From: Perkinsus chesapeaki ATCC PRA-425
Taxonomy: Eukaryota > Protista > Perkinsozoa
Assembly (NCBI GenBank): GCA_013115145.1
Contig: JAAPAO010000015.1
Location: forward strand, 62,001 to 126,000
Reading direction: 5' to 3'
Length of the DNA: 64,000 nt
Positions 1 to 64,000 of the stretch are shown here, piece after piece. Below the pieces are notes generated by a model that saw only the letters and a list, made by a program, of their open reading frames with translations, was not told where the DNA came from and made no database searches. Each line of letters begins with the position of its first letter. Position 1 is the first letter of the stretch. The position numbers were made by a program, and so were the translations under genes.

Positions 1-3000
1 CACTGACTCTGAGTTGACTCTAGAGAGCCCTCGCCTAGTGCCTGTCCTCGAAGCAGCATCTCCTCGTGTAGCTCTGCCACCACTGCCTCCTGAGCTATCT
101 GAGAAGGGCCAACAAAGGAAAAGTACGGGCTTTGCCACATCACACACCACCATCGCGCCGAAGCATAGAGCCCCCGCCAGCTGCCTTGGCCCTAGGAGTT
201 CCAGCAGCACCTGTCGGATAGAGCCTGGATGCCAGAAATTGATCAAACTGCTCACCAGCATCAGCAGCGGTTCGCATGGATCGACTGGCCTGCGTGCTTC
301 TCATGAATGAACTCTCCAGGCCACCAGTATAGCCGCTCCGAGAAGGAGGAGGACGCTGCCGTCCACACAAACGACTTGAGGAGCGTGAAATCAGTGAAGA
401 CAACGAGGGATCCTGAGGCCTCCTTCAATCACAGCAATCAATAGCATACCATGCCAGGTCATACCGTAATGAGCCTCCTCTGTGGGACCTTGCCAACGCC
501 ACCACCGGCACCAGCTGACCTCTCCCCCTCCGCCTTGGTGAGTTGCTGATTCCATTGTGTCTGGAAGAACTCACACTCCTCCACTTTAGACTCATAGTCC
601 TCTAAAAGCTTCTGGAAGTCATCCGAGAGCTGCTGATAGCCCGATGACACCAGCCTGCCACTGCCATTATCAACAACGGTTCTACACAGCACTACTCCAG
701 CTCTATCAAAAGCCTCTTTAATGTCTCCTTGGTGCTCCTCAACAACACCCCTTCCTCATCACCGCCTACCACCGTTGCCAGCACTGGACAACTGAGATCT
801 CCCTCCCACCTTCCTCCTCGCCAAGAATCTCCTCCATAGTAGGCAAAGCTGCACTACTAGCACTACCAGTGATGGCAGCTGTCCTCGGACTCGCTGTGGT
901 AACCATATGCCCCGTTCTCTCATCAAAGACCGATAGCTCCAGCTCCGATATAGCATGTAGGCTCATGGTGCTCTTGTTCCTGCCCAGCGGCTGCTGCCCT
1001 ACTCTTAGGCCCCAAAGGCTCCTACCTTAGGAGGGAGCTAGCAGTGTTGGCATTACGGGATAGGGTTCTGGTCTGCTCCCTAGAGGCAGCCGGAGGCGGT
1101 CTGAAAGATTCGTCTGAGGTCACTTCGACAACCCCCATACCCTCGGCCTCTCTTGTCGAGAAGTGAGCTCAGATGTGGTGTTGATTGCACTGATGACAGA
1201 CCTGCAAAGGTTTGCATCCCCGCCAGCCGCCTCCACCATCACCTTTAACCTTAGCCGCCGCCATACCTCCAGCCTTCCCTCCTGCAGCCATACCACCACC
1301 GCCTCCGTTCAGCACCGTCGCTGCTGTGTACCGCATTATCCGGCTCATACTGGCACTCTGTGCCAACTGCCTCGTAGGAGAATCATTCAATGCCTCCGGA
1401 CCTACGCCACCCGCGACCCTGTAGTTCCTCGAACTCCGGAGCGGTACCCCTGTTAGAAGCATCCTCGTCCAGCAGCCATGGGCTCTTCTTCAGGCTCTTC
1501 TCAACATCGATCTCCTCAAAGTCGTCACCCTACCCAATCACCCTCCCCTCGCCAATGCCTGGCTACTACCGATGATGACCGGAGAACCACTGCGGTGTCC
1601 GCCTGTCGTATCTTCTCAACAAGGGTATCCACATCCCGACAAAGCGAGGCCACCTGCCACCAGCTGCCTCTACTTCAGACTCCACCACTCTACTACTTCT
1701 CGAACCAACTCCGGATCAATCCTGGTCTCCCTCTTGAGTTCCTCCTCACCATCACTTGACAGGCACTCGTTGCTTATCGGCACCATAGCACTCCATGCTT
1801 GCGGCGGGGACGCTGATGGCACAACCGTGTCCCCCCCAGCCTCACCTCTGCCCACCTTGAGGGCTCTGCTCCCTATGAACCCTCATTAAGGCTGGGGTGC
1901 CAGAGGGAGAGAGGCCCGGCGAGGCTTGGATGATCTCCCCGAATCTATACTCTGGTGAAGGTGCAACCTAGATACCTACTCCACACTGTCCACAGCTTCC
2001 AGCCCACTACCCCCAGTTCCCCAAAGCTGCTGCTGCCTTCCGCAACCCCTTCCAAAGGCTCCGGCGTTTGGTGTCGGGTTGGTGCTGATTCCAGTCGATG
2101 AGCGCTCTGCCTCAACTCTTCGTTCTCAGCCAACAACATCCCTTACATAACCGACGACGCTGTCCCCATCTTTGTGCAACATAACCTACTTATTTCCCTC
2201 TTCAAATGCCTCATCTGCACCGAGTCCATCTCCCTTCCCTCCGCCCCAATAGAGCTCCCCGATACTTCCCCCTCCTCCTCTTCATCGCTCACCGGCCCTC
2301 CACCTACTAGCCCTCCCCACCCACTAACCCCTACTGCTGCCTCACCAGTGTCCCCAGCGTCCAAGTGCACTCCATCCAAGGACTCCGCATCATCCGATTC
2401 AGTGAAGTCTGACTGATTGTGCGGGGATCCATCCGACCCACTCTCTGTGATGAACCTGTCCACCAGTCCACCCTAAATCCAGCTACCGAATCCTCACCGG
2501 AGGCCGGTCGCTCCCACCGCTGCCGAGACCGCCTGACCACCATCTCTACCGGGAAGCATCCCACTTCGGAAGGTCCTTATCAAACCTAACAACATCATCC
2601 TTATATGACCTCGAAATCGGCGGCCATCTAACCATCGCCAGCCATAGAGCCTGCATTGCTCTCCACACTCTGCCGTCGACGCCTCTCCGCCCGAAGCCTC
2701 GCCTCGTGCTCCTACAGGCCGTCCTCTCATACACCCCACTGCAGCCTGCTCATACCTGTCTTATCTCCCGGCCTTGCCGCCTAAGTGCTGCATTGTCCTC
2801 TATTTGCTGCTGTAACTCCAACTCCAAAAGCTCTCGTCTGGCCTTCTCCGGATGGTTCTCCACCTACCCCTACATCCCGTAGCCGCCAGTCTAAACCACC
2901 CACCAAGGCCCGAAGTAGGCGTATCTCCTCCTCTCTATCATCATCATCATCATCTTCAGCATCCTCACCATCCTGCCTACCTACACAACAAACCCTCGAG

Positions 3001-5309
3001 GCCCTCCCGGCCCACCCAACACCGACCGGCCCTGCCAGTGACGAGGTCAGTCAAGGATCGGCCAGCCTCCTCGAACCTGCCACCACTGCTCCCCCCCCAC
3101 GTAGCCACCCCTCCCTACGCTTTAAGGCTCTTGGCTGTCTCCTCCCAATAGACCGCCCACTTGTGCTGTTTTGCCTTAACCTCCTCCAGCTCCCTCTCCC
3201 TCGCCAGTGACCCTGCTTAAACCCGTCAAAGCACTGCATCTGCTACCCTTACCAGCCAGCAGGATCTGTAAGCTGATTATTCTTCTCCTTAATACCGATG
3301 ATGAGCCCTCAGGGGCCCTGACCTCTCCATCCTGCTCGCCACTGGTCGGTGATCCTACCCCCGAGTCTCCATCCAACCCGACTACCTTGCTCACCTCCCC
3401 TACTGTTAAAAGCTCCGGTGCCGCCATCATTAACAGCAATAGGAGGCCTCAACTGAGCTTGGCCAGCGGTCAATGCCGCCAACTGCCTCCTGGCCGCCTC
3501 CAACTCGGCCTGCCCACCGATGCTCTCCCTATATGCTCTCGTCACCTCTGCTCACCGTGAGGGTCTCAACAGTGCCCGTCAAGGATTCATTAAGGACCGC
3601 CTGACACTTGATTCGCTTGGCTCGGGCTGCGAACTTGATAGTCGATAGAGTCTCCCCGAAGTTGGTGGCCGATGGCGATATGGTAGCTGTGGTGCGGCAG
3701 GTAAGTAATCACCACACTACTGGCCCTACCAATAATGCTCGTGATGCTATTGCCTCCCAAACTGTCACGGAGGAGGAAGGTCAGCTTGGAGTCACGGAAA
3801 TGCGTGAAGGTAGATTGCCTAAGTGAACCAATCACAGGGACAGGCGAGGAGACCCTGGCCCACCTGGCGGCAGCCGGCCTGGCCTTACTGAGAGAGTATA
3901 TAACACTGGTCAAAACCGACAGTGACTTGTTGATAGCACCAGCCTGTATGACATCCATACCGCTCCCTCCTCTAATCGTGGCTGTAATACCTCCTTCACC
4001 CTTGCCTGGCTATCAGCTCCACTAACCCGGCCATGTACTGTATGTTGCTGTCTCTCACTACCAGCCAGATCGACCAGATTAAGGCTAGACTCCTTGGTCT
4101 GTGTAACCCCACCTAATGCTGCCTACTACCCTCACCACAGCCCTCACCAATCCCCCACCTGACTGTATTAGCTTAGTTGCCACACGAAGCATCACCACAC
4201 AGTGTGACCTAGACGACTGATCGTTCATCACCGTCGATCCAACCTGTAGCCGGCAGCCCATCCATCCCCCCAGACCATCACCGGCAGTACATGACGTTTG
4301 ACCAGAGCTCTACGCACTATAAGCTCTGCCTCTTTACTGTTATATACCGTATGCTCACTCAGTCCGTCAACATAAACCTATCAACACCTACTGCCCCTAC
4401 TCTACGCAATGAACAGCAGCCCACCCCTTTCCTAATATCATCTCTTAATTGTAACTGTTGGCCAGTCTGATCGAACAGGTCTGTGAGAGCCTCCCTGTAG
4501 ATCTCAACACAGCTAATCTTGCACATGTAACTGCATTAGCGGCAGCAGCAGCACCCAGCACCTGCGGAGCAGTCGCTACCTAAAGGTACCCTCAGAGTCC
4601 CTCTGCTTCGTTCGCAGTTCGTGGAATATGTTTTCAATAATCCTGCTGGTGAGCCCTCGGAGACCTGACCTCCCGCCCATTCTGCTACAGCCCCACCCCA
4701 GGGCCCTACCCTGGTCATTGCCTCGCCCTCTAGGAGGGCCCAGCATTGTAAAAGTCTTACCAGTACCTACGGACCAGATCCTATCAGACGGGGTGGCCAT
4801 GGGCTACCAGTCTGGCCATATACATATATAGAACCATTATACCCTTCCAAGCATGCACTCACCACTTGGACCCCTACACAGTCAAACACCTCTTGCTGGG
4901 CTGACATTGGCCCGAAGACACCATCGAAGGTGTACCTTCAGGTGTAGGTTAGCAGCATGCCACCCGCACTAATGCCACTACATCGTGCTAGAGTCACTCT
5001 GGTCCTTAGAAGGGTCACCAATAGCCACCGACTTGGCACTAGAATCAACCTAAAGGTAAACAACGTTCGACCCTGCAGCGAGGAACTGGACAAGTAAAGG
5101 CTCCATTGCAGCCCCTGGGTGAGTTCGGATACCCTATAGGACACCGAGGTCACACCGTTGATAACACAACATCTGTCCCGTCTTACCATAACCACATCAG
5201 GGCCTGCTGGTGCCTCCTTCTCCTTCTGATTCTTAGGTCTTACTCTAACAAATACCCTAACACACTCAGACCCTCCGCATGCAGGACGTATAGGAGGAGG
5301 AGCCAGCAT
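1..5309 (-). CDS. Kinesin motor protein with long low-complexity/coiled-coil tail; multi-exon, runs off the window start
   Basis: Spliced minus-strand exons give VRVFVRVRP, YGQTG/GKTFTMLG (P-loop), NDQSSRSH (switch I), LVDLAGSER (switch II) and RDSKLTFLLRDSLGGNS. ATG at 5309 (MLAPPPIRP). Tail exons between 1 and 3500 are assumed to belong to the same gene. Confidence 0.8.
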
Positions 5310-5486
5310 TAAATTCCAACTCACAGCAGCAAACCCGCCGAAAGACAACAAACCACTTGCCAAATCTTGCGTTCTTGGCATTTTCCTAACGCAACACCAG
5401 TAGACGGCCTTAACTTTCACCTCATCTTGCGCCGATGCCTAAGATTCGGCCAACTGCTGCTTCTAGCGATTCGGATAAAGTCCGTC

Positions 5487-6266
5487 ATGGAGGCATTAGT
5501 GTGTCCGACCTGTCTGTGGGGAAATTTAGTGCTTATTGGATCCCACTTCCGAGAGAGATCGATCGAACTAGGAGGTAGTGGTTTATCCTGGGCGTAGGAA
5601 CTCTATCAACGATGGAGAGGTTTCGGGAGGAGGAATGGGCGTCGCTATAGGTCGCAGCGAATGGCCCATGGTCAAGCTAGTTGATCAGTAGAGATTCGAC
5701 CTCACCGTAAATGGACGAACTTCCGGTGACTACTGGAACAACCTCACCGGTCTGTGTCTCAGTAGTCCCTACAGGCTCGCTTCATCGCTACTAGATGCGT
5801 CTCATTGGGAGCATTTTGTCTCGCAATAGGATTGTCCTACAGGATTCAACTCGTTGGATAGCACTTGCAGTGAGTATCTTGAGAAGTATCTTCCTACTAA
5901 ATGAAACGGCTGAGCAGTTTCATTTGCGCAGATGTCCTCTCCATCCGCTCGGCCCCCCATCGAAGGTATCCTGATGGACCTTGAAGACCTACATAACCTC
6001 CAGATCCTTCAGGCAAAGGTGAGTAGCCTACCTGCGGCCTCTTGAGACCTTCCCAATGGCACCAGGCACGGCATCTGCTTGCTTGCTGTACGTCTATAGT
6101 GGAGGGGGAGACCATTCTTGACCAGGCTTTCTGCCAACACTCCAAAGCTCCCCCAGCAGACGGTCCTGAGTGCTATCAGTCTCGTGTAGGGTTTTCAGAG
6201 GAGCGCTCTGCGAACGAAGAAAGGATAATAGGAGGGGACGGATCGACGTCGCGCGGGAAATTTTAG
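5487..6266 (+). CDS. Hypothetical protein, multi-exon
   Basis: Exons join in frame across a GT-AG intron (...LQILQAK|ARHLLACC...RGKF*). No family recognised, and the start is uncertain. Confidence 0.3.
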
Positions 6267-6562
6267 TAGCGCATGCGTACATGGCAGCTTTGACCGTCTT
6301 TGAACGTGACTTCGAGTTTGAGTATTTAAATGGGGAATGCTTTTGGTGCAAGGGGGTGGCAGTAGCTACAATACCACATGCTCATGTGGACGCCACCCTC
6401 CCTGTTTGACCGCGTATATAGCGTGAAGTTGACGACATGTTCGCGCGTGCAATTGCGTGCGCCCGGGAAGCGGGGGCCAATTGTCTTATTCTGGAGGATT
6501 AAGCGGCCTAATAGCAATGACACTGGTCTTTTGTTAGCAATTCTTTGTTCCCTTAGAGAACA

Positions 6563-7087
6563 ATGGTAAGAGCGTCCCCTAAGAAATCATCCACATCCCA
6601 CCCAACTTATAATGAAATGGTAAGGAACGCCCTAGCGACTTGCAGGGGATTTCAGAAGATGAGCCGCCAGGCGGTGGCCGCCTTTATCAAGTCCAACTAT
6701 GGTGTAGACAACAGGACTGCTTTGAACAAGTCCCTAAAGGCCCTTGTGGAGACCGGTATCGTATCCCAGGCGAAGGCATCTTATAAATTGGCCGCCGGAC
6801 AGAGACCAGTGGCAACCTCCCCCAAGAAGCCAGCTGCCAAGCCGGCCTCGAAGCCTACCAAGGCCTCTGCCAAGAAGACCGCTTCTCCAGCCAAAGCCAG
6901 TACGAAGAAGTCTTCCAAGAAGGCTTCCCCTAAGAAGGCATCTACCACCAAGGGCAAGAAGACCCCTCCAACTAAGAAGACCGTTACCAAGAAGACGTCG
7001 GGCAAGAAGAGCCCAGCTGCTGCTGCTAAGAAGGCCCCCGCGAAGGCTAAGGCAGCCAGAGGTCGTGGAAGGCCGGCGAAGACCTAG
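6563..7087 (+). CDS. H1: Linker histone H1 with winged-helix globular domain and K/A/P-rich tail
   Basis: Intronless 174-aa ORF. HPTYNEMVRNAL...SRQAVAAFIKSNY...LNKSLKALVETG...QAKASYKL matches the H15 globular domain. The tail contains SPKK/TPxK motifs. Confidence 0.85.
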   Translation: MVRASPKKSSTSHPTYNEMVRNALATCRGFQKMSRQAVAAFIKSNYGVDNRTALNKSLKALVETGIVSQAKASYKLAAGQRPVATSPKKPAAKPASKPTKASAKKTASPAKASTKKSSKKASPKKASTTKGKKTPPTKKTVTKKTSGKKSPAAAAKKAPAKAKAARGRGRPAKT

Positions 7088-7772
7088 AGACCTTTATGTA
7101 CCTTTTTACCCATTAGTATCCTATAATGATTCCATATTAGTATCATCACTCTTGCATACATTTTTTATACTAGCTGAATGCGAGGACGTATAGTAGGCGA
7201 TGGTGAGCCATTTCTTTGTACGACGACAATCTGCACAAGACTGCTGCTGCTACTACTACGAACACAAATATTGTCTGTTCCATTAGAGTTGCGTTTGTCA
7301 GTGGAGGTTCTACAGCAGATGGCTCGAGGAACTGGTAACCTATTTAGCATCTATTCAACGTAAGCTTAAGTTCACCTATCGTGGAGGTTACCGCATCCGG
7401 TAGGCATGTGCATGCGTGCAAGATATTTTTTATCGGTACCAAATTAATGGTAACACACCACTACTGAACAACACAAGCCGCATTTTCGGAATGTACGGTT
7501 ATCTCGTCAACAACCTATCCAGCTAATGTTCAAATATATTGCCGCGTTATACCAACTATATCAATGAGCAGATGTCCCACCACGAGCCATCGCCAACCAA
7601 CGCACGCGAAGGCTTGCCGCTACTTACAACACTGAATCATCAAACTCGGATGGGACGTCAAATATAAGTTGTAGAATATAAAAATGGTAAAAGTACAATA
7701 GGCTGCGGCCTGTAGTGCCTCGAGATACTCATTAATCATCTTGCTTAACTCATCATGCATGCCAAAGGCGGC

Positions 7773-8192
<420 letters not shown>

Positions 8193-8363
8193 TTAGATAT
8201 AACCCTAAATGAGCCAACTCCTTCCGGCCTTTACCTTAGCACCTGCAAAAGAATGCAAAGAAGGGACAAATGTAGACCAAGTAGCTGTACAGGCGATAAA
8301 CACAGGAATAACTCGCAGCATAAAGATGCTCGAAGATTCCTATGGGCGCGCAATTCGACCGAA

Positions 8364-10799
8364 TCACCATTGTGTTCGACCAAAATAGCTATAGATCGAT
8401 TCAGTTAACCAAACGGCCTCAGGGAACGCATGAAAAGTGCATGATATTAGTAGACGTATCAATATGATAATTATTTGCCACCACCACAGACTTTCTGCCT
8501 CTTCGAGGGTGGAGTATCTTTCCCCTCGCATACTGACGAAACCGTTTTCGATTCGGTGTGGGTGGAATCGGCCTGATTTTGGTCGAAAATGGGCGCAGCG
8601 CTCTTGCTTGCTGCACGCATCCGCATACCTCAATTTCCAAGGGGTAAGGATTCAGCTTCCCCTCCAACAGTAGTGCCCCATAGTCAGGTCCACGGCCACT
8701 AGGCTGGTCAGCTCCTCCGTCATCTCCGTTGTGATCGTTGCCACCTTCTGGGGAATCTTCCGCGATTTCCGTAGTTCTCCACCCATGGGTAGCCTCGTCC
8801 CAGATCTGCACTCGCTTCTGGACAAAGATTCTCTTCACAAACTCTTCACGAAGCTGCTGAACTTCCTCCGCCGGAGGGCTCTACCACGCCAATACGTCAC
8901 CAATGAAAGCATCTTCTCCAAGCAGCAGCATGCTTACGCTCAGGCTTTTTTGGAATAGATCCCCGCGGCTGGCTGCGGCACTGAGGTCTATTTCAAATAC
9001 ATCCAACCACACACGTCTGAGCACCTACGCACAACTCGTACGGCCGAAAATCGGAATAGTAGCGGATTTGACAATGACAGTCGAATTGCTGGAGACGACC
9101 TCAGGGAAATACTTACGACGGAGGGGCTACCTCGGCATCGACGAAACAGCACGCAAGCGCATGGATGTCGCACGGCGGACTCTCCTGTGATAGAAATGCC
9201 CGCATTCCTTGACTGTGTACCTTATCAATGACAAGAACTCAGCAAGTTAAGCGGCCACACCAGTTCCACCCACCCCTCCCACCACCGCAAGCACAACATC
9301 GCCTTCTTGGAGATGTTGCGAAATGTCAAGGATTTTATACGACATGAAGACATCGCGAAGGAAGATGTGGGATAGATAGTATCTTGGAAGAACCACCCCA
9401 CCAGAGGCGCCGTTGCATGGTAGTCACTTAGGTCTGAAGAGCCGATGCAGCTCACTGAGCAACAAGTCAGCGTGTGGAGGAGACCGATGCTCCAGTTCGG
9501 CTAGCCTGACCAGGCATGCGAGACCGTACTGGACCGAGCTCTACAATCTACCTGTAGGCAACCATGGGATCTAGCTTATCGGCTCCGCACTTTTGCACTG
9601 CATCTTCACCATAGAGCAGATTGAGATATGTTTCGAATACAGTCTGAGATGAGCCGTGGTTTCACGAACACCAATGAACTGACACAGACGGCACTTTTTC
9701 ATCAGACACCATCCTTAAGAGGCTCTCTGGCAAGTCGCCGATCCTCCGTGTCGTGTCCCTGATCCAGCCACTGGTCATGACAATACAGCATTGTGTTCAG
9801 CTGTCCCACTTGGCCTGTTCAAGCTCCCTGTTCTGAATGAGTTTCATCGTCTCTAACATATCCACCGAGTGCAACGGCAAGCCTCTCTTATCGCTCTACC
9901 AACACCCCTACCAGCGCACGCTACATCAATTCTGACCTCGTATATCGTAGTGAGCTCAGGCATGCCGTGCACAGACCCACAGGCTGCCAGAAATTGCGCC
10001 ACTTCGGCAGAGCTACCGGCCAGGCTCACTAGTCGAGCGCGAGCAAGCTGCAGCGACAACCAATGGCGCTCGGAGTCTTGCCCATGGCTTACTTCCTCAA
10101 CCGAAGCCCCCTGTCCTCCGAGGTCCTTCAGGTCCGTGAGATCAGCCCACTTACCCTCGAACCTGCTTCGCATCATCATCTCCCCAATAGAGTGGTGTTG
10201 TACGGTACCGTCTCATGAGCGGCAATTGGAACTTCCTCCTTGCTTCCGTCCTTGCAACGTCACTCTCTAAAGCTATGCATTTGACATCCAGTTCCTCCAA
10301 GGCTCTCTCCACATTCAGAGCCGAGGCCTCGGATGAGTGAACCACGCCCAAGATGTGGACCTATAGTGCCTCGATACCACTAAAGGATACATACAACTAT
10401 ACCTTAACGCCATTGGGGAGCACCACAGGCTCGTCAACGCAATACCTCAACTGTGGTGATTTCGTGTCTTTGCCGTACATCTCTTGCAGTCTCTCCACGG
10501 AGCTCCAGTCCACGCACTAAAGGTCACCTTGCTTTGTTTTAGACGGACCACCACCGACACTGCTCTCTTCATCGCCCAGTATCTCCTCCACTGCCTTCCT
10601 CATCATAGCAGCATCTGCCTTCTTCGTGGTGGCCTTCGATCGGAGGTACTCGGGTGCGCTGTCGGACAGCCTCTCAAGGATACTCGGTATCCGCAGTGGC
10701 TGAACCTACGAGGGCTCATTTTCCCCTAACCGAAGGAAACCTGCACTCTGAAAAGCTTACCACTTCAGCTGGCGTCCTCGGCTTACCACGAGGGCTCAT
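8364..10799 (-). CDS. TraB/TRABD-family protein, multi-exon
   Basis: VHILGVVHSSEASALNVERALEELDVKCIALESDVAR and RDVFMSYKIL...VVLAVVGG|VHSQGM match the TraB motifs GTxH..S...ELC..R and ERD..M...VVGxGH. Start is MSPRGKPRTPAEV|VQPLR, and the 3' end is approximate. Confidence 0.65.
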
Positions 10800-10931
10800 A
10801 AATACAAGAACAACTGCACTGGCGTAGAGTCCCAAGCAACACAACAGGCTGAGTGGTGAGGACGAAAATGCTAGGTTAATGATAAGGAACTGTACAAAGG
10901 GGTTAGAAGGAGGAGGAGGAGGCAACAATCG

Positions 10932-11683
10932 TCATTCTCCTTCGTGAGCTATCCTCTCTATTGCTGCACGGGTCGCTATGCGATTGTGCTCGCACATATT
11001 AACATACTTCGTCTTGGCGCGCGCCCTGAAATTAAACGCACTAAAGACAATGTTGCAGCGGGGTTGGGCAGCACTCTACCTGAAGGCCTCGAGAGGGTCC
11101 GACGTGTTGAAATCAGCAATCGAAGGCGGCGCATCTGAGAAGTTAGAACGACGAGGAACCTTGGACGGTGGCTCGGCCTCGTGGCGGCTTCTCGAAGACG
11201 ATCTGAAAAGGAATACGACACAGATAAAGATGGCGGTCGTACGGGGACGCCGACCGTGAGCTGGAGGAGCTACTTGAACGCGATGACTCCGATTCTGAAA
11301 ACGACCAGTCAATACGGAAATGAAAAATGTGACTTTACGGTAGCCAGCATCGTCATCCTTTAATGGTATTAAGGACTCGATAAGTGCAACCGCTCGTTCA
11401 GAGGGCCTAGGCTCTCCCGAAAGATACTGCGGTACCATTGCTAAAACTACCGGGTCTATAGGAGTGTATGGCACCACAGCGACCTGAACAACAAGAGGAA
11501 CATTGAACTTAGGGGGAAATATGGGAGAAGAACGATATGATGGTAGAGGCTGGCGAATACTGCTAGCATGGCGGTCGGCAAGGCCACCCAAGCTAACAAA
11601 TACAACAACAACAACAACTACACAAGGCGAGATGCGGTAAACTGGAGTCTGACTAAGCCCAAAGGATGTCGGACTATAAACTG

Positions 11684-11721
<38 letters not shown>

Positions 11722-13597
11722 CCGAACTTGAAGGGTGGACTGGACACTGATGATAGGAGCTCATCGAATGACCTTGATTGTCGAAGCTGGTGAAATGGTA
11801 ACCGGCTGAGCGGGTTCAAGTGCCGATAATTTGTACTCTGCGGTCCTTCAGAAATCAGTTTACAGAATGTTGACGTTTCGAGGGAATAACATTCCTATAA
11901 TAAACGTATGCACTTGGAGCACTTGGAGAGCCGCAACAACGATAAGCGTAAATGCATGACGATTTACCACCACTCCTTACTTGCTGCTCTCTAGCTCTTC
12001 TTCCCGATGCCTTCACCAACGAAGCCATTACACCAACTGAAACATTCTCTGCCGTGGCAGGTCTGAAGTGAACATGAACACATGAATGGTCCGGAAAGTA
12101 GTCCTCCTCACCGATCGGAGTAAAATCCCTGAAGCGGCGGTGGTGGCTTTGGCTTGGCCTTAGCTGCCGCTGCTGCCGCTTCCGCAGCAGCCTTCGGGTC
12201 AGACTTCTCCGAACTGACCGCCCTGAAGCAAATGAATGACGAGAAGCGTACAGGTTAGTCGGTTACCTTTCATACCGACTTCTACTATCTTTGTAACTGC
12301 TGCTGCTCTTTCTATCACTATGAAGGCCACCGTAAATCATCGATGGTAGCAGGAGAGGAGGTTCTGGTGGAGGCTTAGCGCTGAAGAAATTAACCAAATA
12401 TTTCAAAGCTGAGCCGCCTAGTCAAGCAAATGGAAGGTGTGCGGGGCGCCCGCCGAGCACGACTCAGATTGGCACGGTAACTCCTACAATGCATGCTCCT
12501 CGGTGGCCAGCTTCTCGAAATCTCGTGCCTCATCAACCGTGATAACATCCTGGTCTTTCCAGATTTGAATTAGCCTCGTAACGTTCCGTTGTTGCGGTGT
12601 AAGGTCGGTCTGAGCATGAACCATGAACCACTCAACAGCGACCAGGTTGAACACGCCCACCCCAGGTTTTCGAGAATTCCGGTTATAGCAGGCAGCAAAG
12701 GCAGCTCTACACATCCAAGGGAGATAGTTCTTCAGTAGCACTCTCACAACTACCCCCTGTGGACCGCTAGTCTGTTGCAGAACCTAAATGAAGAATGTGT
12801 GCACTATCAACGGGAACGGATTCAACGCACCTCATGGACAACAAAGAGCATGCTCATAGCGTGGTGGCCATCCTTAGGTGTTCGCATAGACCGAAGTAAT
12901 GACCTAATCACCTACCTCACATTAGCCCAACGATGACTACCCTACCTGGCGATGGCACTAGTCTGCTGACGGTTCTCCAACGCCCACTGGGCAGCGTCCC
13001 TTATAGCGTCGTCACTAGCGGGGACCTATGAGATGCAATTCAGATAGTACACTCTGTACCCCTCCTACCCCTCCAGCCAAAGATACAATAATTGCTCCGT
13101 AGCGGGCCGCCAACTGTGGACTCAGACTTGCTGTCGTATCAGGCAGATGGTACTTGTCAGCAATGGTCTGGAGAGAGACGTAACGCAGTCTCAACGGCTA
13201 GATATCGCTCTACCTGCAGCTCCTTAGAGAACTTCTCCTCGACCGGTACCGGCGGTGGGATCTGCTGTGGCTGCTGCTGCTGCTGCGGTGGCGGCGGCGG
13301 CGCCATAAACCCTCCCTGGACCGGAGGCCCCGCATAAGGCGGCTGTTGTGGAGTGTAGCCAGGGGGTGGTTGAGGGTATGGCGGTGGCGGTCCAGCATAG
13401 GGCATCGGAGGCACCTGGGAAGGACTGAGGAGAGACATGCATAGACTAGAACGACACGGTTAAGGAGGCACCTACAACTGCTGTTGTTGTTGCTGCTGAT
13501 GTGGTGGCGGTGCCATATATCCATACGGTGGCTGCTGCTGAGGCTGTTGTTGCCATGGCATAGGCGGAGGCTGCTGGAGTGGCATTGGAGGCGGCAT
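10932..13597 (-). CDS. CID-domain, P/Q-rich, RS-containing RNA-processing protein (CHERP-like)
   Basis: P/Q-rich N-terminus, then a CID-like segment (SDDAIRDAAQWALENR...VTRLIQIWKDQDVI). GVMASLVK and YRHLNP resemble CHERP AGLMAPLVK/YKPLDP. An SR-rich exon follows, and the C-terminus reads DPLEAFR|ARAKTKY...EGE*. Confidence 0.55.
11685..11720. repeat. (AAC)12 microsatellite, probably intronic
   Basis: Twelve perfect AAC units read directly. A shorter (AAC)5 lies near 11603. Confidence 0.95.
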
Positions 13598-14380
13598 AAC
13601 TAACAATTGTGTAGATATATGATACTAATGATATGTAAGTTATTACCGCACGCGTCGGGTGGGGGATAAAAAGCTTGGCGAGGCGGGGACTGGCCTTGAT
13701 CACTAAACAAAGAATACAGTATCAAGGAGCATCAAAAGCTGGCATTTCTGCAGCATCACAAATCTTGCTGCAATTTTAGACCCGATAATTTCAGTTATGA
13801 TGTGCCATCTGACCGGGAGTTACCTTACACGTCCCTAGGAACACAATACCTACGGAATAGGTCCTATGTACAATGACTTTGCGAAGAGCATTCAACCCAG
13901 ATATGCCTATGCTGCGGCAGGATTGCTGCCCTCACGATAAGCTTTTCGATGCCGCGGGGTACTGCCGCCTGCTGTGTGCGATTCTATGAGCTTTCACTTT
14001 ACTGCTCAGTGCCAGCAGGACTGCAATCGCTTCGTCGTTTGGTTAGTGACTGAGGTAAACACTCACGAAGCTCTAGACTAAGGTATCACGAGGCAAGTAT
14101 ATTGCCAGGCCAGCTAATATAGGTCGGTTCCTGTCATGGCCTGCTCTTCGCTTGCTTTTTGGCTTTAAGTTCGGGAAGATGCCAGTTGGGGGGATTTTGT
14201 TAGTGATGCCTACAGGGACGCCCTCGTCCTCAGTATCGAGGATAGAAACGTCGTCGGCTTCTTCGAAGAACTATGCTAGATAGCGCTCCTACTAACCTTC
14301 AAGTAAGCACTCCTGCACACTGTGCGGCTGTCAGCCGCGAAGTTCGCGGAAACTGTTTCCCAATAACAAAGCAAGACTCC

Positions 14381-14553
14381 ACCTCTGTTAGCAGACGACC
14401 TTGCCCTCGAACCATTACCACCTCTATTAGCAAATGAACTTGGCCTCGAACCATTACCATCTCTATTGGCAGACGACCTCTATTAGCAAATGAACTTGGC
14501 CTCGAACCATTACCACCTCTATTAGCAGATGAAATACTCCTCGAACCGTGGTC
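14381..14553. repeat. 39-bp minisatellite: four full units plus one 17-bp truncated unit
   Basis: Units at 14381, 14420, 14476 and 14515 (consensus ACCTCTATTAGCAAATGAACTTGGCCTCGAACCATTACC). The truncated unit is at 14459-14475. Confidence 0.9.
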
Positions 14554-15008
14554 ACCTTCATCAGTAGTCGGCCTCCGGGCTGTTTTCAAAGGACGTTTAC
14601 TCCTAGTAGTGTTAATAGAATTATCGAGGGTCAACAATCTGTGGGTTCCCAATAATGGGGTTGTGTGGTTCGCGGCGCTAACCACAACCGTTTCGAAACT
14701 CGAAACGGTACAGAACAGGCTCAGGAGCGGAGCTTTGTTGCACGACCAATCACAGAACGAATCCGACTCGGATTATCCGAGTCCCATTTGCAGGTAAAGG
14801 TGACAAAGGAAAGGCTCGATCTCAAACGGTATGATCACATTAAATATTCTCCCATTTGGTATCGCTATTCGGATAGCTTATCCCTTGTATCTTTTCGTGT
14901 TCCTCATAACGAGGAATTGATGAGAAAAATTACTAACTATTTCGAATACCGAGCTACCCATTTTTGAATGCAAGCTTATCCTCTCAGATGCCGCGAATCC
15001 TATGTTAT

Positions 15009-15209
15009 TTACCTCCAGCCTCTCATGTAGCCACTTCCTCCTCCTCCCCACTGCTGCTGCGACCATGTCGAGGGATCCCCTTGAGAAGGGTATCCACCTT
15101 GGTGCGGTGGTTGCTGTTGCCACTGCTGCTGGTGCGGAGGATAGTACCCTTGAGGAGGGCCACCAGCGGCCATTGGCATTGGTGGAAGTGGAGGCGGCCC
15201 GTTCCACAT
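15009..15209 (-). CDS. Probable first exon of a P/Q/G-rich protein; downstream structure unresolved
   Basis: GCCACCATG context, MWNGPPPLPPMP...QQQWQQQPPHQGGY, ending at an AG|GTAAAT donor-like site. I could not build the downstream exons (13700-15000) confidently on either strand. Confidence 0.3.
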   Translation of the reverse strand: MWNGPPPLPPMPMAAGGPPQGYYPPHQQQWQQQPPHQGGYPSQGDPSTWSQQQWGGGGSGYMRGWR

Positions 15210-15315
15210 GGTGGCTGCTACAAAACCTTGGAAACATACGTACCGCGGCTTCGCAACTCGACACAATTTGAGCGACAGAAACCATAAGATAAAATCAGAA
15301 ACATGCAGCACGAAA

Positions 15316-17823
15316 TTACAGCTCTCCCGGACGATATCCTTCATCCCCTTCCCCATCCGAGGCCTCAGCCTCACTGTCAGCACCATCCTCACCACCAAAG
15401 TCATAGTTAGGGGCATCGTTGAGATCCACGAAGTAGCTATTGGGCGTGCCTTCGAAGTAGCGTTAAGGAAGTTCAGTGGGAATCAAATTACTCTTAGCAC
15501 TCCACATTGCCTCCCCAAGACTTTGAACGTCCTTCTTGCTTTGTAAGAAGACCTCCGAGTTTCGCACCGATAAGTCTATTACAGCTGCTTCCGAGTGCTC
15601 CAACATACCCCTGTTAGAGGAAAACACGTCCCAACTCCGAATAGCGATACCACCGTGGTCAGGATTTTAAGAGAACTATACCGGACTATATTCCACCGAC
15701 TATTGACCATGGTATGGAGCTCGTATCTACATGCTCGGACATGTCTCTATGTACACTACCTCGTTTCCTCCAGATCTGCGGGGTCGTTGAAATCGGTCTC
15801 AATAGGCTCATCATCATAATATACTTCCTGTTGTTCAAACCTACCAATGTCCTATTAAGGACCACGCATACTACCAAGCCCTACTTCTGCCATTTAGCTC
15901 GTTGGCCTCTCATCTCGCTATATGGGTGCTCTAGTATGCTAAAGTCCTTCACACGGAAGCCGGCCAATGGATCAAATCGAGGAACCTGACACCGTCGGAC
16001 GTTACATTCACGCACCTGCCGCTGCTTCACCTTCAGGGCACCGTACAGCTTAGTTGACCACTTCCATTTCTTAAACTCCATAAAGTAATCTCGCTGTCGA
16101 AGTTCCGAGTCCCTATAGAAATAGGCCTCCGTCTCGATATTCAAGGTGTGAGCTCACTTGAGCCTTTGCTTCTTGGCAGCCCACTCGGACACCCATCCTG
16201 GGACCTTCTGCGGCACCGGTGCTGGTCGGCCATCAGGTGTAGCATTCTTAGGCAACCAACCTCTCTAAACCCGATAACCTAGAAAAGCACCAAGCAGCAT
16301 TTCTACCTTCTTAGGATAGTTATTTATCTCGGCAATGAGCTTGTGAAGTGCCTGTTCGGTAATGACAATCTGTCGATACTTCAGCAAGTTGTATCTAAGT
16401 CCATCTTCACCCCATCACCGCTCGCCACCAATACTCACGTTGAGACCCCCTCGACATCCTCTCGCCGCACTTGTGCTATGTGCGCTGTGCCCCACCGGAA
16501 GTTGTCGTTTACATCACTGTTACCCACATGAACCTAACACACCTCTATAACCAAGGCCAGCAGCGGAGACGAAGGCCCACCAGCAACGCCGAATTGCAGT
16601 GCCGGCCTAGGATCCGACGAAGATGGGCGGCAACGTGACGCGTCTTATGTGTGCCGACGTTGAAGGAATCCACCACAGTTATCTCGCCTTGTGCAAACTT
16701 GGCGCTCAGCATCATCCTGACAACCCACACACTAGCAACTATCATGACACTCTTCAACTTCAGGCTTTCCCACGAAGTTTAATGCGTCACAGAACCATCT
16801 TCGCTGATAGGATAATGACCATGAACATGCCATCTTATTGCAAGAGCCCTCCACCCAGTACTACTTTAAAGATTTCCATACTCGTCGCTTAAGCTCTCCT
16901 TGCCTCCACTCCCGCGGGCGTTGGGGGATTGAGAACACTCCATCGTATTTTCCAGGGGCCTTTCGTCGGCCCATACGAGACTTACCGATATTCTTATGTG
17001 ACCTTGCTTTCCTGAGCGAAATACCCTGCACACATCACCGGGCGCGGCGACGTACTTGTTTGAGCCCGGCCACTCCCATTTGAATAGCTGCATATCCTGC
17101 TGATAGCCAGCCATGCATCCTCTATGCCACCAGTATGTGAAGTACAGAATGTCCTTTCGGATTGGCTCGGCAAAAATCGAACTTGGAACTATCAATGGTT
17201 GAAGAGACTTCTGTGGATATTCTATATAATAACGACTGCGAATTTGCCGACAAAAGTACCGCTCTGCACCGATCAAAGTTCTGCTAGTCAGTGCATGAAT
17301 CGGTGACTAATACGCCGCAGGCACCGTTCTTGCACGCCCATAAGACTACCAATAATGGACCCAATCTCCTCTGGTGGTTCATCACTAGCAGCTGGCTCGC
17401 CGCTAACTGGACATGTCACCTCGAATTTATACCTGGGATAGTGTAAGAGGCTCCCTAATAGAAGCAATATACACTGGCATCTCCAAAATGGCATTAAAAC
17501 CAACAGCCGGGAAGCTCCACCAGTTCCTAAGTACTGTCCTTAGATCAGCCAGCTCCCCTAAGACAATGCTGAGGCCCTGTGGTAGGTGACCAAAGTACCT
17601 GGTCGTCTGACCACTGGAGGGTCGTGGATGGAAGCACCGGGCTCTGGCTCGGGAGGAGCCATTGGCATGCCCGACGCTGTGACAGTAAAACCTGCATTGG
17701 TACCTGCCAACAAGAGCCTAGAGAAAGGCACGGTATGACGCTATAGCTACAGAAACGGTTAGTACCGATACGTAGTACGTGGGAAGGTATCCGCCGAGGA
17801 CCAGCTCCCAGTGTTGATATCAT
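15316..17823 (-). CDS. Mitochondrial ribosomal protein uL4m (apicomplexan-type, extended), multi-exon
   Basis: IFAEPIRKDILYFTYWWHR, RREDVEGVSTYNLLKYRQIVITEQALHKLI and RNWWSFPAVGFN match L4 family segments. The acidic C-terminal tail ends GYRPGEL*. Confidence 0.7.
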
Positions 17824-17979
17824 AGGGACCAAATCTATGGAAGGGAGGATCTTCTACCGGAGCGCACCTTCCTGGCTTGCTGCAATTTTTCAAATTTTAT
17901 CGAACGCGAAGATCTCGCGCGCGCCCTGGCGTGTATCTCTGCCCCTATTTTGGTATGTCGTTTACCAGTTGGGTGGGTA

Positions 17980-19003
17980 ATGTCTCGACATCCACCAAAA
18001 TCTACCAATACAGATGGATCAGAGAAGGCGCTTATTGCAACTAAACCACTAGGAAGCGTACTGCGGAAAGACGAATCTGTCGTGGATACGCGTTCCATCA
18101 GGCCGAGGCCATCAAAAAGCCGGCCTCCTCTGGTCCTCACCACAAGCGTGGCGTCGGCATTGACGTCTATATCTCCTTAATATGTACTGTCCTAATGCTG
18201 GGCATAACCGCCTGGTACTACTGGCAGATGGTCTCCATGACCGACCAGATGCAAAAGAGCTCAGTTTTCGGTACCGATTACTACGAGGGATTCTGTGCTG
18301 TTAATGTTGGTCGATTCAGCAAGCATCCATTCCGAATACGCCAGCTCTGACATATTGGATGCGATTGAGACCATTGAGGATTTCGTGGAGGAGCATTCCC
18401 TTGATGAGGAGCCCTACTACGTCACGTTCTTGCGTTTGAAGTACCCCTCCCAAGCCGAATGCCAGTTGACCCTGCCGCAGATATTCCCATGATCCTCGGG
18501 GACGCCAGCTGGACCATGCTCGACGGAAGATGGTCAGCTGGTTCATGAAGGTTCGCTATTTTTACGACCTTGGATATTTACCGGTAACAGATTTGAGCTA
18601 TGTAGAAAAGATTCCCGGGAAGTAGGAAAATGTCCCATTTGCCTTTTTGATTCCCCCTTTCAGAGACCGAGCGCGTTTCCTATCAGAGCTCGTTGAGCCT
18701 TTAGATGACGCGGTAAGGCTGTCAACAGGGAGGACCCCTAGATCAGTATTTGATTTCTTCCGGGAAATGTACGGCCTCTGGGTCCCCTATGGGCGGCCCA
18801 TGCTGCCTGTTAGGTATTCTATTTCGCCACCTCATGGTGTATCGCACTTAACACTAGAGGACCTGCCCCCCGATCTGCGTAACATGAGCCTCACAGCCAT
18901 TCGGAATGGCGCGGCTTCTCGACAGCGGCAAGAGCCGAAGATGAAGGCGACAGATCCCCCTGCGGTTGAGAGTCATGGCGGAGCATACGAAGACGAGCTT
19001 TGA
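17980..19003 (+). CDS. Hypothetical protein, multi-exon
   Basis: Protein-like exons (SSDILDAIETIEDFVEEHSLDEEPYYVTF; PFRDRARFLSELVEPLDD...YEDEL*). No family recognised. Confidence 0.45.
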
Positions 19004-19169
19004 TATTGGCATTAGTCTGTAGTAGTTTGGTGTTGAAAAGGCTTCCCTCAGCGGGCTCCTGTACTTGAGTTTGCTGGCCTTCGCATGGTTGTGCGTTTAA
19101 CGGGGACTGGCCGATGAGTGGGTAGAGCGGTGGACTGTATTGCGTTCGTCCCAGGTTCGATTCGACTGT

Positions 19170-20004
19170 ATGTCAAATGACGTCCCCGATCTTCCACCGG
19201 TGTTCAGTGCTCTAGAGATGATCGAGGACCTCCGTTGTGCCGTGGATAGGCACCATGTAGCGGCGCTGGTGCGAGAGCTCTCTAGAGCGTTGAGGAAGAG
19301 CAGCAGCCAGGAAGTTGACAGCATACTAGTTATTGAGGTAATACTATACAGGGTCGAGAGGAACTGTGGGCCTCAGGCTATCTGGCAATCTGCTATTTGC
19401 AAGTATCCACATGTCATAGATATAGTACTACCGGTCTGCGAGATATTCCGTCACTTGGCGCTGTTGCCTAATGTGAGGATATTCCTTATAGAGACTGCTG
19501 AGGATGTAAGAGCAGATGACATTGTCTTTTCAAACGCATGGTCTTCCCGAAGACCAGAAAACTATATCCAAGATAAGATCCATTTATTTCGAAATGCGGC
19601 TTCTTGAGGACCAGCAGCCTTCTTCACGAGAGGATTCCTTCCTTTTGAAATCATCTTTTAAGAAAGATACCTCTCTATTGATAAGGTTGATTTCTCTTCA
19701 CGTTCTTGAACGTTTCCGTATTCGTAGTGGCCTATTCCATTCCTCTATGCCATTGGCCCTGCATTGCCTCCGTCAGGCTCCCTATATATCAGTTCTCACT
19801 CGATTCGCTGGTGGCATCTTAGCCATGCCGCAGCAGCAGTCTGGTGACAGTCGTCTGCTTACTGAGGTTATGGCATTCCTGGCCAACTTATGCAGCTCTT
19901 CGGCTCAATGCGATCTAGGCGTCTGGACAGCACTAGATTTCCATGCTAGAGATCTGGCCACTAGGGCCCTCAAGGTAGGTGGGATCCACTTCGCTCCACC
20001 TTGA
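19170..20004 (+). CDS. Hypothetical helical (ARM-like) protein
   Basis: Two overlapping long ORFs (155 and 162 aa) in different frames imply one intron. The sequence is Leu-rich and helical. It may belong to the upstream gene. Confidence 0.4.
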
Positions 20005-20184
20005 TCTGGGCTTACAGGCTTTCCCTGACGACCCTGTAATGTCAGAGCAGTGCCATAGAGTTTTGAAGCTCACCGGTATGGCCATGAGATCCCATGGGCC
20101 CACTCGTTCTGTACTTGACTAGCTGCACCATTAGCGTTGCGTTGTAGTACCCAACAAGTAGGCCTTAGTTACTTTTTCAATCAA

Positions 20185-23100
20185 ATGCTACTGGTTCTGT
20201 CGAACGCTCAGCGGGCGAGACCTCTGGTCCGGCTTGCTTCGCGGTTGCCGGCAGTGAGTGCGGTGCAACGATGTTTCTCGACCAGAGGGAGCTTGCCACT
20301 CGAACGGGTTAGGAATATAGGCATATCTGCCCATGTGGACTCTGGCAAGACCACTCTTACTGAGAGAGTCCTGTTCTATACTGGTAATATACAGTAGGGC
20401 TGTACTGTGGCTGCTGTGAAGGAAGCTGCTGGGTGGGTGCAGGTCGAATAGATGATATACATGAGATTCAGGGTAGCGATGGAGTGGGGTGTAAAATGGA
20501 CCACATGGAGCTTGAACGAGAGAAGGGTACCTTGGCATGTCCTGTGTGGAAAGAAGAGCGGTATGGTAGGTATTACCATCACAAGTGCTGCGACGTATTG
20601 TCAATGGACGACTAAGGACAAAGACGATTACCATATTAATATTATTGATACACCGGGGCATGTTGACTTCACCTTTGAGGTTGAGAGGTAAGCAGCGTGC
20701 TGCTGTGCAGATCTGATGACGAAGTACTACACAGGTCTTTGAGAGTCCTAGATGGAGCTGTTATGGTTGTGTGTGCTATAGGATGTGTACAGAGCCAGAC
20801 TGTTACCGTTGACCGTCAGATGCAGAGGTAGTGCAAAGCTAGAGTACTTGGTACTTTAGGAACTTCAACAGGTACGAGGTGCCTAGAATCATTTTTATCA
20901 ACAAGTTGGATCGATACGGCTCGGAGCCCTACACGGCGTTAAAACAAGTAGGGTCATGGTATAGTCTCTCTTGAACCTTTGAAGTTCATCCAAGGTTATT
21001 CTCCTTTATGTATTATTCTGCGTTACACTTTTTGTATCTTATCGAACCTGATCGTCACTCTTTCAGTTAAAATCAAAGCTAGGCCTTTGCGCAGCACTCA
21101 CTCAAATACCACTGGGAGCAGAGGATAAGTTCGCTGGTAAGCCGCCGTAATAGCGTTGGGGTACTGCCACTCGAGGTTCAGGTGTGGTCGACGTTATCAG
21201 ACGGGAAGCCCATCATTTCGAGGGCTACAAGGGGCTTTCGTGGAACCTTCAAGAGGTATCTGCCAATTGCTGTATGAGGGTGTGACGGGTGCTGTCCAGG
21301 TTCCAGAGAGATTAGTGGAGCAAGTCGAGGAGACCAGGAGGACTCTAGTGGAGCTTTTAGCTGGTGAGCGTCGGGTTGGTGGCTGTAGTGCAGCGCACTG
21401 GGTAGATTTGGATGACGAGCTGGCGGAGTCTTTTCTGATGGATGAGAATGTGCCAGCAGATGAGGTCGAGAAAGCCATCCGACGGCAGACGATAGCGCGG
21501 AAGTAGGCCGAGGCTCATCTGTGGGGATAAGAGTTTGCTCTGGAAGGTTCTGTCCGGTACTAATGGGGTCGGCATATAAGAATAAAGGAGTGCAGCCCTT
21601 ATTGGATGCTGTATGCAAGTATTTGCCGAATCCAGGCGATAGGTAGTACCGATGTAGGAGGCGGCTGCGGGGAGGGCCTTGTGTAGGGCATATAGTGGGT
21701 ATGACCAATCGAGGAACGGCGAGAGGGTAGAGATAGTTCCTGATGAGAAGAAGCCTTTCTTGGGTATGTTATTATCTATTACCTCTGTAATGGTCGCCTC
21801 AGGCATGGCCTTCAAGAGTCAGGACCTACCGCCCAACGGCACGCTGACCTATATGAGGGTGTACCAGGGGGCACTGAAGAAGGGTCAAAGTATATTAGAC
21901 ACGAAAACTAATAAGAAACAAAGTGTTAAGAAGCTGGTGGGCATTCGAAGTGTCTCCATCTTGATGTTGTCTTGTGCAGCTTCGTCTCCACTCAAGTGAG
22001 ACGAGAGAGGTTCCGGCGGCGGGGCCGGGGGATATTGTGGCGTGTACTGGACTGGATGTGTTCTCTGGAGTCACATGCACTGACGGTAGGGTATGGTAGT
22101 GGCATGCTGGTGAGGGTTGGTAAGGTAAAATAAACTGGACGATGTCGCCTCTGCACATCCCTGCTCCGGTGGTCTCGTTATCGATAACACCAGCTAGTCG
22201 AGAGGACTCCACTAAGATGGCTAAAGCACTGGCCAGGTTTAAAAGGGAGGATCCTACTTTTATAGTGTCCACTGACCCGGGCACTAAGGAGACAATTGTA
22301 TCCGGTGAGACCATAAGGGATTGGTTGTAGTCCAGACGGCTGTTATGTTCAGGTATGGGAGAGTTACACTTGTTTATTTATGCTGAACGTATTCGGAGGG
22401 AGTACGGTGCAAATGTGAGCACAGGAGAGCCGAGGGTTAACTTCCGAGAGACTATTAATGAGAGGGTACTGTAGCCGATGGGTAGCTGCTGGTGGGCATG
22501 TAGCATCATCGATTGTAGATCCCATTCGATTACACACATAAACGGCAGAGTGGCGGTCGGGGCCAGTACGGTAAGGTCACTGGCTATTTCGAGCCGTTGA
22601 GCTATGATGAAGTACAAGAGATATTGACTAAATATCAAGGGGAGATCACTCCTATGAACGCCTCTAAGTACCTTACTATCTTCCAGAATAACATCAGGGT
22701 AATAATACCGCCGCCGGGGATCGAACCTGGCACGGTGGAGGTCTAGCTGAGTGACGTGTTCTAGCTTGTGTGTCTGTGTTGTAGGGTAATGAGATCCCGA
22801 AGAACTTCATTGCGTATATTGAGAAAGGCTTTCGGGAGTGCCTAGAGGAGGGGCCCCTCACTGGCTCGGCGGTCTGCAATTTGAGGATAGTCCTCGAGGG
22901 TGGCAAACATCATGAAGTTGATTCTTCCGAGGTCGCCTTCAAAGCTGCTGCCCAGGGAGCCTTTGAGCAAGCTTTCTATGGAGGTTCACCTACTATCCTT
23001 CAACCTGTTATGTACGATAGTCACCTCTGTTATTTGGTTATGATTTGGTATTAGGAATGTAGAAGTAACAGTGCCTACTGATAAGACAGGATCTCTGATG

Positions 23101-23398
23101 TCGGGCATTACAGTTAGAAAAGGCCTGGTCACGGGATCGGAGGCTCTGACGGACCTCGACACTTTGGTGAGAGCCAAGGTTCCTCTGAGGAATATGTTTG
23201 GCTTCACCACAGAGTTGAGGTCCATCACACAGGTGAGCCAAGCCAGCTGCTGTCTCCTCGACACAAAGTATAATACAGGGCCACGGTGAGTGGGCAATGG
23301 ACTTCCACGCCTATGAGGAGATGCCTGCTGACGACCAAGAAACTGTTAAGAAGCAATACCTCCAGCGTCGGGTCAGGGAAAAGAAGCTTGAGGAGTGA
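20185..23398 (+). CDS. GFM1: Mitochondrial elongation factor G, multi-exon
   Basis: Transit-like N-terminus followed by [28 protein letters not shown]-like [33 protein letters not shown] and [18 protein letters not shown]|GHGEW. Stop at 23398. Confidence 0.95.
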
Positions 23399-23635
23399 TG
23401 CATCGACGAAGTCTTTTTGACATCATTTGTGTTTCTGTTATTTACTGTGTGTGCATGAGGTTTCTGACTACTTAGGAATGCGTCGAGTGAAAACTCTACC
23501 GTGGAGTCGTCCTGGTTGATATCTTTGCTCTTAGTTGTTACTGTTATCACGTTTTACGGCAGTAGCAGCCGTCACAGTACCTCCTTCACTGTTATCGCCT
23601 GTGTCCTGCTGTTTTTACTTGTATCAACATTATTA

Positions 23636-25360
23636 ATGCCAAGTTGTAGCAATAAGCGTGCTGTTATCCCTCGTAATAGATCAATAGAGTCTGCTGGTGG
23701 CCCAGACTCTGCCCTTATCATTGCCGGTGATATTGGTGGCACTAATTGTAGACTACGATTACTTCTGGTCTCGAGATATGATAAAAAGAATACAAGTGGC
23801 GGTTCTGATTCGGAGAGTGATGAAGTAGGCAGATGTGGCTAGTCTTATACTTTTCGTTTTATACCGCATTTCCCCATCTCTTCTATACCGTGTTTGCCTA
23901 TCTCTTCTATACCGTGTTTGCCTATCTCTTCTATACCGTGTTCGCCTATCTCTTCTTTACCGTGTTTGCCTATCTTTTCTATACCGTATTTGCCTATCTT
24001 TTTTATACCGTGTTTGCCTATCTCTTCTTTACCGTGTTTGCCTATCTTTTCTATATCGTGTTTGCCTATCTTTTCTATACTGTATTCTTCCTGTCTTCAA
24101 TAATGTTTGTTATATTTTCAGCCGGCGACCAAGACTCAGCTCCTCTACACCGCCAAGTATCCTACAGTCTCCTGTCCCAGTTTCGAGGATGCTCTCACTC
24201 GCTTCATAAATGAAGCATCACCGCTTGATGAAACCGACTTGTCTCATGTTGTTTGTGTAGTGGGGCTACCTAGTGATGTTAAGAATAATAAAGTTGGTAA
24301 GTCTTTTGGATGTTATCATAACTGCCACATCACCTTCTATCAGCTCGTATTGCCAACATTCCTCATTGGATCGATACCGATGCCGACGATGTTGCGAGGA
24401 AACTTGGACTTGGTCAGATAGTCTTATTAAACGACTTTGAGAGTGCTTGTTGGGGTACGTGAGAAATGCATCGTCCCCTCTTGAAAGTTACCGGCCATCA
24501 TCAGGTATACCAATGCTAGAGGAATCAGACCTAGTCTGTGTTAATCCTGGTATACCAATTAACAAAGCACGAACGTCTGCCCCCGCCATCACCAGCGTTC
24601 TTATTGGACCTGGTACTGGTCTTGGTGAAGGGTATTAGTCGACAAACTATCATCATGTGCGAATAGGCCTTGTCAGATATCTGGTAACGGCGCGCGCCAC
24701 GAATCATGTATCCGCTCATGCATCCGAAGGCGGATGGGTTTCCTTCGCCCCTCAAGATGAGTAAACAGTTTCAACTCATCAACCGATGATGACGTTGTTA
24801 TCTTTTTAGGGAAGAATTCGAGTTGATGCAATTTGTTAAGAAAGACCTCGGAGTTGAGAGAGTTGTTGTTGAGCACCTTACTGCAGGGTAGGTCTCGATG
24901 TCTGTTGGAGAACACATCTGTGGCGAGCTAACGTGCATGTTTCTTCAGACCAGCCTTGCCTGTCCTTGCTCGATTTTACGGTCAAGCTGATGGAGTCGAT
25001 GCCACTGATCTACCGAAGACAGCTCCTGAAGTTGCTGGAAATTACGGCATTTCTCCAGTGTGTACTCGAGCGTGTGACAAAGCAATGGAGATCCTCGGCC
25101 GAGAGCTCGCCTTTTTGTGTCTTAAGTTCAAACCACAAGGAGGCATATTCCTTATTGGCAACGTTGTTGATTCTCTTAGAGATTCTATTCTTGCTGAAGG
25201 ATCAAGTTTCAGAAAGGGTCTATTCCATAGTTTACATCATCCAATTCTTGAAGGTATTGTCAAAGATACACCTATTAATATAGTAAGCGCTAGTGGTGTC
25301 AGTATGGGCATGGAAGGTGCTATTAATAAAGCTACTCGCCTTGCCTTGTCTAGACTGTAG
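23636..25360 (+). CDS. glk: Glucokinase (bacterial Glk-type family), multi-exon
   Basis: IIAGDIGGTNCRL, LLNDFE, IGPGTGLGEG, SEGG, GGIFLIG and GMEGA motifs. The last exon ends LALSRL*. Confidence 0.88.
23857..24084. repeat. 24-bp minisatellite (about 9.5 copies) inside the glucokinase intron 23825-24121
   Basis: Consensus TTCTATACCGTGTTTGCCTATCTC, with units starting every 24 nt from 23857 to 24073. Confidence 0.95.
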
Positions 25361-25753
25361 TTAACCAATTTTATATTGGAGCTGTATCGTCAGTTAAATG
25401 ACAATACTCCTCTACAGTGTTGTGTTGTATTTATATTGATGTATTATGATCACTAGACGACCATCATGGGTGACTCTTGGCTTTACTACCGAGGGATAAG
25501 CCGGTAGTCAGTTTCACCTTATTGCGTTAATTCTCTTTGTTATCGTCTTACTGCCATTGCCGTTACTGTAAACCTAGGCTATCATCGACATTGGCTTACC
25601 GTATGGCATGGTTACAGTGGTCAAGGTACCGCATAAACCCAGGCTATTTGCTACCTGTTCAATTTGCACCGAACATTGCTGAGTTTCTCGATTCTGTCCT
25701 TTTTGTGTTTTCCTACTTCACGATGGCCATTCAACTCACAGCATATCTGTTCT

Positions 25754-26632
25754 ATGGACTGTTCTAGTGAGCCCTCCGAACAATCCCCACCTGACGTTGT
25801 TGAGGGTGAAGTGGAGGCCAAAGATATGATAAAGTCGAAGAATGGTGAAGAGGAGACAACGGCAGCTCCAGTGGATGATCTTGGCAACAATGATCCTACT
25901 TTAGATGAAGAGATGCCAGTGGATGGTGAGAATAAGAAGGAGGACAAGAGAGGAGTGGTCTACTTCTCGAGGATTCCTCCCTACATGCAGGTGAGTTCCT
26001 TACCTTAGACTTTTTGCCATGACTTAGCTTATTCTCAGCCTTGTAAGCTTCGGCATCTTATGGAGCAACTCGGCCGAGTCGGTAGGGTCTACTTAACACC
26101 AGAAGACGAAACTCAACAGGCTCGTCGAAAGAAGTCGGGAGGCAACAAGAAAACGAAGTTCGTCGATGGGTGGGTTGAGTTCGAGAGCAAGTCCGTAGCG
26201 AAACGGGTGGCCGCGACGCTCAATAATACACCCGTTGGAGGGAAGAAGCGCCACAACGCATATAGGGACGATATGTGGCTATGTCGGTACTTGCCCAAGT
26301 TCAAGTGGCATCACTTGAAGGAACACGTCATATATAACCGAGAGGTCCGAGGTGCCCGATTGGAGCAGAAGCTCTCTCAACAACGTAAAATAAACAACTT
26401 CTACCAAGAGCAGCTATTAGAAGAGAAGCGAGTTGATAAGATGAATGAGAGGAGAGAGAAGAAGGCAGCCGAACACGGCGAGGCAGCGACTCAGCAGCCT
26501 ACCAAGAAGAAAGCAAGGACTGGTGTTCATCAACGGACTCCACACCCTGCAACTGGAAACGCTGTTGCTGTTACTAAACCGAGTCAAGCCAAGGTATCCT
26601 CTTCCGCGTTACTTGATAGCTTAGCTCTATAA
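25754..26632 (+). CDS. ESF2: Pre-rRNA processing protein ESF2/ABT1
   Basis: GVVYFSRIPPYMQ|PCKLRHLMEQLGRVGRVYLTPED, FVDGWVEFESK, GGKKR and DMWLCRYLPKFKWHHLKE. One intron at 25991-26038. Confidence 0.93.
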
Positions 26633-27217
26633 CTTCTAGATTCAAATGTTTGGTTTGATCAATTAACTAGGCGGCAAGGGTTAGAATTCCTTGCCATTTC
26701 CGCTGGATGCACTCGTAGTCCTAACTACGTAACAGAGGATGCGTGTTACTAATTCGGCTACCATTGAGGCTACTTCGGGTTACCTAAGGAGTTTGTTCAG
26801 TGTTGGCACCGTTCGTCAGAAAGATTTCAGGTAGTTTGCCGATGGCCTCACAACGGTTTCGTGTTTCGGCCGCTCGCCTGCACGCATGCGCATAAGCTTT
26901 TGGTTGTGCCAAGAATCTTTCGAGTGCGAAGGTTCGCTGATCCCTCCCGTCGTTTCATCATTCGTCAATTCGGCAATCTTCCCCTTCACTCTGCAAAGAT
27001 CCCTTTGAATGATAGTTGTCTCGTAGTTATCTGTTTCGTTGTATGTGCAGGTCGTTAAGTGCTCCTACGAATTCTACCTTGGTGTATGCTAGATTATAGG
27101 CCATTTTATTAGTATCCTATTCCTTCACCTATGTCGAGGTGATTTGTCTTGTTGGTTTCTTGCTCCTTAATTCCCTACCATGGGCCTGTATCGAGATGGT
27201 TCATGCGTGCAGATTGT

Positions 27218-27227
27218 ACGCATGCGT
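27218..27227. promoter_or_regulatory. ACGCATGCGT palindrome upstream of the fumarate reductase gene (CGCATGCG also at 26883-26890 and 6270-6277)
   Basis: Palindrome read directly. It resembles the YGCATGCR upstream motif known from apicomplexans, but its function here is inferred. Confidence 0.3.
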
Positions 27228-27308
27228 TCCTAGGTTCATTCGCTTCACCGCCGCGCAGTTGGTTTGATCTTATCGCTTTAGTTGTGGACACGTTTTTAAC
27301 TAGTCCCC

Positions 27309-30300
27309 ATGTCATCTTCTGCCCCCAATAGAGCCATCGTTGTTGGCGGGGGTCTCGCTGGTTTCACTGCGGCCAACACCATCCTCGAGGCTGGTGGCCG
27401 AGTATTACTTATTGATAAATCTGCGTTCTGTGGAGGCAACTCTTCCAAGGCCACTTCGGGTATCAACGGTGCCGTGACGAAGACACAGAAGGCCTTAAAT
27501 GTTCAGGATTCCAATGAACTTTTTGAATCAGACTGTATGAAGGGTGGCGCCAAGCATCCCGAACTTGTCAAGGTTATGGTTGAGAACTCCGGCTCCTCTG
27601 TAGACTGGTTGATGGACAACTTCGACCTGGACCTATCTCTCCTTGCTCGCCTCGGTGGTCACTCTGTCGAGCGTACTCATCGTGGTAAGGAAAGGTTCCC
27701 TGGTATGACCATCACCTACGCTGAGATCCAAATGGCCGAGGCTATCGCCAAGAAGTTCCCTGATAGGTGCGAGATCTTGAACAAGTGCAGGGCAACCAAG
27801 TTGCTAACTACCCCCAACGGTGACGTCAACGGTGTGCAGTACACAACTAGGAAGGGTGACGTTATCGAGGAGTACGGCCCTGTTATTCTTGCTACTGGTG
27901 GCTTTGGTGCCGATTTCTCGGAATCCGGCATTCTCGCCAAGGTCCGCCCCGATCTACTTAAGCTGTCGACTACTAATGGTGAGCACTGCACTGGTGATGG
28001 CATTAAGATGGGCCAGGCCATCGGTGCTCAGACAGTCGATTTGGACTTCGTCCAGGTTCACCCCACTGGCTTAGTCAACCCCAAGGATCCCGATGCTAAG
28101 GTGAAGTTCCTTGCCGCTGAGGCCCTTAGGGGTGTAGGTGGCATTCTCTTGGATGCGAATGGAAAGAGGTTCGTTAATGAGCTCCATCGTCGTGACTACG
28201 TCTCCAATACTATGTTCAAGAACAAGGCTCCTTTCCGTCTCGTCCTCAACAGCAAGTCCGCTGAAGAGATCCATTGGCATTGTGAGCATTACAAGGGCCG
28301 AGGTGTTATGAAGGAGTTCAAGACTGGTCGTGATTTAGCTAAGGAGATGGGTATCAGCCCTTCTGTGTTGGAGCAGACCTTCAAGGAGTACAACGAGATT
28401 ATGAAGAAGCAAGTCAACGACCCTAACGGTGGTCCTTATGATGCCTACCCCTCTGGCAAGACCTACGATCCTTTCGGCAAGAAGTTCTTCAAGGACTACC
28501 CAATGTCTATCGACGACACCTTCCAGGTCGCCATTGTTACCCCTCTGGTTCACTACACCATGGGTGGTCTGAAGATCAACACTTTCGGTCAAGTCCTTGG
28601 TCCCAAGGACAAGCCTATCAAGGGTCTCTATGCTGCTGGTGAGGTTATGGGAGGCGTCCACGGCAACAACAGGCTTGGTGGTAACTCTTTGCTGGACTGT
28701 GTTGCCTATGGGCGTGTCACTGGTAAGCATCTGGCCTCTAACGTCCTCAAGTTGAAGGCTGATGATGCTGTTCCACTGAAGGACCTTAAGGAGGGTCGCA
28801 CCGCACCTAATGTTCGCGCCATCGTCGTAGGCGGTGGTTTGGCTGGATTCTCCGCGGCTAATACTATCTTGGAGAATGGTGGTAGTGTTATCTTGCTTGA
28901 TAAGTCTGCCTTCTGCGGTGGGAACTCCTCTAAGGCTACTTCTGGTATTAATGGTGCTTGCACCAAGACTCAGAAGGCTCTTGGCGTCAAGGATTCCAAT
29001 GAGCTCTTCTATAATGACTGCATGAAGGGTGGTGCTAAGCATCCTCATCTGGTCAAGGCCATGGTCGACAACTCTGGTGCCTCTGTCAACTGGTTGATGG
29101 ACAACTTTGACTTGGATCTTTCTCTCCTTGCTCGCCTCGGTGGTCACTCTGCTGAGCGTACTCATCGTGGTAAGGAAAGGTTCCCTGGTATGACCATCAC
29201 CTATGCTGAGATCCAAATGGCCGAGGCTATCGCCAAGAAGTTCCCTGATAGATGCCAGATCGTGAATAAGGCCCGTGTCACCGAGTTGCTTACCGACTCT
29301 CAGGGCACTGTTGTTGGCTGCAAATATACCGACAAGAAGGGCCAAGTTCATGAGGAGAAGGGTCCCGTCATCCTCGCCACTGGTGGCTTTGGTGCTGATT
29401 TTTCTCCTGATGGCATTTTGGCCAAGGTCCGTCCTGATCTCTTGAAGTTGGCCACCACCAACGGTGAGCACTGTACCGGTGATGGCATCAAGATGGGCAT
29501 GGCCGTTGGCGCTCAGACTGTCGATCTTGAGTTTGTCCAGGTTCACCCCACTGGGTTGGTCAACCCTAAGGACCCCGATACTAAGGTCAAGTTCTTGGCT
29601 GCGGAGGCACTTCGCGGTGTAGGTGGTATTCTGCTCGATGCTGATGGAAAGAGGTTCGTCAACGAGCTCCACCGTCGTGACTATGTCTCTAACACCATGT
29701 TCAAGAACAAGGGTCCCTTCCGTCTTGTGTTGAACTCTTCTTCATCCGAGGAGATTCACTGGCATTGTGAGCACTATAAGGGTCGCGGTGTCATGAAGGA
29801 GTTTGCTAGTGCTAATGCTCTCGCTCAGGAGATGGGGATCAACCCTTCTGTCCTGGACCAGACCTTCAAGGAGTACAACGCCATCATGAAGAAGCAGATC
29901 GACGATCCGGACAACGGCCCATATGATGCTTATCCAAGCGGCAAGACCCACGATCCCTTCGGCAAGAAGTTCTTCAAGCCCTATCCTATGAAGATGGATG
30001 ACCACTTCAATGTCGCCATTGTCACCCCATTGATCCATTACACCATGGGTGGCCTTAAGATTGATGATCACGGCCGTGTTCTCGCCGAGGGTGATAAGCC
30101 AATCCCGGGTCTCTACGCTGCTGGTGAGCTTATGGGTGGTGTCCATGGCAACAACCGTCTTGGTGGTAACTCCCTGCTAGACTGCGTGGTCTATGGCCGC
30201 CTTACTGGCAAGGACTGCGCTAAGTACATGCTGAAGGGTAAGACTAAGCCTGTCCCTCTGAAGTCTCTGAAGCAGGGCCTCACCAAGGATGTCAAGACGG

Positions 30301-33300
30301 TTATTGTTGTCGGTGGTGGTCTGGCCGGTTTCTCTGCAGCTAACACTGTCTTAGAGAAAGGTGGTCAAGTTCTGTTGCTCGACAAATCTGCCTTCTGCGG
30401 TGGTAACTCGTCTAAGGCTACTTCGGGTATCAATGGCGCCAACACCAAGACTCAGAAGGCTCTCGGTGTGAAGGACTCTAACGAGCTCTTCTACTCCGAT
30501 TGCATGAAGGGTGGTGCTAAGAAGCCCGATCTTGTCAACGCTATGGTTGAGAACTCTGGTACCTCTGTTAACTGGTTGATGGACAACTTCGACTTGGACC
30601 TATCCCTCCTTGCCCGCCTCGGTGGTCACTCTGTTGAGCGTACTCATCGTGGTAAGGAAAGGTTCCCTGGTATGACCATCACCTACGCTGAGATCCAAAT
30701 GGCCGAGGCTATCGCCAAGAACCATCCTGATAAGTGCAAGATAATGAACAAGGCTCGTGTCACCAAGTTGCTTACCGGTGATGATGGCTCTGTTACCGGC
30801 GTTGTTTATGAGACTAAGGATGGCCAGAAGCATGAGGCCTATGGTCCTGTTATTCTCGCTACTGGTGGTTTCGGTGCCGACTTCTCTCCTGATGGTATCC
30901 TGGCTAAGGTTCGCCCTGACTTGCTGGGTCTTTCTACTACCAACGGCGAGCACTGCACTGGTGATGGTATCAAGATGGGAATGGAGGTTGGAGCTGATAC
31001 CCTTGACTTGGAGTTTGTTCAAGTTCATCCTACTGGTTTGGTCAACCCTAAGGACCCCAATTCCAAGGTGAAGTTCCTTGCCGCTGAAGCCCTTAGGGGT
31101 GTAGGTGGTATTCTCTTGGACGCTGATGGAAACCGGTTTGTTAATGAGCTCCATCGTCGTGACTACGTCTCCAACACTATGTTCAAGAACAAGGCTCCCT
31201 TCCGTCTCGTCCTCAACAGCAAGTCCGCTGAAGAGATCCATTGGCATTGTGAGCACTACAAGGGCCGAGGTGTTATGAAGGAGTTTGCTACCGGCGCCGA
31301 CTTGGCTAAGGAGATGGGCATCCCTACTTCGAAGCTCGAGCAGACCTTCAAGACCTATAATGAGGTTATGCAAAAGCAGTTGAAGGATCCTGATGGAGGC
31401 CCGTATGATGCCTATCCCTCTGGCAAGACCTACGATCCGTTTGGCAAGAAGTTCTTCAAGGACTATCCTATGTCTGTCAACGACACCTTCCAGGTCGCCG
31501 TGGTCACTCCTTTGGTTCACTACACCATGGGCGGCTTAACCATTGACACCAAGGGTCGTGTTCTTGACAAGAAGGGTCAGCCTATCAAGGGTCTTTATGC
31601 TGCTGGTGAGGTTATGGGAGGCGTCCACGGCAACAACAGGCTTGGTGGTAACTCTCTACTGGATTGTGTTGTCTATGGCCGCCTTACTGGTGCGGACTGT
31701 GCCAACTACGCCGGTGCTGACGAGCCTGTAAGCCTCAAGCAGCTGAAGAGCACTACCACTGCTGTTGCTGCTCCACCTGCCGCTCCGGCCAAGGCCGCCC
31801 CTAAGCCCGCTCCTGTAGCTGCCCCGGCTCCCGTAGCTGCTCCTTCAGGTCCTGCTCCTATCACCATGGCTGATGTGGCCAAGCACAACACCAAGGACGA
31901 CTGCTGGGTGGTTATCAACGGTGACATCCTCAATGTGACCGACTTCCTTCCCGATCATCCCGGTGGAGATCTCGCTATTATGACTTTCGCTGGTAGAGAT
32001 GCCACGACTGAGTTCAACATGATTCACCCGCCGGATGTGATTGAGAAGTACGCTCCTGATGCTATCATCGGTCAGGTTGGTGTGGCCCCTGCTGGTGGTG
32101 CTCCGGCTGCAGCTGCCCCCGCGGCCGCAGCAGCTCCTGCCGCTGGTGGTGGTATTACTATGGACGAAGTGGCTAAGCACAATACTAAGGATGACTGCTG
32201 GGTTGTTATCAATGGTGATGTTCTTAACGTTACGGAGTTCCTTCCTGACCATCCTGGTGGAGACCTTGCTATTATGACTTTCGCTGGTCGCGACGCCTCC
32301 AACGAGTTCAATATGATCCACCCGCCAGATGTTATTGAGAAGTATGCTCCGGAGGCTGTCATCGGTCAAGTTGGTACTGGTGCCCCTGCCGCAGCCCCGG
32401 CTGCTGGCGCCCCTGCTGCTCCTGTCCCGGCCAATGGTAAGACTATGGAAGAGGTCGCCAAGCACAACAAGAGAGAAGATTGCTGGGTTGTTATTAATGG
32501 CCAGGTCCTCGATGTCACGGAGTTCCTTCCTGATCATCCTGGTGGAGATCTGGCTATCCTGACCTTCGCTGGTCGTGACGCTACCAATGAGTTCAACATG
32601 ATTCATCCGCCGGATGTCATTGAGAAATATGCTCCGGAGGCTGTCATTGGACCTGTTGTGCAAGCCACTGCTCAACCGGCGGCTCCGGCTGCTGCTGGTG
32701 GACTCACTCAACCTCTTCTTGCCGACCCGAGGGTCGCCAAAGAACAATGGTGGGGTGAGGACCGCAACACTGCTGTTATGCATGGACCATTGGGAGAGTC
32801 CGTCTACTCTTATTGTGCTGGTGTTGTCTATTTCGCCTGGTTGCTCATTCTAGAGACATTGAAGACTATCTTTACTGTCAAGAACTACAAGGTTATTCAT
32901 GACAAGTCTGGATTGACTAGATCCGCTATGTTCTTGATTGTTTTCGTGATTATTCACGGCCTTGGTAATCTTCACTGTTTCTTTGGTCCAGATCACTTCA
33001 ATGGTTATGCCTACTTCCTCAACCATCCGTGCCCCTGGAGTACTCTTCTTCTTCCAGTTGAGATCTATCTTCTCGCTGCTGGGCTGCTCCACGTAACGGT
33101 TGGTCTTGTCCGTACCTACAAGTTCAAGACTATCAATACGGCATTCGACCAACTGTGGCTTATTACGACTGGGGTTGTCCTTCTGGTGTTCTTGATCGTG
33201 CACTTGATACAGTTCCGCCTCGTCTCTGAGGCCGCCGCCCCCCAGTATTACTTCCGCGCTAAGTGGATGTATCCCTTCTTCTGCGACAAGGATGACACTT

Positions 33301-33611
33301 CGTGTGCTGTGGTTCACTTCAAGGATCTTTACAAGATGGAATTCCAGATCTTCGAGAGCTTAGGTTGGGTCTGCTTCTATCTTGTTGGTGTTATGTCTTT
33401 CATTCTCCACGTGAAGGAGGGTCTGAGGAAGGTCATTGCTGCTCATCCGGCAGTCCCAAGGAAGTACAAGGGCAGGACAACTACCATTGCCAATCTCGTT
33501 GTGACGTTCATTGGTCTAATCTACTTGTCCTATCCCATCTTCTGCTACTTCGCCCCCGTCAAGAGCTGGAAGAAGTATGATGAAGAGATGATTCAGCCTG
33601 GTACGCCCTAG
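27309..33611 (+). CDS. Multidomain fumarate reductase: 3x FccA/Osm1-type FAD domain + 3x cytochrome b5 + SdhC/cytochrome b558-like membrane anchor
   Basis: Intronless 2100-aa ORF. It has three GGGLAG...QVHPTG...EALRG...RRD...HYTMGG...HGNNRLGGNSL units (about aa 8-480, 503-975, 997-1470) and three KHNxKxDCW...HPGG...IHP b5 units (about aa 1518, 1616, 1711). Five hydrophobic helices carry His1883/1928/1965/2034. Confidence 0.92.
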   Translation: MSSSAPNRAIVVGGGLAGFTAANTILEAGGRVLLIDKSAFCGGNSSKATSGINGAVTKTQKALNVQDSNELFESDCMKGGAKHPELVKVMVENSGSSVDWLMDNFDLDLSLLARLGGHSVERTHRGKERFPGMTITYAEIQMAEAIAKKFPDRCEILNKCRATKLLTTPNGDVNGVQYTTRKGDVIEEYGPVILATGGFGADFSESGILAKVRPDLLKLSTTNGEHCTGDGIKMGQAIGAQTVDLDFVQVHPTGLVNPKDPDAKVKFLAAEALRGVGGILLDANGKRFVNELHRRDYVSNTMFKNKAPFRLVLNSKSAEEIHWHCEHYKGRGVMKEFKTGRDLAKEMGISPSVLEQTFKEYNEIMKKQVNDPNGGPYDAYPSGKTYDPFGKKFFKDYPMSIDDTFQVAIVTPLVHYTMGGLKINTFGQVLGPKDKPIKGLYAAGEVMGGVHGNNRLGGNSLLDCVAYGRVTGKHLASNVLKLKADDAVPLKDLKEGRTAPNVRAIVVGGGLAGFSAANTILENGGSVILLDKSAFCGGNSSKATSGINGACTKTQKALGVKDSNELFYNDCMKGGAKHPHLVKAMVDNSGASVNWLMDNFDLDLSLLARLGGHSAERTHRGKERFPGMTITYAEIQMAEAIAKKFPDRCQIVNKARVTELLTDSQGTVVGCKYTDKKGQVHEEKGPVILATGGFGADFSPDGILAKVRPDLLKLATTNGEHCTGDGIKMGMAVGAQTVDLEFVQVHPTGLVNPKDPDTKVKFLAAEALRGVGGILLDADGKRFVNELHRRDYVSNTMFKNKGPFRLVLNSSSSEEIHWHCEHYKGRGVMKEFASANALAQEMGINPSVLDQTFKEYNAIMKKQIDDPDNGPYDAYPSGKTHDPFGKKFFKPYPMKMDDHFNVAIVTPLIHYTMGGLKIDDHGRVLAEGDKPIPGLYAAGELMGGVHGNNRLGGNSLLDCVVYGRLTGKDCAKYMLKGKTKPVPLKSLKQGLTKDVKTVIVVGGGLAGFSAANTVLEKGGQVLLLDKSAFCGGNSSKATSGINGANTKTQKALGVKDSNELFYSDCMKGGAKKPDLVNAMVENSGTSVNWLMDNFDLDLSLLARLGGHSVERTHRGKERFPGMTITYAEIQMAEAIAKNHPDKCKIMNKARVTKLLTGDDGSVTGVVYETKDGQKHEAYGPVILATGGFGADFSPDGILAKVRPDLLGLSTTNGEHCTGDGIKMGMEVGADTLDLEFVQVHPTGLVNPKDPNSKVKFLAAEALRGVGGILLDADGNRFVNELHRRDYVSNTMFKNKAPFRLVLNSKSAEEIHWHCEHYKGRGVMKEFATGADLAKEMGIPTSKLEQTFKTYNEVMQKQLKDPDGGPYDAYPSGKTYDPFGKKFFKDYPMSVNDTFQVAVVTPLVHYTMGGLTIDTKGRVLDKKGQPIKGLYAAGEVMGGVHGNNRLGGNSLLDCVVYGRLTGADCANYAGADEPVSLKQLKSTTTAVAAPPAAPAKAAPKPAPVAAPAPVAAPSGPAPITMADVAKHNTKDDCWVVINGDILNVTDFLPDHPGGDLAIMTFAGRDATTEFNMIHPPDVIEKYAPDAIIGQVGVAPAGGAPAAAAPAAAAAPAAGGGITMDEVAKHNTKDDCWVVINGDVLNVTEFLPDHPGGDLAIMTFAGRDASNEFNMIHPPDVIEKYAPEAVIGQVGTGAPAAAPAAGAPAAPVPANGKTMEEVAKHNKREDCWVVINGQVLDVTEFLPDHPGGDLAILTFAGRDATNEFNMIHPPDVIEKYAPEAVIGPVVQATAQPAAPAAAGGLTQPLLADPRVAKEQWWGEDRNTAVMHGPLGESVYSYCAGVVYFAWLLILETLKTIFTVKNYKVIHDKSGLTRSAMFLIVFVIIHGLGNLHCFFGPDHFNGYAYFLNHPCPWSTLLLPVEIYLLAAGLLHVTVGLVRTYKFKTINTAFDQLWLITTGVVLLVFLIVHLIQFRLVSEAAAPQYYFRAKWMYPFFCDKDDTSCAVVHFKDLYKMEFQIFESLGWVCFYLVGVMSFILHVKEGLRKVIAAHPAVPRKYKGRTTTIANLVVTFIGLIYLSYPIFCYFAPVKSWKKYDEEMIQPGTP

Positions 33612-35305
33612 AGGAATGATAAGATTTTTTCCTACGATGCAAATGTGTCTCTGTAGTTGAATATGCAGAGAAGAATGATGGATGACTATGATTAACTGAT
33701 GGTCCAGATACCATCTGTCTACTTTATCTTATGTAGCACATCTCACTAGAATATTCGCCTATTACTTGATGTTATTGCGTTGTCAGTCGAGAAAGTCCTA
33801 CCAGTGCAGTATTCATAATACCGCGGAACAGTATTGCGTCCCTAAGGTGCCGGCTGGTCCCATTCTAATCGGGTAGTGGAGTAGCAAGTGTTGTGACCAG
33901 GGTGAGTTGCTCGATTGACAAGCGTGACACTACGCTCTACTCTATTAGTAACACTTAGTAGTAATCTATTGGGTGAGCCAGCCGTAACTAGCAGAATGAA
34001 CTGGACGCTAGCGACAGGCCTGGAGCGTTATCACGCAATGATGGAAAGAGAGACAACTTTCACGCACGCAGCTGCATGGCAACTTTTGGGTACACTGTAA
34101 ACAAACCCGACCCACCTGTCAACCCTTTTGTTCAAACGAATACAACACTAGATGTCTCTGGAGAGTGGAGAGCCGTTACACGGAAGCGAGAAGACTGCGA
34201 ACCGTAGCGGGGCCAAAATAGATCCCGGACAGTGCGAGACCATGGAGGGACTTATCGGCACACATACGATCTCCCGTCACCTTACGTTGGTCGAATTCTG
34301 TTCGGCTTCGTGGAGCTAAGAGTTTATGGGGTTCTCCCGCGTAGCCGTGCAAGCATGTACTATAGACTGCATTGTGCCCCGCCTGACCCATTTGGCTCGC
34401 TATATTTGTCTCGGTACAGCTACGAGCATCTGCTACTAGCAGACTCCCTGCTCAGCTTCGGTTAGGTGGTGAGTGCTTTATTCCGTTTGGCAGTGAAGTT
34501 GCTAACAACAGGAGTTTCGCCATTTGCTTGGACGAGAGCGGAGGTTTGGCTCTTCCCCAGTTGTTTTTGAGACCCTCCGCTATAGTATCACGGTGTGGTA
34601 GAGATTGACGAACTCTTGCTGCTCAATCTTCGGGGATCTGATGGGTATTATTTACGTCCTAACTATGTGGGCGGAAGTGAAACACAGTCGCACAAGATCA
34701 CTGACCTTGTGGCACAAGGCTTGTGCGAGCAGGTGTACTGCCACGGCAGCTTCTAAACAGAAACTGTAGCCATTCCTCATCATCAGAACCGTAGTGTTCG
34801 CAGAACGGTACGCTTATTATATGAAGGAATGGTCACACCGTGGGTAATCGCAGAAACGTGAGAGAAATGGTTGAAGCCCAAGGAGAGATTTAAGGAACTT
34901 AGGCACGTGGTCACATGTCATGACTTGACTGATACCGGACTGCCATGAAAATCCCTTCAGCTTTTCGCAAAAGCATAACCGACTTACTCCGTAACTGAGA
35001 CAGAACTTGCTAAGACATGAACTCTTCGAGTCTCGTACGATGATCTTTATGATTGACACCCTGCGTTATGAGTGCTAGTGTTTTCGTTGTGGTATCCAAC
35101 AATACATAAAAGAAGCTTCTCACGCGGCAATCACTTATAACTAAACTGAATTCTGGTATTGAATTCAGAACTCACATACATCAGGAAGCTCAGTGGTTAT
35201 TATTCAGCGAGTTGTTACTATTGGCCAAGGTCACCTTGACTAAAGCAATAGAAATCATTCACTTGACTAAGGTAACACAAACAGAGAGCGGATGGAAAAT
35301 GGTTA

Positions 35306-36351
35306 TCAAATGTGGGGTAACAGATTTGCAGCAAGCATGCATCGAGCGCTGCCACCCGATATCTCAATCGTTTCCAAAGGTACTGAGACAACCTTGACGT
35401 GCTTGTTGAGAGATGAGAGCTGTTCTCGGGTTAAACACGAAAATGCTGTTTCCGACATGACCAACCGGCGGACACCATCGCTACCTGTGAGCTCAAACGC
35501 ATTGCCAGCGAACTTGTCAATCTGTGCCAACGTTAAGAGAATGACCTCCTTCTGTGTGTCCTTCAACTTTGCCAACACGCGCGCTTTCTCATTTGCGTCT
35601 CTCACCGCATCTAGGCAGACAAGCGCAAACTCTGTACCCAAAGTTAGCATCACGTTGGTGTGGTAAATGCAGACCCCTCGTCCATCCACCGCAGAGAAGG
35701 GCACGATCTCAAAGTTAGAAAAGTGCTCCGACCATCTCTGAATGGCATCCTTGGTGGCTCTCTTCGACACTGCGACATAGACGGCTCGGTTGGGATTATC
35801 GAACACCAGTGCACCGGTTCCCTCCAAGAATGCGTCGGAGTCTTCTAGTGTGGTCAAGTCGACTTCTCGCTTGACAACGTAGCCCGAATCCTGCAGTTCC
35901 CTAATCAGTTTCTCGAGAAGCCCACGCTCTCGGCGGCGGGATAAGGCGAGCATTGGGTAGATGGCAAGCGTGCCATCAGCATGGGTTGTGAACCAGTTAT
36001 TTGGGAATACTGCATCTGGTTTGGGAGGATCAGCTTCATCCTGGACCACAGTAACTTGAACCTGCATCATGAGATATGAGCAGCTTATCAGCGCTTGTTA
36101 AGCACGAAAATAAGTACGTGTTCAACGAAAAGAAGGTCAACCCGTTCGATCGATCGATAAGCTCTCACTTTGACGGTCTCCCGAAGAACTCTGACGAAGT
36201 TGTCAAATTCATTCTGGGCTTTTTTGAGGAGTCCAGCGCGATTAACTCCGACATCGGTCTGAAAACCATTGTCGAGCGCTGTCTCAGGGTTCGAATAAAA
36301 CACAGCAGGGCGGACCATAATGACGGCCGATGGCGCCTGCCGAGGCAGCAT
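35306..36351 (-). CDS. Amidinotransferase-superfamily hydrolase, CtlX/COG4874-type (citrulline/arginine utilisation)
   Basis: MVRP..F..N.ETA.DN.FQ, PDAVFPNNWF, YPM, LEGTG, IYHTNVM and GGSARCM (Asp/His/Cys catalytic motifs). Single intron at 36062-36168. Confidence 0.88.
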
Positions 36352-37519
36352 TCTCAAAAACGCTGAAAATAAAGCGTCATGGTGAGTAGTGACGAGTAAT
36401 TCACACGGTGTAGTTATAAAGAGCTCGTTTAATAATAGTCAAGAAAATTTGGTTAGCCGAAGTGTGCATGAAAAACCATTACTCTCTCGGCAAAGGGCCT
36501 CCTCGTCTTTCCTTTAAAGCGACGCGTAAATCTACTGCAAATAATATATCCAGTGACTTGCATCGACAAGTGCTCACATCATTATCTACCCCAGCGGAGA
36601 TTTTATTCTAGTGCCACCGAACACTGATTCTTGGCTGTTTCCTCCACTGCCTATACAAAGGCAGTCATGCACCTTGCCCATGCCCGACATCGCACAGTCC
36701 AATGGGACCGTGTTTACCAATCGTCCTTGTTTGCCCGGTAATCTATCGCACATCACTGGCATTATACCAGTCATTAGAAAGTCGAGTGAGAACTGTGGAC
36801 CTCCATAATATCAAAATGCTGAAGAGTCCGGGACAAATATAGATGTGCGCTTGCGTGCAGATGAACGCATGTACAACGCAAGTATCAAGCATATCCACAT
36901 TCTTTAACCCCATATTGCTGAACAAGTGTGCTAATTGCTGTCTCTTATCTGACAATTATGAATCCCAAAGTGAAAGAAGTTACTCGCTTAATCCAACCTC
37001 ACGCTCACGCCTGAAGCCAACTTCCGCACGAAATTCGTTGGAAAATCTTAGTGGGATCTTGCGCACCTAAGATCGCAATCGACAATTGGCTGGATTGGAC
37101 TCCTTGAAGTAAAGATCAGTCGTATCTGAACTCGGAGCTTGCACTATAGCCTACCTGAAGGCGATTACGGAATCGATGCTGTGTATCTGCAAGTTGGAGC
37201 CTGAATCCAGTGCTAGCCACAACTTGGCAGTTTCCAGTTGACACTAAAGTATGTGGAATCGTTCCTTTAGCCGCCCTATTTATTGAACAACTTCACAGGC
37301 ATCACTCCTGAAAGATAAATCTTGACAATCTTAATTGTGCGTAAATTTCAACTTCAATTTTCAGGCTTTTCTTCATTCAAAAAGCCTTTCTCAGCTTTCG
37401 GTCTCGGGGCCGATTTTGAAGTAGCCTTGAGTTGATCGGGCGTCTGTAGAACACCTCCAATATCTGCACTCCACTGCAGCCACTTGTGCTATATTTCCTC
37501 CTCCTATATTGGAGTACTA

Positions 37520-39172
37520 ATGCGTTTCATTTTACCACAAGTCTATCTACTGCTTCATCACATTGCTATTGCAGAGGACTTTGATGCTGGCTGGGATGAT
37601 GATACCGATTATGATGATGACTTCGTGACCCATGAAGGTCGTATCATTCTTTCCTGTCTTGCCCTACTCGCGTTTAGACCATGAAGATCCTGCCGATGAC
37701 ACAGACCAACTGCACATACTGGACAAGGAGGAGATGCGGAGTCTATTTGTTGACCATATTGATACTAACAAGTGATAACTCTTCGGTGGTTGCGATACAC
37801 TGATCGTATAGGGATGGTTTTATCACCTTGGAAGAGATGGAAGATGCATCCCAGAGAGTCGCCAGCCTGGAGGCTCGCCACCAGGTCCTAAATGCGCCTG
37901 TATTAGGCCTCCAGGTTGATTGTTAGATAGAAGCGGAGATGGGTAATATTGACAAGGATGGAGATGGCCTATTAAACTTTGAGGAGTTCATGAGTCTTTA
38001 TGATCTTTCAGAAGGTAATGCCCGCTGGCTGACCCAAACGAACGGATAATCTTTTGTAGGTGGGCCACAGGGAGAGGCCCGAGAGGCTTGGGTGAGTGCT
38101 ACTACTACTACTACTACTACTGCTGCTGCTACAGCGACAGGTCTGACGAGGTTGGTAACGGTGTTGTCAGGTAGAAGGCAATAAGCGTTCTCTGAAGGAC
38201 TTGCTGACGGCGGGGGATGCTGATAAGGACGGCAAACTGGACGTAGACGAGTTCGTACAGCTTCTTTCCCCGCCTCCTGGCTCTGCCCTGGCGAAGGTAG
38301 GATGGGTCATGAACTATGGCTATAGGTGTATCGTTGTTTGCTAGGCTATGATGAAGGCTGAGTTTACTTATAGAGACATGGACCAGGACGGGAAGCTCAG
38401 TTCAAGCGAGAGACACGTTGTAGTAGGGCGTTATTGGATAGCAAGTGACCAGGGACTCAGGAGCAATCTGCTGATGAAGTGGCGGTGGATATCATTAGCG
38501 ACGAGGACTTTGTCAAGTATGACGTTGATGGTAGTGCATTTGGGGCGAGGGGGCAGAGGAGTGCTTTACTACCGTGGGGGATAGGTGATGGATATCTGAG
38601 CTTGGCCGAGTTTGAGGAGTACGGACGGAATCTTATCATGGAGAATTCAGGAATGAGACGGGAGATTTTGGAAGAGATGGATGCTGATAAAGATGGCAAG
38701 ATAAGCGTTGATGAGGTATGCATTTGAACCAACCTATTGCGTATCTTTGCGCACGCGTGCCATTTTAGTTGGAGAAGCTCTTAGAAGAGGAGTCTGAATA
38801 CCATAGTATAGGCACCCACCCACTGGTCCAGGATTGGATCCTACTCTTGCACGAGGTAGTACTAAACAGGGAGCGTCTCCTTACCTTGCTTTAGGGCATG
38901 CGCCATCTTCCGGATGACTTGGCTGCCTTTGAGGACCAAGTATGCCTAGGGTTGGAGATAAGATGTAACCTCTCTATTTTAGGATGATGATGGTATGGAT
39001 GAGGACCGGATTCAAAAAGATGTGCAATATGCAGCAGATCTAGGTCTGAAAATCATACATTCGATCAATGGCAACCCCCTTACCCTCAGGTGCCGAAGTA
39101 GGCTTCTCGGAGGAGGAGGGGGCCTCGGATGAGGTTGATGATATAGCCGCAGATGACGCCGAAGAGCTGTGA
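37520..39172 (+). CDS. Secretory-pathway multi-EF-hand Ca2+-binding protein (CREC/ERC-like)
   Basis: Signal-like N-terminus. EF loops DTNK|DGFITLEE, DKDGDGLLNFEE, DADKDGKLDVDE, DMDQDGKLSSSE and DADKDGKISVDE. The spliced C-terminus ends in AEEL*, a KDEL-like signal. Confidence 0.8.
38099..38128. repeat. (CTA)7(CTG)3 intronic microsatellite
   Basis: Read directly, just after a GTGAGT donor site. Confidence 0.9.
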
Positions 39173-39261
39173 TGAAGTGTGGTGCCATGGTATACGTTTA
39201 CTGTTACCCGGCCGCATCCTTGAGTTAGTAGTCTCTCAATCCATCGGGGAGCTTCGTGGTC

Positions 39262-39760
39262 ATGTCCAGCATGGAGAGAAGTCGGCCTTTGGCTGTCCAA
39301 GTGGAGGAGATCCGCCGCCATACCGAGGAAAGGATGGCCAAAGCTAGACGGTTATTAGCAGAATCAGAAGGTCTGCGAGCTAGAGCGATGAAAGCCGCAG
39401 CTAAGGTGACATCACGGCTGCTGTTGCTGCTGCTGGCAGCCGATAAGTGTGAGAATGCAGTTGGATATTGGGCTTGGTGAGCTGCTGGGTAATGCTAGAG
39501 AGGCTTTAGAGGCAACAGCTGAAGCACATAGGAGGGTATACATGTGGGATGTGTCGGGTTGCGGGAAGTAGTGCTGAATAGGACCTACATGAGATGGCCG
39601 CGGGACAGTGTGGAGACTACTCCTTCATGGCTCGCCAAAAAGAGGCTCGAAGGAGGCGTGTTGAGGTATATCCCCGCATCTTGCATTCACTCAACTTAGC
39701 TGCATATTAGGATATCGTCGCCAATCTGGAGCTATTATATTGTCGTATTACATATATTGA
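39262..39760 (+). CDS. Small coiled-coil hypothetical protein
   Basis: MSSMERSRPLAVQVEEIRRHTEERMAKARRLLAESE... followed by short spliced exons. The end is approximate. Confidence 0.35.
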
Positions 39761-39928
39761 AAGGCAGCTGGGGATAGCAACATCTGATGTCGGCTTGGTG
39801 ATGTAGATGTTACCTTGCTGTACTGTTGATAACCATCATCATGGTCACAGTGATCCATTGTATCCATACCACACTTTGGTTAAATCATCATCTGGGGGTA
39901 TACGTAGGGGATCCACAGACGTTAAAAT

Positions 39929-41280
39929 ATGATGTCTTGGCGTTCATCACTTTCCCGAGCCTTCCGCAGGCAACGTCACCTTATGGAGGCTGCTGCTAAG
40001 TTCACTACAGTCACAGGAGTCTTGGCCGTCTCTGGTGTGGCCGTGGTGGGTGGTACTGTGTTATGTTACGAGACTGCAGGGCCAATGGTAATCAGGAGGG
40101 CTGTGCCAGAGTGAGTGGTATGGGTATCTTGAGCTGTATAGGAATGCCTGTTTCAGGTATGGTAGCTTCCGGGATGATACACCATATGTTGAGGAGACGT
40201 TGGGAGTGCAGTTCCCCACAAAGATAGCAGTTGGTGTGCCTCCCAATCTAAGGTAGTTATCATCATCTGGGCCATGGGGGGGGGGTATCTTTTTCTGATT
40301 AGGAGTGTAATTCCTGTTCAACTTCCCCCACTTGTTCCATTCTTTTTAGCCCCCTTGAGGGATACGTTAATGTGATGGTAATCACCTTCGGTCTGATTCG
40401 TGCTTTAGTAGCGTCGCCTAGGCAGGAGGGATGTGTGGATATGTGGATATGTAGTTTTCGGTAGAAGAGAAGGTCGAGAAAAACTAACAAAAGGAGATGA
40501 TGTTTGCACCTCTAGCGCTTGTCTTTAATCCCGAGAAAGGAGGCTGAGGGATTTTACGGCATTGCTGCTGCTGTTATTGTCAGGTCCCACGTTATAGTGG
40601 GTGCTGCACCGAGATGTATGCAGAACCTGTGCTGGTTTGGTCCGGCTAGAGCATATGCACTAGGTGAGGGTAGAGGGAAGGGAAAGTGAAGGAAGGTCTC
40701 AGGCATTTACATATCGGAGGCACATCTGAACCGGGTTAAGGCCGACGGTGGGTCGGCAGACAGCGTCTTCGCCCCGGCTGTTGAGAAGACTTTTTACTTT
40801 AATTTCATTACTAAGAAGGATTCCAAGTAGCGAGGTTGGCGGCGGCTGTATGGTGCGTAAGAAGGATCCTCCTCCATAGGCATGTCCGACAGGGGTTCGA
40901 GAGATCTATTAACTCCTACCTCGATGTGATAGAGGTGCCAAAAAGGCAGAAGCCGGCCGAGGAGCAGGTGGCCGAGTTCATTGCTGTGCTGAAGGGACGG
41001 GAGCTCCAGAAAGGAGATTACATGGAGGTAGGTGAGCAGCAGGATGGGTAAAGAGGGTTGTCTGGGGTAAAGGTTCAATGCTTGCCAAGTGAGAGGAGAG
41101 TGGTAGTGAAGTTCAATGGTGAGGTGGAAGCTGATATAAGAGGTACTATGGGTAAAGGGTAATGATTGTTATTTAATGTTCCAAATTGACATGGTGGTTA
41201 ATAGTGTGATAGTGGGTGCCTTGGTAGAACTGAGGGGGTTGGGATTATCTGGATCTTACTGGAAGTGAGGAGTTTAGCTC
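39929..41280 (+). CDS. Hypothetical protein with transit-like N-terminus and one TM helix, multi-exon
   Basis: MMSWRSSLSRAFRRQR followed by the hydrophobic TVTGVLAVSGVAVVGGTVLCY. Later exons are protein-like but unassigned. Confidence 0.35.
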
Positions 41281-41530
41281 CTTTAAACTGAACATCAGGC
41301 TGACCACAATAATCGCAATCAATTTAATTCCTATTGATCAATGTATATGGTATACCATCACTCACCACCACCAACGCCAAAACCTCGTACTGTTCCGTAT
41401 TCCATCAGGTACGGTTATCATTCACGCTCTACATGCCATTTACTTTGGCAACCCCACTAGAGGCCCAAAGTACACCTTATCACACTTTAGAAGTTATCGG
41501 ACATCCCGTCATCATCATAGGTACCAAAAC

Positions 41531-42606
41531 ATGACGGATAGGTTCCTTTCTGGAGCCACCAAATCCTTGGCCTCGGACTGACCAATGAGGGCTTTTCTTC
41601 TCCCCCTCCAGCATGCTAGCTGTTACGCGTTTCTGTACCTCCCATCGGCCCTCGAGTTACTTGAGTGCTGTCGATTCCTTCCCAGCTTAGATTTTCCATG
41701 TTGGGCGACCCTCGAGGAGTGTTCGGCGATGGCCATGGGCACGATACCGTTGACGATGAGAAGGAGCTTAGCCCTTCAGACCTAGCAGTTGTGGTAGTGC
41801 CTTTTGTGGGGGCTCAAACCGTCTCTATCTAGGCCGTCTCAGGTAGTATCTGGGCTAGTGCGGCCAGTCCGGCCAGCAGCAGTCACCAAACTCCTCACCA
41901 ATAACAGCGCCGTTCGTATAGTAAGGGAATGGACTGAGCCGGCGAAGAAGGTGGGGGAGAGGTCGAATGGTACGGAGGATCCATACCCTTAGAGCTTTGC
42001 TGTTGTGGAGTACTACGACGAGGCTACGGCAAAGCGAATGGGTAGGAACATCCAGAACACGAAATGGAATCAAGAGCACAAGCTCACGGTTGACTTCCTC
42101 AAGAGGAGCCAGGTAGCGCCCCAGCAGAGGCTCGCGTCATTACTGTGGCTCTTAGTTTTCGGAGGTTGCTATTGACGGCTCAGCATCGGACAGAAAGCGT
42201 GGTGGAACCTCCTCATCTGATGAAGATAGTAAATCGCGGAAACGGCAGGATGGGAGATCCGATGGCGGCCACCATCACAGTGAGACTGACACTCGCGCCG
42301 TGGAGGCTATGGTAGAAGAGAAACAGCGAGTTTTGGATGAGTTGAGGAATGTAAGGAATCCTTGCTCGGCGGAAGGGTCCAGAGATCTGCTGTTTGTCAG
42401 CATAAATTTTTGCCAACCACCTCTGCGTCATCCGGCACAACGCTCCTGTGGATGCCCTGTACGCACAAGCAATCAGAAAAGCTCCAGGCTCAGGTCGGTG
42501 GGGTACCTCCCGCTAGTGGCTAGTATTCCGGCAGATAGCGAAGAACGGCGGCAAGTTCCCGACAATCCCGACGCCAGGGGACTATCCGGCAGTACGAAGT
42601 GATTGA
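41531..42606 (+). CDS. Acinus-like RRM protein, multi-exon
   Basis: VVSGLVRPV...VREWTEPAKK|SFAVVEY...TKWNQEHKLTVDF fits the Acinus RRM pattern (I.NLVRPFT...W.D.IKSHC.V.Y...W...L.VDF). TTSASGTTLLWMPCT resembles the RSB motif. Confidence 0.5.
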
Positions 42607-42759
42607 TCATATCTGACTTGACAATTTATTGAGTACATTTGAACTATTTACCGAGGAGGATACGTTTACTCTATACATATTCTGATGGCCTTTCATTGCA
42701 GTGCATGTTAATCGATAAGGAGGGGTTGTGTCGTAGCAAGCATCACTACTTTTCTCTCC

Positions 42760-45513
42760 ATGCCAGAGAAGTCGGTCAGATGTCTGCGGGTGCCGATGTT
42801 CTTATCATTGCTTTGTCTGATGGATTTGGCAGCATCCCAATTTCAGTGCGATGTGAGGCAGTGAATGTTTGCTATTAGAGAGGTTCATTTACTGGCGGCC
42901 TTACTCAGCCTCTAACGGATCCTTCGTGCTGCAGCGCCGGACAGTATCTGGACGCAGTGCAAGGATGTAAAAACTGTTCTAAAGGAGAGTTTAAGGTGCG
43001 TCAAAATCGACATCGGCAGGATTCGAACCTGCGCGGGCGGAGCCCATTGGATTTCAAGTCCAACTCCTTAACCACTCGGACACGATGTCACTGTGATTAT
43101 GTTCCGTCCTAAGCACTACCTCCATCCTCAGCCACTCCCGGGGCAATCGGCATCTTGCTTCCCCTGCCTCCCTGGATCATTCTCCGACTCTGAAGGACTG
43201 CCATTATGTGAAGCTTGCCCTATCGGAAGTTATGAAGCTGGCACTGGTACGGCAGCATTGCCATGCCTATCCAGAGTCACTGGCCCTACAGTGTCTGGCA
43301 GGTTCATTGCAGTGTACCATTTGCCCTGAAGCCAGCAAGCGGAAGACGACCGGGCCCGGGACACAGTCTGTCCAGGGGTGTGTGTGCAGTGAAGGTTACT
43401 TTGCATCCTGTCCTGAACCCGATGGTCTATGCCCGGTCTATACACCCTCCAACACCACTTATCTTGCACCATGCCAGGAGTGTCCGACAGATATGAACTG
43501 TTTGGGTGGGACAGAGAGACTTGATGGGGTGAGATAGCTATACACTATACCATAGCAATGCTTCCCCAGATTCACTACCACGCCCGTCCGGTAGTGGCTT
43601 CTGGGGCATGGGCAGATCCTGCAGACCCATACAGGCTCCGCAAGTGCATTAGTGGGAAAGAGTGCCCTGGAGGTGGAAACCGTGCTTCGGAGTCTCTGAC
43701 CTCTTGCTAGGTCCTGTCGGCGACCTGTGTTCGGAGCATCGCATTGGTCTCGTTTGTGCAGTTTGTGAATCTGGGTAGTCAGTCTTGTCATACCAACTTT
43801 TTGCTAAAATAGCAGTAGGTTCTATCACAGCAGTGGTGGCTGCGCTGAATGCAGTGGGTCGGACAGCATTATCCTGCCTGTCTTGGTCATTGCGGTCCTC
43901 CTCGTCTATCATTTTACCTATAACCTTATGAACCGAGAGGTCCATCAGGTACCGATGGAATACCATATTTCCGCTACATCACGGCTTCAGGAGGTTACTG
44001 CCGACGTGTCGATAGCAATGTCACTGGGCTCACTGGTGACCTATCTCCAGCTTATCGCTTTGTTCTCCCAAATTGGCTTTGAGTGGTCCAGTGAGGTCGT
44101 CGGCTGGATCCATGTAAATCAGGCTGCGGTGCATGCTCGGCTACTCAGGTTTCTACCTTACTCGACATTGCCAAGGTGTTCCTATTCGACTTTGATATCC
44201 TCCGATTAGAGTGCTTCATTGACGGGTCATATCAAAGCCTTTGGAGATACATTACTGGACTTGCAATTCCTTATGGTCTTATCATGTCAGTCGGCATTCC
44301 TGGACTTGGTTATGCTCGATTAGTCAAACCTTCATTATGATGAGTAGTTTCAAACAAGCTCGATAGTACAGATTAGGTACATATGGCTCTTCTATCTCAT
44401 TGTTAAAGCGTTAACTATAGCAGATAGGCTAGGAATGACCTTGGATAAAAGCATCAATATGACTGGTCAAGTCGGGCTACCCGTCATCACAGTCTAACCC
44501 TCCGAGTCACATGTTAGGTCATATGCGTCATGCTGCTTGCAATGACATCAACCGCAGTGGCTCCCTTCCAGTGTTACTCACATAACGGTCAGGGTGACAA
44601 AAGCCTTGTACGATATCCCGATGTTGTCTGCGGCTCTGGTGACCATCACGTACTTCTCTACCCTCCCTTCTTCCAGAGGGCCATGTGTCCTTCTCAGGTC
44701 ATGATCGCCTTAGCCGTTTTATCCTCAGCGTTCATTGTTGGCTTTCTATTATTCTGCTTCTTTCTCAATCGTTGGGCAGCTGATGAGCTATCTGGTGAAC
44801 GAGGAAAGGTCTTCAGTATCCGTTACAGGTTCTTGTTCTATCGTATGCGGCAGGATCGGTATCAGTTTGGCCTGTGGCTGATGCTCCGTAACGTGGTCCT
44901 GGCCTTGGTACCAATTGTTAGACCAGACGATCCCTATCTAAAGCTTGTTCTCTTCACGCTCTGTGGGGGCGCTGGTCTCGGCATCCAGTGCTTCTTCTGG
45001 CCGTGGCGGACAAGCATGGCCAACGTGTGTGATCTCCTTTGTATGCTACTTATCGTCTTTGTGGCATCTGCTGCCTCATTCTTCATACCAGAGCTCGTTA
45101 GTGTCGGCCCCGATGGGTATAAGATAGCGCTGATTGTCCTTTTCTTCGTGGGTCTAGCTTACCTACTCCTCCAGTTGGCTTACTTTCTTTACCTCCTTTG
45201 GGATCGAGGCCCTTTGGGTGTTATATGTGATGATGTTGACCTAAGACATGAGCTCAATGGTTTATGGAACAAAGTGATGCTCGTCTCGTCAAAGAACAAA
45301 TCTGGCTACGACTTCACCGAAGAAATGAACCAGTACGAGTTGAGCCGCCTTTCTCTCCTCCTCGGTGAGAAACCTCCAACAACTTGCCTTTTTGCCTTTG
45401 CAGATGCTTTCAGATGTGATATCCCGCCATATCCTATTGCAGCCGCCTGCGGACACAACTCCTCCTCGTCGGCGAGGTCTAGTGAGACAGCTGACTATGG
45501 GCAAAGCTCATAG
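42760..45513 (+). CDS. Signal peptide + Cys-rich (CxxC, ephrin-receptor-like/GCC2-GCC3) ectodomain + multi-TM protein (CRMP-like)
   Basis: MFLSLLCLMDLAASQ, repeated CxxCxxGxF/Y units (CKNCSKGEFK, CFPCLPGSF, CEACPIGS), and a TM region with RYRFLFYRMRQDRYQFGLWLMLRNVVLALVP and WPWR. Confidence 0.7.
43008..43089 (-). tRNA. trnS-UGA: tRNA-Ser, anticodon TGA
   Basis: GACATCG acceptor pairs with CGATGTC. D-arm TGTCCGAGTGGTTAAGGA, anticodon loop CTTGAAA, long variable arm, T-loop GGTTCGAATCC. TTTT lies just downstream. Confidence 0.97.
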
Positions 45514-45682
45514 AGTCCATTATGAACGAGGAAGGACAATGATGACTAGACGAGGCTCTTCAGTCATCGTCACATGAGTTTAATTAATCGGCATGTTGAT
45601 GATGTTATCTCTTCAAGCGATGTGTTCCACTTTAGGAAATGCATGATGCTGTATCTTAGTGTTGGCTTATTACGCAAAGACG

Positions 45683-46429
45683 ATGTCCGTCGCCGATAGA
45701 GTTGATAAAGAACTCGATCTTCTCAAAGTGACGAAGGTTAATACGAAGAAACAGCCTAAGAGCTGTCCCCTCTGTCACAAGATATTCTCCAAGTTCGCTG
45801 GTGAAAATCAGCAGAGGCGCCACATTGACGCCTGTCGTAAAAGGAAAGGCATCGCATCCCTTCCGACACCACAAGCTCAAGCGCCGCCGCCGACCGATAA
45901 GACCAAGTCCGGCAAAGAGTTCAACTTTAAGCGCTTGAGTCTGACTGCAGAGTTCGAGAGGCTCGCCAGGGAAAGAGCAGTGCCGCTTGATTGCCTCATC
46001 AACGGAGCAACCAGTCTAGGCAACCCGGAGGAGGTTAACACGTATAGATCGCGTATCTTGAAAGATACGCGTGACCTCGCTGCTAAGGTTAGACAATTGG
46101 CATCGGAGACGAGGCCTCTAGTAGAGAGTCTTGGCTGGGCTCGATACTTCCCTAGGGCGGCCTTTAATTGGGGCTTCCAGTCCTACGTTGCCGGCGACCG
46201 CATGCTCCTCGGCAGGGCTTGGCAGCAGAGGTGTCGGCAACGACAAAGCGACCTACTGGACCTCAACACCGATCCTCGGTGTGTCGTGGCTCTGTCGGTT
46301 ATCGACCTATCAACTGCATTCGCCGAGCTAGAGTTCCGCTACCATAAGCCACGGGAACGTCTGAATACCAGACGCCGAGAGAATAATAAAATGAAGAAGA
46401 AAATGATGGCCGTGAAGACGGAAGGATGA
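45683..46429 (+). CDS. Protein with UBZ4-type zinc finger
   Basis: CPLCHKIFSKFAGENQQRRHIDAC (CxxC...HxxxC) within a 249-aa open frame. Confidence 0.55.
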   Translation: MSVADRVDKELDLLKVTKVNTKKQPKSCPLCHKIFSKFAGENQQRRHIDACRKRKGIASLPTPQAQAPPPTDKTKSGKEFNFKRLSLTAEFERLARERAVPLDCLINGATSLGNPEEVNTYRSRILKDTRDLAAKVRQLASETRPLVESLGWARYFPRAAFNWGFQSYVAGDRMLLGRAWQQRCRQRQSDLLDLNTDPRCVVALSVIDLSTAFAELEFRYHKPRERLNTRRRENNKMKKKMMAVKTEG

Positions 46430-46775
46430 TGAGCACCTTCCGATCCGGCCTTGAGTTACTTAGGCACCGTAGCCTCCATGAATACGAGGTAGTCACATAG
46501 TGGCCCCGTGGCTTCGGTCCTCCTAGGGGGACCTTCAATGCTTACTTCTCACTGTCCATGTGCGTGCCCGATTGGATACGACAGAAAAAGGCCTTGTGTT
46601 GGATTATTTTCAACCTCCTTTGAGTGGTAGGATTCTCGGTCCCCTTCCGATCATGGACAACATCAAGTTTGATGATGAGCTTGTTGAAGAAGACCCCGAG
46701 CAGTAAGTGGCGGTCGGATAGTATGCGGCATGATGCCCCTCCAGTGTGGTCATCCACCGCCCAACATATCCAACC

Positions 46776-48388
46776 ATGGCGGACGTTGACGGAGGAGGTC
46801 TCGCTGAAGGTGATGATGATGATGCTGAGGAAAGAGGCCTTGCATCGAGCATCGACTATAACCAAGTCCCTACTTACCCTGAGAGACCGACCTTTGAATC
46901 CAAGCCCCTACCTCTACGATACGAGACACAGTGTAGGTTGCGATCCCATCAAAAGATGTGGTTCAAGCCAGCAACTACTCTGAGCCAGGATCTGGGAGCT
47001 CTCTATCTATCCTCCTGTCGTAGGTGTTGCATTCGACCCCTGCAAGTCTGACCCTAACCATCCATCAAGCATGCCGATATATCAGACAGCTACGTTCGTG
47101 CAGCCCAGCATTGAAAGATTTGGTCCATACGATTACACCAGGTCCGGAAACCCAACTCGAACTGCCGTCGAGCAACTGTTGGCTGGTAAGCGTCACGGCG
47201 CTCTTCACCAGTGAGCCTCACTTTCTGCCAGGTCTGGAAGGAGCTCATGCAGCGTTCTCCTTCAATACCGGAATGGCCGCTCTAGCTGCCGTCACTAAGC
47301 TATGTGATGCTGGTGATGAAATCATCTGCGGTGACGACATCTATGGCGGGATGCATCGGTACGATCGCACCGCTATCGACACACGTCGTATTACTGATCC
47401 ATTCCAGATTACTCAGCCGCATTATCAAACGGTACAACATCAAGGTGCACTTTGTTGACTTGAGCGATACCAGCGCGGTGGCCGCAGTGCTATCGGACAA
47501 GACACGCATAGTGCATTGTGAGAGCCCTTCAAACCCCCTTATGAGAATCACCGACCTTCGAAGGTGGGAGCTGATCACGCGAGATGCTCTCCATTTGCTG
47601 CCTTCAGACTCTCCGCCCAACTAAAGGCATTTTCTTCTCGCATCATCCTCTCGGTTGACAGCACCATGATGAGTCCTTATTGGATGCAGCCTCTTCGTTT
47701 GGGTGCTGATGTGGTGGTTCACAGCGCCACTAAATTCCTATTGGGGCACAGTGACACCATGGCGGGCTTCGTTTGCACGTCGACGCAGCAGTTGAGCTCC
47801 GCAATTGCCTTCGTGCAAAATGCAGAAGGCACGGCTTGCTCGCCATTCGACTGCTGGCTCATCTTAAGAGGACTCAAGACGCTTTGTATCCGCCAGGACA
47901 GAGCTGAAGAAAACGCTCAGAAGGTCGTGGCATTCCTAGCCAACCATCCGATCGTTAGAGAGGTAAGGAGATGTCTTCCACGGTCCACATGTTCCACCTA
48001 GGTCTACTATGCCGGTTACTGTCCGCCCGACGGTTCAGAAAAGCAACGGGAGAACCAGCGCATACATTTGAGCCAGGCCCGATCGGGCGGTGCAGTGCTT
48101 AGTTTTACAACAGGAAGCGTTCGACTATCACGAAAGATATGCGATGCTGTCCACCTTTTTAAGATCACCGTATCGTTTGGGTCCTGTAATTCCCTTCTTG
48201 AGATGCCTTGTGTGCTTTCGCATGCATCTATACCGGCAGAAATGCGTACCCTGCCTGAGGATCTGCTCCGACTAAGCATCGGAATCGAGCACTACGAAGA
48301 CCTTATAGCTGACCTCGACCAAGCCTTCCGTGCTGCTTTGCTGCCAAACAGTAAGGTACCGAAAGACAAACCCTCTGCTGACCGATGA
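46776..48388 (+). CDS. Cystathionine beta-lyase (Cys/Met PLP-dependent family), multi-exon
   Basis: PIYQTATF, YDYTRSGNPTR, GMAAL, DDIYGG, ESPSNP, VDSTMMSP, HSATKFLLGHSD (PLP lysine) and LRLSIGIE. The start may extend to 46653. Confidence 0.88.
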
Positions 48389-48611
48389 GGTATGCGATGA
48401 TAGCCTAACGGCCGCCGCATAGAAGATGCTTGTGTCGTGCCTGTGTGACCGATAGAAAGTTCTGTTTTCCTCACACAAGTCCATAGAGTTGTGCACACTG
48501 AAGTTTTGTTAATACACAACCCGCATGAGCTCCAATGGAGCTGCTCCATCCCTCTCCTTACGCTTGCCGCGACAGTGATGTTCGCATTCCGAGCCCCTCG
48601 GTTCGGTGGCA

Positions 48612-64000: not shown

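What the first reader, a model, noticed from the sequence alone, without database searches (positions are those of the whole stretch)
27309..33611. Candidate single-chain, Fe-S-free membrane fumarate reductase: 3 flavo-domains + 3 cytochrome b5 + diheme-type anchor
Seen in sequence: one 2100-aa ORF with three full flavodomains. Each keeps the GxGxxG FAD motif and the equivalents of Shewanella FccA catalytic residues H365 (QVHPT), R402 (RRD), H504 (HYTMGG) and R544 (NRLGGNSL). Ala/Pro linkers then lead to three b5 domains, each with both axial His (HPGG, IHP), and a five-helix membrane domain. There are no CxxCH motifs, no Fe-S Cys clusters and no obvious N-terminal targeting peptide. Established knowledge: FccA receives electrons from c-hemes, yeast Osm1/Frd1 from free flavin, kinetoplastid FRD from a fused NADH reductase module, and complex II/QFR from a membrane cytochrome b via an Fe-S subunit. 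Inference: here b5 hemes replace the Fe-S subunit, giving a wire of membrane hemes -> b5 -> FAD -> fumarate in one polypeptide. It could act as an electron sink for quinol or for ER-lumen oxidative folding under hypoxia. Related Osm1-labelled proteins probably exist in dinoflagellate/perkinsid databases, but I know of no characterisation of this architecture.
Basis: partly seen in the sequence, partly recalled or inferred. Interest (0 to 1): 0.92.

Follow-up and report, generated by a model that had tools for sequence, protein, structure and literature searches.

The report
Iron-sulfur-free membrane fumarate reductase fusion
A parasite of the Perkinsus group encodes one 2100-residue protein that joins three fumarate-reducing enzymes, three small heme carriers and a bacterial-type two-heme membrane anchor; this way of wiring fumarate reduction to a membrane without iron-sulfur clusters is common in dinoflagellates, and I found no study of it.

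Summary
Window 27309-33611 (+) is one uninterrupted 2100-aa ORF. It has three Osm1/FccA-class fumarate reductase (FRD) domains, three acidic cytochrome b5 domains on Ala/Pro linkers, and a C-terminal membrane domain.

The membrane domain is a type-B (b558/FrdC) diheme cytochrome b. The evidence is TIGR02046 at E 5e-15, structural Z 19.2/14.4/13.8 to the Chloroflexus, Desulfovibrio and Wolinella anchors, and four invariant His that align with the experimentally defined heme ligands.

One correction: there are six hydrophobic helices, not five. A conserved extra helix precedes the five-helix core.

It is not an assembly artefact. The repeats are only 77-79% identical in DNA. The P. olseni orthologue has the same 3+3+1 layout with copy-by-copy orthology (94-95% against 79-82%). 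dN/dS is 0.03-0.10 for every module.

The (FRD)n-(b5)n-anchor architecture recurs in perkinsids, dinoflagellates and marine metatranscriptomes. Ten literature searches found no description of it.

The proposed wire (membrane hemes -> b5 -> FAD -> fumarate) is the best-supported reading but is untested. The electron donor, the target membrane and the side on which b5 docks are all open.

The scan noted this same stretch before (s1-215508, s1-225971).

The parts
27309..33611 (+). Whole gene: single intronless ORF of 2100 aa plus stop codon
   Evidence: Stops lie in frame upstream. An X1 contig of 6501 bp covers 31626-35400 with no differences.
27309..28790 (+). FRD1: Osm1/FccA-class flavoprotein domain, non-covalent FAD type (aa 1-494)
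   Evidence: TIGR01813 scores 387.5 bits against a cut-off of 285. Yeast Osm1 5GLG matches at E 2e-87. It is 95% identical to P. olseni FRD1. dN/dS is 0.037. RNA-run contigs lie on 27434-28570.
28791..30263 (+). FRD2 (aa 495-985)
   Evidence: 82% identical to FRD1 and 94% to P. olseni FRD2. All catalytic motifs are present. dN/dS is 0.033.
30264..31748 (+). FRD3 (aa 986-1480)
   Evidence: 81-82% identical to FRD1 and FRD2, and 95% to P. olseni FRD3. Motifs are present. dN/dS is 0.036.
31749..31859 (+). First Ala/Pro-rich flexible linker. Similar linkers lie at 32079-32153, 32373-32438 and 32658-32705.
   Evidence: The linkers are 73-100% A/P/G/V. In the model the stretch that follows b5c (model residues 89-116, aa 1788-1815) has pLDDT under 50; this covers most of the 32658-32705 linker and the start of the membrane-domain segment.
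31860..32078 (+). Cytochrome b5 domain a (aa 1518-1590). Axial His at 1550 and 1573. Net charge -8.
   Evidence: Pfam Cyt-b5; motifs and charge.
32154..32372 (+). Cytochrome b5 domain b (aa 1616-1688). His 1648 and 1671. Net charge -9.
32439..32657 (+). Cytochrome b5 domain c (aa 1711-1783). His 1743 and 1766. Net charge -7.
   Evidence: The modelled fold matches b5 structures: 4b8n at Z 13.7, 58% identity.
32802..32873 (+). Extra conserved hydrophobic helix ('helix 0', aa 1832-1855) in front of the b558 core. It has an invariant Glu and a conserved T-I-F..K-N motif.
   Evidence: Hydropathy. The model has a helix at 133-156. It is present in all 40 family members aligned. It lies outside the range matched to bacterial anchors.
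32907..33551 (+). Five-helix type-B diheme cytochrome b core (aa 1867-2081). Heme ligands are H1883 and H1965 (distal-heme equivalents) and H1928 and H2034 (proximal-heme equivalents), with codons at 32955, 33201, 33090 and 33408.
   Evidence: TIGR02046 at E 5.2e-15. 9lay_C Z 19.2, 5xmj_C Z 14.4, 1e7p_C Z 13.8. The His are invariant in 40 sequences. They align to CaSDH His32/135 and His81/188 (with PMC12663545).

Best explanation
This is a real, selectively maintained gene of a Perkinsus-group protist. It encodes a modular, membrane-anchored flavocytochrome.

Proposed mechanism:
- The C-terminal domain is a bacterial-type (type B, b558/FrdC) cytochrome b that holds two stacked b hemes across the membrane.
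- It collects electrons in or through the membrane, either from a quinol or from a donor on the far side.
- The three strongly acidic b5 domains, tethered by flexible Ala/Pro linkers, act as mobile one-electron carriers.
- They take electrons from the membrane hemes to the non-covalent FAD of the three Osm1/FccA-type domains, which reduce fumarate to succinate.
- The b5 domains therefore do the job of the Fe-S subunit of complex II/QFR, or of the c-heme domain of FccA.
- With no targeting peptide on an N-terminal region of about 1830 residues, the catalytic domains most likely face the cytosol. The enzyme would then be a cytosolic fumarate electron sink coupled to a membrane.

Shown: the domain identities, cofactor-ligand conservation, fold, conservation of the architecture, and purifying selection.

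Inferred: the direction of electron flow, the donor, the membrane, the side on which b5 docks, and the enzymatic activity.

The confidence of 0.55 is for the mechanism (membrane hemes -> b5 -> FAD -> fumarate). That the gene and its architecture are real I put at about 0.95.
For: Domains and catalytic or ligand residues:
- for the flavodomains and b5 domains.
- For the anchor: profile hit at E 5e-15 and structural Z 19.2/14.4/13.8 to three solved type-B anchors.
- Four invariant His align to the published heme bD and bP ligands of Chloroflexus SdhC (PMC12663545).

The gene is real:
- Repeats are 77-79% identical in DNA, and P. olseni shows copy-by-copy orthology.
- dN/dS is 0.03-0.10 in every module at dS of about 1.
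- Independent contigs tile the gene.

The architecture recurs with variable copy numbers: 2+2+1, 2+1+1, 1+1+1 and 1+2+1. This includes transcriptome-derived ORFs of dinoflagellates.

Comparative logic:
- The same FRD-b5 pair (53-56% and 65-72% identical) is fused in fungi and other protists to acyl-CoA oxidase or dehydrogenase domains, which are electron-input modules.
- This suggests b5 is the entry port to this FRD.
- The b5 domains carry net charge -7 to -9 and the FRD domains +2 to +5.
- Non-covalent FAD flavoproteins of this class work as fumarate reductases, not succinate dehydrogenases (established knowledge for FccA and Osm1).
Against: - Nothing was assayed.
- The only transcription evidence in this organism is a few contigs over FRD1 from one small RNA run. 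No RNA run was listed for the membrane part.
- Ubiquinol (about +100 mV) is a poor donor for fumarate (+30 mV) through b5 and low-potential FAD. No low-potential quinone is known to me in perkinsids, and I did not test for one.
- The quinone-binding Glu-C64 of the Chloroflexus distal site is not conserved (alignment).
- The canonical proximal quinone site needs the Fe-S subunit, which is absent.
- The anchor scores below the curated TIGR02046 cut-off (55.6 against 96 bits).
- It is unresolved whether helix 0 crosses the membrane, so it is unknown which heme b5 can reach.
- b5 domains can also be reduced by a separate NADH-cytochrome b5 reductase, which would make the membrane hemes unnecessary as donors.
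Confidence: 0.55

Rival explanations
1. NADH-driven system with the anchor as tether or exit. A separate NADH-cytochrome b5 reductase reduces the b5 domains, and these feed the FRD domains. This would be the functional equivalent of the kinetoplastid NADH-fumarate reductase. The diheme domain would serve mainly to hold the enzyme on a membrane, or as a second outlet that passes electrons from b5 across the membrane or to a quinone.
For: - b5 domains are the classical substrates of NADH-b5 reductases (established knowledge).
- Redox potentials favour NADH over ubiquinol as a donor.
- Relatives with five or six b5 domains plus the anchor and no FRD exist, such as P0029 (P. marinus, named 'succinate dehydrogenase, putative') and P0064. 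The b5-anchor pair may therefore have a role independent of FRD.
- Structural similarity of the six-helix domain to b561, Dcytb and NOX transmembrane electron carriers is weak, at Z 6-8.
Against: - All four heme ligands, and many residues on both membrane faces, are invariant across 40 divergent sequences. dN/dS of the anchor is 0.037. This is far more constraint than a tether needs.
- No b5-reductase domain is fused here.
- The FRD-less relatives may be truncated gene models or contigs.
Confidence: 0.22
2. Transmembrane electron import. The two hemes form a wire across the membrane that brings electrons from a donor in another compartment to cytosolic fumarate. The other compartment could be the ER lumen (for oxidative folding, as proposed for yeast Osm1), a vacuole or the outside. 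No quinone is involved. This is a special case of the best explanation (same path from the hemes onward, different donor), so its odds overlap with it.
For: - There are two hemes stacked across the bilayer, with invariant residues on both faces.
- The canonical quinone-site residues are not conserved.
- A conserved 53-residue loop with a beta hairpin, and an aromatic motif around F-N-G-Y-G-Y-F, sit on the face opposite the Lys/Arg-rich loops.
- Yeast Osm1 is reported to support anaerobic oxidative folding (established knowledge, not checked here).
Against: No partner has been identified. The compartment is unknown. The Cys pair in the long loop is conserved only within Perkinsus.
Confidence: 0.15
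3. Reverse direction. The enzyme would be a succinate dehydrogenase that passes electrons from succinate through FAD, b5 and the membrane hemes to a quinone or an external acceptor.
For: Public records name relatives 'succinate dehydrogenase, putative'. The nearest solved anchor belongs to a succinate:menaquinone reductase.
Against: - The flavodomain belongs to the non-covalent-FAD FccA/Osm1 class. It lacks the His that carries covalent FAD in SdhA: the sequence reads N-S-S-K-A-T-S-G at that place, as in Osm1.
- Such enzymes oxidise succinate very poorly (established knowledge).
Confidence: 0.04
4. Artefact. The triplication, or the fusion, would be an assembly or gene-call error, or a decaying gene.
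For: - Short-read contigs break inside the repeats.
- In one public assembly the P. olseni orthologue is split over three reading frames, bridged by the gene model.
Against: - Repeats are only 77-79% identical in DNA, with a longest identical run of 86 bp.
- Each copy has its own orthologue in P. olseni.
- dN/dS is about 0.04.
- One contig spans the FRD3 end, the three b5 domains, the anchor and the 3' flank with no differences.
- The same architecture appears in unrelated transcriptomes.
Confidence: 0.03

Closest known systems
Yeast soluble fumarate reductase Osm1/Frd1 (PDB 5GLG, 5ZYN) and Shewanella flavocytochrome c3 FccA (1QJD, 1D4C)
   Same: Same flavoprotein family (TIGR01813 above its cut-off; Osm1 at E 2e-87, FccA about 1e-60 to 1e-66). 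Same catalytic His/Arg/His/Arg set and non-covalent FAD type.
   Different: Osm1 has no heme domain and no membrane part. FccA takes electrons from a fused tetraheme c domain in the periplasm. Here there are three flavodomains in tandem, b5 hemes in place of c hemes, and an integral membrane cytochrome b.
Type-B quinol:fumarate and succinate:menaquinone oxidoreductases (Wolinella FrdABC 1E7P/1QLA, D. gigas 5XMJ, Chloroflexus SdhABC 9LAY, B. subtilis SdhCAB)
   Same: The same five-helix diheme anchor fold with the same four His ligands. The overall chemistry links fumarate/succinate to a membrane.
   Different: - Those enzymes use a covalent-FAD SdhA/FrdA and an Fe-S subunit with three clusters; neither is present here.
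- The anchor here has an extra N-terminal helix and a 53-residue loop insertion.
- It is fused to its partners.
- It is eukaryotic and only 13-21% identical.
- Eukaryotic complex II otherwise uses a two-subunit, one-heme (type C) anchor.
Kinetoplastid NADH-dependent fumarate reductase (FRDg/FRDm)
   Same: A eukaryotic Osm1-class FRD domain fused to its own electron-input module.
   Different: There the input is an NADH-binding cytochrome-b5-reductase-like domain plus an ApbE-like domain, and the enzyme is soluble. Here no such domains are found. The fused modules are b5 hemes and a membrane cytochrome b.
FRD-b5-acyl-CoA oxidase/dehydrogenase fusions of fungi and other protists (P0008, P0011-P0018)
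   Same: The same FRD-b5 pair in the same order, 53-56% (FRD) and 65-72% (b5) identical.
   Different: The third module is a soluble acyl-CoA-oxidising flavoprotein in place of a membrane cytochrome b. There is a single FRD and a single b5. My searches found no characterisation of these either.
Flavocytochrome b2 (CYB2), the label given to Symbiodinium relatives
   Same: It contains a b5-type heme domain (51-57% identical to the b2 heme domain).
   Different: There is no FMN-dependent lactate dehydrogenase domain. The label is a by-product of the b5 match.

Membership tests
FccA/Osm1-class soluble fumarate reductase flavoprotein (TIGR01813 flavo_cyto_c) | Profile score above the curated cut-off | tested here: met
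   FRD1 scores 387.5 bits against a cut-off of 285.45. FRD2 and FRD3 are 81-82% identical to it.
FccA/Osm1-class soluble fumarate reductase flavoprotein (TIGR01813 flavo_cyto_c) | Substrate-binding and catalytic residues (FccA His365, Arg402, His504, Arg544/545 equivalents) | tested here: met
   The motifs QVHPT, HRRD, HYTMGG and NRLGGNSL occur in all three copies. They align with the same motifs of Osm1; the Arg of the R-D motif is the residue changed in the Osm1 mutant entry 6KU6.
FccA/Osm1-class soluble fumarate reductase flavoprotein (TIGR01813 flavo_cyto_c) | Non-covalent FAD (no SdhA-type flavinylated His) | tested here: met
   The segment after the dinucleotide fold reads N-S-S-K-A-T-S-G-I-N-G and aligns to N-S-I-K-A-S-S-G-I-N-G of Osm1, with no His. 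Cofactor binding itself was not measured.
FccA/Osm1-class soluble fumarate reductase flavoprotein (TIGR01813 flavo_cyto_c) | Fumarate reductase activity | not testable with these tools
   Needs an enzyme assay.
Cytochrome b5 (PF00173) | Profile hit above the gathering score, both axial His, and the b5 fold | tested here: met
   Three stretches give 249 bits in total against a cut-off of 23.7. HPGG and the second His are present in each copy. The b5c model matches 4b8n at Z 13.7.
Type-B diheme anchor of SQR/QFR (TIGR02046 sdhC_b558_fam) | Profile score above the curated cut-off | tested here: not met
   55.6 bits, E 5.2e-15, covering 193 of 212 profile positions, but the cut-off is 96 bits. The match is significant but divergent. 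Pfam Sdh_cyt gives only E 6.1.
Type-B diheme anchor of SQR/QFR (TIGR02046 sdhC_b558_fam) | Five-helix fold of a single anchor subunit | tested here: met
   The model has pLDDT 82. Matches are 9lay_C at Z 19.2 (208 aligned residues), 5xmj_C at Z 14.4 and 1e7p_C at Z 13.8.
Type-B diheme anchor of SQR/QFR (TIGR02046 sdhC_b558_fam) | Four His ligands for two b hemes on helices I, II, IV and V | tested here: met
   H1883, H1928, H1965 and H2034 are invariant in 40 sequences. They align to His32, 81, 135 and 188 of Chloroflexus SdhC, which are the published ligands of hemes bD and bP. Heme binding was not measured.
Type-B diheme anchor of SQR/QFR (TIGR02046 sdhC_b558_fam) | Quinone-site residues | tested here: inconclusive
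   Glu-C64 of the Chloroflexus distal site aligns to a non-acidic position. The proximal site is built with SdhB, which is absent. Other invariant polar and aromatic residues exist on both faces.
Complex II / quinol:fumarate reductase holoenzyme | Fe-S subunit with three clusters and a covalent-FAD flavoprotein | tested here: not met
   The ORF has no CxxC or Cys cluster. No Fer2/Fer4-type domain is found. The flavodomain is of the non-covalent class. A separate Fe-S partner encoded elsewhere cannot be excluded with these tools.
Kinetoplastid NADH-fumarate reductase | Fused NADH/FAD cytochrome-b5-reductase-like and ApbE-like domains | tested here: not met
   Pfam lists only FAD_binding_2-related families and Cyt-b5.

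The most novel reading that the evidence does not exclude
This would be the founding member of a third design of membrane-coupled fumarate reductase. It is Fe-S-free and built from a eukaryotic soluble-type FRD, tethered b5 shuttles and a type-B diheme cytochrome b, a class I know only from bacteria and archaea. The design is widespread and strongly expressed in perkinsids and dinoflagellates. There it would form a major route from a membrane quinol pool, or from across a membrane, to cytosolic fumarate.
Probability: 0.4. Interest if true: 0.85.

Novelty: new variant of a known kind. Interest (0 to 1): 0.75.

Why it matters
Fumarate reduction is the best-known alternative to oxygen respiration. 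Three wiring schemes are described:
- Fe-S clusters plus a membrane anchor (complex II/QFR).
- c hemes (FccA).
- Free flavin or a fused NADH module (yeast, kinetoplastids).

A single chain in which b5 hemes link a membrane diheme cytochrome to soluble-type fumarate reductases would be a fourth scheme. It would also place a bacterial type-B anchor in eukaryotes.

The family is large in dinoflagellate transcriptomes and marine eukaryote metatranscriptomes. Relatives rank among the most sequenced transcripts of Oxyrrhis (PMC3942190). Its function therefore bears on redox balance and hypoxia tolerance of major plankton groups and of Perkinsus.

It is directly testable by expression, heme and flavin stoichiometry, redox titration and activity assays.

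Tried and rejected
- Assembly artefact: rejected on repeat divergence, orthology of each copy, dN/dS and spanning contigs.
- RNA support in this organism: weak. Only small contigs over FRD1 in run X6 were found, and no RNA run was listed for the membrane part. A single transcript is therefore not shown here.
- Prokaryotic close relatives of the anchor: a scan of 185,579 species genomes with two family motifs found none. The patterns were specific to the eukaryotic family, so this says little about distant relatives. Language-model look-alikes are bacterial b558 SdhC clusters, commonest in Planctomycetota, at scores under 0.9, so they are leads only.
- Sequence search of solved structures with the anchor profile gave only 9lay_C at E 0.03. 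The fold search was needed to show the relation.
- Pfam Sdh_cyt does not detect the anchor (E 6.1).
- Topology of helix 0 is not settled.
  - Its hydropathy (19-residue mean up to 1.7) and family-wide hydrophobicity fit a membrane-spanning helix.
  - The Lys/Arg-rich loops, together with an untranslocatable 1830-residue N-terminal region, fit a surface helix better.
  - I therefore left the second structure job unused.
- Literature: ten full-text searches found no description. They covered Perkinsus or dinoflagellate with fumarate reductase, b5 fusions, Osm1, and Pfam names. Subscription-only papers are outside the library.
- One Pfam call failed on size. It was replaced by BLAST with the window's own domains.

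Full report
**1. Observation**

Window 27309-33611 (+) is a single ATG-to-stop ORF of 2100 codons. It is by far the longest ORF in the 64-kb window; the next longest on an independent locus is 340 aa. Stops lie in frame just upstream, and the FAD-binding fold starts at residue 8. This ORF therefore has no room for a targeting peptide.

Pfam finds three FAD_binding_2 and three Cyt-b5 stretches (E 1.6e-245 and 2.2e-75). There is no CxxCH and no CxxC, and the 33 Cys are scattered. The linkers are 73-100% Ala/Pro/Gly/Val.

One point needs correcting. The membrane part has six hydrophobic helices, not five.

**2. The gene is real**

- The three flavodomain repeats are only 77-79% identical in DNA, with a longest identical run of 86 bp. 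Collapse or expansion during assembly is therefore unlikely.
- The nearest public protein is P. olseni P0001, 84% identical over aa 1480-2100. It has the same 3+3+1 layout.
- Each FRD copy is 94-95% identical to its positional counterpart and 79-82% to the other copies. The triplication is therefore older than the split of the two species.
- Codon comparison with the P. olseni locus gives dN/dS of 0.037, 0.033 and 0.036 for FRD1-3, 0.06-0.10 for the b5 domains and 0.037 for the membrane domain, at dS of about 1. Every module is under strong purifying selection.
- Contigs from public DNA runs of two samples tile the gene at 100% identity. One 6.5-kb contig covers the end of FRD3, all three b5 domains, the membrane domain and the 3' flank without a difference.
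- RNA evidence in this organism is thin. A small RNA run has contigs over FRD1 only, and none was listed for the membrane part.

**3. The parts**

*Flavodomains.* They belong to the FccA/Osm1 class. TIGR01813 scores 387 bits, above its cut-off. The best solved relative is yeast Osm1 (E 2e-87), followed by the Shewanella flavocytochromes c3. The position of the flavinylated His of SdhA is occupied as in Osm1, so the FAD should be non-covalent.

*b5 domains.* They carry both axial His and are strongly acidic, with net charge -7 to -9. The FRD domains are slightly basic.

*Membrane domain.* The C-terminal 300 residues hit the b558 SdhC/FrdC family. TIGR02046 gives E 5.2e-15 over 193 of 212 profile positions, though below the curated cut-off. 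An AlphaFold model of b5c plus the membrane domain, built on 40 sequences, has pLDDT 82. It matches three solved type-B anchors, and each match begins after the first hydrophobic helix:

| Solved anchor | Chain | Z |
|---|---|---|
| Chloroflexus SdhC | 9lay_C | 19.2 |
| D. gigas QFR | 5xmj_C | 14.4 |
| Wolinella FrdC | 1e7p_C | 13.8 |

Four His are invariant in 40 family members: H1883, H1928, H1965 and H2034. In the HMMER alignment they pair with His32, His81, His135 and His188 of Chloroflexus SdhC. The structure paper identifies these as the axial ligands of the distal heme (32/135) and the proximal heme (81/188) (PMC12663545). The domain is therefore a type-B diheme cytochrome b with two additions:

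- A conserved N-terminal helix ('helix 0', aa 1832-1855), with an invariant Glu and a conserved Thr-Ile-Phe..Lys-Asn motif.
- A 53-residue loop with a beta hairpin between helices IV and V.

**4. Distribution**

The (FRD)n-(b5)n-anchor architecture recurs with other copy numbers: 2+3+1, 2+2+1, 2+1+1, 1+1+1 and 1+2+1. There are also b5-only forms with five or six b5 domains.

- Sources are P. olseni, P. marinus, Prorocentrum, Yihiella, MMETSP transcriptomes and many metagenome or metatranscriptome contigs.
- A profile of the anchor finds 1445 representatives at E <= 0.001 and 130 at E <= 1e-30.
- A second search lists at least 1000 proteins. Most come from marine eukaryote catalogues and dinoflagellates. 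Where they are named at all, the names are 'CYB2', 'succinate dehydrogenase, putative' or 'hypothetical'.
- In an Oxyrrhis EST survey, hits to P. marinus 'succinate dehydrogenase, putative' and to fumarate reductases are among the most abundant transcripts. I could not confirm that those accessions are this family (PMC3942190).
- The same FRD-b5 pair is fused in fungi and other protists to acyl-CoA oxidase or dehydrogenase domains.

**5. Mechanism**

The best-supported reading is an electron path from the membrane hemes through tethered b5 domains to FAD and then to fumarate. The b5 domains would replace the Fe-S subunit. Four points support it:

- The flavoprotein class works in the reductive direction.
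- b5 is the constant neighbour of this FRD, while the third module varies among input-type modules.
- The charges of b5 and FRD are complementary.
- The Ala/Pro linkers are of the kind that allows domain movement.

Three things remain open.

- *Donor.* On standard potentials ubiquinol is a poor donor. The Chloroflexus distal-site Glu is not conserved, and the proximal site needs the missing Fe-S subunit.
- *Side of b5 docking.* Helix 0 is hydrophobic enough to span the membrane across the family. That would put b5 beside the distal-heme equivalent. However, the Lys/Arg-rich loops and the untranslocatable N-terminal region favour a surface helix, with b5 beside the proximal heme. I had no model coordinates to settle this.
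- *Target membrane.* This is unknown.

Rival readings are given in the Rival explanations section with their odds. They are b5 reduction by a separate NADH-b5 reductase with the anchor as tether or exit, pure transmembrane electron import, and the reverse (succinate-oxidising) direction.

**6. Comparison and novelty**

All three building blocks are known families. The combination fails the defining features of complex II/QFR (no Fe-S subunit, no covalent-FAD flavoprotein), of FccA (no c hemes) and of the kinetoplastid NADH enzyme (no reductase domain).

To my knowledge, type-B diheme anchors have been described only in bacteria and archaea. Ten full-text searches found no description of this architecture. 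The proteins do sit unannotated in public databases.

I class it as a new variant of a known kind, with high interest. The scan's own earlier notes on this stretch (s1-215508, s1-225971) reached the same domain reading, and I tested it here.

Noticed in passing
L001:3001-9309 (P. olseni GCA_013115135.1, JABANP010000077.1): The orthologue is not one ORF in this assembly. The reading frame changes near 4490-4518, 7447-7551 and 7766-7855, and the public gene model (2056 aa) bridges these as introns. They could be real short introns or indel errors. The window's copy is uninterrupted.
   Followed up: partly
P0008, P0011-P0018 (fungi such as Calcarisporiella, other protists, metagenomes): The same FRD-b5 pair is fused to acyl-CoA oxidase or dehydrogenase domains (about 1180-1440 aa). 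This suggests an acyl-CoA:fumarate oxidoreductase. My searches found no description of it.
   Followed up: partly
P0002, P0029 (P. marinus XP_002784279), P0064, AFDB C5L1H3: Perkinsus has paralogues of the family. One has at least two FRD domains, three b5 domains and the anchor (67% identical anchor). Others have five or six b5 domains and the anchor but no FRD, and are publicly named 'succinate dehydrogenase, putative'. They may be truncated models or a distinct b5-anchor protein.
   Followed up: partly
P0045, P0053, P0058, P0075, P0101, P0107 (dinoflagellate transcriptomes and metagenomes): Relatives of 900-1040 aa carry a flavodomain only 27-35% identical to the window's FRD, one or two b5 domains and the anchor. 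The substrate of these flavodomains may not be fumarate.
   Followed up: no
window:33315-33346: A 3.9-kb contig of run X1 shares only about 32 bases with the membrane-domain coding region and then diverges. It is probably a paralogous anchor gene elsewhere in the genome.
   Followed up: no
window:28335-29672, 30600-31520, 31845-32783 (- strand): Long antisense ORFs (306-445 aa) lie inside the gene. They are most likely by-products of its codon composition and repeats, not genes.
   Followed up: no
window:1-64000: This 6.3-kb gene is intronless, while no other ORF in the window on an independent locus exceeds 340 aa. The neighbouring genes are probably split by introns.
   Followed up: no

Follow-up and report, generated by a model that had tools for sequence, protein, structure and literature searches.

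The closest described counterparts of the membrane module reported here are the type-B (cytochrome b558) anchors of bacterial succinate dehydrogenase and fumarate reductase, of which three are solved: Chloroflexus aurantiacus SdhC (9lay_C), Wolinella succinogenes FrdC (1e7p_C), and Desulfovibrio gigas FrdC (5xmj_C). These are five-helix bundles in which histidines on TM1 and TM3 pair at the distal heme and histidines on TM2 and TM4 at the proximal heme; in Chloroflexus SdhC, the axial ligands are His32/His135 (distal) and His81/His188 (proximal) (PMC12663545). Yeast Mcp1 is a eukaryotic protein with a predicted FrdC-like five-helix bundle and four conserved histidines, for which gene transfer from a bacterial succinate dehydrogenase anchor has been proposed (PMC5626531); Mcp1 is a mitochondrial outer-membrane protein that recruits Vps13 and lacks redox domains. 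Fumarate-reducing flavodomains of the soluble type occur in Shewanella Fcc3 and yeast Osm1/Frd1. In Fcc3, a soluble periplasmic protein, a heme domain with c-type hemes feeds FAD within the same chain; Osm1 has no heme domain, and neither protein has a fused membrane cytochrome. In the shellfish parasite Perkinsus, the complex II supercomplex of P. marinus, which acts on the same succinate/fumarate pair as the giant protein described below, has been solved; its SDHC/SDHD are truncated and its membrane domain lacks heme (preprint 10.1101/2024.05.25.595893). We found no published study in the literature of an architecture that joins flavodomains, cytochrome b5, and a diheme anchor.

The window analyzed, a 64,000-nucleotide stretch of Perkinsus chesapeaki DNA, encodes in a single, uninterrupted ORF (stop codon 33609–33611) three soluble fumarate-reductase flavodomains, three cytochrome b5 domains, and a C-terminal membrane module of six helices (Table 1). 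In P. olseni, the orthologue (P0001, 2056 aa) is arranged identically. There is no N-terminal targeting extension in the 2100-aa ORF, in which the FAD Rossmann motif already begins at ~aa 9. Among the RNA runs listed, none covers this stretch.

Table 1. Coordinates of the features of the P. chesapeaki ORF, as positions in the window.
Feature	Position	Strand	Content or evidence
Whole ORF	27309..33611	+	2100 aa, three flavodomains + three b5 + six-helix module
Flavodomains x3 (~aa 1-495, 496-988, 989-1480)	27309..31748	+	Pfam FAD_binding_2 x3
Cytochrome b5 x3 (~aa 1519-1590, 1617-1688, 1712-1783)	31863..32657	+	Pfam Cyt-b5 x3
Juxtamembrane segment, W-G-x-x-R motif	32745..32804	+	Family alignments
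TM0 (aa 1833-1857)	32805..32879	+	Hydropathy, AF2 helix, alignment gaps in bacteria
TM1 (aa 1871-1892), H1883 codon 32955	32919..32984	+	H-x2-G-N conservation
TM2 (aa 1913-1935), E1918 codon 33060, H1928 codon 33090	33045..33113	+	Conservation
TM3 (aa 1948-1971), H1965 codon 33201	33150..33221	+	Conservation
TM3-TM4 loop (aa 1972-2015), C1992 at 33282, C1999 at 33303	33222..33353	+	AF2 strands
TM4 (aa 2016-2038), H2034 codon 33408, H-x3-G motif	33354..33422	+	Conservation
TM4-TM5 loop (aa 2039-2058), TM5 (aa 2059-2083), short C-terminal tail	33423..33608	+	Charge count, conservation

The three tandem flavodomains share 81–82% pairwise protein identity and match Pfam FAD_binding_2 three times (E 1.6e-245). 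Among solved structures, yeast Osm1 (5glg; E 2e-87) is their closest match and Shewanella flavocytochrome c3 the next. The first copy, which was aligned in detail, has residues identical or near-identical to those of Osm1 in the stretches QVHPTG, RRD, HYTMGG, and NRLGG, which we take to be the catalytic His/Arg motifs of Fcc3-type reductases. By the FAD_binding_2 matches and these four stretches, the flavodomains are of the soluble fumarate reductase (Osm1/Fcc3) type, with a non-covalent-FAD-type sequence and a fusion to cytochrome b5, unlike the covalent-FAD-type SdhA that accompanies type-B anchors. Pfam Cyt-b5 is likewise matched three times (E 2.2e-75); Ala/Pro-rich linkers connect the b5 domains, each of which has both heme histidines (the HPGG His and a second His in M-I-H-P). 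Compared with Fcc3 and Osm1, the carriers in the Perkinsus protein are three b5 copies placed on a predicted diheme anchor. The juxtamembrane segment between the last b5 domain and TM0 is conserved and found only in b5-fused family members.

A resemblance of the C-terminal module to bacterial type-B SdhC had been proposed from the nucleotide sequence by itself (hereafter, the sequence-only reading), and it is borne out by profile match, fold match, and histidine alignment. NCBIfam TIGR02046 (SdhC b558 family) is matched at E 5.8e-15 over profile positions 12–204 (193/212), with a score of 55.5 bits that, unlike those of type-B anchors, falls below the curated cut-off of 96 bits; all 21 family members match this profile (best E 1.3e-21). 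When the PDB was searched with the family profile, 9lay_C was the sole match (E 6.5e-10). The AF2 model of the module (pLDDT 80, pTM 0.77) contains the five-helix transmembrane bundle of type-B SdhC/FrdC with one extra helix ahead of it. Structurally it comes closest to the three type-B anchors that have been solved, namely 9lay_C (Z 18.4, 209 aa, rmsd 3.4), 5xmj_C (Z 14.2), and 1e7p_C (Z 13.8), and the next match has a Z of 8.4; Foldseek and ESM Atlas concur with this fold. The structural comparison suggested by the sequence-only reading thus returned diheme anchors, not non-heme membrane proteins. Chance hydrophobic resemblance, or a module that has fully lost heme binding, could be argued from the weak result of a single-sequence PDB search (E 0.11) and from Pfam, which has no significant match to the module: Sdh_cyt (PF01127) does not reach its gathering score for the Perkinsus protein (E 4.6, 7.8 bits), and among relatives it matches 5/21 (best E 3e-4). 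However, the matches by profile and by structure single out type-B anchors, those to TIGR02046 and Chloroflexus SdhC are far beyond chance, and the four ligand histidines are invariant in 56 sequences, all of which renders this explanation very unlikely, close to negligible. These data support the assignment of the C-terminal ~290 aa to the type-B (cytochrome b558) SdhC/FrdC superfamily as a diverged, eukaryote-type member.

The four histidines (H1883, H1928, H1965, and H2034; spacing 45/37/69) have exactly the codon positions previously given for them, and their contexts also read as described: F-x2-I-H-x2-G-N, L-L-H, T-G-x2-L-L-x-F-L-I-V-H, and Y-x6-F-x2-H-x3-G, respectively. They fall one each on TM1–TM4, as in type-B SdhC/FrdC. 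Their conservation in orthologues, which had been put forward as a check, extends across all 19 relatives aligned and also across 37 bacterial SdhC rows. In the profile alignment, H1883 and H1965 correspond to His32 and His135 of Chloroflexus SdhC, and H1928 and H2034 to His81 and His188; the former pair are the predicted distal-heme ligands, and the latter the predicted proximal-heme ligands. A wider signature is common to the family and bacterial SdhC: H-x2-G-N in TM1 (H, G, and N invariant in the 19 family and 37 bacterial rows), G-P-D-x-F-N-x-Y, E1918 early in TM2 (all 19 family rows and 32/37 bacterial ones), H-x3-G in TM4 (H and G invariant or near-invariant in both sets), and P2076, which together with Y2072 is conserved in TM5. 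The bacterial N-terminal S-x-G-K-K motif, by contrast, is replaced in the Perkinsus module.

The nearest relatives outside the family are bacterial sdhCAB genes. Those inspected adjoin ORFs of sdhA-like (636–682 aa) and sdhB-like (257–264 aa) size, the sdhC-A-B operons being called from ORF size and order only, whereas the Perkinsus module is not beside sdhA or sdhB and has no Fe-S partner or domain. The earlier proposal that a bacterial diheme anchor was captured and fused is upheld in part, in that the nearest outsiders are bacterial rather than the mitochondrial anchor; as to the capture, no bacterial donor emerged from the comparisons, and the fused forms are nested together with stand-alone proteins of a eukaryote-type, six-helix family. 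This family includes stand-alone forms of ~240 aa (e.g., in Telonema) and proteins in which b5 and the anchor are joined without a flavodomain (the P0009 group and P0023) or with one (P0064), which identifies the b5–anchor pair as the conserved core. TM0 was gained in the stand-alone eukaryote-type family before b5 was added. Membership in MCP1_TM (PF07950) was rejected, as only 2/21 family members match it, at E 0.48 or worse. Identity with the anchor of respiratory complex II was also rejected: the Perkinsus mitochondrial anchor is heme-less (preprint 10.1101/2024.05.25.595893), and the module is a separate system.

As had been noticed from the sequence, the TM3–TM4 loop carries an insertion that holds a Cys pair (C1992 and C1999). 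The loop has 44 aa in the Perkinsus protein vs. 24 aa in a stand-alone relative (P0021), and bacterial SdhC rows are gapped across most of it; the 20–25 aa insertion with its Cys pair thus sets the Perkinsus module apart from type-B anchors. A beta-hairpin is predicted for the insertion (strands at residues 170–175 and 191–196 of the AF2 model), with both cysteines in the connection between the two strands. The pair is retained in only 8/19 family rows and is absent from the b5+anchor and stand-alone forms, which leaves the suggested role of the C-x6-C loop as an electron entry site unsupported.

Directly upstream of TM1 lies a sixth hydrophobic helix, TM0, which was overlooked in the sequence-only reading and distinguishes the module from type-B anchors. 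The start of TM0 sits at the edge of the interval that this reading had covered. TM0 is non-amphipathic, and its 25 residues have a mean hydrophobicity of 0.55 and a moment of 0.22, similar to TM1–TM5; in the AF2 model it is confidently helical (model residues 21–46). Its columns are gapped in 35–36 of the 37 bacterial SdhC, whereas it is kept in all 26 TM0-type sequences, both stand-alone and fused. Solved anchors align with the model only from residue 46–49 onward, and six-helix heme proteins (b561, Dcytb, NOX5, and STEAP1) align from inside TM0 (model residues 28–37). The 15 residues before TM0 are acidic, and the TM0–TM1 loop is basic. These properties argue against a five-helix anchor in the bacterial orientation, for which TM0 would be peripheral or re-entrant and the b5 domains would occupy the site of the Fe-S subunit on the basic-loop (proximal-heme) side; the protein would then be a one-chain quinol:fumarate reductase, and its C-x6-C loop would lie opposite. 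In favor of this arrangement, the five canonical helices and the two basic loops match those of the bacterial enzymes; TM0 is only moderately hydrophobic, its C-terminal third containing a Lys as well as a conserved Glu; and cytosolic placement of both the basic loops and the N-terminal domains would satisfy the positive-inside rule and the absence of a signal peptide. Overall, we regard this arrangement as unlikely.

The basic loops reported after TM2 (RTYKFK) and TM4 are real, with K/R vs. D/E counts of 2/1 and 6/0, respectively, and they are on the proximal side as in type-B anchors. Taken with the TM0–TM1 loop, they have 9.0 K/R vs. 2.2 D/E, compared with 2.2 K/R vs. 4.1 D/E for the pre-TM0 stretch, the TM1–TM2 loop, and the C-terminal tail. 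The earlier placement of the flavodomains on the basic-loop side and the Cys loop opposite relied on five helices and fails once TM0 is counted: the same positive-inside argument then assigns the b5 and flavin domains to the side of the C-x6-C loop and the distal heme. From the extra helix and the charge asymmetry we infer that TM0 probably inverts the anchor, such that the enzyme parts would be opposite to their side in bacteria. The absence of a signal or transit peptide suggests that the N-terminal part is cytosolic, in which case the basic loops would be on the non-cytosolic side, contrary to the positive-inside rule.

The best explanation as a whole, to which we assign a probability of about 60%, is a diheme SdhC-type bundle with an added TM0, in which the b5 and flavodomains are on the distal-heme side and electrons pass from b5 to FAD to fumarate. 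Two b hemes, stacked across the membrane, would be ligated within the five-helix bundle (H1883 + H1965, distal; H1928 + H2034, proximal), and with TM0 the chain would come into that bundle from what in bacteria is the periplasmic side. The three b5 and three Osm1-like flavodomains would adjoin the distal heme and the C-x6-C hairpin, away from the basic loops, on whose side bacterial SdhA/SdhB dock. The membrane hemes would exchange electrons with mobile b5 domains, which would replace the missing iron–sulfur subunit and pass electrons to FAD for the reduction of fumarate to succinate. The membrane hemes could be supplied by quinol at a distal-type site, or by a far-side donor via the proximal heme. 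Ubiquinol is, by textbook potentials, too oxidizing to drive fumarate reduction. Because P. marinus respiration runs on ubiquinone (preprint 10.1101/2024.05.25.595893) and we found no literature report that Perkinsus contains rhodoquinone or menaquinone, we doubt that the donor is a quinol.

The thermodynamic doubt over ubiquinol also fits an anchor that is mainly a membrane tether, in which any heme is structural and takes no part in fumarate reduction, and b5 and FAD are fed by soluble donors (NADH-cytochrome b5 reductase or reduced flavin). Yeast Mcp1, with its similar bundle and histidines, has a non-respiratory role (PMC5626531), and a structural-only heme has been argued for it; Osm1 works without a membrane partner (PMC6242907). 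However, conservation extends beyond the four histidines to a distal-side signature that working bacterial enzymes also have, including E1918 and G-P-D-x-F-N-x-Y, and the anchor is paired with b5 arrays with or without a flavodomain, which speaks for electron exchange of the anchor with b5 rather than for a simple tether. A mainly tethering role therefore appears improbable, decidedly so.

A broader and tentative extension of the diheme-plus-TM0 reading, against which we would still place the odds, is that type-B SdhC plus one helix gave rise to an unstudied, eukaryote-wide six-helix diheme family, which in Perkinsus serves as a transmembrane electron conduit from a far-side donor to fumarate. 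Such a donor, extracellular or in the lumen of an organelle or the ER, would reduce the proximal heme; electrons would then move to the distal heme and on to the tethered b5 domains, ending on fumarate within a single chain without iron–sulfur clusters. If this is true, fumarate would serve as an oxygen-independent sink for electrons delivered across a membrane, in a way new for eukaryotes. The cytochrome b561/Dcytb and NOX/STEAP proteins, which have six helices and two bis-His hemes stacked across the membrane (as predicted for Perkinsus), offer a possible functional analogy for such a conduit. They match the AF2 model weakly (Z 6.5–8.4, spanning TM0) and differ in helix connectivity and His pattern. 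Cytochrome b561 identity was rejected, with a Z of 8.4 at rmsd 5.9, far under the SdhC matches, and without any match in sequence; the descent of the Perkinsus module is clearly from SdhC rather than from the b561 or NOX/STEAP families.

The C-terminal ~290 aa of a 2100-aa Perkinsus chesapeaki ORF form a membrane module firmly homologous to working bacterial anchors, namely those of the type-B SdhC kind. Diheme anchors of this type have been described in the menaquinone-linked succinate and fumarate enzymes of bacteria, and a sequence-only reading had already assigned the module to them. The homology is firm because profile, fold, ligand histidines, a wider residue signature and sdhC-A-B-like gene neighbourhoods agree. 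The module matches TIGR02046 (NCBIfam; SdhC/FrdC cytochrome b558) with E 5.8e-15 over positions 12-204 of 212, at a score of 55 bits that lies below the curated cut-off of 96, and the same family is matched by all 21 collected relatives (best E 1.3e-21). A Pfam search of the module gave no significant match, and a single-sequence search of the PDB gave a weak one (E 0.11); a profile of the relatives (alignment A2) had as its sole PDB match the SdhC of Chloroflexus aurantiacus (9lay_C; E 6.5e-10). An AlphaFold2 (AF2) model of the module built on A2 (mean pLDDT 80, pTM 0.77) was ranked against 48,161 PDB representatives in a scan independent of Foldseek. The first three places were taken by Chloroflexus SdhC (Z 18.4), Desulfovibrio gigas FrdC (Z 14.2) and Wolinella succinogenes FrdC (Z 13.8), followed, after these three solved type-B anchors and a clear gap, by cytochrome b561 (Z 8.4). 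Membership of the cytochrome b561 group is rejected on that score, which is far under those of the type-B anchors. The Foldseek comparison suggested in the sequence-only reading also agrees with a type-B anchor, as do two ESM Atlas searches.

The codons assigned beforehand to four intramembrane histidines, H1883, H1928, H1965 and H2034, are exact, and their sequence contexts read as described. In the profile alignment these residues stand opposite Chloroflexus His32, His81, His135 and His188, of which His32 and His135 are the axial ligands of the distal heme, and His81 and His188 those of the proximal heme (PMC12663545). All four are invariant in 56/56 sequences (19 family members and 37 SdhC from bacterial genomes); loss of the histidines in relatives, which had been named as a possible refutation, was seen in none of the 19 family rows. 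The family and bacterial rows also have in common H-x2-G-N in TM1, G-P-D-x-F-N-x-Y after TM1, a Glu at the start of TM2 (E1918; 19/19 family, 32/37 bacterial), G1955, F1961, F1969, F2015, Y2024, H-x3-G in TM4, and a Pro in TM5. An sdhC-A-B-like arrangement, as judged by ORF size and order only, was seen in all three bacterial relatives inspected. From these comparisons, we strongly infer that the module can bind heme. A rival view, very unlikely, is that heme binding has been lost. In the II2-III2-IV2 supercomplex of P. marinus, SDHC and SDHD are truncated, complex II is without heme, and ubiquinone co-purifies (preprint 10.1101/2024.05.25.595893). A mitochondrial complex II anchor was rejected as the identity of the module, the P. 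marinus complex having been solved and found heme-less (same preprint).

The module had been read as a five-helix anchor, but hydropathy gives six hydrophobic segments. The additional one, TM0 (aa 1833-1857), lies between the last cytochrome b5 domain and TM1, and is a confident AF2 helix (model residues 21-46); its mean hydrophobicity of 0.55 and hydrophobic moment of 0.22 resemble those of TM1-TM5, and it is not amphipathic-looking. All members of the eukaryote-type family have TM0, and its columns are gapped in 35-36 of 37 bacterial SdhC. Alignment of the solved type-B anchors to the model starts only at residue 46-49. The six-helix heme proteins b561, Dcytb, NOX5, STEAP1 and gp91phox align from residues 28-37, inside TM0, and this suggests that TM0 packs as a sixth membrane helix in the model. 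Directly before TM0 is a conserved W-G-x-x-R segment that all b5-fused members have and the stand-alone forms lack; one possible role is as an element for docking, or for capping, over the distal heme side.

The basic loops described after TM2 (2 K/R to 1 D/E) and TM4 (6 K/R to 0 D/E) were confirmed. As family averages, the TM0-1, TM2-3 and TM4-5 loops carry 9.0 K/R and 2.2 D/E, and the opposite set (15 residues before TM0, the TM1-2 loop and the C-tail) carries 2.2 K/R and 4.1 D/E. The earlier placement of the flavodomains with the basic loops, and of the C-x6-C loop opposite, is unsupported because six helices reverse the outcome of the positive-inside argument: the b5 and flavin domains would share a side with the TM3-TM4 (C-x6-C) loop and the distal heme. 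The soluble domains are thus probably on the side that is periplasmic in bacteria, opposite to where SdhA/SdhB dock, such that the sidedness would be inverted. The earlier orientation would hold should TM0 not span the membrane. Signal and transit peptides are absent from the ORF product, its P. olseni orthologue (P0001), the one-flavodomain relative P0064 and the ~400-aa b5+anchor proteins; therefore, the N-terminal part is probably cytosolic. This would make the basic loops non-cytosolic, which is in tension with the positive-inside argument.

The long TM3-TM4 loop with C1992 and C1999 was also borne out (44 aa vs. 24 aa in a stand-alone relative), and is gapped in bacterial SdhC rows. Both cysteines are in a 15-residue connection between the two AF2-predicted beta-strands of the loop insertion. 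In Chloroflexus, the equivalent loop contributes to the distal menaquinone site (PMC12663545). The proposal of an electron entry site at the Cys pair is without support. The pair is kept in only 8/19 family rows, all in the Perkinsus-like subgroup, and in none of the ~400-aa b5+anchor or stand-alone forms. It could serve as a local staple or bind a metal.

The ORF runs without interruption and encodes three FAD_binding_2 flavodomains and three cytochrome b5 domains (Pfam). The closest database proteins are P. olseni hypothetical proteins, including P0001 (2056 aa), which has the same 3+3 layout and 92% identity across the C-terminal module. For flavodomain 1, the nearest solved protein is yeast Osm1 (5glg, E 2e-87), then Shewanella flavocytochrome c3; the motifs QVHPTG, RRD, HYTMGG and NRLGG, which we take to carry the catalytic His and Arg in Fcc3-type reductases, are identical or near-identical to those of Osm1. 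The three flavodomain units share 81-82% protein and 77-79% DNA identity, which points to an old internal triplication; it is also found in the P. olseni orthologue, and the relatives P0064 and P0002 have one or two units. Each of the three b5 domains retains both heme His, and the linkers between them are Ala/Pro-rich, which fits expectation for mobile carriers.

In the mechanism proposed here, the membrane module would hold two b hemes, and the tethered b5 domains would carry electrons to and fro between the distal heme side and the flavodomain FAD, with the flavodomains reducing fumarate; b5 would replace the iron-sulfur subunit. The b5-anchor pair is found both in relatives that have flavodomains and in relatives that lack them, which suggests that this pair is the relay core, to which fumarate reductase is one optional terminal addition. 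By textbook potentials, ubiquinol is poorly suited to driving fumarate reduction, and a literature search found neither rhodoquinone nor menaquinone reported from Perkinsus; together these weaken a simple quinol:fumarate reductase reading and leave room for a transmembrane relay or soluble donors. To our knowledge, no eukaryotic redox enzyme uses a type-B diheme anchor. The only eukaryotic precedent found for a type-B-like anchor, yeast Mcp1, is not a redox enzyme; in a rival to the relay, the anchor would be a tether with a structural heme, as argued for Mcp1 (PMC5626531). The single-chain layout, in which b5 carriers and fumarate reductases of the soluble type are joined to the anchor without an iron-sulfur subunit, is unusual, and a literature search found no paper describing this flavodomain-b5-anchor architecture. 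A P. marinus paralogue (P0068) is already named 'succinate dehydrogenase, putative' in RefSeq; thus, the similarity had been caught by automatic annotation. If active, the protein would give a parasite that has to live through hypoxia inside shellfish tissue a route of fumarate-linked electron disposal with a new architecture.

Word and profile searches recovered three layers of relatives. In the first, Perkinsus-like layer, the anchor is joined to two to three b5 domains and one to three flavodomains (one flavodomain and two b5 domains in P0064); P. olseni P0023, with two b5 domains, has no flavodomain. The second layer comprises complete ~400-aa proteins with one b5 domain and the anchor, from JGI and Tara metatranscriptome-type contigs. 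The third comprises stand-alone ~240-aa proteins that already have TM0, including one from the Telonema subtile transcriptome (EukProt) and another that adjoins C-type lectin, inward-rectifier channel, acetyl-CoA transporter and ankyrin genes, with no sdhA/sdhB neighbours. The family, stand-alone in Telonema and other uncultured eukaryotes and b5-fused in marine metatranscriptomes, appears uncharacterised. Several stand-alone forms (P0034, P0039 and P0041, including that of Telonema) have Arg/Ala/Ser-rich N-terminal extensions of 30-60 aa before TM0 (alignment A3); their likeness to organelle presequences suggests a possibly organellar ancestral stand-alone form. No extension of this kind is found in the b5-fused forms. 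In stand-alone P0021 (996-nt Logan contig), the start codon and the stop of a short ORF upstream overlap (ATGA), which is bacterial-looking; the contig may be eukaryotic or bacterial.

In a quick maximum-likelihood tree, 26 TM0-type sequences fall on one side of a branch and 39 bacterial-type SdhC on the other (SH-aLRT 100), and the b5-fused forms group in one clade with a long stem (SH-aLRT 100). Across two quick trees, the TM0-type sequences stand apart across a long branch (SH-aLRT 99-100), and no bacterial sister group emerged among the 37-39 bacterial SdhC, a sample biased by having been fetched with two motif patterns. A stand-alone protein with six helices is likely to have come first, with b5 fused to it next and flavodomains added last. 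Of the earlier proposal that a bacterial anchor was captured and fused, the fusion stands, its junction being spanned in P0001, P0064 and several b5+anchor contigs; no bacterial donor was resolved in the trees, and capture from bacteria is plausible.

Coordinates of features in the P. chesapeaki window
Feature	Position	Strand	Remarks
Flavodomain-b5-anchor ORF	27309-33611	+	2100 aa
Three flavodomain units	27309-31748	+	
W-G-x-x-R segment	32745-32804	+	
TM0	32805-32879	+	
H1883 codon (predicted heme ligand)	32955	+	distal heme
H1928 codon (predicted heme ligand)	33090	+	proximal heme
H1965 codon (predicted heme ligand)	33201	+	distal heme
H2034 codon (predicted heme ligand)	33408	+	proximal heme
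DDAH_eukar (eukaryotic dimethylarginine dimethylaminohydrolase)	35306-36067	-	full-length match, E 1.8e-75
Two adjacent ORFs, ~290 aa each	52831-54981	-	weak PI-PLC X domain matches, E 2e-4 to 6e-4
Phosphoglucomutase/phosphomannomutase domains I and II	56593-57393	-	ORF match

An ORF scan of the 64-kb window found otherwise few long ORFs, and the window thus has the appearance of eukaryotic DNA, whereas the 6.3-kb gene is intronless; it could be a retrogene, of transferred origin, or simply a highly expressed intron-poor gene. The DDAH_eukar ORF is directly downstream of it on the opposite strand. The two PI-PLC X-like ORFs may be tandem paralogues, and the phosphoglucomutase/phosphomannomutase ORF is probably one exon of a larger gene.
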